DNA of 64,000 nt from Klebsormidium nitens (taxonomy: Eukaryota > Plantae > Klebsormidiophyceae), in NCBI GenBank assembly GCA_000708835.1, contig DF237203.1:57812-121811 (forward strand), read 5' to 3'. The notes beneath the pieces were generated by a model. That model did no database searches, was not told the origin of the DNA, and saw nothing but the letters and a program-made list of their open reading frames with translations. Both the position numbers and the translations under genes were made by a program. Position 1 is the stretch's first letter, and every line of letters begins with the position of its first letter. Positions 1 to 64,000 of this stretch are shown piece after piece.

Positions 1-1783
1 TCTGGGCGGGCGCCGTCCCTGTGCCGAGATGGGCGCGCTGGGCCAGCAGCCGCTGGTGGGACGCGCTGCGCAACCCCGGGGTCAGTGCCGCACCAATCCT
101 GATCCCCAGTTCACAGGTGTCCAGTTTTCCGTGGTTACGGGTTGGTCGAGGTGGCAGCTCCGCATTCATCGTCATGCATATGGAGAACACCTTTGAGAAA
201 CGACCAGATCCGAGCTCGGTATATGCCGAGTAGTCGAAACTGGCCGAAACTCCCTTTATTTTTCCGCTGTTCAAAGCGGCGTATCTGTAACTTCCGGACG
301 CAGCCGACGAAGGCGGTCTTTCGGAACTCCGCCCGATTCTGCACGTAAGTTGGGCAGAACGCTGAGGGCTTCGACGGGTGCGGGGGTCAGAAAGAATTTT
401 GGCAGCTCCGAGACTTCAGCTTGTCTCAGAAGAACCGCGGCGTTTGTCATCCACGCTTGACTTGCTATGTGGGATAAGTTGACCTCTTCGAAGATGGTTA
501 CATCGCAATTTTACAGGCGCCGTTTGTGGCAGAACTTCGCTTTGGAGGATGGTCGGCGAGCACGTACATCCATGGTCAGTGGCCCCTTCAGCTTCCGTTT
601 TGCAAGGCCGTTTCACCACCTCCATGCCCGGCCCAAAACCTCCCGCTCTTTCTCTGTGCGCGCAGACGATCCGCGCGCTGCTGGCCCAGGTGTACTGCAA
701 CCGCGAGCGCCTCTCCGACGAGCTAGTGGCGCAGATTGTGGAGCCGACGTCGCACCCCGCGGCCGCATCCGCGTTTGCGTCCATCATCTTCGCCCCAAAG
801 CCCGAGAACAGCTTCAATGAGGGCCTGCACAAGCTGCGGGCACACGGCGTCCCGCTCTGCCTCATGTACGGTGAGGCGACGCTCAGCGGCGCCTCTGCCG
901 TCCTTTGCACCTTCTGTCGATTTCGATGAAGATTGATAGCAGAGAAAGAGTTCTTCTACTATCAACCGTGCGTGGTTGTTTTGGCCTCGTTCGTCAGGGC
1001 TTCGGGATATTGATTCCGACGATGACTTGCCTCCTTTTCCCCACAAGTTTTCGGGGTCTTTGGGCGCTAAAGGGCTCGTAGGAACACGCACTTTTGATGC
1101 ACCCTCGATTTGTACAGGTCGTGAAGACCCGTGGGTCCGGCCGGTTTGGGGGCAGCAGGCGAAGCGGATAGTGCCAAACGCTCCTTACTTTGAGATCAGC
1201 CCCGCTGGACACTGTGAGTCGCACTGCAGTCGCCGTCCCTCGTTCACTTGACTTCACTTCATGCTGATGCTGTCCAATCGACGACAGGATTTCAACGAAT
1301 GACGTCCGCACACTGCTCGGTTGCAGAATACAATGTCCTCACTCGCAGGGGCTTGTGCTGAGCATGCGCCTCCAAGTGGCGTCACCAGATACACCTACTT
1401 CAGTTGGTATTGGGCATCGTTACGCTCGCTTCTTCTCGCTGCAATTGGTACATGCTCGTTCTTGGGGCATCGCCGGTGTCAGTCGGCTCTCAAGCTGATG
1501 TTTGTATGTGCAACCGGCTGCCAGCACACCATTTGCTGACGGGTGCTTAATCTCGACAGGTCCTCATCACGAAGCCTATGAAGTGTTCAACATCCTAGTT
1601 CGGAAGTGGATTGCGCATCATGAGACAGATGGAGAAGAACCCTTGCCCGAGCGACTAGACGCTGTCGAGATTGGATTGGCTAATGAGTTGGTGTGCGCGG
1701 AGCTTGTCAGCGGCGAGCCGAGGAACGCCTTCGAGAGAATTGCAAGCGGCGTTCTGGGGGGACGGCCGAGAGAGTCGGGTTAG
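1..1783 (+). CDS. PPH: Pheophytinase (pheophytin pheophorbide hydrolase, alpha/beta hydrolase), 5'-truncated by the window edge
   Basis: Phase-consistent GT-AG exons ~1-80, 666-870, 1118-1213, 1560-1783 give WAGAVPVPRW..DALRNPG / TIRALLAQVY..HPAAASAFASIIFAP..LCLMYG / REDPWVRPVWG..APYFEISPAGHC / PHHEAYEVFNILVRKWI..*. This closely matches my recollection of the C-terminal half of plant PPH (HPAAAASFASI, LMYGREDPWVRP, YYEISPAGHCPHDE). Confidence 0.9.
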
Positions 1784-2755
1784 ATAAGCACCCAGTGCAT
1801 GTTGGAGTGTTATTCGTCGAGTCGAAGCAGGTTGCGGTGATATGCATAAGCAGGCTAGACAAATGCGAACGTTGCGAGTTGCTTCAGCATGTGTTGCGAA
1901 GTGACCACATCAAAGTAGACAGTGTAGCTGTACATAAGAGCATGCCTTTGAAATTTGGACGGCTTCAAGTCAATTAGCACACACCAGAGTCAAGCAGACT
2001 CATGTGTATTGCAGATAGCCTGGCAGCTGATGCAATCAGAGTTCGTCTATAGGCATGTGGATCAGAAATAAAGTTTATGCATCTCGCGGATCCATGCTCA
2101 GTAAATCATGACGTGTATGATTGATTCGACCAGGTCACGCGTCCTAGCTTCAGCTTTTTTGCCGTCCAGCTAGGCAGCTGCATGCCGACTAGTGGACACC
2201 CATGGGTGCAGTGCGCTGTGTTATGCATGTGAACTTGCAATGATTCATATGCATGCTAGCTCTCCAATAAATAAAAGGATGCTACAGGTACTTTTTCAAT
2301 TTCAGAAACGATCCACATATACCTCTACATGCGCGTTATAAACATCATGCACATATGCGCGCAGTATATGATAATTGAGCTATAAGGCTGGTGTACATGT
2401 TGCACTCCTGGTTCGATCTCAGATATGTCAAAGTCCGCGGCGGCGGCCCTGGCGAATAAATTCAAAAAATGTCGCATGAATACCGTACATTTCTCTGATG
2501 CATTGCATCAACACTGACAGCATACGGCATACCAAATGCCATGCAAGTGGTCTGGCATGCGCCAAACATGACAGAAGTCCTTCCCATGACGTACCTTGTC
2601 GGAGGATCGGAAACAGCCAATGCATGGAGTTGGGCTCAAGCCGCTGATATCATCAGGCTTTCCAGATTGACCCGCGTGCAAATCAGCTTTACTTACATGT
2701 AAACATTCAATATACATGTGGAATAAGGATCTTCAAACACTGGTACTGTGAGCTG

Positions 2756-5700
2756 CTACGTCCGCATGCCACCTGGGTTCCGCCAAGCTGGCAAATCCTG
2801 CTGGACCGCCTTTGAACCCTCTTCAAGCCCTTCTTCTTCCATCCCGTACTCTTCTCCGTAGTATCTATCTACAAGGCTGTTGGCCATGTTTCTAAGCTCG
2901 TCGTTTCCGTGATACTGCAGCGACTCGAGCGCGTCTATCCCGTCCGCTTCTTCGACTAGCTTCACGCCTCTCCCGTTTGGCAGCGCCCGCAAAACGACTT
3001 CTGCGAACTGGACGCCGAGACGCGCGGCCTCCTGGTCCGGGGACCTCACGAGGGCCAGGAAGCCGGGCAAGCAACCGGCCCGCACCACGGCCTCCAGATG
3101 ACTCAGCACTACTGCGCCACCACCTGCGCAGAACGAATAAGCCAGGCGGCTAAGCAACGACGCGCTTTGTGTGGTTTTCAACGGTGAAGGAGGACCGTGA
3201 ACTGGTGCCCCACGGTATCCAAGACGGAGACACTGCGGGGCTGAATTGTGCAGGGGGTGGCGCCGGAATCGTAGCTGCACTCCAGAAAAACAAGGGTCTC
3301 GTGAACGAGGTAGCAACAGAGTTGGCTCCAAACGCCTCGAGGACCATGATTGCGTCTGGGGTCGCCCTAGCCTGTGGGGGTCAGTCAGCCCGAATCGCAC
3401 ACTTGAAGCGTTTGCCTGTGACCGCCAGATCGATTGATGCGCCCCATTGCTACGAGTCCGGCTTTTGCTGTAAGAGCCAATTTGGTCCGGCGGCTCGGCC
3501 GTTCACCTCCAGGAGCAGCACACATGTTTGCGAGCGCAAAGCCCGCCTCCTTCTTGACGTCGAAGGCGGCCTCCTGCAGCAGGCGCGCGGCGGCCGCGAT
3601 GACGTCAGGAGTGGCGACGGCCTGCTTGTGCTGCAGCGTGCCCCCCGCGATGTTGGCCACCGCCCACGCGGCCTCCTTCTGCAGCGTGCGCTCGCCGCTC
3701 TGCAAGCACCGGCACAGCGCGGCCACGACCGAACCTGGCAAACGAAAGAAGGGAGTGTCATTGCGATCCGCGGGTACAGATCGCTGTTTGGGATGCACTC
3801 CAAACAGCAGACGCGTTTATTGTAAGCGCACTTTGGTGGGACGAGAAGTTCCAGACCTGCAATGCTCCACGAAGGGGAGCCGTTCAGTTGCTGAAATGCG
3901 TGAGGCCTTTTCGTTCAATACCGGAGTGGCTTCGTTCCACTCGTCTTTAAGGGAAGCGAAGAATGTCTTTCTCTCAGGGAATTGGAGCGAAGAGCCACAC
4001 TTCCAAAAGTGCAGCGGTGCAGCGTTTAGGCATTTGGCCGCTCTTTCATCCTTGTCGGGCGGACGTTGTGCACGTCGAGGCAACTAAAACGGACTGAAAC
4101 ATTCTACTTTGAACCCCATATACTGGCACCCCCCTCTCCCCGCCCCTCACCTGCCCCCCCCGGCGCCGCGACAAACACGGCGTCCGTCTTGCTGTCCTGC
4201 CCACTGACCACGTTCCCCACCGCGCGCAGAACGGGAATCACCACGTGCTTCTCGGTGGCTGTCACCAGGTGCCGCACGAGCGGCGGCAGCGCGCCCAGCT
4301 TGATCAGCCGGTCGGCGTGCGCCTCGGGCCCCGCGGCCAGGTACGTCAGGATCCACGCGACCTCCGTAACTAGGGCGGGGCTGCCGCCATCCAAGCCCGC
4401 CACTAAAGCGTTGATGAGTGGGCCGTTCTTGATGGCCTCCGACGCGGCTTTCTGGCTGGGGCCCTGCGGGACAAGACGGGGAGGGTCAGAGCACATAGGG
4501 AGCGGACGATCACTGAAGCAGAGGGGCCCATGACTGGGACTGCATCACGGACAGATAATCGTATAGCAATGGACGACTTTCGCGCCCATTACAAGCCGCC
4601 TGCTGAAAGACAGCCGGAGTTGCCAACTCCTCTTACCAGGACGAAGGTGGTCAAAAGAAACAGAACTCCCTCCAGACCTAGTTCATCCAGACAGCCGAAC
4701 GATCCTAGAGCGACGTTCAAGAAGAAAAGTGTACACTTTAAACAGTCTTAGCCCACCTTCAGGAGATTTGAGAGTGCCCACGCGGCCGTCTGTTTAAGGG
4801 TTGACCCCGGTCGCTCTGTTTCCGCCACTCGCGCAGAGAGTGGCCCCAGCGCCCCATTGGCCAGCAGCACGTCCCGCAGCTCCTGGCCCTCCCCCGCAAG
4901 ATTGCCCAGCGCCCACGCAAACTGCTCCGCCACGTCGAGGGCCCGCCCTGGAAGCGACGGGCTTTCTCGTTAGCTGAACCTTGAGCAGAGTAATTATGTT
5001 CTAGAGGTCAATTTCGTAGCAAGACGTTTGGCCACTATCATCTATGACCTGTCACAAAACGACGACGTGGTGTGGGAACAGCTTCCAATACTGCTCGCCT
5101 CTAGCGCATATTGAAACAGAAACGAACGCGAATCGTTGGTTGCAGCTACAAATAAGCAAGCCTCTCTTCGACAAACATGAGGAGCGCCTTGAAACGGGCG
5201 CATTTCCAACTCTGAACCAGGCACGCTCGGCCTTAAACTAGAGAAATTTTCTCTTGTAAGGTCCAATTGTTTGTCATCCCTGGAGTAGGCGTGGAAATGT
5301 ATCACTGATGCGGGACAGGGTACGATTGACATGCAAGTACTCAACACTGCCCACGAGCCCCGATGTGCACCTTGCAGGTGAGCGATGAGGAGCGGAGCCG
5401 TTGGCAGCACGGCCGTGGCCTGGTCCGTGTCTCCACTGGCGATGTTGGTCAGGCACCAGGCCGCCTCCAGCAGCTGCTCCGGACCACTGACCCCAAACTG
5501 CAGCGCCTCCCCCAGGAGGGGAACAGCCCCGGCAGCCACTGCCACGTCCACCTGGGAAGAAGCGCAACCAGTCAGGGACAATGGGCGGAAACTAGACGTG
5601 AATTTAATGCCTGGCTACGTCGTTGCTTTAGAGGCCCCTGAGTGCGTTACATTTGATCTGCGCGATCTCAAAACCGGTGATACTGCTTCCTTCGGGCGTC

Positions 5701-7248
5701 TTCACATCGCCCCTCAAAGTTGGACGGGTCGTCCCGAATCTGCATAGGACGTCAGCTTTGTGTTTTCGGGAGGCCAGCAGTGAAGTCCTATCAAATGGCG
5801 GGAAAAATGTATCATGGAAAGGTCGGTAGAAGGGGAATGAGATCACGGCCGTGCTGACTCGTTTCCGATTGGCTTTGTTGCAAAGAATGAAACGGGAGAA
5901 GCCTTTGGAGGTCGAGAGAAGACGTCCTCTGATAAAAAGGACAGCCGCCTGGAAGGTTTGCAATCTGCCTTCCAGATGTCGAATGAAGAAACATGGTCCT
6001 CATATGTCGAGATTCATGAAGGGGGTCCTGTCGAAGAGGGTTCACTTCATGGTCGTGTGGCACCGGACCGACAGCAAATGTTCTTCACCGGACACAGAAG
6101 GACTTCAATATCATTATCTGTCTCATGAAGAGACGATTGTGAAACTGGGCAACTCAGGTGATACGGTTGTGCTAACATTAGGCCCCCGACCTTGGGGTCA
6201 GCACAGGAATGAACTCTGACTGTATGTGTAAAGTAGGCTGGCAATTCATCTCGAAATGCCCACAAGTGGATGTCCTGGATGAAAAGCAAGGCTTGACTTG
6301 AAACTGACTTTCGTTTGGAAACCAAATACCTGGGCGAAGACATTGTCCCGCTTTATTGGAGTAAAGGGAGTTCTCAGCAAGTTTCCTACAAAGCTTCACA
6401 TGGGGGACCATGCTCAATTGGTACTAATCATACTCTTAACTCGAGCACCTGGATCTGTGAACACTGGGTGGGCACCAATACAAAGAAGAGGGGGGGCTCA
6501 TTGGCCCACACACCCGTAGTGGCCTGTTTCAGAAGCAGCCTATTTGCAACTATCCTGGCAAAAGCCCTTTCATCACCTTTTCCTTCATCACACCACCAGA
6601 CTCTTGAAACAACAAGGAGCAAATTATGAAATCACATATGATTGATGCGATCCTGAGGCTGAAAGAAAGGCCTACTGCGCACCGGTGGATACTGCCCAAC
6701 CGACAGGAGTTTGCGCAGCTGGCGCAGCGCAACTAATGCGCCGTCCTTTCCCTTGGATGCCCGGAGGGCCTCCACTGCCTCCTTCACACTTGTGGCCAGC
6801 GCCGCTTCATCTGCCTGCTCCCCTTGCATCTCCCCTCGCGCCAGGCCATCATCCTGCAACCCCGAAGCATGTGATGAGGAGGGCAACCAGCAACGGGGCG
6901 TCACGATGGGCGCACCACTCTAAGAATGACCAGAACCACCACCCCAAAGTCAGCTTTGCATATTCTCTTTCTGGTTACTTATGTGCCTGAAAGGGCCAAC
7001 TTAATGGTGAGAACCTTATGAGAATTGTCAACATGCTCCAGCAGGAACTCTCAGATTCCATCTTGTCCTCACATTCTCACCATGTCTCTCCGGATTCTCT
7101 TTGCACGGACCATGGCCTCCCTCCTGTCCTTCCCAACTGTCACCGCTTGCTGCTTTCTGCGATCTCCAGCTTTAGCCCCGGTGGTGGCAGCAAAGTTCTT
7201 GAACTGCTCTCTGCGACTGGCCAAAGCCCTTTGCCCCGCTGAATCCAT
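2756..7248 (-). CDS. IMPA9: Importin subunit alpha, IMPA-9 type (ARM repeats, IBB domain)
   Basis: ATG at 7248 (MDSAGQRALASRREQFK..RRKQQAVTVGKDRREAMVRAKR = IBB). Later exons contain ALRQLRKLLS, LLEAAWCLTNIASG, AEQFAWALGNLAGEG, TAAWALSNLLKG, KEAAWAVANIAGG, GFLALVRSPDQEAARLGVQFAEVVLRALPNG and LRNMANSLVDRYYGEEYG. About 7 exons; stop at 2756-2758. Confidence 0.92.
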
Positions 7249-8006
7249 GTCCCAAATGCCGAAGTTTGCCCGCTTCCAGCTTAGAAGATTGCCCCAGCCC
7301 GAAGTCACGGAACGCCTTGCTGAAAAAGTTGAAACGCTTGTCCAAGTAATCAATTTTGATCCGCAGGAGCATGAGCAGATGCTTCATTTAATACTGCCAC
7401 CTTCTGAGGCTTCTCTACCGTGCGAAGTCTCTGCATTCTATCAGCTCTGCGTTGGATCAATTTTGCAAGCGCTTCGTGCCCCATTGATTCCCCCCGCTAA
7501 AGTGGGGTAGCTAGCCTACGGTCGTATCCCCCTTTTCTGTATCGCTTATGTATTGGTCGCATGCAGTTCCCGAAACCGGTTACGGTCCTGGTTCGTGACC
7601 GGGTTCCCACAGGTTCCACCTGGTTGCGAGCTAGCAGCGTCACCGCACGTTGATTCGGTTGAACCGGTAACATCTTTTTTACGACGGACGTCGTACCGAC
7701 AGGAGTATCGTACCTAGATATGAAACCATTAAATTCTGATTTTGTAGGTAGTCCAATCACCCTGTAAGCCAACATGTGGCCCAGGCAAAGCCTTGCAGTT
7801 TTAGAGGGAGCAAACTTCCGAGTCGACCCTGACATAATAGCAACAGATCTAGACGCCTGGTGGCAGTAAGTTGGTGGTGCTGCTTGCCTCCTGGAAAAGC
7901 AAGGTTTGTACAGGCAGCAGGCTTCTCCTGCGAGGACCTCAAACCTTTCTGCTGCATTGACTTGATTCAAAAGCAAGGGGCGCTCTGAGCAAAGCAGGTG
8001 CTTACA
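7249..8006. promoter_or_regulatory. Putative bidirectional promoter region (IMPA9 / CysRS head-to-head)
   Basis: ~760 bp between divergent start codons, with a CpG-rich core at ~7500-7720. Inferred from gene geometry only. Confidence 0.5.
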
Positions 8007-11000
8007 ATGGCTGAGCCTGTGGCGAATGGGGAACTGCCACGGTGGACGAAGCTGGCAGGGATGGAACTTTCCAAACCAAGAGTCAACAACAGCCTGACGA
8101 ATGAGAAGACAGTACTTGAGGGCAGCGGGCCTAAAGGACGGCGGCGTAAGACCAGATGTTTTTCCTTTTCTCTGAACTTTCCAAGGACCGCCTTCACACC
8201 ACCAAAACTGCTTCTCTGTGTTGATTGGATTGTATAGCTGTTGGTGGTTTGTGCTTGCAGTTTGCGGACGGTGCAGACAAACGGTTGGGTGTATAGCGTC
8301 ATCCACAACACTCCCTGCAAGTATTCCCGTTAATCTCATCACAGCTGTTGATGACTTGCACGTGATATGCAGTGACATGGTACAACTGCGGCCCCACCGT
8401 CTATGATGCTGCTCATGTGGGGCACGCACGGAACTACCTTACTTTCGACATCATCCGACGAATTCTGGAGGTAGGCATAACAATGGCGCTGAGAAGACTG
8501 AAAAAAAGCTGGTGAATTGAAGCCAGTGGTCATCTCTTTTTCATTGTTGAAGCTATGCGGTTCACCTTTGAGAAGCTTCCATTCTGGTAGTTGCTCCCCC
8601 TACTCCGTTAAGCATCTAAACTTGTTCATTGATGTTTGATGGTGGTGGTTTCTGGCAGGACTACTTTGGCTACAGCATCTTCTACGTCATGAATGTTACT
8701 GATGTGGACGACAAAATTATCCTGAAAGCACGACAGAACTTCCTGGTCGAAGAGTACAAGGCAACAGCTAAAGACCCCAATCAAGTAAGTGCAGAATTGG
8801 CAGCTGGTTGTGAAAGCCCCTGACATTGCAAGACGCAGTCAGTGATTCTAGGTCCTGCCTTTGTAGCATGTTGCAACGCTCGCAAGTCTTGGTTTTCGGC
8901 GTGGGATGAGATGTAAGGATTGATAGGTGGAATCAATTGATTGACTTCCTGGCCCATGCAGGTTCTGGAATGCATCCGGGAAGCTTTGAAGACAATCATT
9001 CCCAAGCAGGAAAGCAAGGTAGGAAGCAGGACCGTCTGGAAGCTTGAAATAAGCTCATGAACTCGTGCGAGGTGTCTGTACTGTTCCAAGCATATTCTGT
9101 GGCCGATTTGGCTGTCACTGGCATGGTTGTTGACTGCCAGAAGCATCGTGCTTATCTGATCGACATGACAAAGCTCCTGGTGGCATGCAGGTCCGAGAAC
9201 TATCAAAGAAAATAGACCTGTTGACACGGACCACGCCGAGTGCGCCTCCGATTGACGAGCCTCACATAGAAAAGGTGAGTGGAAGTGCGCTGGCTGGCCT
9301 TCAATCCCTGGCTTCGTAATATAATTCCTGTGTTCGATTTTGCGAGCGAGCCATCACTGGTGCAACTCCCTTCTGCAAACATACGGTGCTTGCGCGGGAT
9401 TGCATGACTGATGAAGTCCTGATCCTGGGTGCAGGTCGGCCCCGGCGAGTGTGAAGAGCCGACAAAAGTTCCATCCACATCTTCTGTTGCAAAGCAGCTG
9501 AAGGAGCTAGAGACAGTAAGCTGTCCGCGTTTCTCATCTAATACATACAAGTTCTTGAAAAAGCAACAGCGTCGTTTTCCGATCAGTCGGCATGCTAGTG
9601 CTTTGCATAGTACAGAGCTCACTGTCACGAAACGGCTTGACAATGCAAAGATCGATCTTCTCTAATCGTCCTTGTCCTCAAGCAATCGTTGACTTCCAGA
9701 GTGAGACGTCAGACAAGTATTTTTGATTTTGCCTCAGGCCGTGACACAAGAGGAGTTGAAGTTGTCGAACCATATCAAGTTGCGGGAAAAGGTAGAGGGT
9801 GCGGCAGAGGCGGCTCTTGCAGATGGGGCAGAGGGTGCAGCGCGGCTGATCGATGTTGGGCGAGACGCGCTGGCACTGGCACTGGATGCTGCCATAGGGA
9901 TAAACGTGCAGGACCAGATGATCTTCCGGAGTCACGCGGCCAAGTGAGTTGGAGCCCTTTCAGTTCATGGCTTTCTCGAAGAATTCGCGATGCTGTCGGC
10001 CTTCCTTCACAAGCTTGAAGGGCCCATTGTCTGATGACCTGCTTTCAGGATGCGGGTTGAGTATACTTGAGCTTTGGTCTTATTGAAGGCTGACTCTAAT
10101 GTCGCTCCCTCTCAGGTACGAGGCAGAGTTCTTTGAGGACATGGAGAGGTTGGGGTGGCGGAAGCCGAGAGTCGTGACCAGAGTCACAGAGTGAGGGTTC
10201 CAAGTCTTAACCGGAACGTACGATAGAGTTGTCAGGTTTCTCATGCATACTATACCCCGTTCTTGTCATTTCGATCGTAGGGGTGTCCTTCGAGGACAAG
10301 CGTGACAAAGGGACCTACAATTGCTGAACGGGTCTGTGGGGGCAAGCACAGTAAAAGCTCAGCTCAAGTTGAGGCTTAATGTTGGATGAATCATTCGGCA
10401 CACGTTTCTTTGGACATTTAGGAACAATCTGTGAAACTCGCATGTCTGACCTGAGGGCACCGGATTGGTATTTCGCAGTTACATGAGCGAGGTAGTTGCC
10501 TACGTTGCCAAGATCGTGGACCGAGGATTGGCTTACGAGGCGAATGGGAGCATATATTTTGACACGGTGGCCTTTAGAGAAGCGGGCCACCGATATGGCA
10601 AGCTGTGCCCCTGGGCGGTGGGGACCGCTGAGCTGGCGGCGGAGAGTGAGGCCAACTTCGCCACCAGCGAGAAGAAGAGCCCTAACGACTTCGCACTCTG
10701 GAAGGTGAGGCCGAAGGAGCACCGGGCATTCCAAGAGTCCCTTAGGAATGTGCAGTTGTGCGAGAGGCCAGGATGAAGTTCAGAAGAGTTTTCTGGAGAG
10801 TCGTTATTCTGCTTTAACGCGGAATAAGCGTGCGCAGAGGGAGGTTCTTGGCGATGACGCGATGTATCTGTTCGAAATGTTCGTTCTTCATAGCTGAAGG
10901 GGAAAAGCTGGCAATCTCGCTGGAAAACACGTTCTCAACAAGAAAAAGGTCTATCGGGACCCCTCGATCGTCCGCCTTTGACGATCCGCAATGGCCCTTG

Positions 11001-14000
11001 CAGGCCAGCAAAGGCGGGGAGCCTTTCTGGCCGTCTCCGTGGGGCCAGGGTCGGCCGGGGTGGCACATCGAGTGCTCGGCGATGGCCAGCGACGTGATCG
11101 GGGACACGGTGGACATCCACACGGGGGGCTTCGACCTCAAGTTCCCGCACCACGAGAACGAGCTGGCGCAGGCGGAGGCGCACTTCGGGTGCCATCAGTG
11201 GGTCAACTACTTCCTGCACTCGGGGCACCTGCACATCGAGGGCCTCAAGATGTCCAAGTCGCTCAAGAACTTCGTCACCATCCGCAAGGTGAGGCATCTT
11301 GTGAACGCCCACGAGGCAGCTCGGACTAAGGATAAGCACATCAATCTTATTGGGACGTGCTCTTCGTTTGGCTCAGTGCTGTCCTTGTTTGACTTTCTTT
11401 CTAGGCTCTTGTCATGTAACCTCAGAGCTCAGTCCCGGTTTAGGTCGTGCTCATCGTAGCCTTCGTCCCCGTTCTCTTCCGCAAGGTCGTTCTTCTCGTC
11501 GTCGCCCTCCAGAATCAATTTCCCGTTGTGCTGCAGGCCCTGGAGCAGTATAGTGCGCGGCAGCTGCGGTTGCTGTTCGTGCTGTCGCAGTGGGACAAGC
11601 CGATGAACTACGGGGACGACGCCATGCGTGACGCGCTGTCCAAGGAGCGGGACCTCCGGACCTTCTTCCAGAACGTGCAAGTCGCACTGCGGGAGGTGCC
11701 CCCGCCCGCCGAGGCGGACCAGCGCTGGGGCGCCGACGAGAAGGAGATGCAGACAAGCATCGAGGAGGCAGAAGACGAGGTGAGGAGGGTGCAGGGTTGT
11801 GCGATTGGGCCATTTTACAAACACGCATGGACAAAGAGTCGGCGGTTGAGCATTCACGCCCTTCGGCCTTGACGAAGGCAGTGCTCATTAAGATAAGGTG
11901 CTTGTGAACGGTGCCTCATCGTAAGCTTCTCGTAACCATGTACTGATAGAATGAGAGCCAGCTTCGTCTGGGCTTCCTTCAACGAAAGAATTCAGCAACA
12001 CGGCCAACTGTTTCAAATGCCTACACGATTCGTCGTACGTCTGACAGATCGGCCGTAATCGATGCAGGTGAGGGCGAGGTTGGAGGACAACTTCGATACG
12101 CCGGGGGCGATGAGTGCGCTGGACAAGCTCATGTCCGCTGTGAATAAGTACCTCAGAAAAGCGCAGCCAGGAAAAGTGCGTGCATTCCTACTCAAAGACG
12201 CAGCGCTGCTGGTCGAGCGGATACTCTACGTGTTTGGTGAGAAGTGTTCTCTCTCTGAGATTTCAACTCTGTTCTTGAGAAGTGCTGTTGCTCAAGTTCC
12301 TAACCGCTTTCTCTGACACGTTTCTACCAACGTGAAGCTTGAAGAAACTCGTTGTTGTGGGGAAACGTTGGAGCGACTTCACGATGGTCCTTTAATAGAA
12401 GGCTTTGAAAACTTTCTCGTCGGTGCTGGTCTGGTCTTTTCAGAGTCACCAATCAAGAATCAATCGTCCGTACAGAGTGCAAGGGGCCATTGAAAGTATT
12501 CCCTGCGTGTTAGCCTATACTGCTCGTGCGCTTATGAGCCACTTGCTGAGCGCTTGCGTGCTTGTTGCAGGCCTGACCACGGATCAAGAATCGTTGAGCC
12601 TAGATTCAGAGGCGGCCGGCGCAGGCGCCTCAAAAGAGCAGCTCCTGGAACCGTACCTCAACGCGTTTGCGGCCTTCAGGGACGACATCAGAAGCGCGGC
12701 CAGGGAGGGCAAGTCGAAGGTGAACGCCGTTTGGCACTGTCACTCATCTTTTCACGCGACGAACAGCGGGTCTAGCTGGTTGCAAGAGCAAAGAAATCGG
12801 CGATGGTCGCCTTATTCCTTGCCAGAGCTCGAACGAAGTCAGCAACTGTTGGGGCGTTGCGTGCCTCAGCCCTTTTCGACCTTCCAACCAAGCTCCTTAT
12901 GCAAGGCGGAGATGGAAGGAAGTAAAGCCCTTAGGTAAAGTAAAGCCACGCATCGCGTACCTGTTTCCCTGACTGGGATGCGGGGATGAGCATTCTTGTT
13001 GCCTGGTGCAGGAGACAATCTTGCAAGCTTGCGACCAGGTCCGAGACGAGACAATGGTGGACCTGGGGGTGCGGCTCGAGGTAGGTTACACTCTACGACC
13101 GCAGCAGTCGACCTCGAGTGGGCGGGGCTGGTGCGGTGTTCCTTTTTTGCAAGATGCCCCATGATTTGCTTGCCCGCCGTTTGCAAAAGGCCTTGTTTAC
13201 GTACTCAAACTTTGCCATCCGAAGTGTCTCAAATCGCGGCTGTGTGGGCTGCTTGTTCTTCGGAACCCGTAATTACTGCAATCAACCTCTACTTGCACGT
13301 CAATTACTCGCCGTTGAATCTACGGAGTCGTGTGCTGTGCCCAGGACCGTGTGGATGCGCCCTCGGTGTGGAAACTGGACGACCCCGAGACGATGCGAAA
13401 AGAGCGGGACGCTAAGAAGGAGGCGGCCGACGCCGCGGCCAAGCAAAAGTTGGAACGGAAGCGAGACAGCAAGGTAACTACCCTCCTTCGAGAGAGGGAG
13501 GTTGTTGTACCTTGCGAGTGTGCACTGCTTCAGTCCACCCCTCTTTGGGGTCGACACATGGAGGTCAACTCCGCAACTTCTTCGTATTTGGGGCCCTGGT
13601 AGCGATCGGCCCCATCGCCAGCGGGGAAGAAGCACGAACAATCATGTGTGCGGCCCTGCTTGCTGATTGATTGTAAACTCCCTTGGGGAGAAGCACGAGC
13701 AGTCCGAAGGTGCTGCGACCTGGATGCGTGCTGACGTGTTCAATTCCGTGGCTGCAGAAAAAAGACATCGAGAAATGGACGAAGGCGTCCGTACCACCCG
13801 AGGGGCTGTTCCGGAACGCCAGGGATGCGCAAGGCCAGCCCAAGTACAGTGCGTTCAACGACGAGGGGGTGCCAACGCATGATGCCGCGGGCAAGGAGCT
13901 CAGCACAAGTGCACGGAAGGTAAGCACAGCCTGATTGCTTGTCGAGGAGCCGGCAGTTGCTCTGGGCCCTTTCTTCTCGTTCGAAGGTCAAGGCCTTCTT

Positions 14001-14269
14001 TCAGTGCGCTGTTGATGGCAATCTTTGTTTTCCTGCTCTTCTACGGGTTGTCATTGCTTTTTGGCCGCTCGTCTCGAATGCTTCAGAGTTTGCGTCCGCA
14101 TAATTGGTTCTGGTTGGAATGTCTGCAGGGGGCCGAGAAGGACATGAGCAAGGCGAGAAGGGGCTTCCAGGAGTACGAGAAAAAGGAGAAAGAACAGCCT
14201 GGATTCTTAGCAGCGCTGCAGGAAGAAGTCAAAGAGTTGATTGACCAGATTCAGAAACTCTCCCGGTAG
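8007..14269 (+). CDS. CARS: Cysteine--tRNA ligase, eukaryotic cytosolic type
   Basis: Exons from 8007-8145 ([15 protein letters not shown]) and 8373-8470 ([22 protein letters not shown]; HIGH-like HVGH). Later motifs [52 protein letters not shown] (KMSKS), [36 protein letters not shown]. Stop at 14267-14269. Confidence 0.96.
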
Positions 14270-15047
14270 GTAATCCGTTCTTTAATCAGGCGTCCTGTCT
14301 TGAGGTGCTCTACAAACTAAATTGTGTTTGCTAGACTGGTGCTAACAAGGTTTCCTAAGCAAGTTGTCAGAGGCCATGCACTGAAGTAGTGTGGCGCGAA
14401 CCCTCTCAGAAAAAGTATTCCCTGTAGTCATTCGACATCAGTCAGAGACAGGCACTTGCACTTGAACGTGTCCATTACAAAGTCCTAGTAAGGTCTCCCA
14501 TGGGAAGCCGGGTACAAGGGCATTGGTTTTGTATCATGCATCCGCGAAAGCTTCATGCATTTGAGGAACCTCACACCGTTCGGCAAAACCTGGGCATTTG
14601 CGCGCATGTAGCCAAGGCAATTTTCCAAACCGTCGTTGAAATTGGTACAAAACTTATTGTTCGCAATGTTGCATTTTGGTCTGGCTACTTAGGCACTCTG
14701 GCTCGTTCGACTGGGACCTGACTAGACACACACGAGGCCTATCCTTCAGTGCCAGTGGCCGCCATGCTGTATGGTACAACCGGCCGCATCACATCCGTGT
14801 TGTGTTCAGTACGATCACTTGCAAGTTTTTGAGGATACGCACCTGGCTTTGGTGCTGCGTTGTCGATCGATGCCGCCATGCTTGGAATGAAAAGCAATAC
14901 TCAACAGCACAACATTGGATGTAAGCACATGTACATGCGGTATTCCAGTTAGAAAGCCGCCCGCGGGTCACATGCATGCCGGGAACATCGTGCCAATGGT
15001 GCTCACAAGTTCAAGCTGTTCATGGTGGTCGGGATATTGCTATACGA

Positions 15048-15056
15048 TTAGGGTTT
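15048..15056 (-). promoter_or_regulatory. Telo-box (AAACCCTAA) upstream of the secreted protein gene
   Basis: TTAGGGTTT on + strand ~200 bp upstream of the proposed ATG at 15263. Exact match to the plant telo-box; function not shown. Confidence 0.35.
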
Positions 15057-15262
15057 GGAGTGGGGGCTCCCCGGATACTTATCACCGGGTGCTAGGCTCC
15101 CCACCAGCACGCTGAGAGCGCCACCCGGTCAGGAAACCTACCGGGTGCGATACGCAGGGACTCTCGAGCGCTTGATTGCTGCAAACATCACTACGACAGC
15201 TGCCGGAAGCTACAAGATACTCCTCCCCGCGCCTTGCTGATAAAATTCCCTGCTCCAGATTC

Positions 15263-18200
15263 ATGGCATTGTACCGCAAGTACTGGACCACTCGGCTAGA
15301 GGCGGCCTTATCATGTACCAAGACTATCTAGGGCCTTGATTATGTGGTGGTGAGGGCGGGGACTCTGCATCGCATCACAGACAGTAACAGACACTTTAAG
15401 TTGATGCAGCTCGGTGGCAGCATTGTGCATCGCAATTGTCCATTGGCTTGTCCTCCTACTTCTTATTCCACTCCAAATGGCAGGCGCACAGGCTTTCCCG
15501 CGACAGCCCCAGAGCTGGACTCCTCCAGCAGCGATACTGGATGGCATTGACATCTTCCTGATGCAGCAGGCGTCGCAGTTTGTGCTTTCGGGCCCACGCT
15601 ATGTCACCACCTACAGAGTCCCGGCAGAGCAGGGCAACATGGCCTTCAGGGCAGACACCTACGACACTGCAATTGCGGCGATCTATCTCCTGGAGAGGTG
15701 AGGCGCAGAGTTGTGCTTTTGCCAATTGAGTTTGATAGTGCAACCACCTAGTGCAACGTGGCATCATTTTGAGGATGGGCTATGCTCTGGAACTATGTGC
15801 TTCCAGACCTGTTATTTCTCTAGCCAAGAGCAAATCTATTCTTGTAGGGCACCTTCTATTGGGAACAGGCCATCCATGTCAATCACCACAGTGGTTCTCC
15901 AGCAACATTTTCCAATTAACTCTGATAGCTGGGTGTCAAACCTTGATCCCTCTTCCTCTGCAGGAAGCAGGTGGCGCTTGCAACGAATCTGGTGGACGGT
16001 CTGTATGCCGCCATGATGCATGACCCTGTCGGAGATGGGCGCATTGTGGCAGCAACATGGGCCAATTCACTCCTGGGGTATGTACTCCTTGCTGCATCGC
16101 CCAGAAACGAACGGGATATTGCGAAATCATTGCTTCTGACTAAGGCAATTTCAAATTAGGTTTGGCACCTCCTTTTATGTTTCTCGCATTCAAATAGTCG
16201 CATCAGCTTTCAGCACCTAAAGCAGGTGGCAGACTCTTCTTTTAATGAAGGATGGGCTAAAGGCCAAACCCACCAAGCTTAAGGTAGTCCATCGTGATAA
16301 GACAACCCTTTAGCCAATTTGTTGGCGCAATGGTGCCTGCCTCAGTCGTGGCCTTTCCTTCACTGCTGAGAGGCCCCTACTTGAGGCCACCACCTAAAGC
16401 ATGAGACCTTCTTGAATCGAGTGCAGGCAAGGTGGCGACTTCAGCACGACCATCTTTCCCGGGGCAGGCCTTTCGGACACAGGCAACATGTGCTGGGCTG
16501 CCATTGCCATGGCCAGAGCGTTCCACTACACAGGGCGTGCACACTACCTGCACGGGGCGCGCACGATTGGAGACTGGGTGGTCAAACATACTGCAGTGAG
16601 GCGGCAGACCAATAGATGCACCACACTGTCTTGATTGCTGCAACACTTGGTAGTTAACAGCTCTAATCTTTGAAAATTAAAAAAGGAGCAGTGGTGATCT
16701 TTGTCATGGCTTCACTTAAGTAACCAATGAGATAGTCTGGACTCGTCAGACAGATGTTTTTGTTTCGTTCGTTGTCAGCCAAGTCCTTCTGTTGACACTG
16801 AGTGCAAATACTTTGTCTCCAAACCAGCTGGCTCGATCATTCTGGTCACGGAGGAGCATTCATCGTTTTGCTCTCTTGGTGAACGGATCGGATATCCCTT
16901 GATCGTCTACGAAGCATCAAATCATATGGTCGGTATGGCTTCCTGAAGGAACTTCGACCGGTAGGGGCATGCCCACCATCCTCGCTGCGGCGGGGGGAAA
17001 AGGAAAAGAACAATTGAGTATCCTTCCGTGCAGGTGGCGGACGAGTGGGGCGGCTTCAGTGGGGGCTATGAGGAGGGCGGCGCCAAGCGGCCGTGGCGCT
17101 CCGTTGAGCACAACACGGACGCCTTTGCTCTCTTTCGTCTGCTGCGCCAGGTCACGGGGGAGGCGCGCTGGGAGGAGCACATGCTGGCAGCGCAGGTGAC
17201 TGGGCTACCTCAACGAGACGTCTTCGCTTTTGACAAGCTGGTCGAAACTATTGTACTGACCCCCAAACCAGGCTGGACAGTTAGTCTTCAGATCCCAGAC
17301 TCCTCGCTCTAGAATCCAAGCAACAGCAAGCCTCGTCCAAAGGACACTGATGCGCTCCTAGATTCCTTCGAGGTTCCCACTTGCTTATCGCAGTTACTGA
17401 ACGTTTGCAGCCGTTGAGTCTCGGTGCCATTGAAGTTTATTATCTGAACCAGAGGGGGCTTCGGACAATCGGCGTGTTCACGACCCGCTGACTGTCAATA
17501 GCGATCGCGATGACTGAAGTGAACAAAAGATTAGGACGCCTTCTCCGGGATGCTCCATAGTAGGCGGTTGACCTAGGCTTAAGCCTCGTACTGTCACCCA
17601 ACGATGACAGCGATTATTTTTTTGACCAACTGGAATACCGTCCCTGCTTTCTTCCGCAGGCCCTGGTGCGGCGATGCTTCATCGACGGCCCTGACGGCAC
17701 CGCCCACTTTTGCACCGGGACGGGCGTGGGCCCCGTTTTGAACGAGGACGTCATCCCAACGGACTGCCAGACGTGGACCGCTCTTAGCGGCATCGCGCTA
17801 GACGTCCGCAACGCGTGCCTCAGGTACGTGGTGGCCAATCACCAGACGACAAGTGGCGACTTCGTGGGCATGCGGTTTAGCTCCACGGGTCGGGAGGTGC
17901 AGAACGAGAACACGGCGGGGGCGGCGCTCGCGCTGGGGGAGGCGGGCTGGAGCGAGGGGCGGGCCCTGCTGGCCAGCTTGCAGGACCAGGTGAGGAGGGG
18001 TCGGATGGCTCTCAAGTTATGGCAGCGAAAACGAGTTGGGACGTACGGGAATCCGAGGACGAGGGAAGTTGCTTCGAGTGCTCTCGTGCGGCAATGCCGG
18101 TATCTAAACCCAATTGGACCAATGATGGAAGTTGAAATGGACAAGAGGGATCCAATGCAGGAGTTTCAACAAGCATGGATGTAGGAGTGGGACGAAGCGA

Positions 18201-18635
18201 ATGGAGATTATCGGTGTTGCTTGACAGGGTTCCAGCCGATGACCACTTCCACCTAGGGGCAACAGGAATTACGACTCTAGAGTTCCTAGAAACAGAGTCC
18301 GCTTTCTTTGCAGAACCGAATTGCTTTCAAAACCTCGAGCTCTTGGTACTCCACGTCTTCAAGCCGCTCATTTCATGTCGAGGTTCGAAATCAATCCTCG
18401 ATCCATTGTGCAGATCCGGCGCGCTCCCGGCACCGACGGCCTGGGCGTGGTGGCCACTCCTGCCGCGGAGTGCTGGACGGGCGCCGGCCTGGGCTGGTCC
18501 TACTTCAACTGGCCCCACTCCGCAGCGAGCACGTGGACGGGCCTCGCCCTTCTTGCGGCCGGCACGGGATTGGCCGATAACCCCAACCCTTTCTCCGAGT
18601 TGCGTTCGCAGCCCGGGCGGTTTGGCAGCGAGTGA
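15263..18635 (+). CDS. Secreted bacterial-like (alpha/alpha)-barrel / six-hairpin glycosidase-like protein
   Basis: Phase-consistent exons 15263-15279 (tentative), 15410-15697, 15964-16077, 16427-16595, 17034-17195, 17660-17989, 18414-18635. Hydrophobic signal peptide (..VAALCIAIVHWLVLLLLIPLQMAGAQA). Motifs ADTYDTAIAAIYLL, HDPVGDGRI, DTGNMCWAAIAM, GGFSGG, WRSVEHNTD, HFCTGTG, DCQTW, ENTAGAALAL, PHSAASTWTGLAL..NPF. Confidence 0.75.
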
Positions 18636-19605
18636 ACCAGGGGGTTCGCTCTAATTCCCTCCTTGAGAGTAATCACTGATCGAACCGCCTCCTTGAAGAA
18701 GTGCGTGTTGATGACACAGAGCGTTGATGACATTGAGCAATTATTGACTGCAGTTGTTGGTTCTCTTCGTTTGACATATGGCCCATGCAGTTCCTGAGCG
18801 CTGCAGGAGCAGGCTTCTAACGGATGGACATCATTGGCATCTTTGAAGATCTTGTGTACTTGAAGTTGGAAAGCTTGAAGTAGATGTAAGATTGCTGATT
18901 GTGTCGCGACTCGCACTGCGCCGATCGATATGGATATGTCCTCGCCTGACGCTCCGCTGGCCGCGGCGTACCTGGCTCTATTCGCTTTTTTACATGCGTG
19001 CCGCAACCGATTAATGTCGGTCGATTACAAGAGATAGTATATGCATGCAACAACGTGTCGTGGCACGCCCGTGCTCGGATTGCAATACGCAGGCATGTGC
19101 GAGACCAAGTTTCATATACATGAGCCGCATGTATATCATGCATGAGCTCGGGCCAGCCGCGCACTTCAGAACGATTTGCACCTGCACGACTCGAGAAGTA
19201 TCATACCTGTTCTTATATGCAGAGAAGTGCCGGGCCTAAGCTGAGGCTCCAAGAACCACCGCGTGTGGCACACTGACAAACAATCAGCCAGATGGCATCA
19301 TGCTTGGCCCATGAGCGGCGACATGCGCGCTTTCCCGTCACTCCACGCACTGAGCTATGCATTGGCGTCAGAAGTACTGAGGCCGGCGATATATTGAATA
19401 GGTTCGGTCCACCTTCCGAGATTAGCTAATCCATAGTAGCTGGCCCCGAACAAGGGCTGAAGCAGAACCCTTTTCTGACGGTCGACGGGCTGCCAACATA
19501 GGTCATAAGAATCGGCAAGCAACAAGCACATAAGAAGCTATCAACACGTCTTTACGTTTTAAACACGGCCAGATGCATCGATCCCACGTTATAAAGTGTT
19601 TCAGC

Positions 19606-22600
19606 TCACCAGTTGAACAAGGGCAGACAAAATTTTGGTGTCCGTGCATCCTTTTCTCTAATCAACGCAACGAGTCTCGAAGGCTCTGGCTTTCCTCCGA
19701 AGGCATCAACTCCTAGATCTGCCGCATGTATGCCACCGGCCACAAAGATCGAGTCAACTCCTGCACGGAGCGCCGCCAAAAAAAGTTGGTGAACGGAAGA
19801 AAGGATCGACTGCATCATTGCGGACCCGCTAGCTCGCAGATGTCTGTTCACATAGACAACCATCTCTTCTTTCCAATCAGGACATTAATGCGCAACGTCA
19901 CAGCAAGAAAAGCTCGACATCCTTACCAGCCGCTGCTGCTCCCCCGATGTCGTGGTGCAGCGAGTCGCCCACCGCCACCACGCTCCTTAGATCGGCCCCC
20001 AGCATGTCACCAGCGGCTTGGTAAATGACCTGTACAACAATCCGTTCGGCTCGGGTCACCACTCTGAGCGGCGCTCTAAATCGAACAAGGAGCCGCCAGC
20101 TGAGAACACCTCGACAGAGGACACCGTCGTACTGATTTATTGGCCGGGATGTGCTAAGTGGCTGAAATCGTCGAGGCTTTTAATTAGAGGCGACCGAGGG
20201 AGCGGGATCTTTGTGTCCTTTTTGGCCTCTCGCGTTCGTTCATGGTTCCCTAAGTTGTCAGTCATTGGATACTGTACATACGGTTCAATCATCCACATTT
20301 GCTCCATTGAGTCGGTGGTTCTCACCGGGTCTGGCTTTCCCATCCACTGAACATGACCCCCCATTCTCTCGTACATCTTTCCCAGAGTGCCTGCACAAAG
20401 AAAGAAGCAATCCAACGGTCAGAAGTACTCCCTACTATTCTCTCGTACGTCTGGTGATGTCCGCACACAGTGCCGTCTTTCTCATCCATGACCGCTGATC
20501 GTGCCATGCAGAAGAGCGCCAACAGTTGGGCAGAGGACAGCTTCTACCACTCACCTGGCATTATCGCGAGGTCTCGGCCGTCCACTGTGACCTCGTCCGG
20601 ATTTGCAACTATCATGGGGATGGCTTTCTGCACCGCACGCTTCATGACATCCTCCATCACACTCAGGGGGGCTGGCGTGGCTGGGGGATCCAGGTCGTTC
20701 TCCCCCCCTGCCCGCGGCCCTGCTACACCAATGGCTTCGGAGCCATGCGCGAGAATGAAGTCCGCGTCCTCAGGGTGTTGGACGACCGTCAGGCCGAGGC
20801 CGTGAGTGGAGACCGCCTGCCTCGCACTCCAGGTGAAGTGCACGCACTTGTGGCCCAGGGAGGCGAAGAACGGGTCTGTGCGCCTGCACAGAGGCACGAG
20901 GAAACGGCCTCAGAAGCTGTCGGTATTAACACGCGGTGCAAAGTAGAATGAATGATGGGCAGGTAAGTGACTCGAATCGAACCTGGCGCACGGACAGATG
21001 AAAGCAGACGTCCTTGCTTGCCAAGTCAGAAGGAGACGAAATCACTGTCAACAGGAACGCACTCGTAACGATTGCCAGATGGACGACTCGACCTTGGCGC
21101 TTACATGAACAAAAGCAGACGTCCTCGGTCCCCAAGTCAGGGGGAATATAAGCAATGACTTCAGCACAAGGAACGGCAGCCACATTGGCGCTCACTCTTT
21201 GAGGTACTTGTGTGTGAGCTCGCCGCTGGTGATGGCCCCCACAAACCAGGCGGGGTCAAACCCCAGGGGTCCCAGTTTGCTGATGGTCACGCTGGCACGC
21301 TTGGAGGAGTTGCTAATGATCAGCAGCTGGGCGCCTCGCTCCGCAAGCTGCCTCACTGAAGAGAAATATAATTATCCCTTCTTGGTACGATGACGGCCAG
21401 TCTGAGGGAGAAGATCTGCTAGTTGAAGTGGTCGCAGAAAAACGTAGTAGGAATGCATCCCTGGAGCCCTAGCAATAGTGATCCTACAGAATCTGCGAGA
21501 TCTCGCAAGAGTTACTGCAGGACCAGTGCTGGTGGGCCGTCACAATTTCAGCAGCTTTGACGACATGAGCAGGTTGAATCGGGGGGCCAGTTGCAAACTT
21601 GGAAGTAGTGGGGCACACAACAGCGGGCATTGCCTAAGGTTGGTCCCAGATATATGCCCCGGAACAGTCGATCTGATTGGAGGGTGACGGCCAAAGGGGT
21701 GGCCTTACCTGCATCTACTGTCCCAGGGTATGCTTTGCGGCCATCGTGAAGGACACCAAACTGATCGAGCAGCCACACCTGCATCCCCAAAAGCTCAGAC
21801 ATCATAATTGTTGCTTGGTGTCAATCCACCTCTAACTTGATACATCTAGTTTCTAGCCTCTTCAACCGGCCAAAGCGAAGCTTGTAAGGGGTGGAAGTCT
21901 GTGCACGGAACGAAACTCTAGAACTCTTTAGTTTCAGTCCCTCAGGTCTGAAGTCACAACATACAAAGCAGCTTGTTGAGGAATTGCTCGGTGCCCCCTG
22001 CCAAGCATACAGCTACTCGAGCAAATATCGTGGAGAATGGGTTGATGCAATGCACCTTGTAGTCATCTGCGACGTGTCGCAGTCCATCCAGGTCTTGCAC
22101 TTCGCTGACAGTTTGTGCACATGGGTGGTAGTCACTGACAGCTGCGCACATAAGGGCGGAAGAGTCACCGGGCCAATGGTGGCAAGGTGGCCTGTAAATT
22201 TCAAGCTGGCCGTGAACAAGGAAACTGAAATGCCACTCTCATCATCATCAGCAAGGGATTGGGGATGGTGTAGGACACTCTACAGGGGATCGCATGACAT
22301 AGAGAGCAGTAGCATCATTGACTTACAGCATTGGCCTTTCTGGATTGGAGAATGCATCACAGCATGCTGCTGACGCCTGCTTCCCCACTTAAGCGCATCG
22401 CAGCTGCTAAGTTGCAAGGGGGGAACAGCATTCCTAGGTCCATTGCCCCGTGCTTGCGTGTGAATGCGGCATGGATGAATTATGGAGTCCTGCCCTTCTA
22501 ACTTGGTTGGGAATGGAGATGCCCAGCTCCGTTGGCCAAGCTTTCTGATGGAAACCCTTGCAGCTGATTGAGACAGCCAACTTCCTAGACCATGTGTGCT

Positions 22601-22702
22601 GCAATTCTGCCCAAACTGAAGCCTTGAAGCATCCTTGAGACCTCTGAGTTGTTGGCAGTGTTGTAGGCAGCCACCAACCTGGCGCCCAGAGGTGGAGAGC
22701 AT
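19606..22702 (-). CDS. HAD-superfamily hydrolase, subfamily IIA (TIGR01459-like), probable organellar transit peptide
   Basis: Exons encode WLLDQFGVLHDGRKAYPG (motif I), ADFILAHGSEA, PMIVANPD, QWMGKPDP (motif III), VAVGDSLHHDIGGA (motif IV) and DSIFVAGGIHA. Stop at 19606-19608. ATG at 22702 precedes a Ser/Arg-rich N-terminus; the start is less certain. Confidence 0.88.
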
Positions 22703-22758
22703 CGTTCTAATACTGGCAATAGCCTAGCTAGGTACAATGCACTGTGTACTACCCTCTC

Positions 22759-22767
22759 AAACCCTAA
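22759..22767 (+). promoter_or_regulatory. Telo-box (AAACCCTAA) within the HAD / alpha-beta hydrolase divergent promoter (22703-23392)
   Basis: Exact AAACCCTAA 57 bp upstream of the HAD ATG, in a ~690-bp head-to-head intergenic region. Confidence 0.4.
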
Positions 22768-23392
22768 TTTTGTGTGCTCTCGGCGTATTTGATAAACTGG
22801 TCAAAGTATATGACATAGGCAAGGACCGTCATTTGTGCAATATGATAAATGAAATGACGGTTTTTATCGCTTTCCGAACAAAAGACGACTGTATATCTAG
22901 GTGATTTGAATTTTATAAGTTCTCAGGAATGCAAGGTACGGAATTGAGCTGCCGACATTTTGGTATGGTGCTGCAAAATAAACAAGAACTTGAAGAAAGG
23001 GACGACTGCATTGCTCCTTGTGCCGGGCCGTCTGGCATGGCGTCAGGGGAGGGACCATTGCATAACCAGTCTACTTGATTGCCCAGATTCGTGGGAAGCT
23101 TACTTGCTGGTCGCTTCCTGCCACTGCCAGCCCTTCACAAGACCAGTAATCGTCGAAAGCAATCGTGCTAGCGGCCCCCCTTTTCTGCGCATCCTATTCA
23201 AGGGCAACCTAAGGAGTGGCAGTATCCAGACCATCTCAACCTCTCGTTGATTTTATGTTGAGAAGGGTTTCGGCAAGCCTGGCGCGGGCCCTGAGCAGAC
23301 GGTGTGCAGGGCATTCTTTCCAGTAGGTCCCGTATACAACGGCTCGCCCCCGCTGGTGGAGTAAAAACCTGTGGCCCAAGCGGCCAAAAGCA

Positions 23393-26300
23393 ATGGACCA
23401 ATTGGTGAACTTTGTGATCAGGCCGCCGAGGTGAGCTTTTGATCCACGTCATGCTTATGCTGCGCTCATCAGTGCAGGTTGATTGCCCTCCGAAAGCGAG
23501 GGCTGATATGCATTGTTATTTGTACCTGGCCTTACAGGGACCTTCAACAAGAAGAGATCAATCACATTATCGAATGGAGACAGTGTGACCAGAACCACTC
23601 CATTGTGCTGTCCACGAGAATGGCTCTCTTCAATGCGTTCCTTGGACTGGCATGCTCAATACGACAGTCCATACTTTTGACTTGAATTCTGACACAGGCT
23701 TTGTTCAAGTTTTGCCTCTTGCAGTGGATGGTGCTGCAAGCCTGGCTGCCTCTAAAAACGCCCAGTGGAGATCCCGTCAATCCAGCTCTCCTAAAGTGAG
23801 GCTCAAAGTGAGGGCTCCCCCTGATCACAGCTTACCCCCTGGTGTGTGCAGAGCACAGTATGAGCCCCTGGAAGACCTGCTTGGGCCGCATTTTGCCATC
23901 CGGGGGCGGCGCTTCCGAAGGGATGACCTGAGCATTGTAAACGCGCGAGGGCACCTCCTGATGTGCAGCTTCTACCGCCCTTACTCTGTTCCAGAAGGAG
24001 TCCAGCTGCCGTGCGTCATCTATAACCATGGCAACAGGTGACAAAGGAGCTCGGTTGGGGCCATGGCTTTCTTTGCAGCTGGAATGTGAAACTCTTTGCA
24101 TTCTTTGAGCCTTGGTTTGAGGCCCCCTGCTCTGTGCTTTTCGATCGTGTGTGGGTTCGTGAGTGTCGATTACGTGAGGTTTGTTCAAAGTTTAGAGTTT
24201 TCGATGGGGCCTGTCCTCAGCTCACCACACCGATCGGATCCGATGCTGTCGCTCAATCAGTATTTCCTTCTTCGGATGCAGTGGCTGCCGCTGTGATGCC
24301 AACGAGGCTGTGTGCATGCTCCTTCCCTCCAACATCACAGTGTTTGCATATGACTTCTCGGGCTCGGGTCTGTCGGAGGGCGAGTATGTGAGCCTGGGCT
24401 ACTATGAAAAGGAGGACCTCAAGGCTGTGGTTGAGTACCTGCGCCTTGAGGGCAAGACCTCCAAGATTGGCCTCTGGGGACGCTCGATGGGCGCCCATAC
24501 CTGGTCAGCTGGCACAGCCCCCTCTTGCAGCTGCTCATTGCTTGGTATCACAATGATCATTTGTCTCTCTCTTTAAGCTGGTCAAGTCTGTCGTTTTGGC
24601 GAACTCGTGCATTACTTAACGAGTTCGTTTTGGCGCGTATCGCTTGAGTGTCGAATCATCTTGCTTGTTGCTGCTTGTTCTAGTGAAAATATTTTTTGAT
24701 TAGCTACAACTCAGTCCTGTTGTGTGCGGCCACAAACGAAGCTTTCAATCTGTACTTGCTGAAGTCATTCTTTTGATTCTCAGAATAGTCCTTCACTTGC
24801 TGGCTGTGTGCTGAGACGGTGCCTCGCTGTGGTGCAGTTTGCAGTATGGGGCGGGCGACCCGAGCATCGCAGGCATGGTGGTGGACAGCCCGTTCTCGCG
24901 GTTGCACGACCTGATGCTGGAGCTGACGGGGACGTACCGCATCCGCGTGCCGCGCTCCATGGTCAAGATGGCGCTGCAGTACATGCGCAAGCTCATTCAA
25001 AAGAAGGCGGCATTTGACATCACGGAGCTCGACGTCCTCAAGGTGACCCCCGCCACACCCACGATTCAAATTCTGGCAATTGCATTTCGAGGTTGAGGTC
25101 GGTGTCGTGCCTTGAGTTCCAGAGGTCGAAGCCTGGAACATGGCGAAGACCTTAGGTCTGCTTGTCTTTCTGTGGATCGATGTGTGCTGCCACAGCCTGC
25201 ACGTTTTTAAAAGCACACATTCTATAGAAGCTGGAGATCGAGACTTACATAAAGATTCGGAACGGTATTTACGTGCCCAATCTGATGCGCTACCCGTGCC
25301 TCTTCTTGTTGCAGAGCGCCCCCAGCACGTTCATCCCCGTGCTGTTCGGGCATGCCCGGGGGGACATGTTCATCCCGCCACACCACTCACAGGACATTTA
25401 CAAAGAATATGCGGTGAGCCCGCCCTACTTTTTCCGTATCCGCCATTGATTGCTGTTTGTATGTGAGGGAATCAGATTCTGATCTGCTTCGTCACCGGCC
25501 TTGTTATGGGCGCCAGACGAGTCTTGGCCCGAGTGTTCTGACATGACAATGTTGTAGAATCGGTCAGCTTTTCGTGATTTATGATGTATCGTGCTGTGGT
25601 TGAAGAGGAGCGTGGATCTTGACCCATGAAGTATTGGTCCGATCCCTAATTTTCTATGATTGATTGAAAGGCGAATGCGCTTATGCAGTCTTTCTCTTAC
25701 TCCCTGCGAACCCCAGGCCGAAGATGCAGACCGTCTCAGCTCATTCCCGTGACATCCTTGCCAAATTAGAAGGCTTGAAGGCCCAAGGTCATGGTTGGCT
25801 CAAATTTGCTGTTTTCGCTCGCTGACTCTCTGGTGCCTCTTTCTCCGTTCAGGGCGACAAGAACATCATCGAGTTCGAGGGCGACCACAACTCGGCGCGC
25901 CCCCGCTTCTACTACGACAGCATCAGCATCTTCTTCATCAATGTGCTGCAGCCGCCCGACCTCCCCGGCGCGGCCGTCGCAGACTTTGTCGATGACGGGG
26001 CGCCCGAGGACATCTCCCCCGAGCAGGTTCGCTCCCCGCACACTCTCCTCTTCTCGCTCCTGTTTTCAACGAGAATTTCCCTGGGTACAACTCCCGCTAG
26101 ACATCCTGCATTCTGCGAACCGCTTTTCGAACGTTTGTCGTTCTCGATTGCCGTTTACGAGGACCCTGCAGTCCTCCGACCAGCCAGGTCCGGTCTTTCA
26201 CCCCTTGCTACCCGTGTCGGGCCTCTCGGAAGCGGGCACCTTTCATCATTCTTCCGCATCCTTTTCCGCTGCAGCAATCGCTGCTGTACGAGCTGATGGC

Positions 26301-27262
26301 CCACCCCGGCGCGCACCCCCAGTACGAGGACCCCGCCACAGTAAGCCAGCTGAAAGAACTAGAGGTGGCTGCCACGCCGGACGAGGCGGCGGCGCCGTCG
26401 GAGGACGTGCTGCACCAGTCGGGCCGGCGGTGGCAGATGACGCAGACCGTGCTCCCCAACGCGGCGACCGCGCAGGACGCGCTCTGGGATGACGACCCGG
26501 AGATGTCCGAGTTCCTCCGGCGACAGGTGGGCTAGACGCCCCGCTTGAGGATTGTCCGATATAGTTGGCAAGATATCCCTTTAGTGTCGTGGGTTGTGAA
26601 TTCCGCTGTACGAAATGGCTGCCAAGTTTGGTTGTTACCTAGATGCCAAACGCCCGACAACTGGGCTCAAGGTATTGGAGCCGGAGTCCAATCTCAGACG
26701 CCTGTCCACAGCGGGATGTTAAGCGTCAATGACGAGTTTGGGCGCTCCCAACGAATGGGGGCCAATCACCAGGGACAAGAACCGTGCCGATGTAGAAAGG
26801 ATAAAAGAGGAAACCGTTCCTTTGCTCCCAACATTTGCCTCTCGGTAATGTCCCTATTGAAGTGTAGGGGCTGAAAGGGTGCGGCCATTTCTAAATGTGT
26901 GCTTTGAATCGACCACATGCTGCATAAAGGTGCGAAGGGATTCCTGTTTTGAAGCCTGCCCTTGTCCTGACGGCAAGGTCGCTGTCTTATCCTTGCAGTC
27001 GATGGGTGAGGACTTTGCTCCTCTGCCTTCCTCGTCGCACACAGAGGAAGAGATGCTCATGGCAGCAATCGCTGCCTCGCTTGCGGAGTCGAGTCTCCGA
27101 GATGAATCCGGTGGGGCCCCCATTGAAAAGAAAAACGACAGAGAGGGTGTAGATCAACTGCTTGGGTCAACAGTCGAGAAACCTCTCACAAGCAAACAAG
27201 GTTCTGCAGCTTCGCCACAGAGAATAGAGGTAAAGAACGGTCTCAGCGGCAAACACACGTGA
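23393..27262 (+). CDS. Alpha/beta hydrolase (plant YqkD-like / ABHD family) with an acidic C-terminal extension
   Basis: MDQLVNFVIRPPR (23393-23430), then AQYEP..LPCVIYNHGN, ITVFAYDFSGSGLSEG, IGLWGRSMGA (nucleophile elbow), DPSIAGMVVDSPFS, FIPVLFGHARGDMFIPPHHS, GDKNIIEFEGDHNSARP (catalytic His). The last exon ends in a stop at 27260-27262. Confidence 0.9.
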
Positions 27263-28043
27263 TTGATTTGTTAACTGCCTGCATTAGAAGCAATAGAATA
27301 TGTACAGCCGCGGCTGAAGGACTTCCACCGAGAAGGTAACGAGTCTTGAAAGTGCAAGCGCAACTAACATAGCGGACTCTGATCGTGCTCAGTGAGCCTG
27401 CAAGTTGAAACGAACTTGAATGTGTCGAAGACAAGTCACGAGACAACAAGTGCCACCTTCGATTGAGCTTGAAGATACTGCCTAAGTAATGGAAGTCGAA
27501 ACAAGGATCTTCATTGGTGTCCCTATCTCCTCCCGATTCGATTCCTCGATTTGGCCTTGTTCTTATCCAAGGACGACGCTTGTCACGGCCCTGGAGGCAC
27601 GGTTGCATGTTGCTCGGTCGAAAATTACACTGGCCTTTTTGAGTACACGACGGTTTTCATGCTTTCTTGCCTGGGCTGCTCCGACGAGGCTCGCTTTCGG
27701 GGCTTGACCTCGGTTTGACGACCTCATGTGCGCGCGAGACCAGTGAGATTTCTGCAAGGCCCTGAACATTGTTGCCATTGCCAATTCTGCAATGTTGGTT
27801 AGGAGGTTGCATGGTACAGGAACCCGCCGTTGCCCTATTGCATGCTTGTGAGACTCAAGCCTCTCCCCCGAAGCTTCTGGAAAGCTTTCGTTGCACTACG
27901 AGTCTGACGGGTGACATTACGTATATGTATTTATGTTCTCATTGGAACATGTCACAACACTTGCAGCCGCATTATAGATATATGTTAAAAAGAGGATTGA
28001 GTACCGAGACCTCTTGACATTATCAATTGCGTGTTTGAAGCGA

Positions 28044-28852
28044 CACAAGCTACCTAGGGTGGGTACCGGCCGAGTCGATTCTGACTCGATTCGCGACGAT
28101 ATTGTGACTCGGCGAATCAAATTTCGTCAGTAGTACTGGCGGTTCGCGTTACGCCGAGTAACATTTGCGTAACACGAACGGTACAAGTACTTTGAATTTT
28201 CCGCTCGGCCGTGACGCAGTGTGATAGAATCGTAAGATAGTGTTATGATTTACACTTTCAAAGAAGCAACAAAATAGCGCACACAGGTGAGGCTTATGCA
28301 GCATGTAGGATCCTTTGACAAGCATAAAAAGATGTTGTGAGAGCGTCACTAGGTGTTGTTTGAAGCCCCAAGTGTTTGTTTTGTTGAGGACAAATCTGAA
28401 GAAAGAGCATACGAGGCGCAAAGTTGGCCGCCATTGTTGGTTTTCAAAAAGCGCCTTCTGTTACACTTCTCTTTCGAGTCTCTGCACTTCTCTTTCAGCC
28501 TAGGTACCGCGGTACTCTTCCGTGGTCCAAGTCGGAACTCCCGACCGAGACCATAAAATTTGAATTCTCGGGACCCGCAGACTCGATCCACGCGCGACGG
28601 TACCGTACCACCGAATTTTACGCATGTGTCAGTCGGCCGACGTGTCAGAAAAATTCCAATTCATGAACTCCGACCGGATTCTCAAGTACCGCCGAGTACA
28701 TTCGTAAGTACCGCGTACAAAATTCGTCGCGACGCGTGACACCGGTGAATCAAATTCGTGACTCAATCGTCGCGCGATCGATACCGTCGATACCCACCCT
28801 AGGTTATATAATATTGTTATATCATTGATATTGTTATTATTGGTTGCTTGTG
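28044..28852. mobile_element. Non-autonomous DNA transposon (MITE, CMC/EnSpm-like), copy 1; right TIR interrupted
   Basis: Begins CACAAGCTACCTAGGGTGGGTA and ends TACCCACCCTAGGT[AT-rich insert]GGTTGCTTGTG. Flanked by GA on both sides (2-bp TSD). Homologous along its whole length to the reverse complement of 44363-45121. No transposase ORF. Confidence 0.85.
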
Positions 28853-29341
28853 GACGAGAGGAGTCTATATATATTACACAATCTACCTATTCTACCGTAC
28901 TGGCCAACCCCATTCGCACAACCCCCTTACGAATAATTATTTTTTCGACTTTTTGATTTCGCACCGGGCGTTTGACAGTTTTCAGGTTTTCGCAGCGGGG
29001 GCGTTATATGTGCTAAAAAGGCCATTCCCCAGCCAATCTGGCGGAGAATCTGTTTCACCGAATTACTTTCTAGTTTCGCGAGTTCGCACCAGGCCTTCGA
29101 GAATATCCGAATTTATCCGCACTGGGCTGAATATAAATATTTTTGGTGCGAATGGGGTTGGCCAGTACGGTAGTAGTATCCTTGAACGACATTCGTTCGG
29201 AGCGTGGCCTCAGTGCTAGCTCTTCAATGAAGTAGGTATAAACCCTGCCAAGCGGAGGCCAAGCCTGAAGCAAACCATGACTGTCCGGGCGAGCTTGAGT
29301 AGGCCGCCCGGCCAGCCGGTCAATGATGCCAACTCATGAGT

Positions 29342-29395
29342 GTGCCAGCTCACGTGCGTGCCAACGCACTGCGCGGCACGCACGTGAGCTGACAC
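29342..29395. repeat. Inverted repeat / hairpin: 21-nt arms (1 mismatch), 12-nt loop, a CACGTG in each arm
   Basis: GTGCCAGCTCACGTGCGTGCC (29342-29362), loop AACGCACTGCGC, GGCACGCACGTGAGCTGACAC (29375-29395). The inner 17 bp are perfectly complementary. Confidence 0.9.
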
Positions 29396-29853
29396 CGACG
29401 AGCGTGTAGCCGGCTTGAGGCCAACTCAATATCTTTGTTGACGTCACAAGAAGCGACTTTGGGCCGTGGATGGAGTCCCATCGATGGTTCAAGATTTTCG
29501 AGCCAAGTCAGCACATGTGCTTTGGAAGTCGGACCAATCAGAAACTGGGATTTCATGTCGATCCGAACACAGTGGTGCTTCGTGCCATGCTGGTGCACGC
29601 TTTGGAGATGGAGAAGCCTCAGAAGGGGATCACGGCATTGCGATCCACAGCTCAGCTGCTGCTCGAGGAACTCGAGGAAGTCGCCGTTTTGACAAACGCA
29701 GAACACAATTGGAAAGCTGAAGCTCTGACCCACCTCATCTTTCCTAGCATTTGCGCTTGACCTTTCCATTGTGTTCGCATTCTCTCATCTGCGACATTTG
29801 TTTGCAAAAAGCTGATCTTCCAGCTGCAAGGACCGTTGATACTACCCACAATC

Positions 29854-30130
29854 ATGGCTCCTCGATTTGACCGGCTGCCCTCCTTTGAGGCGGCGCAGAT
29901 TATCTACGTCCATGAGGACGCCGTCTGCGATTTGGAGCTGCCTGCATCGCCAATGTGGTGAGCAGCGCATTCACCTCTGTCTTGCCACATTCAACACGAG
30001 TCTTTGTGCCAGGTTTGGCTTACATTTGGTCTAAATATGAATGTGCCATTCGAAACCTTCTTGCATAGTCTAAGTCAGGGGCACTTGAAATGCTGCGCTT
30101 TCTCTTCTTTGTTTCTTATGTAGCTGCTGA
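29854..30130 (+). CDS. Candidate 36-aa small protein / uORF MAPRFDRLPSFEAAQIIYVHEDAVCDLELPASPMCC*
   Basis: Acceptor GCTGATCTTCCAG at 29823, ATG in strong context (aatcATGg) at 29854, donor TG|GTGAGC at 29958, pyrimidine-rich acceptor ..ATGTAG at 30123, TGA at 30128-30130. No family recognised. Confidence 0.45.
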
Positions 30131-31149
30131 GCTAGCTGATGGAGCTGACTACTTGGCCAGCACTGCCAGGCTGATAAACATGCCATGTTGTGTCAATGCC
30201 AGGGTGGACCTTCGGGGGCTGTGCCACACATCGCTGTTTGATGCCGCTGAAGATACAGCAGAGAAGGCCCAGCCATCGGCAGAGCAAACAACCAAGGCGG
30301 AGAGGGGTGAGGACTGAGAACACTGTGAAAGTGCAACAGATTGGCTCTGAAAACCAGATCACTTGTTTCAAGAACAGAGGTTCTTTTGGGAAGGTCTTGA
30401 TATTCTTAGAACCACTACTGCAGATGGTCATTACATTCTTGGTTGGCGGGATAGGTTAGGTGGTTTGTGCTTCAAGAGAGTCGCCACTGTATTTGCCCCC
30501 ACAAGACATGTCGATGTGCCAGACGAATGAAAAGTCCCTTTGAGCATCTCTGTCTGCTTTGCTATTAGACTGTTGCGTCAGGAAGTCCTGATTCTGGAAA
30601 AGCAAGTCGTGATTAGAAGTTTAATCTCCCCAATTTGTGCCCCTTGCTGACCAGCAACGTAACTACTCATTATCTTCTCTTTGGTTCAGAAGCTCTGCTG
30701 CACCATCTGGGAGGGCAGCGGATGGGGGGCGAATTTGAGAGGAAACCCAAGGTAAGGTACAGTTCTGCTGCACATTGACCCGGCCTCAGCACTGCATATC
30801 ACGTGTCCTTTTCAATTCTTTAGAATGTGGATTAGTAAGGAGGATTCAAGGAAGCTAGCTCCATTCTTTCAAATTGAGGGTCCTGCACAGATCCTACTTT
30901 CGTATCATGTGAGACGAAATGATTTGGTATGCTTTTCAAGAAGAGGTGCATCCTGGTTCTATGTAGGAGAAGTCGATCTGCGTGTTCATTCTGCATTGCA
31001 AGCCCGAATTGAGTGGTTTTCATGGTTGCAAATTGCATCAAATTAGGCCAATAAGGTGTGCTTTATTTGGAGAAAGGACCAGTTGGGAGGACATGAAGTG
31101 CACGTCTTAGAAGGATGATATCACTGCGTATGGTGCAGGCCAGTCGTGA
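30124..31149 (+). CDS. Candidate second ORF in the +1 frame of the same spliced transcript (ELADGADYLASTARLINMPCC..AEREALLHHLGG..RKPKDDITAYGAGQS*)
   Basis: The frame stays open through exons 30124-30306 (donor GTGAGG), 30690-30751 (donor GTAAGG) and a tentative exon from ~31114 to TGA 31149. In-frame ATGs at 29912 and 30180. No homology recognised. Confidence 0.3.
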
Positions 31150-32786
31150 GCAGCCCCTGCGGTGCAACATGATGCCGCGGCGTGTGCACCATAACTTGCA
31201 GCAGCCCAGAGCAGTGTATTAAACGCCCCCCAACCAAGCATCTGAATGGGACGCGCCCATACATCACCAGATGTGCAAGGTCAGGTGTCAGGGAGGCGCC
31301 CCTTGTGTTTACTTTAATCGAGTAGTCAAGCATAGCTGTTGGTCCAGAACAGCTAGTACTAAGTTGTAAGACATGCAAGAGTCAAGCATGGAAGGTCAAT
31401 GTACATACACAAGGGTTCACTTGCACTAACCACGGAAGACAGGGTTTTACGTCCAGTTTGTAAAGTATATAACGATTGGAAGTTTTCAGACTGAAGTTGG
31501 ACACGTTTTGGGCAATCTCACTTGGTGTACACTTGGAGATACCAGTCGAGTGCAGGTGCAGGCCTGTCACGAGTCTATGAACAGAGGTCGAAGACAGTGC
31601 ACTAATTGATGCGCACCCAATGTGCAACGATGTATTATCTCTGAAGGGCTCTCGTTGGGGGCCTCAAAAGTGCACAAAAGCTTCGCAGCCACAAGTTTCG
31701 TACTCAAAACGAGATATGCCACCCAACCTGCCGGGCCGCAGCCTGAAAGAGACACCCTTAATTGTCCAAATTATTAAGATGGAGCTTTGGAGTGTGAGTC
31801 TTCGTTGAGGGATGAAGCTCTGCCGAGTACAGAGGCGGCCCTGATAGTACGTTTGATGATTGTGAACGGTACGAGCGCAGTTTAGCGGCAGTGCATGGGC
31901 TTTTACTGTACGTTATGGCGGTAAACTGCCTCCTGCAGATGCCGCAGTGCTTGCAGCCCGTCTGGACTGGCATAAAGACACTCGTTCTGATGCGGCTTGC
32001 GATCATCCCGGAGGTCGCACGTTTGAATGACAATGCTACGAAGCCGACTGGCCGGCCAGATGGTTGCCTTCTGCTGGGGTTGACTCCGAAGTGATAAGCA
32101 TCCAACATGCTTTCTATTTACAGGTATAGCGCCCGCACATGACCTGGCAGCTTCACTTAGGTGTTAAGCGACCATCCATGAACGCATTCCGGACATTGAA
32201 AGAAACCAACCCTTCTATGGAATTTGCAGAATCTGCGGGCCCTCAGTCTCAGATGGTGATCGCAAGCAGTGGTCAAGGATCACAGGCATCACAGGATTGT
32301 GCCGCCGCTACAAAGCTGAACAGTCACTGCAAGTCACGAGTTGTATTGAATGCAGTTCCCCCTGTACCTAAAAGAGTCTGATGCAGATCGTATTGGTTGT
32401 GAGGGCACACATCCAAGCCCTCCCAAAAACACAATTGAGGAGTCTGCTCAAATCTAAGAGCGGTCACTCACCGTTTAAGCAATCTACTTCTAACCTGGCG
32501 CTTGCGCGCGCTGCACGTGGTTCGACTCTACCTACATAGGCCAATGAGCCCTTCCAGTTTCAGCATAATATGTCGACAGCATAATATGTCGTCAACTCGA
32601 AACGACAGGCCTGCCTTGTTGGCCACAGCTATTAGCATAGCCTTGACACTTCTGATTTGGACATTCTCCTCTACCTCCTTGATCTGTATTTGCGTTGCCC
32701 GTCCTAAACCGATCGTCCTACTGTAAGTCCTCCTTCCTACCAATGTTACCTATCAACTCGTTGCTTCGTCAGGTCTCGCCTGGCGG

Positions 32787-35700
32787 CTACCGTTTGCTTA
32801 ACTCGTGCTCAGGACACCGGAACTGGGACCCCGCCCGAACCGACACATCCGCTAGATTCTCGCGCAGCCCCACCATCTGACGGCCACAAATCGTGCAGAA
32901 TGTTCCTGGACCATGGATGGATCCCCCTGTCCTTTCACCATCGGTAGGGTCTGGTTGAATGAGGTCCTGATCTTGCAACACGTTTGGAAAATCAAGTATG
33001 GGTGACACAGACAGGTTGGGGGAACTTCCCAACTGCACTAACGAGCCGCTACTGGCGTTTCCCAGGCTGCGCTTCTTTACAAAACCGAGGAAACTCCGGG
33101 ACTTAGGCATCCTAGGGACGGGCCCTTGCGTGTCGCTGTTGTTAGCGTCTGGAGGGAACAGGTCAACGACAAGACAGGTAATGTCGTCCCGCAGGCCCTT
33201 TGACTCGATCGCTTTCTGCACGAGAAGGCCGGAAGCATCCGTCAGATGGCAAGCACGTCTTGCAGGAGCGGCACCTGCCCTACATTAGAACGTGGTCGCC
33301 ATATAGATCGCCATTAGAACAGAGATAGAACCCGTTGTTACACGCGACGACCGAAGAACGCAGTCGCCGTCAGATGATAGCTATTTAAGAACGCACAGAT
33401 TGGATGATTGCCGCCCCACCCCAGTACTTTTCCGCACCACAAAGCGAAGTAAGAACTCAAACTTGTCCTCAGCATGCTGGCCTCAAAAGTGTTTGAAGCT
33501 GCATACAGAGCGGGAGCTTGCTTTGTTTCTATTCAACAGCCTCCCCCACTCACTTTGACCAGATGTCTTGCTGCTTCTTGCGCCGGCTTGCCACGACATG
33601 TTTGAGCTGCTTTGTCGTTACCAATCGCATCCCATAGCCCATCTGACGCAATGATTATCCGTCCTGAGAGCGAGAGAAGCGGTGTAAGGCACCACTAAAC
33701 AGGCTAGCAAAGAAGCATATCGCATTTTGGACAACTGGCAACTTCTAGATCCTATGGGAGTTCGATTCCGAGTGGCTTGCGGCGACGCGCAAAAAATGAA
33801 CTCGTCACAGCTCTCTTTATGAAATTGGCACTTTCAGCGTTCCAAAGGTGACATCTTGGGAGCTTGGCTGCAGGGCGGACAAGTTCGATGACGTGCACTT
33901 TTACCACACTGGATCCAAGGGTGCTCCTCCCAACAAAACCGAATATCTGTGACCGCTCACTGTGAAAGACACTCTGCTGCAAGTTTCTTTCTGGAAACAA
34001 GCAAAGATGCTGTCACCGAAGGCATCAGTCTTCGATGGAGTCATAAGCTTCTTATATTACCCCTGCAATCGGAGCCATCGTCAAGGGCTGCCGCTGTACC
34101 AGAAGGCTTCCGCTGGTTGCTCAACATTTTTAGTATTCCTATGCACGAGGCATTGCTCTTCTGAAGGGTTATCTCGGACCATACGGGAATATCGTTGATC
34201 AAGGAAACTCATTGCAACTGCCTGCAGACGCAGGTGTGAGAAGCTGTGCAGCTCACCCCCGCAGCGCGGAACCTCCACCTGGCGCACATGCGGGACGGCA
34301 ATAATGGACGGCCCCACGTCCCTGTCGCCAATGGAGCGTGTCACGCACAGCCCCCCCGGCCAGCACCGCAGTGGGCCCACCTGGATGCCGTCGCGGGTTC
34401 TCAGCCGGCCCACACTGCACCCCTCCGATTCGACGCGCTTCACCCTGGGGGGGACACAAGCAGCCAGGTAAGTTGCAGAACAGACTTACAGCTAGGGTCG
34501 CTTTAATTTGTCAAGACCTGCAATTTGTGTAAGCACTACTGGCCTCTCTGACCAGTAGAATCCAAGACCGCTAACATCCAGGAACGTACCCGGGGAGCAC
34601 TTAGTAGAGCTGTCGAGAGGATCATCTATCCTCTCTGAAACTTTCGGGGTCCATCTCAGCAATAAGGGTCGCTCACTCCTCGATGGACGTCTCCAGGCGG
34701 TGGTCAACTGTCAGCGGCACGATGCCGCCATTTTGAGAATCCAGGATCGCCCGCGAGTCCCCAACCCCGCCCACAGTGACGGTCCACCCGTCAATTACCA
34801 CCACAGTGGCAGTGGTTCCAGAGGCCTCGCCTGTGATAGGGCACCAGTAAACAGTTCACTGGCAAAGCAGGAAGGTTGCCTTGGCCAAGGTGACATGACT
34901 ACAGAAGTTTGGTCGGCTGGGGGGTAAAGTGTTTGACAAACAATTAGGGCGGCTGCAGAAGAAATGTAACCAGTTTGAAAAGCCTTTTGCAAAGCTTGGC
35001 CTTGTCTTCAGCATGATGAGTTGGAAGCATCCGTCACAGTCTTCAAATGAATGTGTCAAGTGATCAAGCGCCATTTGAAATAATGGCACATTACCAAGCA
35101 AACCAGGAAAGTGACATGACCAGTTACCCCCCATGGTCGTGACTCACCTTGCGGTAGGCTAGCATCACACTGTTCAAACGCCTGGGCCATGGCGCGTGGC
35201 AGCTGGTTCAAAAAGTCTGCCTGAGTGGCGCCTCCAGGACAGTGTTGTTGCACCATCTCCAGCAGCCGCTCACGCGCCAGCTCAGCAGCGCCCAGCCCAT
35301 TATGGCCATCAAACAACTAGTGGAGGGCAAGATAAAAGTAAGTTAGGAGTGGGGGAAGGAGAGTGGCTTCTTTTGGAAATGAGCGATAAGACCTTGATGA
35401 AACACGTTGATACATCTCTGACAATGTACGGACAGAAAAGGCAGGTCACTAGGCCCACATTGCATTCACCAGTGGTGGTCATTGACAGAGTCTTTCAAGG
35501 CCACTCTCCTATACACTTTGTATCTCTCCCCAAGCAAAGCGTATGCTGCTGGTGGCAGCATTGCTACCAATGCTGCCATTGAAGTAGTCCTGACTGCCAG
35601 GACGCATTTCCGGACGTTCCCCAGCGCCACTCAGCAGTGGTTGGACAGGACTTACACAGAAGCAGCTGACGTCCCTGCCGCCCAGCTTGAACGCTTCCTC

Positions 35701-35886
35701 CACAAGCACCAAGTCCTCCCCTTTCTTCACTTGCTTGCACTCCCCATGCCGCAGCACGGGCCTTAATGCTTCCTCCTCAAGGTCTAAGGCAGCCATCCCG
35801 CCCTCCTCAGAGTCACCATCACCGTCAGAAAACTCATCTGAAGCATCTCTGTAAGAATGCAGGGGGGGGCTCCAAACTTCGGCCAT
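32787..35886 (-). CDS. Protein phosphatase 2C (plant At1g68410/At1g09160-like clade) with a C-terminal Cys/His motif
   Basis: ATG at 35886. KKGED, FDGHNG, SGTTATVVIIDGWTVTVGGVGDSRAILD, VDHRLE, VGPLRCWPGGLCVTRSIGD, SDGLWD, GLRDDITCLVVD. C-terminal CTIC..RCPEH; stop at 32787-32789. Confidence 0.93.
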
Positions 35887-36378
35887 GGAGGGGGGCACCA
35901 AACATCAGCACCCAAGCCCCACCACTGCCTAAACAGCTCCTAACAGGCAGTCCGGAGCAGCTGCATTGTAATCTGTATAGGTAGAAAGCTTGCGAGTCGC
36001 AGTATACCTAGTGCTGCCCTGGAAGAGCAAGGTGGTAAATCGTGCTGACGTTGGACAATGGGGCACAGCATTGAAGTTTAGCGAGGTCCCATGGGCATAT
36101 GCCAAGCCGCCTTCGAGGCAAGCTGACAGTGAGAGATTCCTGCCTTATATGCACTGCTCCTTGGCTTATGCAGTCATTGTGCACCGCCAGTCTGCACTTT
36201 TATATACAGATTGTGTGAACGATGTTGACATGGATTTCAGATACCTATATAAGCGCCTGCTTTCGGCGCCTAATCACCTTGCCCTTATGCCCTTTTGCCA
36301 GGGCGATCAGTTTCTGTCGCTGTGCAGCACAGCTGATCAAGATTCAAGGCCGGACGCAAGCTTCCGTCTGTTTGCCCA

Positions 36379-38243
36379 ATGGGGGCCCTTGCCGAAAGCA
36401 TCAAAGGCATCAGAGGGGGCATCAGAGGGGAGCTTGCTGTCACCAGTTGCAACATAAGCTCTGCCACCACTCCAAGGAAGCATGGGCCGCCACCTGTCTC
36501 CTTCCACCGAGCGCCTTTCCAACCGAGCCTTCAAAAAGGTTCAATGCAGTGCCTAGACCTGTTTCCAATAAATTCAGGCTTGCTGCTGAGGCCAATCAGG
36601 AAGCAAGGCAGGACATGTCCTCGAAGCATTACACGGTGCCTTCTGCAATGTGGTAGTGGTGGAGCAATGCTGCCCAAGTTTGGCCCCCGCCAGCATGCAG
36701 ACCGCTCAGTTTGTCAACGTACATGGTGCCACTTGGAAAAGTTAGAGTTGAGAAAGAATCTAGTCGGGTGCTGGCGCCATCATTGTGAAGCGGCGCCTTT
36801 AAGCACTGTCAGGAAGTCAGCATTCCAGGCAGGGTCAAAACTTTGTAATGCAGGTCAGTCTGCAACTTCAGTATCACAAAACAAAAGCAGTGCCGCACCT
36901 CCTGGGCAAGGTAGTCATACACCGAGGGGCGCTCAGCAGGCAGACCGGAGGGCCAAGGTGCATTCGCAGAAAGCGCTTGCTTTTCTTCTAGGAGCTGTTT
37001 GCTTCAGCTCACCTTGCAATGCACAAGGCCTTGATGCCACCACCGCCCTCTACGCTGCAACCACCACCTCTATCGTCGACAAGAATGGGCCTTCCCTGCA
37101 AATAGTGTCTAGAGCTGAGCAATCATTGAATAAGGTGACAGCGTCAGCGCGAGCTTATGACCCCGTAGACACACGGGACAGGGCTGCAGCTGCGGCTTTT
37201 GAGAGCCGGGCGTCAAACGCTGTCAACTTATTGAGCGATGCACGGCAAGCAGCAGATGCTGGGAGGTGGTCAGAAGCATTGCAGACGTACTCCAAGGTAG
37301 GCAGTCATACCACCGCCGCATCTGCTCCTCTAAATCCAAAATGTTCCAGTCCATCATCGTCAAACGTTCCGCTTGTCACTTATCGCTGGCCATGGCCTGC
37401 AAGCGAAGTCTCTTTGTGCCAACTCGAGAAGAGTCAATTCGTAAGCCACTCTTTACATTCATTTGCTGTACAAGTATAAAGCTTTTCCTATATTCAGCAA
37501 CCAGATACGTTTCACAAAATCATGTGGCATTCAGTTCGACCTGGCCCTCTTGCAGATCGTTGCTGAGTACAGCGACCTGGCATTGGCAGCTTATGCTCGA
37601 GTTGGCAGGGCTCTAGCCCTTTACGAGGTGAGAGTGAATATGAGGTTTGCGCGCTCACGGTTCACAGTCATGCCAATCGACGTATGAGGCAGTCTGAATG
37701 GAGGCCAATTAACATTCGACGCCACTGAAAGCCGCTCGTTATTGATTGGATGCAGGTCGGAGACAAAGGAGAAGCGATTCTGGAATTGCAGGATATGAGC
37801 CTCGAGTTGAAAGGATCTCCTGGTGAGGGTTTGTAAGACGTTGACTGCATCCTCTTCATGAAAATATCTCTTGGCATGCTTTCTGGTGAGCTTAAAGCGG
37901 ATCCGTTCACTATCTCGACTGTGTTTGTACAGCCCGCTCCCGTCTTCAAGCACGGACAAAACGCTGTACTCCAAATTGCTCCCCTTTCTTTCACAATTCT
38001 GCTGAGCAAGACCTCAAAACTCTTACCTTGTCTGACACGTTTCTTTCTTCACTGGCAGAAGTACATGCAGCACTAGCTGCAACGTTATACCATGACAAGA
38101 AGCAATTCGCTCAGGCTGAAAACCAGTTTGCAGCAGCCACTATCCTGGACCCAAGGTACAACGATCTTGAGTGGGTGCAAAAACAGAAGGTCTGGCCTCC
38201 ATCCCTGGTGCAAGCCCTGTCTTCTTTCTTGCTCCTGAATTGA
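36379..38243 (+). CDS. Plastid (probably thylakoid) TPR-like protein, At1g78915-like
   Basis: Long transit-peptide-like first exon with a hydrophobic AxA-type segment (GAVCFSSPCNAQ). Spliced exons give IVAEYSDLALAAYARVGRALALYE / VGDKGEAILELQDMSLELKGSP / EVHAALAATLY..AENQFAAATILDPRYNDL..WPPSL. The true start codon is uncertain (36379, 36544 or 36667). Confidence 0.8.
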
Positions 38244-39146
38244 CCATGCAAGAACGTGCAAACGGATCGACTTGATCATTGTTTCGGCATGATCATGTAC
38301 ACCAGCTCTGCGTTCTTTGACTATGTGTTAGTGGACCGGCCTTTCAGAAAGGCCTTTAAGAGATTGACCTATCATGAGTATCTGAAGCTCCGAATGTCAT
38401 TACATGCATGGTTGAAGGAAGGCCGGCTCAACAATATGGCCACGGTTTCACTAATAGACGTCACATTTGAATTATATGTGCATACGCAGTAGATAGATAC
38501 AAAAACTCGATTCGAGGTACGTCTGCACATTTCATTCGCATCCAAAAGACCATGCCGACCAATTATGGATGCCTCTCGACTTGATCACAGTGGCTCGCTG
38601 GCCGGAGTGCATGTATAATGCATATGAAGTATGTGAACGGGACAATCAACGTCGGATCACATGACGGTTCACGTACCTTTTTCAATGAACATGCAACGTG
38701 CGCCTCTGATTGCTTACTCAGATCGTGCACATCCACGCATGATTGAGCATGCGCCAAGGCGCGGATGAAGGATAGCTTGCGAGTTTTGGCAACGTGGAGC
38801 ATGATTACTTATTGGCTTGCCTTCCTTTCTACATGCAATGCAAAGGTAGGTTCTATATCGTAGTTTATGTCACCTATCGGGACAATTGAAGGTTGCGATG
38901 AGATTGCAACACTTGAATTTTGAGAGGCTAAACGCAACAGTGACTGGCACTGTACCGGGCCGTTACATTCGAGGCGGCAGCTTATATTCTTGCGCAAGCG
39001 AGCCACTCCTTCGCGGCCCATGATACACCAAAACAAGCTACATCGGCATCGTTGTCCACATCCGCATTGCGTTCCATTAGAAAGAGTCCTCCTCGAGCAG
39101 GCAAGCGGACGAAACTCCGCCACTGTTTGACGGTCTATCGCTAGTT

Positions 39147-42100
39147 CTACGAGGCCGGTGGCTGTAACGCTGGCGGCTCCGTTTCGTGGCTGGCACCCAA
39201 GACGTGTGCGATGTTGCCCCAGTGCTGGCGCCCGTGGTCGCGGTACCAGGCCAAGCTGGAGCGCAGACCGTCCCACCACGACACGCGGGGCCGCCACCCC
39301 AGCTGCCGAAGCTGGCAAGAACGGAACCAGGGCAGAAAGATGTGCTCAGAAAGTTTGAAGGCGTTGGAGATGAGGGCGAAAGAACAGCGTCACCATTCAG
39401 AATCTTCGGAATAAGGATGAGATCACCTTTATCCTGAGCTGTCGAGCACAAAGTTGCAGTGTGTTGAAGGCTCCAACCTCTTTCGAAACAGTGCGGCCAG
39501 ATGGATCTAAAGCCGAACACCGACGGACTGGCAACGCCAGCCCCCCGTCAGCCATACCTTTCTATCGTCGATCCGATAGCTGCCGTCGTCAAAAGGGCGG
39601 TTCTCCACCGTCTGCAAGGAGTCGAACAATTGACTTCAGCGCCTAGCCGAAGGAGCCAAGATCCCCCAAGAAACAACCGTTGCAGGTTACCTGCTGCCAG
39701 GCGAGCTTTTTCAGCCCGGCCGCGTGATCATTCTCCCCCAAGAACCAGAAGGTCTTTCGTGGCGCAAAGGCTCACCACTGAGGAGCTGATCTCTTCGATC
39801 TCATCACCGACGAGAACTTCAAGTTGCTCACAAAATAGAAATATGTCTTGACTGCAGCTAAGAGGAAGACACTATTCATCTGAGCATATCAGGTAAGGCA
39901 ACGCGAGTTGTAGATAGGTCAACCAGGTTTGTATGGCCGCGTTTCTCCCACCTGGATGTCCACGGCAGTGCTCGACCCTGAGGCCATTCGGACGAGCGCG
40001 CGCACGTCCTGCGCTACTTGCGCGACCGTCCTCTCCGTTCCCGCGCAGTTGTACACCTCGCCCTCCTCCCCGCGCGCCAGCACCGTTGCCAGAGCAGCTG
40101 CACGAACGGCGACGTCTTATGGGTTTGTCCGTCTGAAAAGCAAACCTGTACTCCCAATAAAGGTAAACGTAGTAGGCGGCGGCAGTCCAGAGCGGATAGA
40201 CTTCGTAATGTCTTTTGCTTTTCGTGATTGTGGGTTCTCGTGAGGAAAGCAAACGTCCTTTTCCCGGCGCCCGATCACGCACGTCTCATTCCACTCGGTC
40301 ATGATGAAAGCGGCACCTCCAACAAGCCGTCTCGCGACTGGAGAACTTTGAAACACTCAACCAGGACGCCCGACAGGAATCTGTCTCAGAAACTTTCTGG
40401 AGATCCGTTCCGAATTCCTCCATACAATCTTTACTAATCAGCGAATGTCTGCGCGCACATACCTACGGCGTCCTCAACGTAGAGGAAGGAGCGCGCGTAG
40501 TCGCTCGCGCGCCCATGGATCGGCAACGGCTGGCCCGCGAGCGCGCGCATCAGGTATTTGGGAATGAGCTGGAGGCCCATGAGGAAGCTGCTCAACAAAT
40601 GATTACTTGACACGGAAGAGCAATGGAGACTTTGCAAACGGTGACTTTCAAGGCGGGTGGCCCGACGAAGGTAATGCAATCGGAGGATTGAATAGTGTCT
40701 TAAAGAGTCGCTGAATAGATAAAAGCGCGACGAGTTTCAAGAGACTGATTCAGTCCGTGCACCAAGCTTTTCTCTGCTCTCTCTTTCACGTCCTTCAAAT
40801 CGCATTGCGTGTCAGAAGGCCGCGGAAAAGTGGACTGCAAGCCCATGCGTTTTGCTTGTTGAACTTCTGTGATTTGCGTCCTTGTTTGCGGCGAACAGCT
40901 CAGCATTTTCGCTTCGTTGCTTGTGTTCAAGCGAATGCCCGCACAGCTCAGAGTCTGAAGGAGAGAGGAGAGCACCTTTTCCGGGAACTGGCGAGGACCA
41001 AACACGTTGCTGCAGAAAGAAAGCCGGAGTTTTTGAGATCCTGCGGAAGTCTGGGACGGGATTTTTCTGCAATCAAAGAAGGGGTCAGAAGCAGATTCGA
41101 GAGGACAGTTCGACTTCGTTCGCTTGCGCACCGCGAAGACCATCCTTTCAATAAAAGTTCCATTTGACCTCCCGTCTTACAATTGCACATAACAAGATAG
41201 CAGTTTGTCATCGACTGCGACTGCGATCGCGTTTGGCTTGAGCTTGGTTTGACAGGCGCCAGGTGTCACCTGCTGCGCACGATGACGACGGGCAGGTGGT
41301 AGGCGGTGCCGTACGCCAGGACCAGCATCTCCGCTCCTGCCTTGCTCGCGGCGTAAGGGTTGATGGGCTGCAGCCGGGCGGCCTCCGAGTGGCCGTGCTG
41401 CAAACACGAACACACGGGATGTCACCGATTGACTACGCGTCAGGAAATTTTGTCTTTATGAATCTGAACCTACGGGCTAATCGAAGGGACTAGGAGTTGC
41501 GCCATTAGAAGGGGGTTCTGGTGAAATTGCACTGCCCGTTCATTTACCAGGTACTTCGAACGACCTGTTTCGCTGTGATGCCATGATGCGTCCCAGTCGA
41601 GTCTTTAAAGGCACTGCCGACGAGATTTTGCTGAGGGAAGACAGATCGATGAATAGATCCAAAAAGGAATTGCTTTGAAAGAAACACACAGAAGCAAGTC
41701 GGAAGAAGAAAAGCAAGTGAAATCAGGTCGTTGCTGGGTCTTTTGAGATTGGCTTCACCTCTTTCTCGGGCGGCGTCGGCTCGTAGACTTGGTCGGTGCT
41801 GACGTGGAGGAAGCGCCGGACGGTGCCGGTCGTCCGCACAGCCTCCTGCAACGTGGCGCTGTGCATCAACAAAGTGACGTGTTCATCCTTCTCTGCGTTC
41901 GCTTCAAGTTGTCACACAGCAAGCAATCTTGCTTAGTGTGAGCTTCGCCAAGCAAAATTTGTGCTAACGGAGGCGTGGTCTCTGATTTCAGGATCCGAAT
42001 GACGATTTGAATGCTGGAGATTGGGACACATCACCAGCAAGACGTGCGTTGCGAGGACGTTATCCTGAGTGAAGCTGATGGCGTTCCTGCACCAGACGCG

Positions 42101-43284
42101 AACCAGACTCTTAGATGTGCAATCGAAGGTGAGGTCGCCTCACAAGGAGTAAGATGGGCGGAGATTCATGGATGGCAGAGAGTAAGGACGAAGTGATCGG
42201 ATAGAGTAGATTTTTGATCGGTGCCGTCTATTGATCATTGCTGTCGCGCAATTGCACTGACCCAAAGCAAGAAGCAAAGTAGAGACAACGAGGATGGCAA
42301 GACGCTAAAGAGGAGAACGCAACATGAAGCTGATGGGTCACAGATCTCTTGTCTCGACAGGATCGCTGCAGAGGGACCGGTGTGATCCAATTTCAGCCTT
42401 CAACGACCTGCACCGCTGACAATAGGGTCTCACTGGAAGGACGCATCCACGTGCGTTTGCGCGGCGAGGTTGATGACGGTGTCGATGGCATGCGTCCGCA
42501 GCACGTACAGCAGCAGGTCCGAGCTAGCCTGGTCGCCGCGCACCAGTACGAAGTTGCGGCTCAGCGCGGCCTCGCGCAGGTTGCTGCGCAGCACGCGGAG
42601 GAAGAGGCAAGTGCATAAACTAAGTGATCCGTTGACTGCTGTATCGTGGGTTTGAAGCACTCGAACAGACGCCTCGTCACACACTGTGAGAGACTGCACG
42701 GCCTAATCACTGCATGCTTGCTTGGTATCTTGCCAGGGTTCCCTTTTGCGACGGGAGATTGCGCAAAAGGACAAGAAATGCGAGGAACCCCTTTGAACCG
42801 AACAAATAATTTTGACAGTAATAGACTTCTCCCGTCCAGTCTCTTATTGGCCAAGGTAGAGATACCATCCGGACAAGCTCCGGTGAGAGGGTACCGTTTC
42901 GAAAAAGAGAACCACTTGAGACAACCAGCCTAGTATTCAAAAGAAGCTCCTCCCTTTTTCACAGGGAACTGCTGCTGAGCAATCCCTGAAATCACCTCAG
43001 TTCTCCATGTTACCTCCGTCAGCTCGAAAACCAGGGCCGTACCACTTGTCAAGAATGGACCGAACGAACAAGGGTACGAAAGCCTGAACAACGAGCAATC
43101 ATCTGGTACGAAAGTTATCTCACTCCGTGCTTGCACAGTAGTCCAGCTTGTCCAGCCCCACGACGGTGCTGCCCGGGTGGTGGTACACCAGGTGTGCCGC
43201 CACGTGGCTCCCAATGAACCCCGCTGCCCCGGTGACCAGAATGTTGCCCGGTTCGTACCCATGAGGCGCCTCCTCCACGTGCAT
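39147..43284 (-). CDS. Stand-alone UDP/dTDP-glucose 4,6-dehydratase-like SDR (RHM N-terminal domain / TGDS-like)
   Basis: About 9 phase-consistent exons: NILVTGAAGFIGSH..GLDKLDYCAS, INLAAQTHVDASF, NAISFTQDNVLATHVLLEA, RFLHVSTDQVY, NPYAASKAGAE (YxxxK), NVFGPRQFPEKLIPKY, RSFLYVEDA, GEVYN, VENRPFDD, LGWRPRVSWWDGL..WY. Stop at 39147-39149. No epimerase/reductase domain. Confidence 0.9.
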
Positions 43285-44362
43285 GCTCCCTCTCTTTGCG
43301 AGCAGCGAAACCCAGATGTCGAAGCCTTGTTCACGAGTCGAGGGAGGAAGGTTTGCGCAGGACGACGAAACAGCGGCAACCGCGCTTCTCATGTGTTTTT
43401 CTTCCTTTCAGATGAATCAGCACTCGCACTGAGTTGGGAACGAAGGCTGTGTTTGTGCAGAGGGGCACTCGCTTGCGCTGATTGCGAGCACGCCGGCCTC
43501 GAGGCCCTTGATATCATGCATGAGCATAAGCACTAATACTTGAACTACTCTTCATAGCTAGGCACGAGAGAAGGGACACTTGACAAAGTTTGCCCTGGCA
43601 TCCTTCACCGCTTGACTGTTCAAGACTGCGGGGCTGTCGTCTTCATAAGGTCCATGATCTCGGCTCGCAGACGAACGACGGGCGGGCTATCGTCACAACC
43701 TACAGATCCTTTGTCACTTTTTGATTGGAAAGACTGCGCGGGTTGTCTGACTTCTATTGTATTTATCGTGGCTTCGTCCGAACTGGAGTACTTGGTGTAG
43801 ATTGGTGCTGCTACAGTGCACTAAACCACGATAGACTGCCACACACGGCTGAGTCATAGAGTATACACTCCCCTTGGGGGGCGTCGAGTCAGCTATGGTG
43901 GAATCAGAGTTGGCTCATGCTCCGTCACATTCTTTCACGTTATGAATGTATTCATGCAGTGCAGCTGCAGTTTACGGTGTAGAGGCGCTATAATTGGGGC
44001 CGTTTGTCTTCGACTTCGACGGTTTAAGTCAGTTTAAGTCCCAACATCGCAGTGAGTTGGTACGCTAGCCATTCTATACGGCTATTACTTTAGAATCAGC
44101 TAGACTTATGAGCCTGGATTGTTCCACTTGTAGTAGCTAGCCTGGGCAGCAGATTCGCTATGAAAATAAATCGGCTGCAACCATCTCAGAGTAGTCACTG
44201 CAATAGATATATTGTAGTATGCATTGGATCCGTGTACGTGCATGGTTCGCGCTGGCTGATTAATCCAATACGACTGGCAGAGCTGTATGTAGATGATACT
44301 TAGATTGTTGCATGATTTTCAATCCGACATTGAGCTAGACCTCTAGGTGTCTGCAGGAGTCA

Positions 44363-45121
44363 CACAAGCTACCTATGGTGGGTGTCGGCGGTCTCGATCG
44401 CGCGACGGTACCGTCACCAAATTGACTCACCGGTGTTACGCGTCGCGACATTTCATGTACACGGTACTGACGACCGTACTCGGCCGTACTTTAGAATCCG
44501 GTCCGAGTTCATGAATTGGAAATTGTCTGACATGTCGACGAACGGTAAACTCCGGTATATTCGGCGGTACAGTACCGCGCAAGTCTGCGCGTCCGCAAAT
44601 TTGAAATTTCATGGTGTTTGTCGGAAGTTCCGACTCGAACCACCTGAGGGTACCGCGGTACTTAACTTGAAAGAGGAGTGCAGGAAGTTGAAAGAAGAGT
44701 GTAGGAAAAGGCGCATTTCAAGAGCAAGCAATGCCGGCCGACTTTGAGGCTTGTATGGTGCTTATTCCGATTTGTCCTCGACATTTCCTTATGTTGGGTC
44801 TTCAAACAAACCCTCAAGGTGCTCTCCCAACATTTTTCTTTGCTTGTCAGAGCTTTCTATGGGCTGCATAAGGCTCTTCTTTGTGTGCCAGTTTGATGCT
44901 CACACACAAGTGTAAAACATAACACTGTCTTTCACTCCTGTAACACTGACTTACGGCCGAGCAATATTGTCTGAGTACTTGTACCGCCCGAGTAACAGAA
45001 ACCTGAGTTGCCGTGACGTGAACCGCCGGTATCACTGACGGAATTCGATACGCGGTATTACAATTTTGTGGCGGTCGGAGTCAAAATTGACTCGGCCGGT
45101 ACCCACCATAGGTAGCTTGTG
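44363..45121. mobile_element. Non-autonomous DNA transposon (MITE, CMC/EnSpm-like), copy 2; intact 21-bp TIRs
   Basis: CACAAGCTACCTATGGTGGGT (44363-44383) and ACCCACCATAGGTAGCTTGTG (45101-45121) are perfect reverse complements. Flanked by CA on both sides (2-bp TSD). Length 759 bp; inverted relative to copy 1. Confidence 0.9.
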
Positions 45122-46084
45122 CATGAGCATGATGTAGATTGAAACTGATACATGGTCACGTGCGTGCCAGAGTTTCATGCCTTCTTGTGCCATGTGTAAC
45201 CGAGCCAGCTTGATTTTCATGCACTGAAACCGCGTTCGAGAGAGAGATATACAAGCCTATACTCTCCACAAAGGTCCGGTCGATTCAAGAAGCTAGCTCT
45301 ACAATCCAATGATTCGGCTTGGAAGTGCCAGCCTGCACAGCTGGAGTGTTGCATGCATCCGGCTTAGCCAGAGAAGCCAGGCTTTGCGCAAGTACACAAC
45401 GTACGCCGCAATTCAATAACATATGAGAGCTTGGCGACTTGGTCTAGAGAACATAGTGCGTCCAAATCCAGCTGAAAAAGCTGAGGAGCAACTCTAAGTT
45501 TTGCAACTCGTATTCAGATTGCAGTAATCAACAGCCTCTTGTTAGCACATGCACAGCGTTTATAGATGTTTGCAATTTATAGAGTACTTACATGTGCTAC
45601 CATGATCAATAGTTGCTCCTCTCCAGGGCACAAAACTCCTCTGCACTTTGGATTACCTTGTACCCCCGGCTAACACGGCGGAGCGCTTGGATGGCCCCGA
45701 ACCAAGCTGGGAGCGCATCTCTTATATGACGACCAAAAACAAAAGCGCGCGCTAAGTTTATTTGACGACCCAGACCTTATCTACCAATTCATGCTAGCTA
45801 CGAAAGAATGCTGTGCTATAACTTATCACGTCGGCCTGTCCCCTGCTTTCTGTACTGGACCCTTGCTGGCCGCCTAATGCGGCACTCTTATGTAAAGGGA
45901 CGCCGGCCCTTGGCTGCACATGAGCAACGCCTTCCCCGTGTGATCCGCCCGCTGCCCCTTCCAATCGCTCTTCCCCTCTTTCTACCGACTTTGATTCCCG
46001 TCCCCATCACTGTAAACAACTTCAGCCCCTCCCCACAAACTCCCCTGTTCTCTGTACACTTCGCTTTTCCGGCCCCTGGCACTG

Positions 46085-49000
46085 TTACCGGAGCGCATGG
46101 AGCGCCGCGGTTTGGGACTCCCCCCGAAGCGCGTTGGTTGGGCTCTTCTTCTTGGACTTACTCTTCCGGTCCTTTTCCCGCTGCGCCTCCCGTCGCTGCT
46201 CCAGCTTCCTCGCCAGCTCCCGCAGCACGTAGTGGAACGCGTCACCCTCCTCGGCCGGCTGTGGAAACAACACCGCTCGCCGCACGGCAGGGCTCCAGAT
46301 GCGCTTCTGCATCGCAGCAACCTGCACCACATGCCGCAGATTAGGATATGATTACGAGGGAGCGAATGAGAACAAAGAACCTGAGCTAAGGTAACATGCA
46401 ACAGAAGGCGACAGGGTTGTCCTTCAGACGACTTCAGAACGAAGCACGCTGATGTCCCTGTGAAGCCACAAGCAGAACTCAGGCAACCCGGGAAAGGACC
46501 GTGCCTGCGTCCTAGCAGTGCCACGATCGAATCCGTACAACACTGCGGGAAATCCGAATTCAAGCAATACGCTATGAGCTCACCTCTTCGACGGGGATGG
46601 CGGACAGGATCTCGTCCAGGCGCGGCACGTCCTTCTCGGGGACGTGCACAGTGATGGCGGGCCAGTCCACAAACTCGCGGAAGGGCAAAATGATGTTGTC
46701 GCTGATGATGACCGGGATGCACCCCTGCTGCAGGCTCTCCACGATGCGCGGGCTCCAGGGCGCCCACCCCAGCGGGCACAAGCAAAACACGGAGCGCCGC
46801 ATGTCCTCGTAGTATGCAAACGGAACCATCTCGGCCACGTCAAACAGGGGGTTGTCCTTGTGGTGCTTCCAAATCTGGTACCGGACCCCCCTGCGAGCAA
46901 AGGCGTCAAGCGGGTCAGCCCAAGCTGTGAAAGTGGGGGTCACTTATCTGCAAATTTGAAGGGGTTGAGGGGGCCACGACGCCAAAGGTCCCCTACTAGC
47001 ACAATTTGCGGATGCTTATTAAGACGGTGAGGTATGAAGGAAACAGGAGAACAGGAAATGACTGACGTGTGGAGAACCTTATTTGTTGGCTTACATAACG
47101 CAACCGAGGCCACACATGCATGGGAATAGAAGTCGGCATGGCCAGAAAGAGCCCTCACTTGGAATACTTGTTGCCCCAGGGGTCATTCCCGAAGTCATGC
47201 ACCAGCCCCCGGAAGTAGGCGAACTTGTCGCGAGGGGGCTGCCCCGGACCCTCTGGGAGGCCCGGGACCGACTTGACCCAGTTGACGTTGACGTAGGGCG
47301 GAATGATGATGCTTCGGCCACTGCGACTGCACGTGTGGTTCTCCTGTCCAAACGTTTGCAGCATGAGCAGCTTGCGCAGCACTGCTGGGACCTTGCGCGT
47401 CACCGCCTCCTCCTCCTGGCAGCAGACAAGAGAGATGAGATGGCGTCAAGATCGATGAGTACGTACGGTGGTTAGAATTGCATGCTTTTGTAGATGTTGA
47501 TTTTTTCGAATCAAACAAACAACGGTGAAATTGGGCCGAACTGTGTCGGCATGGCTGCCAAGCGCCACCACGTTCGCGGCTGCGGTGGCACGCAGGAATG
47601 TCCACTCCGGTTCAGTGCCCCTGGTTCAAGAACATTTTTCCGATGATGTACACAGTAAGATTGGCACACAAACTCAAGCATCACCCGGCCTGGCATTATT
47701 GGGCCCTGATTATAAAGCATTCCTACAACCAGACAGATAAGGTCCTTACATCGAGTTGGCCAGTGACGAAAGGGTCAACACTGGTCTAACCACAGAGGAT
47801 TGGAATGCAAAAGTGAACCAGCCAGAGTGCAGAAATGGACCTCACCCTGAACGTGAAGCAGGCCCCAAAGTCGTGCGGCACCACAACGACGTGATCGGAG
47901 CCGTGGGTGCGGTTGAAGAAGGGCCACGTGTGCACCACATGGTGCATCACCTGCTTGATCATCATGCCCGCCATCTGGGGCAACGCACGGCCCTGATCAT
48001 TCAGGTCCCCCGTTGAATACACGGGGATGAAGAACAGGTCGGCCTCATCCGGGTTCATGGTGCGCACGCTGGAGTTCATGAGGCTGTAGTGGATCAGCAC
48101 CTCGGCCGCAAACATGTGCGTCAGGATGCGCGGGTCGCGCGTCACGAGGTCCGCGTTGAAGTAGCTCGGCAGGTCGTAGATGTAGATCTTCATCTGCGAT
48201 GCGATCGCGTTGTACTTTCGCGCCGGCGCCTCGAGCAGCGGACCCCCGAGGGGAGAGTTCGGGATGACCTCTTTGGGAAGAGCCAGCCCCGTTGACTCCA
48301 GGCCTGGAAACACAGAAGATCAACTGATGGGTCAGAAAAGCGGCCCTCCCATTTTAGAAATCTGGGCACTGCCCCAGGGGCAAGCTCCGCCTTGCCACTC
48401 AATTCTGGGCCCTCCCGACATGCGCTGTGTCGGGCAGCAGCTTACTGTTGACTGTTTACCAGCAATCTGAATTGAGGGACTGTACAGCCTAGCAGCACCA
48501 TGTCGAGCCTGGCCGAACAAACATGCACCCACACCCCTCAACTAAACTCACTTGTACGTGAACAAAGCATACAGAACTTTTATGTGCGCCCCGTTTCAAC
48601 GGGCGAATATTCCTTTCTCGCCAGCAATTGGGTTTGCTTTGTGCATACAACCCGGGTGACAGGAATGTGCGTGCTGCCCAATCGCAGTTATTTGTTTGAT
48701 TGCAGTTATGTGTTTGATTGAGAAGGGCTAACACCCGATTGCGGATTGCTGGAGTCCAAAACGTTATGAGCCAGTGCATGAAGAGGAATGACTGTATGAA
48801 TGCCATGTTACACCGGACGACCGCACTCGTTCAACCGGTGGATGAGGGGCGACACGAGTGGTTCTCTCACTGCTACATTACCAAGAATGTGGCGGAGCCG
48901 CGACCATTTCATTATCAACGGCAGACTCCAAACAAAGGTTCAGACTTACGCAGCCATCAAGAGGAACAACACGGCTACGGTGGAAACCCTATGAGCAGCG

Positions 49001-49672
49001 TAATAAGCGAAAAATCTAATCCATGGGACGTTCTCAGTGTTTGTACCTAGATCTGATAATTTCTGGCCAGTCGCTCCTGGCCCATATGGAGAAAGGGTCC
49101 CTCTACTCTTGCATGCAAAGCTCAAAGAAGCCCCAACACACGGATCGCCACCCAAAGACAAGTTGGCTTCCTGCCACTGCCATTTGTGAACGCTTACCAT
49201 TCTGTATGACAGCGGTCGTTCCAGTGCTGACGCTGATGCCATCGTCCGCCGACATCATCATCCGCCGGGAGTCTCGGAACGGGGGCACCCTCTCCAGGCC
49301 GTCCACGGAAGCATGCTGCAAGTGCCTTGACGCCAGTGCAACACAGAGCATTACCAGCATGAGCCCCGTACAACTGAAGGCCAGCCTTTGCCGGAAATAG
49401 AAGAACGCCCCCTGATCTAACCTAGTGGACGACGCCTGCTTGCGCAGCTGCTTGGAAGAGAAGGCAGACGTGAGCGACATCTGGCTGGAGCTGCGCTGCA
49501 AGCCCCCCAAGGACTCGCCCGTGCTGGGAGCTGGGCTGGAGGCGCAGGTGCAGAAACTGCTGGGCGCACAGTACCCGCAAACGCAGCGCCTGTTTGTTGC
49601 AGGGCTCACACTGCGACCGCTGGCGTTGCTCATGCTGCCTGCCCGCCCAAGGGTGGCATCGGAAGGGGGCAT
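46085..49672 (-). CDS. Exostosin-family glycosyltransferase GT47, IRX10/XYS1-IRX7-like (candidate xylan xylosyltransferase)
   Basis: Type II membrane N-terminus (exon 49198-49672, TM segment FSCTGLMLVMLCVALAS) spliced in phase to KIYIYDLP..HMFAAEV..NPDEADLFFIPVY..HDFGACF. Then LQTFG..IPPY..YFRG..GNDP, DNPLFD..YYEDMRRSVFCLCPLGWAPWSPRIVES..GCIPVII, FPQPAEEGDAF. Stop at 46085-46087. Confidence 0.92.
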
Positions 49673-51631
49673 CTTCCAAACCAAAACAGGGGCCCCTGCA
49701 AATCCTCAAGTCCCTACCGCAGAAAATGCAGAGCAATGGTTCTCTTATATTGGTGACGCCGGTGCATCCTGCTTGAACTGACTCGGAATGACTATGACTT
49801 TGTCTACAAGCTCCTAAGTGATGCTCCAGAAAGTAACCACCAAATCACCCACTCGAACCATCTTCGTGCGGTGCGTTCGATACGGCCAAAAACGTCCTTG
49901 GATACCCATCTGCCTGAGCTGCACGATGTCCAGTCACCAGATCCTCCATTGGGCCTTGCTTCAGCAGAGAACTCTCGATTGTCGTCCCTCTTCAACGCCT
50001 GAACGTCCTAGATTGCGCCCAATCCTAGGTAACAGCACGTGCACGCTGAGTCCGCCCTTTTCCTAATTCCAATGCGGTGCACGTCCTCATGCAGTCGGAT
50101 GCTTGCGAGGAAATCCAACGTTGTAACAACGTTGTTGGCTGGCCCAGGCCCGAGGGCAGGCTTGTGCTGGCAGAGCTTGCGGGAGGCTCGCTTCTTCTCG
50201 AACGTGGCGGCTTCGAGCCTGCCCAGTGTCGAGGGCTTCAAGCTAGGCGTTCAAATTCCAAGCAACGACGAAGCAAAGCGACCGGTAGATAATCCTGACT
50301 TGCAAGTTCAGATTTTCCCTGCACAGAGTGATAGGATACCTAGGTATATTTAATGCAAAAAGAAAGCCCCGGGGGGGTGTGGGCAACACGTTGCCCCCGC
50401 AACGCAGTCAAAAACATGCACGGGATAAGCTCGATCTAGGGCTGAATTTGATCAGATTTGAAAAGCGGAGGAGCCCTCGTCAGCCGGTGACCTATCCCCC
50501 GGGCATGTTGTCGTTCCCCTCTGGAGTCTGACCTCGCTGACCCCCACACGTACAAACGGATCTTTCCGAGGGAATTTTGAGACCGTCAGATTGCAAAGTG
50601 CCAACACGTGGCACCATCGACTTGCAAGTTGCCGCCGGCTGTCTCTTGGAAGGAGAGCAGCAATGATTGCCCATCCTGTGACAATTTCAACGCTTTCAAT
50701 TCAATGCGAACTAAATTTGGGCGTATCGTTGTGCAATCATGCAGTAATCTAGCCTACACGTGACATACTTCTCACCGTCGATACCAGGAAACATAATGTC
50801 GAAAGCCGTCGATTCCTTGCAGCGTCTGACAAAGTCAATCCTGACCACCTGGAGGTTCTGACATGACATTTTGTACATGGTGGTACCTACATGCGGTACC
50901 TACCTATGGGGAATCTGACCGATGCTGGAGTCTGGACTCACCGGGCCACCCGGTCCCTGGTAACTCACCAGTTTAACAAGAGCCCTTAGCCCAAAATGAG
51001 ACGCTCCGCAATTCGAACCCTACCCTAACCTAAGAACTAACCGTACCCGTCTCTCGGCGCCATGCCACATACCTGTCATGCTGTCAGACGGGCGGCCCAT
51101 TGGTACATCTGCCCTGCCGGACCGCCGATCAACTACCGGTTTAGGTATGAAAACTTCTGACCTCAGACGAGCTCACCAGCCTTCAGGGCGACCAGGGGGA
51201 GTCCAGAACTGACGAGTACAGTTTCGCACCGCTACACCCGGTACTACCTACTACGGTAGGGACGTGCAAGGTACATACCGTAGCATAGTGCACTCAGCAC
51301 TGTACAGTGTACGAGGTCGGGGAATGCCTCAAGGCTCACAGCCGTGCAGGCTACAGCTTGACGCGTGGCAAGTGAGTCATTTTTGCCTACGTCACCTTAT
51401 CTGGTGCTTTTGCTGACTCGGATTCCCACACCTGCCGGATTCATGGCGGCTCTCTGCAAATTGCTCGATGATCAGCTAGTCCTAGCCGCTGGTTTGAAAA
51501 CAGCTTTGCTTTTTGCCTTGAGCAGCGTTTTGCAAAGGGGACAAGGGGGAGCTGTCGGCAGTGCTGTCTGCGCTTTTACCTACTTCTCATAAGCGCGAGC
51601 TGCTTTTTGGCATTGCCGGTTTCCAATCACT

Positions 51632-52863
51632 ATGGCGCTTGTACATTCCTCAGCGTCTGCATCATTTTTATGCGGGTGTGGGAGGTGGGACTTTACTGAG
51701 CAAGCAACCCAACGATCGAGACAGCTGAGCACGCAGGTGCAGATTAGCAGCCCCGCCACAGTAGTCGCTTCAAACTCCCGAGGCTCACAAAACGGGTCGG
51801 CTGGGGACGCTTCTCGACTGCGGAAGGAAGTGCGATTTACTCCGAGGGCATCTCCAGTTCTTGAAGAGCTCAGACTTCTATCAGATGCTGCTGCTGAAGC
51901 ACAGGCGGCTAAGAAAGGGGACTGGATCACGGGTTTGATGAAAAAACTTCCAGGGAAGCAGAGCATGAAGCAAGCCAGAAAGAGTGTGATTGGACTAGAG
52001 GTATGGAGAAATGTCGGTCACTACTTCTTTCCTCAGTGGTTTTCTGAAGATGTGTCGGATTTAGATCCAGATTCCACTTGTTTTCTGGATGGATCAAGAT
52101 ATCCCAGGGGTGCTGGAGCCTGATTGTATGGAGTTTCCGGTCAGATCAATATGGTCTTGGTATTCCCTTTTGCAGTTTATATGTATTGCACCAGAAGAAG
52201 ATTCTCATATGAGCAAAGCTTCACATCCCTCCTGTCGTCCAGCTCTAAACAGCGGATTTACAGTTCTGAGTAGAGACTTACACTCTGCGCCCGTGCCTTC
52301 AAAGACTGGTCTTGTAGTCTGTGCACCCTGCTGATGGCTTGGTTACTTGAAGAGTTTGTGCTGTTGAAGCTCTGACGCTCTGTCACATCTCTCCGCAGGA
52401 ACCAATCAAGGAGTTGTTCGACTACGCCAGCGAACACAACCCTCTGGAGGATCGGTCAAAGAGCTCAACGATGCATGGCAAGCAGCTTTACAGAACAAGG
52501 GAAGAAGCTCCTTGTGGGGAGTACCTGTTTGATCCGGAGCCTCAGGCCGAGCAGGCAAGCTCACGGGGCAACGGAAAGGCTCGCAGGGATCCCAGCATCC
52601 TTCCAAGCCAGTGGGATCAAGAGCTTAAGAGATCAACTCCTCCAGGCAGTCCGGCCAAGCTTGGGGGAGGCTTAAAGGACTCCCTTAGCAAAGAGCAGAT
52701 GCTAGCTCTGGCGGGTGCTTCCATGGTTGGTGAGGGTGACGGCCTCGCAAGCGCGAAGGCTGGTCAAGGGAATGGCACGGTAGATAGACGGAATGTGGTG
52801 TTACAAGGAGTTCAGCAGGTAACGAGCACGATTGAGCAGTGGGCTGAGAATGTCAGGAAGTAA
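51632..52863 (+). CDS. Hypothetical protein, possibly plastid-targeted (orphan)
   Basis: Two in-phase exons, 51632-52000 (donor GTATGG) and 52399-52863, with a Ser/Arg-rich transit-peptide-like N-terminus. An alternative donor CAG|GTAACG at ~52819 could join a short last exon 53483-53509 (SAMDESTT*). No family recognised. Confidence 0.55.
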
Positions 52864-54705
52864 AAGGCGGTGTCATTTCTGAGCCTATGCCGAGCTCAAA
52901 CATTTAGCTTGGGTACGAGGATCCTGATCATCCAGAGTTGAGACCCCGGAACCTGAGTTCACATCAAGATCCGAGGCCAGGAGAAGGACGGAGCTACCGT
53001 TCATTAGTCTTTTCTAGTTGTGCATCAACGCATTATTGAAGGTGAGGACTAAATAGCAGAGAACATGATCTGTCCAGTTTCGTAGGCAGAGCTGTCCGCT
53101 TTTCTCATTTGAAGACAACTCATTCCGTGTTCGACAGCCCCCTAGGAAATCATGGTATACTAACGCACTTGCACGTTAGAAGCCGTTGTACATAGTTGAG
53201 GTGATTGCGGTGCAAAAGCATACTTGACTGAGTTAGCTTTCAGTGACCAGACCAAGTATTCAGCATTAATTCCTGAAGAGAGCCAAAGATTTTAAACTTG
53301 GATGTTGATTCTGAGGTGTCCGACCTTTCTTCGACCAATGAGTAGCGTAGGAAGTGCGCGTTGCTCAATTTGTGGTCCTGGCCTGTGCAACCAGGATTGA
53401 CTGCAAATCAGGGCCCATGTATGCATGCATATGCATCTTGTATTGTCTAGTGTTCTCGGTCTTAGAACGCCCTTGAATGCAGTCGGCGATGGACGAGAGC
53501 ACGACCTAGACGGTGATGTTGATGATTCAATTTCTTCTGACAATCCCGTAGGTGCAACAACAGGAATGGTCATGCACCTTGATGAGAAGAATTTGAACTT
53601 TGCAATTCCTGGTAGTATCTTCTGTGTTGTGTTGATCAGCCCGCAATTATTGCAATCGGGATTGCGGTGTTATGTTACTACATGCCGTAAAAGGAGCATA
53701 TTCTGACGTTGCAATGAACATAGATCTAACATGTACTGCCTAGTCCGTGGGCCTGGCACTGACGGACGCATGGGCTCGAACAGCTGCTATATCTGGCAAG
53801 CTAGTGTACACTATATGCAGTGCACTGAGCCATGTTATCTCACATCACCCGTCTCATGATGATATACGTATACAGACAGTCTGCATATTGAACATCACAT
53901 AAAGTTGATTACTATTATGCATCAATAGCATGACAAGCACAATATTCTACATGTATTAATATGATAGCCGGACCTAGCGTACCGTACGTGGGATCCACTT
54001 GTAGAGAGCATGCATGTATCATGTGCATCATTGAGATCGTGATCAATCAGTGGGCCATACAGAAAATTTCTGGTGCATGCTACTACGCCAGGCCGGGATC
54101 GTGCCACTCAGTCCCGAGCTTAGGAACTGTATTGTATTGCATATGCAACATAGCAACGTAGTACCATGGTATGCACGAGATTGTTCAACCTAGCTACCGA
54201 CATTACTCGATCCAATGCAGGCCAACATGTGATAAGAACCCATGGGCGTGGCTGCTTTCAAGAGAGCTTTTGCCCTTGACTGCGGGCCTGCTGGCTTTCT
54301 TACTACTGAGAAAGCTAGCCCGCGACGTAATGGTCCTCCCTTGGTAATCTAGTTTTCAGGGTTGAGCAAGTTGATATCATTTTTATTCTTTTGAGTGGCG
54401 TTCGATGGGGGTTACTCGCGCTCTCTCGGTCATCAGCGCGGTCAACCTGGCTAAGATCTCTGCAGAAAGGATCACATGTGAACAGGCCTTACCACTCTCA
54501 TGTCTTCAAATTCTGTAAACTCAACAAGGGAGGTGACGACAGAGCATCAGACGGACACGAAGATTTCTACTTAGACGAGCTGAGACGCTAGATACTGTGT
54601 CCAAGTCTTACAACTGGAACGATCCTAGCCGCCCGTCTTCTCACTTGCGTTGCATCCTGTCGGATATCACACAACCAGCTTTCCTGAGGGCCTTCTTATT
54701 GTTGT

Positions 54706-57700
54706 TCAACGACGAAGTTCTCCTGCCTCGTGCCCTCTTATCCCCACCTCCCCTTCATCCGCCCCGCTCTCGAGCTCTCCTTCGGAGGCCTCATCCGCAG
54801 GCCGGACCTTAGCAAGGCCCCGAAGAGTGGCCACGGCACTCCGGATGACATCTTTCCGGGGGGTGGGCCGTCGCATCTGCGAACGGCTCGTTGCCCTCCC
54901 CCCTGCCCATGCGGAAGCCGTTCCTCTCCTCCGCCTACCCCTAGCGTCCAGCGACTCACTGAAACTGTCATCATCTTCCTGGTCCCTATACTTGCGGCTC
55001 GCTGTCCTGCCCGGTGGGTCTTCACCGGGTCTGTCTTGTTGCCGAATAAGGCCCGGCTCCGAGTCGGCTGACAGCTCGGGGGGTGCCAACCGGCCTCGTT
55101 GACCGGGCTCCTGGTCCTGGCGCAGGTCCCCGGGCTCAGCTTCGCCTGCAATCAAATTGTGATGAATCAAAAGCCCTTAAGGAGTGCTTTACAGATTTGA
55201 CACTCATGACCTTGCTGCCGCTGCACTTCGTGCTAGCCTCCAAGTTGCTTGCTTCGTTGCCAGAGTAGTTACTTCTTCAAAAAGGTACGGCAAGAAGCGA
55301 AGCAAGAGACCTTTCACAACGGCTTGCAGGGTTAGGACGGCTCAGATGCACACTGTTCTTTGCTCCACGGCACTCCCTGACCGACCCCCGGAAGCCGTAC
55401 CTTCTGACAGACTGCTGGTTGCGGCGACGTCCTGCCTCGTTTGTTGCGGCTCCGCTTCGTGCCTCAGACCGGAAGGCGGTCCGCCAAACGACGCGGATGG
55501 CTCAGAAGCCAGGCCTGAGTCGATTGGCAAACTGGTCAGCAATAAGTACTGTTCGGTGGAGCGCAGGGCTAGACGTTGGGAAATGGTAGGGCAAGAGCGA
55601 CGAGCGAGCATGGCGAGCAGAGGGACGTCAGGATCGAATAGGAACGCGTAGTCAGTACACCTTCAAGATGCTCGACCTGGCGTGGTCGAGGGCGCAAAGA
55701 GGTGACTTTCGGAGTTGTTTTCGAGAAGACGCTTTTGTCTGGCCTTCCCTTAACGAAATTCTCCCAACCACACCCGTCCTTTAAACGTACGGTTGATGGA
55801 CAACCCAAAAGGTGACTCAAAAGAAAGCTGTCATGCGTATTGGGCTCGAGCCCCAATTAAGTCGAGGGCACTGACAACTTAAAGCATCATGAAATGAAAA
55901 GTAGGCCGTCGATTATGCACGTCACTTGCACGTTATGCAACATGCTGCTGGACATCAACGTGCTAGCCTGATAAGCCATGGGCCGGCAAATTTCATAGCA
56001 AGTTGCACACTCACCTGCCACCACTTCGCCAAACGACACCGACGTCGACTCCGTCAGCGCGGCGCTCGTACGGCCCCCCCCGGAGGGGGATCCCCCGCTG
56101 CGGATGCTGCTCTCTTCCTCCCCCCCCGCCAGCAACGTGTGCGCCATGGTCTCCACCGCCTGCCGCGCGTCCCACCGCTCGTCCAGAAACGCCCACCGCC
56201 GCCGAGCGCGCGCCCCCAGGCTCTTCTCCGCCCCCGCCGCCGACGTGGCGCTGACGTCACGTTGCTCCTCGGGTCGCCCGTCGGTCGGTTCCACTGCTGG
56301 CAAAGCAGGAGTGGGCGGCGCGGCTTGGGGGGAGTCTTCTTCCTTGAGGGGGGTTTGTGCTGTGCCGTTTTGCTCTGCCGGCGCCCCCCCTTCCGGCTCG
56401 GCTTCCTCCTGCTCTGCACGCTGTTGGCCGTCCTCTACCCGAGTACTATCTTGTCGCTCTGCCTCGTCCTCTGCAGTTACCTCTCGCCCACCTTCACTCT
56501 TCGCTTCTTCGTTCGCGTCATTGTTTTCCAGCCCGTCCTGCTTTCCTAAGCCCCTCGCTGAAGACTCCCTTTGAGCCTCAATTTGGTCAGGGCCCCCCGC
56601 CCCAGTTTCCGACTCTAGTTCCCCGGCCAGCCGCACGCTGATGCCCATTCCCTCAAGCGCCGCCTCGAACCCCCTCCTCACCGCTTTCCTGCGGACCAGC
56701 GTCACTTCTGGCGACGACGAGGGCGTGCTGGGAGTGGGCGGGGTCGCCGGCGTACTCCCCGCTTTAATTCTGCGGGTTACTCTCACGGGTTTCGGCTGCG
56801 GCGCCGTCTGCGGCTCGGTCTGGGCTGCCGCCGCCCGGTTTTCTCTTAATCCAGGTTCTGTGACGGGGTTTGGGAAAGGGTTTGGGAAAGGGGCGCCGGG
56901 AACGAAGCGTCCATCGGGCTGAAAGTAGAAGGGGAACGGAATGAACGGCCAAGGCTGGGACGGACCAGTAACGGACGGCAGACCACTAGCTGGGTAAGAA
57001 GTGGGTAGAAATGGGAAAGGCAGGGGGCCCTGGGTTACCGGAATAGAGCCGAGCGTTTCTGGCTCGGGGGCGCGGATTGCTGCTTGTGCAAGCCCCGCAG
57101 GGGGGGCCGGAACTTCCGGTTGCGCTGCCGAGACGCTGACTTCCGGCGGCGCTTGAGAGACTGAGGGCCTGGAATCAGAAACCGCTGCTTCTTCTTCGTC
57201 TTCCAGTGGAGGCGACAGACCGCTTTCTATGCCTCTCGCTGTGCCGACAACGCCGACTCCGACCCTCTCTGCGCCAGCCTCCTCTCCCCGCACTTCAGCC
57301 CGGTGCTGTGCAGACGTGTCCGCTGATGTCATCCTCGGGCCCAATGCGTCCTCTGGCGCATCCCCAGAATTCCACGCTTCTTCCTCCCTCGTACTGTCCC
57401 GCTGCGCGTTCTGCTGCTGATTTCCCACCGCCCACATCCTATCCACCTCTTCGCTGATGACCTCAGCAGCCACCGCGCGCACCAGCTCCTCGTCAATGCT
57501 GACGTCATCTGACAGCCGCTCCCTTAGTGCGTCGTTACCGCCCGCCTCAGCCCCACTGCTCATCTCAGAGAAGACGCCAGAGTCAGCTGCTTTCAGCCCC
57601 TCCAATATCTCCGGCCTTTGCAACAGTTGAGAAATGACCTGCTCGCTCAGCCACTCCGTAACACCCCTCGCCGTCTCCTCCAGCCCCTTCCCGCCACTTG

Positions 57701-60700
57701 GCGCGCTTTCGACCGCGCCACGTGGCTCCGACCCACCGAAGTCTCTCTCCGTGCCCTCCTCCGATCGTTCTGCCGGATCGTCGTCGTTCCGTTCTGAAAG
57801 TCGTTCCGCGATCAGCCCCGCTGCGGCCTCTCTCGCAAGCGCCACAAGTCTTCCTACCGCCCCCTCATTGTCACCAGAACCGGGCATTCCCGCCCCCACC
57901 GGCCGCGTCTCCCCCTGTCTCCGCTGCCTCGGTTCCGGGGACGGATACCTAACGGCAGTCGCCGGACGGTGCACCATTTCACCGGGGCGCAGAGTGCTTC
58001 TCCTCGGGACACCAGGGCGGGGGGCCCGTTCCAGGGCCAAATCCTCCCCCCCCTCCCCACCAGGAGACTCGGGGGGCCGCCGCGGCTCGGACATGCGCTT
58101 GACCCAACCCGCGTCACCGCTCTCTTTCCGCTTTCTCGCGGGCGGCTGCGCGGCAGGCGGCCGCTTCACCTTGTGGCCGAACGCGATCTCGACCTTCTTC
58201 AGGGTCACCGGCTTTTCCTCTCGTCTCTGCGCCCCCCTCGAGCCCGCCTTTCTCGGCAAACCCTCCGGAACCTTCACGTCTCCCTCCACAGAGATCCCCC
58301 TGTTCTCCTTCCCGTCGGCCCGCCGCCTCCCAACCCCACTCTTCGTCTCCGCGTTTCCCGCCAGGTTCTCCGCTCTGTCTCGAGCCGCTCCTAAGGGGTC
58401 CCCGATCCGCCTCCGCTTTGCGCCAACGGGCATCCCCGTGGATAAGGCCGCCGCTGCGGCAATCCGACGGTCCACATCCTGGCGCAACCTTTCTAAAAAC
58501 AGGGCCTCTTCGGCTTGCTGGGCACTCAGGTGGTCAGTCTGTGGGGCCTCCCAACTGTCGGAAACGTTGTGGGCAGCAGACGCAAAGGCCAACTCTTGAA
58601 AGGCGGGGTCCTTGGCCCGCTCTTTGGCGCGCCCTGGCACGCCCTTTGCAGCCCGGGTAATCAGCTCGAGTTCCTGCACAAGAGGCCGGGGGCTTGGTCG
58701 TCAGTGAAGGTCGACACTCCAAGCACCCTTTGGTGTCAATCAAAGTACCAACGAGGGGGTGAGGCTTTCAAAAAGATTTATGTGCCTGCTAGTACGTACA
58801 GGGTTTGAGAAGGCTACTGAGGGTCTATGTGCTCACAACAGCATGGAAACATGATGCTCCAGATCCCCTTCTCAAGAGACGCTGCTCCGCCGACAGCCAG
58901 GTTGTTCTTTCGTCTTCTGTACGCAGGAACAAGCTGTTCCGGGACGGGTCCTCAGAGGTGCGGAAGTGAGAGCACAAGGAAGACCGTTCGGTTGAGGCGG
59001 GGGCAGAGCGCACCGATTCTGCATGGAACAGACACCTGATCTGGGACCCTCAAGGCAGCTTCCGATGACGCAAGTGAGAGCAGAAGGAAGGTCGTACGGT
59101 CGAAAAGGGGTCAGCGCGCACGAACCTTGTGTGCGGCGTCGTAGTCGAAAGCGCTGCCGAGCAACGCCTGCACAGCGGCCTTGGCGGAGTTGGCCCGCTC
59201 TTCCTCCCTCGCCGCAAGATCCCGCCACCTGCGCATCCAGAAAAATACTCCCAACTCGTTAACAAGGAGCCGGTGTGCCTCCGTTGGAGTTGTTGACTGA
59301 CGTTGCAGCGCCTTCAACGGAGGACGCCCCTTTGAAGGCAAGGTGCGGTCAGGGCGTTTCTGAGCAGAGCGTGTCGGGCTAGAACGGATCACACGGAGTA
59401 TACTGGCTGAGCGGAGATTGACCTGCTTTCGACGGTTTTGCCAGATCACCGTTCAACTTTCTCCCATAATCGTCTCGGCCTGAGAGTAACGGCGGCGAAG
59501 AAGTTGCAATGTGATCCTTGAAACAAACAGGGACGTGCTCAACCGCACGGTTGTCTCGAAGCATTTGCATTTGGCAAAGCGGTGCAAGTGCTTTACAAGA
59601 CAAGATGCCGAAGTTTCTTCACTCCAAGGTGTTCCATCACATATCCAACGGTAAGGATGCTCCGTTTCTAGCCGAAACAGCTCACTTGGCGTGCGCCGCA
59701 TGGACCAGCAGCTGCCACTCCATGCCGTGCCCCTCGACCGCCTTCACCGCTTCTTCCACCGCAGACTCGAGCCCCGGCCACTGGCTGGGGGCCACATGTT
59801 CCTCGGGCTTGAATTCGCGCAACCCAGTTGCCAGCTCAGCTGCTGCTGACGCAACGTCTTGCGGGCCCCGCTTAGAGGACTGAGATGCAGTGGAAGAGCG
59901 GCTGCGGGGGAGAGAGGACGCCTTGGAGGGGAGGGGCGTGCGCAGCCGGAATGCGGGCGACTGGAGGGCGACCTGGTGAGACCCGCGGACCTGCCAGGGG
60001 GGAGAAAGAAGGGGTGTGAAATGAGACGCTGCTCCAGGGAAAGCATACATGCAACATAGAGCGACTCTAGGGGGAGCTTGAGGGAGTCGAGAGATGGAAA
60101 GGCGACAACTTTCAGAAGATAAGAAGCGGCTTATACTGACGACGTGAAAAGAAGCAGGGCTCAGCTCGATAAATGTAGAATCTCAGCTCGAGTTCAACAT
60201 CTACAGGCGACCGGGCGCCCCTTCACGGACCACGTCTGAGCTTACGCGAAGTGTCCCCGGGCCCGCACCACCCCTCACCTGTTGCCTCAGGCTGTCCAGC
60301 TCTGCCGTCTGGCGCGCCATTGCGTGCGCGGCAGCCGCTCTCCGCTCGCCCCCCACGTGGCCTTGCCCAACGTGGGCCGCTTGCGCGAGCTGCGCCGCAC
60401 CCTGCAGGCTGGCTGCATGGAAGCTGGCGCACGCGGCGTAGAATTCGCCCAATTTGCGGTCGAGCATCTCCTTAAGGTCAGTGACAGCTGTCGCCAGCTG
60501 GCGTGAGAGTGCGGGGGCCGGGGTTGCGGTGCTTATTGGAGCGGGGGCCTCTTGGGAGGCGGGGAGAGGAACCGATTGCAGCTTTGAGACGGCGTCGACC
60601 ACCTGGCATAGACACAAGCAGCGGTCCGTTTGTCTAGTGGCGTTTCAGGGCACTTGAAGAGGTCGCATCCATGGTTGTATCGCCCCAATGAGAGTGTCCG

Positions 60701-63678
60701 AGTCTGCTCCTTTCAATCCAAGGGAGAAGTTCGAAGGTGTGTGTATAAGTCCGACCAAATGATGCACGCTCCAAATACTGATCTGAGCAGGAGCGAATGG
60801 CGGGGGAAGTCGCTCATCATTTCAAAGATTGGCAAAATTGCAGCCAATCGTTCAAAACTTGAAACGAGACTTGCAGTCTTACCTCGTGCGCCGCTTCTCG
60901 TGCTTGTGCGAGGAGAGCCGTCGCAGGGCGGAGGGGCGCCAGGTCGGCATTCCCCGTCACCCCCACTGGATCTCGTGTCCCTGACGCTTGAGGTACGCTG
61001 AGCGACTGCAACTCAAGCTCCGCCCGTCTCTTCTGCATCTCGATCTGTGCAAGGAAGACAGCAAGATGGTCTCAATCAGGTTCAACCAGGGAGGGTACCA
61101 GACAGGCCCGCTAGAGGAGGTATTTACGGTAGCGAGATTGGTACCTTGCAACTAGCATGAGAATGTGTGCGAGCTTGCTTTCGCCAACATTAGCTAGACT
61201 CTATTATGGAGCACAAGTACACGAGCTATTTCCGCCACTTTCCTCGCAAAGGAGTTCCACAATTGAGCAACCTGACTTGACGACCTTTGCTCCGCCAGCT
61301 TCTCGGCGATATGGACCTCAACTTCTTTGACAGGGCATGAAAGGGTGCAGGCTTTCCACTAGCAAAGCTTTTTTAGGTGGTGTCAACAAGGCATATAGCG
61401 GACCAATGCACCACACCCCAAAGCACACCGATCATACGGCCTTGTTTCAGTGCTGTTGATAATTTGGTGCAAGATTCTTGGAAGACACATCACATTGGGG
61501 GCACATCACTCGCCCTGACAAACGACTGGATTGCACAACTGGCTGCGCCGCTCACCTTCCTCCTACAACTTCAACCTTTGAGAGTGCGACTGATTAGATA
61601 GCACATTGCAGGTCAATTCGCCCTCAGCCTGCCCCCCTCACCTCGTATTGCAGCACAGGTTTGCTAAGCACAGACATCCCGGACGCTTTCCTCTAAACAT
61701 GCCCCCCTCACCTCGTGCTGCACCTTCTGTTCCTGCAGCTCCAACGTTCGCCGCTGCAGTACCTCCAGCATGCGCACCCGCGCCTCCATCTCGCTTGCAA
61801 CATTCCCCGTCACCTGACCAACCTGCGGCACCCCTTCTGACCGAACCACCCCCGTATCATTGTCCGATGCAGACTCCGCTGCCCTGACCATTCCCTCTGT
61901 CGTCGCCCCCTCTCTGTGTGCCCCATCCCCATCGACTTGATTCTTTACACCGGACGTAAGTGAGGGAGCTACCTTGGGCTCGGCCCCGTCCTCTTTGGGT
62001 CGCGGAGTGGTGTGCACGGCAACCGATGGCTTTTGCACCGCCCCTCCTCGAATGCTCGGGAGCACCACCAGCTTGGCGCGAGGGGCAGGCTCGCTGATTT
62101 CATCATCTGACTGCGGGACGGGCCTTGAGGTCTCTGCCCCATTTTCATCTGCTTGCATAGCAGCTTCTGAGTCAGCAGGGGCTGTCTCAACAACTTGCGC
62201 CCTCCCTTGGACATTGGGGTCCGAGTGCAGGTTGGGCTTAAGCAGTGGCAGTTTGGATTGGGGACCCACAGAAGATGATCCAGATTCCCGGCGTCCTATC
62301 CCCTCGCTCAACACACGCCTGCTGTTCTCCACTGAGCTAGAAGGCCCTAATTTGTTGCTGCTGTTAGGCAAGTCAACGACAAGCTGCGCCCCGAGCGAGC
62401 CCTGCTGACCCTTAGTACTCGTCTTACCACCACCCGCAGCTTCTACAGCTTCGCTAATTCCCCCCTGTGTTCCATCCGCTGATGCCAGCGGGGTCAGCCG
62501 CTGGGCGGGAACTAGAGACGCCAACACCCTTGCCAGGTAAGCCTGAGCTTCCTCTGAACCTTCACTGGCCTGTTTCAAAGAACTTTCTCCGAGGGCATCC
62601 GCTGAATTGCCCTCAGCCAAAGAAACAGCCTCCCAGACTCTGAGGCCCTGGCCCTCAGAGGGTAACACCATTGGCTGGCGACTAAGAGCGTTGGGGCTGA
62701 GCAGCCAGTCCCAGTCTTTCATTTCCAGGCTACCACCACGACGCTGCATGCCAGAGAAGCAGACCAGTGTCGTACTTCACTCTTCATCAAGGTGCCATTC
62801 TCAACTTCCATCAACTTCAGAGATGCAATTGACCACTAGAACTTGCAGATCGTCTTGCTTTTTGACTGTTCTTTGATTGACAAGCTTCCTAGCAAAACTG
62901 CTAAGGTCCATGTTGGAGTTTCCAACATCTCACAATTACTCACCTCCAACAACAGCTGGATCTTCAAAGCCATCTCCTTGGCTGTGCCATCACTCTCCTC
63001 CTCAAAACCCTCATCTTGTTCGGTGTCTCCGCTCACGAGTTGTTCTCCTGCCAGCTCACTGGCATGCCCAGTCTCATTTGGAAAAGTCTCTTCTCTTTCC
63101 AAACCTCCCCCATTAGGGTTAGGGTTAGGGTTCGCAACCATTGATGGACTGGTCGTCTGATTGGTCTCTTTTCCCAGCATTTCACCTTCAGAGTTGACTA
63201 CAAAAAAGACAAGAGGAGCATTCGTACTCTCTGCAGACTGCCTGGGCCGCTGCCGGGTAGGTGGCTCATCTGGTGCATATTGTTCCCTACCTAGTTCCCT
63301 GCCCATTGCCAATCTAGCACTGGCCGCTGCCGGCTGCCAATGCAGCAGCTCTCTCTGATTGTCGACATGCAATTCCTCAGCAGCTGTCGACCTCGCTCCA
63401 AATTGCTTGACCCGCCTGGTGTCTTCTTCATGGCCCAAGAGGCACTCTTCCCAGTCACTACCATCAGAGCTCAGGTCCGAGTCTGATAAAAAGGAGTGCT
63501 GCCGCATCAGGTCATCCTCCAATGCACCACCGCTGTCTTCCCCTCGTCCATGAGGGGCACTTTCGAACGACGCCCTCACAGACTGTAGCTCAGACCGAAA
63601 TCGACCCAGCTCCTCTTTCAGGAGGACATCCACACGAGGCGAGGCTGCAACTTCCATCCTTGGAGCATGCCCTGTCAT
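54706..63678 (-). CDS. Very large low-complexity Glu/Pro/Ser-rich protein with coiled-coil segments (weak TALPID3/KIAA0586 resemblance)
   Basis: Co-oriented long ORFs bounded by splice signals: ~62945-63678, 61712-62744, several exons at 59.1-61.2 kb, ~56015-58679 (930-aa ORF), ~55402-55570 and 54706-55146. The exon chain is only partly resolved and the 5' end may extend beyond the window. Confidence 0.65.
56865..56893 (+). repeat. 12-bp tandem repeat (GGGTTTGGGAAA)x~2.4 with five G-tracts
   Basis: GGGGTTTGGGAAAGGGTTTGGGAAAGGGG; encodes PFPNPFPNP on the minus-strand exon. Confidence 0.85.
63113..63132 (+). repeat. Interstitial telomere-like repeat (TTAGGG)3TT inside a coding exon
   Basis: TTAGGGTTAGGGTTAGGGTT; read on the minus strand as NPNPNPN within MVANPNPNPNGGG. 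Confidence 0.85.
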
Positions 63679-64000
63679 CTTTGAGCTGCAGCATTTATAC
63701 TGTACATGGCATACCAGCCTGTATGGTGCTCTCACACTGTCAGTGTTGCAGGGACCGTCTGGTTAACATTTCAATTTTCATCACCATGGGCCTTTTGCAA
63801 GCTGAACCCAAAATGACCAGCCAGAAGAACGCTTGCATTCAAAACAAATTTGAAAACTTGACTGAAGAAGTTAGCACATCGGACGGTCGACTCGTCTCAG
63901 ATTTGATATGTATCGGACGGTCAAGAACGATCTTGACAATGTGTTCGAGCAACTAGGTTGAGACCATTAGCATCTGACGATATTACGGTATGCAATTACC

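Follow-up and report, generated by a model that had tools for sequence, protein, structure and literature searches.

KFL_002540180 of Klebsormidium nitens: a predicted six-hairpin barrel protein of probable bacterial origin

The acquisition of bacterial carbohydrate-active enzymes by gene transfer is among the factors discussed as having equipped streptophyte algae for terrestrial life. The protein described here shares its predicted barrel with characterised six-hairpin enzymes, namely those of GH15 (glucoamylase, dextran dextrinase, isomaltose glucohydrolase), MmpH, the GH76 alpha-1,6-mannanases and the cellobiose 2-epimerases. The barrels superimpose with an rmsd of about 3 A over 310-340 residues, and in those enzymes conserved polar residues likewise lie at the starts of inner helices, whereas sequence identity is only 8-14% and no family model scores above its threshold. 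Two gene arrangements are also relevant. In the BcsZ type an (alpha/alpha)6 glycosidase is encoded beside a GT2 beta-glucan synthase, as are distant members of the present family. The bgsBA operon for rhizobial mixed-linkage glucan is bicistronic, with no such barrel gene described (PMC5567048, PMC13438883); its two partners, a GT2 cellulose-synthase-like gene and an HlyD-type adaptor gene, are of the same two kinds as those found beside distant family members.

K. nitens is a green alga that lives on land. Its gene, KFL_002540180, lies on the + strand of the window (the whole 64,000-nucleotide stretch of K. nitens contig DF237203.1 that was analysed), and its 405-aa product (GAQ85784.1; P0015) is named "hypothetical protein". 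Literature searches with the identifiers KFL_002540180, kfl00254_0180 and GAQ85784 returned nothing. Taken as a whole, the data are best explained by a glycan-acting six-hairpin barrel that came from bacteria by horizontal transfer and is intracellular in the reference strain (rough probability 0.65).

Gene structure, leader and start codon

KFL_002540180 is a nuclear gene, present in one copy, that is expressed and has six exons. When the exons were joined from the ATG at 15477 to the stop at 18633-18635, the translation was identical to P0015. The P0015 record was used as the query in protein searches, and the joined exons were used only for this identity check and for dN/dS. RNA contigs from four studies, one run each, contained the splice joints of introns 1-4 in all four runs and that of intron 5 in two, from two studies. 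The features were as follows.

15200..15476, + strand: 5' leader, transcribed, part of exon 1 (RNA contigs); upstream ATGs at 15263, 15313, 15342 and 15404
15404..15550, + strand: upstream ORF of 48 codons overlapping the main start (sequence and comparison with L028)
15477..15697, + strand: coding part of exon 1, start MAGAQAFPRQ, motif TYDTAIAAI (RNA contigs, annotated start)
15698..15963, + strand: intron 1, GT..AG, 266 nt (joint in 4/4 runs)
15964..16077, + strand: exon 2, motif HDPVGDGRI (RNA contigs)
16078..16426, + strand: intron 2, GT..AG, 349 nt (joint in 4/4 runs)
16427..16595, + strand: exon 3, motif DTGNMCWAAIAM (RNA contigs)
16596..17033, + strand: intron 3, GT..AG, 438 nt (joint in 4/4 runs)
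17034..17195, + strand: exon 4, motifs GGFSGG and WRSVEHNTD (RNA contigs)
17196..17659, + strand: intron 4, GT..AG, 464 nt (joint in 4/4 runs)
17660..17989, + strand: exon 5, motifs CTGT, PTDCQTW and QNENTA (RNA contigs)
17990..18413, + strand: intron 5, GT..AG, 424 nt (joint in 2/4 runs, 2 studies)
18414..18635, + strand: coding part of exon 6 and stop, motif PHSAASTW..NPNPF (RNA contigs)
18636..18800, + strand: 3' UTR, at least to 18800 (RNA contigs extend that far)

The initial annotation had proposed a spliced gene of 7 exons. Splicing and expression were borne out by the five GT-AG introns, and every motif that it listed was present in the order given; the exon count falls to six, since the main transcript is unbroken from about 15200 to 15697. 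The GC content was 66% in the coding sequence and 47-51% in the introns. Exon-by-exon scans against Pfam and NCBIfam gave no match, and exon 5 searched against PDB sequences gave noise only.

In the four assemblies the contigs began at or just before 15200-15223, ran continuously to 15697, and were identical to the genome sequence across the leader; thus there is no intron between 15263 and 15410 in the main transcript. Two mini-exon models using an acceptor at 15409 were rejected. With a donor at 15280, the four RNA assemblies were unspliced there; with a donor at 15350, the RNA was again unspliced and the site was not conserved in the sister lineage L028.

From the ATG at 15263 an upstream ORF runs for 22 codons to a stop. 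A hydrophobic stretch at 15411-15476 (22 codons) shares the frame of the protein, but that frame is closed by a TGA at 15402-15404 and its next ATG is 15477; the ATG at 15404 is in another frame. All three Klebsormidium lineages keep these 22 codons hydrophobic, uninterrupted and in the reading frame. L028 has, in addition, an ATG in that frame which opens a textbook signal peptide, with n-region, h-region and an A-Q-A cleavage pattern, and the ATG at 15404 corresponds to this start. From there to the main start is 73 nt in the window versus 75 nt in L028, with the first 26 nt identical; apart from this conserved block the leader is CT-rich and diverges at a near-neutral rate. No in-frame upstream ATG was found in the window or in the further lineage L029.

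The signal peptide and secretion that had been proposed are therefore unsupported in this strain, whose main transcript lacks an upstream intron and offers the hydrophobic stretch no ATG in its frame; the export signal seen in the bacterial family is absent from the algal protein as transcribed here. Translation in the reference strain would most likely start at ATG 15477 without a signal peptide, so that the protein is probably intracellular. The rival version has an exported protein whose targets are glucans of the wall, the mucilage or a biofilm. Translation would then begin upstream of ATG 15477, whether at a near-cognate start (GTG 15414, for example) or on a rare splice form, and the hydrophobic stretch, which ends in AQA before FPRQ, would serve as a signal peptide. 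The conserved open stretch, the L028 pattern and the export of distant bacterial members all favour this version. Against it stand the unspliced, genome-identical RNA, the missing ATG in the window (2 nt short relative to L028) and in L029, the leader's divergence, and the other single-domain members (Physarum P0011/P0036, P0013 and P0007), which begin close to the same 'FPR' boundary and lack a signal peptide. It is judged unlikely for this strain, though given the L028 signal peptide secretion may be ancestral, or may be reached here by non-AUG initiation. A wall, mucilage or biofilm role is speculation. The leader does show that a signal peptide encoded in one lineage can lie out of frame in the sister lineage, which bears on how such genes are annotated.

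The bacterial family and the closest relatives

The protein belongs to an unnamed family that is otherwise almost entirely bacterial. Pfam and NCBIfam lack a model for this family, and it has no solved structure; no model in either database claimed the algal protein. A locus scan with alignment A2 (alignment A1 was too diverse) gave matches in 26 bacterial species. Copies carried on plasmids were found in Rhizobium, Azospirillum, Nitrobacter, Kitasatospora and Streptomyces. The ordered motifs are common to the alga and the bacterial members, and the alga keeps all of the invariant acidic and His residues. The bacterial motifs given in the initial annotation (YDNA, HD..DGRL, TGNMAW, GGF.GG, KSTEHNTD, D.Q.W, EGTA and H.GATAW..NPF) did align in Streptomyces, Kitasatospora, Rhizobium, Nitrobacter and Azospirillum.

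Its actinobacterial 'Tat pathway signal' group is real. Members in Streptomyces carry Tat motifs, and the algal model matched Actinomycetota clusters at TM 0.86-0.89, one of them named 'Tat pathway signal sequence domain protein'. Planctomycetes members carry Sec signals together with PEP-CTERM or dockerin. The label 'methylaspartate ammonia-lyase', which had been suspected of being erroneous, is attached to the nearest Atlas clusters, solely as a name assigned automatically. It is wrong because the fold is all-helical (alpha/alpha)6, while that enzyme is a TIM-barrel of the enolase superfamily, and because its Pfam family gave no match. The Atlas also lists a tail-fibre-fused cluster with the same fold. 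Searches of phage records found no detectable relative.

The nearest relatives are not the secreted enzymes named in the initial annotation. They are bacterial proteins of about 700 aa, Cry-like and two-domain, whose C-terminal barrel is 45-50% identical to the algal protein (E 1e-105). All are labelled 'hypothetical protein', as in WP_257453672.1 of Archangium lipolyticum, and other hosts are Cystobacter, Longimicrobium, Pyrinomonadaceae, Roseivirga, Owenweeksia and Marinobacterium. These proteins lack a signal peptide, and their genes stand alone and showed no conserved neighbours. A Cry domain-I-like half is fused to the barrel in hundreds of proteins from soil bacteria, which may interest toxin biologists.

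Predicted fold and candidate activity

An AlphaFold model (AF2) gave an (alpha/alpha)6 barrel of 12 helices arranged as six hairpins (pLDDT 91.2, pTM 0.91), in agreement with the proposed six-hairpin-glycosidase-like homology, for which a structure prediction lacking such a barrel had been named as a refutation. Foldseek returned 345 PDB matches at E<=0.001, all of them six-hairpin enzymes (best E 5e-10), with cellobiose and glucose 2-epimerases at the top (Z 29-32 by structure comparison). In that comparison GH15 and dextran dextrinase, MmpH, cellobiose 2-epimerases, GH76, GH88 and GH100 scored Z 28-35. The GH15, MmpH, cellobiose-2-epimerase and GH76 folds match about equally; hydrolases, phosphorylases and epimerases score alike. 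Sequence matches to six-hairpin enzymes cover the generic hairpin-helix motif only and not catalytic residues. GH76 alpha-1,6-mannanase was rejected as an assignment (PF03663, 12.6 bits against a cut-off of 25.9); its PDB profile matches (E 1e-3 to 1e-2) align the repeated helix motif only.

Residues conserved across the family are D63, D94, G131/W135, R190-x-x-E193-H-N-x-D197, D257-x-Q-x-W261, E305-x-T-A and H367/W373. The invariant motifs fall at residues 60-63, 131-135, 190-197, 255-261, 303-308 and 367-373, and DSSP on the model places helix starts at 61, 130, 192, 256, 304 and 368. Conserved residues thus lie at the N-terminal ends of every second helix (H2, 4, 6, 8, 10 and 12). Acidic or polar residues at the N-terminal ends of inner helices form the pocket in this superfamily. 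As modelled, those of the algal protein would sit where six-hairpin carbohydrate enzymes build theirs, and the protein is accordingly predicted most likely to bind and cleave, or otherwise transform, a glycan.

The proposed adjacency of family members to glucan-synthase genes held for Rhizobium sp. CCGE532 and Nitrobacter hamburgensis and failed for Azospirillum sp. B510. In the first two the barrel gene lies between an HlyD_3 adaptor gene and a GT2/Cellulose_synt gene and is co-directional with both, with a 31-nt gap in Rhizobium and a 58-nt overlap in Nitrobacter. Because these distant proteobacterial members appear as operon partners of GT2 cellulose-synthase-like glucan synthases, a beta-glucan-type substrate is the leading guess by analogy. 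Against this reading, the fold fits several enzyme classes alike, and the synthase link comes from members only 26-30% identical to the algal protein, with Azospirillum lacking it. Given its sharply conserved predicted pocket and the GT2 link, the family, which no Pfam or NCBIfam model and no solved structure represents, might realistically prove to be a new family of glycoside hydrolases.

A carbohydrate epimerase or isomerase, or another non-hydrolytic enzyme, acting on soluble sugars inside the cell (AGE / cellobiose-2-epimerase-like) would account for the top Foldseek matches and for eukaryotic copies without a signal peptide. Further support comes from the conserved H194 and from a conserved His that opens helix 12, both reminiscent of the His-based chemistry of that superfamily. 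This activity is nonetheless improbable: no epimerase family in Pfam matched, the hydrolases GH15, MmpH and GH76 scored equal or higher by Z, and four invariant acidic residues suit hydrolase chemistry better. Bacterial members that are exported, surface-anchored or paired with polysaccharide synthases also suit polymer-acting enzymes.

Alternatively, the barrel may bind a glycan without any catalysis. In the Cry-like two-domain relatives it would then take the place of the Cry receptor-binding domains, and the stand-alone eukaryotic copies would bind, sense or mask the same glycan. The domain-I-like half of all nearest relatives, their lack of signal peptides and their stand-alone genes are consistent with this. 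The same acidic and His residues are invariant across toxin-like, synthase-linked and Tat-exported members at 26-35% identity, which suits a catalytic centre better than a lectin site, and a non-catalytic barrel is rated slightly less probable still than an epimerase.

Origin of the gene and comparison with known systems

Eukaryotic copies were found in several Klebsormidium lineages, Chara vulgaris, Physarum polycephalum and its environmental relatives, besides one contig of unknown origin, so that the gene is not unique to K. nitens among eukaryotes. Since the Chara and Physarum sequences are transcriptome-derived, organisms associated with the hosts could in principle be their source; for P0011 and P0102 no contig is on record. 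Database-wide searches (word-based, with one exhaustive search using exon 5 alone) found no land-plant or chlorophyte member, as the initial annotation had expected for land plants, and the same searches gave a patchy eukaryotic distribution with absence from close relatives. The six-exon layout is the same in L028 and in L029/L030, and a 13-kb stretch holding the locus is collinear with that of another Klebsormidium lineage. Purifying selection acts on the gene in Klebsormidium (dN/dS 0.124 at dS 0.33 and 0.154 at dS 0.83). By introns, synteny, expression and selection the gene is integrated in its host genome.

In trees, Klebsormidium and Chara group with support of 96/93 and the deeper branches are all bacterial (Proteobacteria, Actinobacteria, Planctomycetes). 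The eukaryotic lineages branch at the base, as a grade or as a clade, next to or below the two-domain bacterial crown and not inside it; nesting in a specific bacterial clade was not seen, and the bacterial outgroups give polarity only. Of the transfer that had been proposed, a bacterial origin thus stands as the most economical account, and the trees yielded no donor clade. Transfer from bacteria to eukaryotes is probably the best reading, without a nameable donor. The gene would have entered a streptophyte alga from bacteria, then gained introns and been kept under purifying selection, and the Klebsormidium and Chara vulgaris copies would share a common ancestor. A copy common to Chara would place the event deep in streptophyte history and imply loss before or in land plants. 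As an instance of transfer the case is clean, the gene being expressed, with gained introns, and under selection.

Without any bacteria-to-alga transfer, the gene would be an old eukaryotic one mostly lost, or the two-domain crown would have taken its barrel from a eukaryote. Branching of the eukaryotes below the crown fits this, as does a single Klebsormidium, Chara and Physarum clade in the best tree (74/33), which was not rejected. Yet the deeper branches are bacterial throughout and far more diverse, billions of searched proteins yielded eukaryotic matches in three lineages that are patchy and unrelated, and vertical descent needs very many losses; such a history seems quite improbable. 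An artefact, whether from bacterial DNA in the assembly or from faulty gene calling, might be suspected from the bacterial family and the higher coding GC; it is already refuted by five introns spliced in RNA from four studies, the 13-kb collinearity, the exon layout common to a third lineage, and selection.

A wider reading, put forward only tentatively, is that this is an undescribed carbohydrate-active family, probably of glycoside hydrolases, with three bacterial lifestyles. Its members would be partners of GT2 beta-glucan synthases, enzymes that are exported or sit at the surface, and, in soil and predatory bacteria, the 'warhead or receptor' domain at the C-terminus of a new class of Cry-like two-domain proteins. 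Klebsormidium, Chara and Physarum would have captured the toxin-lineage barrel without the pore-forming half. If so, terrestrial and freshwater eukaryotes living among those bacteria keep the barrel under selection, and it would serve their own glycan metabolism or act as a counter-measure.

Compared with known systems, the algal locus has no BcsZ- or bgsBA-type neighbours. The Tat-signal actinobacterial and the proteobacterial groups have the motifs in the same order and the same fold, at 26-32% identity (tblastn E 1e-9 to 4e-24); unlike the algal protein they are exported by Tat or Sec, and in the tree they are outgroups rather than nearest relatives. The two-domain proteins come closest. 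Their C-terminal barrel spans 93-98% of the algal protein, with the same 'AFP' start boundary and the same motifs. They differ in an extra N-terminal half of about 310 aa resembling domain I of Cry delta-endotoxins and in genes without introns, whereas the algal protein is the barrel alone, encoded by a gene split by introns.

Gene model, expression and start of the protein

KFL_002540180 is a genuine gene on the + strand at 15200-18800. Exon borders were first derived from the sequence, and Logan contigs (four runs from four studies) were then aligned to 15200-18800. The stretches skipped by the RNA contigs, each with GT..AG borders (5/5), were as follows.

15698-15963, + strand, intron, skipped in 4/4 runs
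16078-16426, + strand, intron, skipped in 4/4 runs
16596-17033, + strand, intron, skipped in 4/4 runs
17196-17659, + strand, intron, skipped in 4/4 runs
17990-18413, + strand, intron, skipped in 2/4 runs

RNA contig depth was 10-50 over exons versus 0-5 over introns. Spliced together, the six coding exons make a 1218-nt CDS, the translation of which equals, letter for letter, the 405-aa Klebsormidium nitens record GAQ85784.1 (P0015). The gene is already in public databases, annotated "hypothetical protein"; no paper on it was found in the literature. All sequence motifs named in the initial annotation are present in P0015 in the proposed order, and its call of a spliced gene was confirmed by the GT-AG joints in RNA contigs from four studies. 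Its count of seven exons did not hold: the RNA assemblies (4/4) are unbroken over ~15200-15697, which leaves no place for a further intron ahead of the five above.

The same annotation had described a secreted protein with a signal peptide. The start chosen for it, ATG 15263, is an upstream ATG with a 22-codon ORF closed by a stop. The hydrophobic stretch taken as the signal peptide (…ALCIAIVHWLVLLLLIPLQMAGAQA/FPRQ) shares the reading frame of the protein, but is preceded by TGA 15402-15404, and the first in-frame ATG (15477) lies within it. ATG 15404, in another frame, opens a 48-codon ORF that overlaps the main start. RNA and genome showed zero base differences over ~15200-15697 in all four assemblies. 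Other single-domain members (Physarum-type P0011 and P0036, P0013 and P0007) start near the same "FPR" boundary and have no signal peptide. Taken together, these results make 15477 the most likely start of the protein in this strain, and a non-exported protein the most likely product.

The leader (15404-15476) was compared with positions 3061-3135 of L028, the locus of a sister lineage (dS 0.33). The corresponding ATG of L028 lies 75 nt before the conserved ATG, versus 73 nt in the window, and is in frame, so that it opens a textbook signal peptide; the window, being 2 nt shorter, has its upstream ATG in a different frame from the protein. A third lineage (L029, dS 0.83) has no corresponding upstream ATG. 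The chance that secretion is ancestral or confined to certain strains, or that initiation is non-AUG, was put at about one in four, and an extracellular role, as initially proposed, is a rival for the site of action. A 26-nt block from the upstream ATG (15404-15429) is identical in the window and L028, two lineages between which a third of the silent positions have changed, and the sequence beyond it diverges. It may represent an upstream ORF conserved for regulation, or else a leader that was disabled recently.

The locus is collinear with L028 over 13 kb, and its exon layout recurs in L029 and L030. Purifying selection acts on the gene (dN/dS within Klebsormidium 0.124 and 0.154). Elsewhere in the window, a 930-codon open frame (55890-58679, - strand) occupies the most GC-rich part (GC 0.65); it is of low complexity, rich in charged residues and proline, without a Pfam match, and probably represents a single large exon encoding a disordered protein.

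Fold, conserved pocket and proposed activity

Searches of Pfam and NCBIfam, exon by exon or with the whole protein, gave nothing above threshold. The AlphaFold2 model (30-sequence alignment; pLDDT 91.2, pTM 0.91) is a barrel of twelve helices. It was placed by Foldseek and VIA-align among the six-hairpin carbohydrate enzymes, as the initial annotation had expected, with no clear favourite and at an identity of only 8-14% to the enzymes listed.

Fold matches of the predicted algal structure
Dextran dextrinase / GH15: Z 33-35
MmpH: Z 33.6
Cellobiose 2-epimerases: Z 30-32
GH76, GH88, GH100, GH94: Z 28-29

Membership of GH76 was rejected, since the weak sequence matches (E ~1e-3) cover only a generic hairpin helix motif. 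Neither Pfam, NCBIfam nor the PDB describes the family.

Residues D63, D94, G131, W135, G175, G179, R190, E193, H194, N195, D197, G242, P255, D257, Q259, W261, E305, T307, H367 and W373 are invariant in members down to 26-30% identity, and all are kept in the algal protein. In the predicted model they map to the starts of helices 2, 4, 6, 8, 10 and 12, where six-hairpin enzymes usually have their catalytic pocket. The analysis showed that the gene is transcribed, spliced and under purifying selection, that its product has this fold, belongs to the family and retains the pocket residues, and that distant members are linked in operons to GT2 synthases. Beyond this, the canonical pocket would bind a glycan, which is most likely cleaved by two of the invariant carboxylates (candidates E193, D257 and E305), with D63 and H367 assisting. 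Beta-glucan would be the first-choice substrate, and the site of action in the window strain is probably intracellular. Epimerase-type chemistry is a rival to cleavage, as is a non-catalytic binding role inherited from a toxin-like lineage.

Two-domain relatives, distribution and origin

The closest relatives are ~700-aa proteins, 45-50% identical across almost the full length of the algal protein; they come from Longimicrobium and other Gemmatimonadota, Pyrinomonadaceae, Archangium, Cystobacter, Roseivirga, Owenweeksia, Marinobacterium, Chloroflexia and others; they form a different group from the exported proteins cited initially. Their two-domain architecture is frequent in Longimicrobium and occurs too in myxobacteria and Bacteroidota (loci L002-L014, L018 and L032-L034, e.g. 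L034:8001-10124; proteins P0019, P0025 and P0099). The genes stand alone without conserved neighbours, and the proteins have no signal peptide. The start of the algal protein coincides exactly with the junction of the two halves.

The extra N-terminal half (~310 aa), which has no Pfam match, is tied to Cry-type insecticidal proteins by four lines of evidence. Its sequence profile gave Cry7Ca1 (E 0.0097) and PirB (E 0.028) as top PDB matches; its AlphaFold2 model (pLDDT 73) matched the fern insecticidal protein IPD113 (E 7e-3), then a series of Cry toxins; the best 25 VIA matches were all Cry, IPD113 or PirB (Z 10.8-14.3); and the nearest Atlas clusters bear PF03945 Endotoxin_N (score 0.94). 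This helical half resembles domain I of Cry delta-endotoxins, and fern IPD113, Cry1/3/8/11 and PirB are the most similar. A Cry-like half joined to a six-hairpin barrel looks like an undescribed architecture among Cry-like proteins. This unexpected kinship raises the interest of the gene; loss of the argument from secretion, and an activity that is only predicted, lower it.

Distribution was determined by three database-wide searches and an exhaustive HMMER scan with exon 5. No member was found in land plants, as initially stated, or in chlorophytes. Eukaryotic homologs were few: other Klebsormidium lineages, a Chara vulgaris transcript (52% identity), Physarum polycephalum with environmental relatives (P0036, P0108, P0111, P0112) and, listed with them, a single contig of unassigned origin (P0013). 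The Physarum copy is single-domain, 43% identical and without a signal peptide, and relatives with 65-93% identity to it occur in soil or environmental assemblies (P0011, P0036, P0108, P0111, P0112); these make a second eukaryotic lineage of the family. The P0013 contig (L001; 1303-1758, 2385-3704) carries a single-domain, intronless copy and a fragment similar to group II intron reverse transcriptases, and is otherwise ORF-poor.

Two maximum-likelihood trees were built (LG+C20). In both, the Proteobacteria, Actinobacteria and Planctomycete group fell outside a 100/99 clade of Klebsormidium+Chara (96/93), Physarum+P0108 (100/100), P0013 and the two-domain bacterial crown (94-98). The eukaryotic lineages stand beside or below this crown, not inside it. 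With the outgroups bacterial, the family is polarised from bacteria, and its eukaryotic copies are most economically explained by transfer into eukaryotes. Horizontal transfer as initially proposed is upheld to that extent, but no bacterial donor clade surrounds the eukaryotic lineages and the trees point to no donor phylum; transfer between the eukaryotic copies and the crown could strictly have run either way. A single eukaryotic clade (support 74/33; p-AU 0.058 with P0013 added) was neither well supported nor rejected. That streptophyte algae have received genes for carbohydrate enzymes by transfer is known from other cases. Derived residues in common, together with the placement of Chara as sister, suggest either one acquisition before the Klebsormidiophyceae-Charophyceae split, with loss towards land plants, or later alga-to-alga transfer. 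As the Chara sequence is a transcript, it may possibly derive from an associated organism.

Distant bacterial members and glucan operons

The bacterial family described in the initial annotation was largely borne out by Streptomyces, Tat-named and plasmid-borne proteobacterial members. Streptomyces and Sanguibacter proteins are 30-32% identical to the algal protein, Streptomyces members carry Tat motifs, and an Atlas cluster named "Tat pathway signal sequence domain protein" is structurally near-identical (TM 0.88). The clusters nearest by language-model features are auto-named "methylaspartate ammonia-lyase", a label already suspected to be erroneous and contradicted by both the fold and the Pfam search. 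Sec signals occur in the Planctomycete members, the tails of which match PEP-CTERM or dockerin weakly, below threshold.

The barrel is also the C-terminal domain of a 950-aa hypothetical protein on a Kitasatospora purpeofusca linear plasmid (L038:6282-9134), preceded by ~520 residues of unassigned nature. In the ESM Atlas the same fold (TM 0.77-0.78) occurs in PilZ fusion proteins of Omnitrophota, and 315 proteobacterial proteins have it joined to a prophage tail-fibre N-terminal domain; tblastn of a phage collection gave no sequence-level relative.

Proteobacterial members were found on plasmids. The proposed glucan-synthase neighbourhood was seen in Rhizobium sp. CCGE532 and Nitrobacter hamburgensis, but not in Azospirillum, the member of which has no HlyD_3/GT2 context. 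In the former two the barrel gene is co-directional with HlyD_3 adaptor and GT2/Cellulose_synt genes (31-nt gap in one species, 58-nt gene overlap in the other), and barrel/GT2 order differs between them.

L036:5255-10044, Rhizobium sp. CCGE532 plasmid, HlyD-type adaptor + barrel + GT2 unit
L037:7670-12092, Nitrobacter hamburgensis plasmid 1, HlyD-type adaptor + barrel + GT2 unit

Rhizobial bgsBA is a mixed-linkage glucan operon (PMC5567048, PMC13438883); both units resemble it, sharing its two-gene core of HlyD-type adaptor and GT2 and adding a barrel gene.
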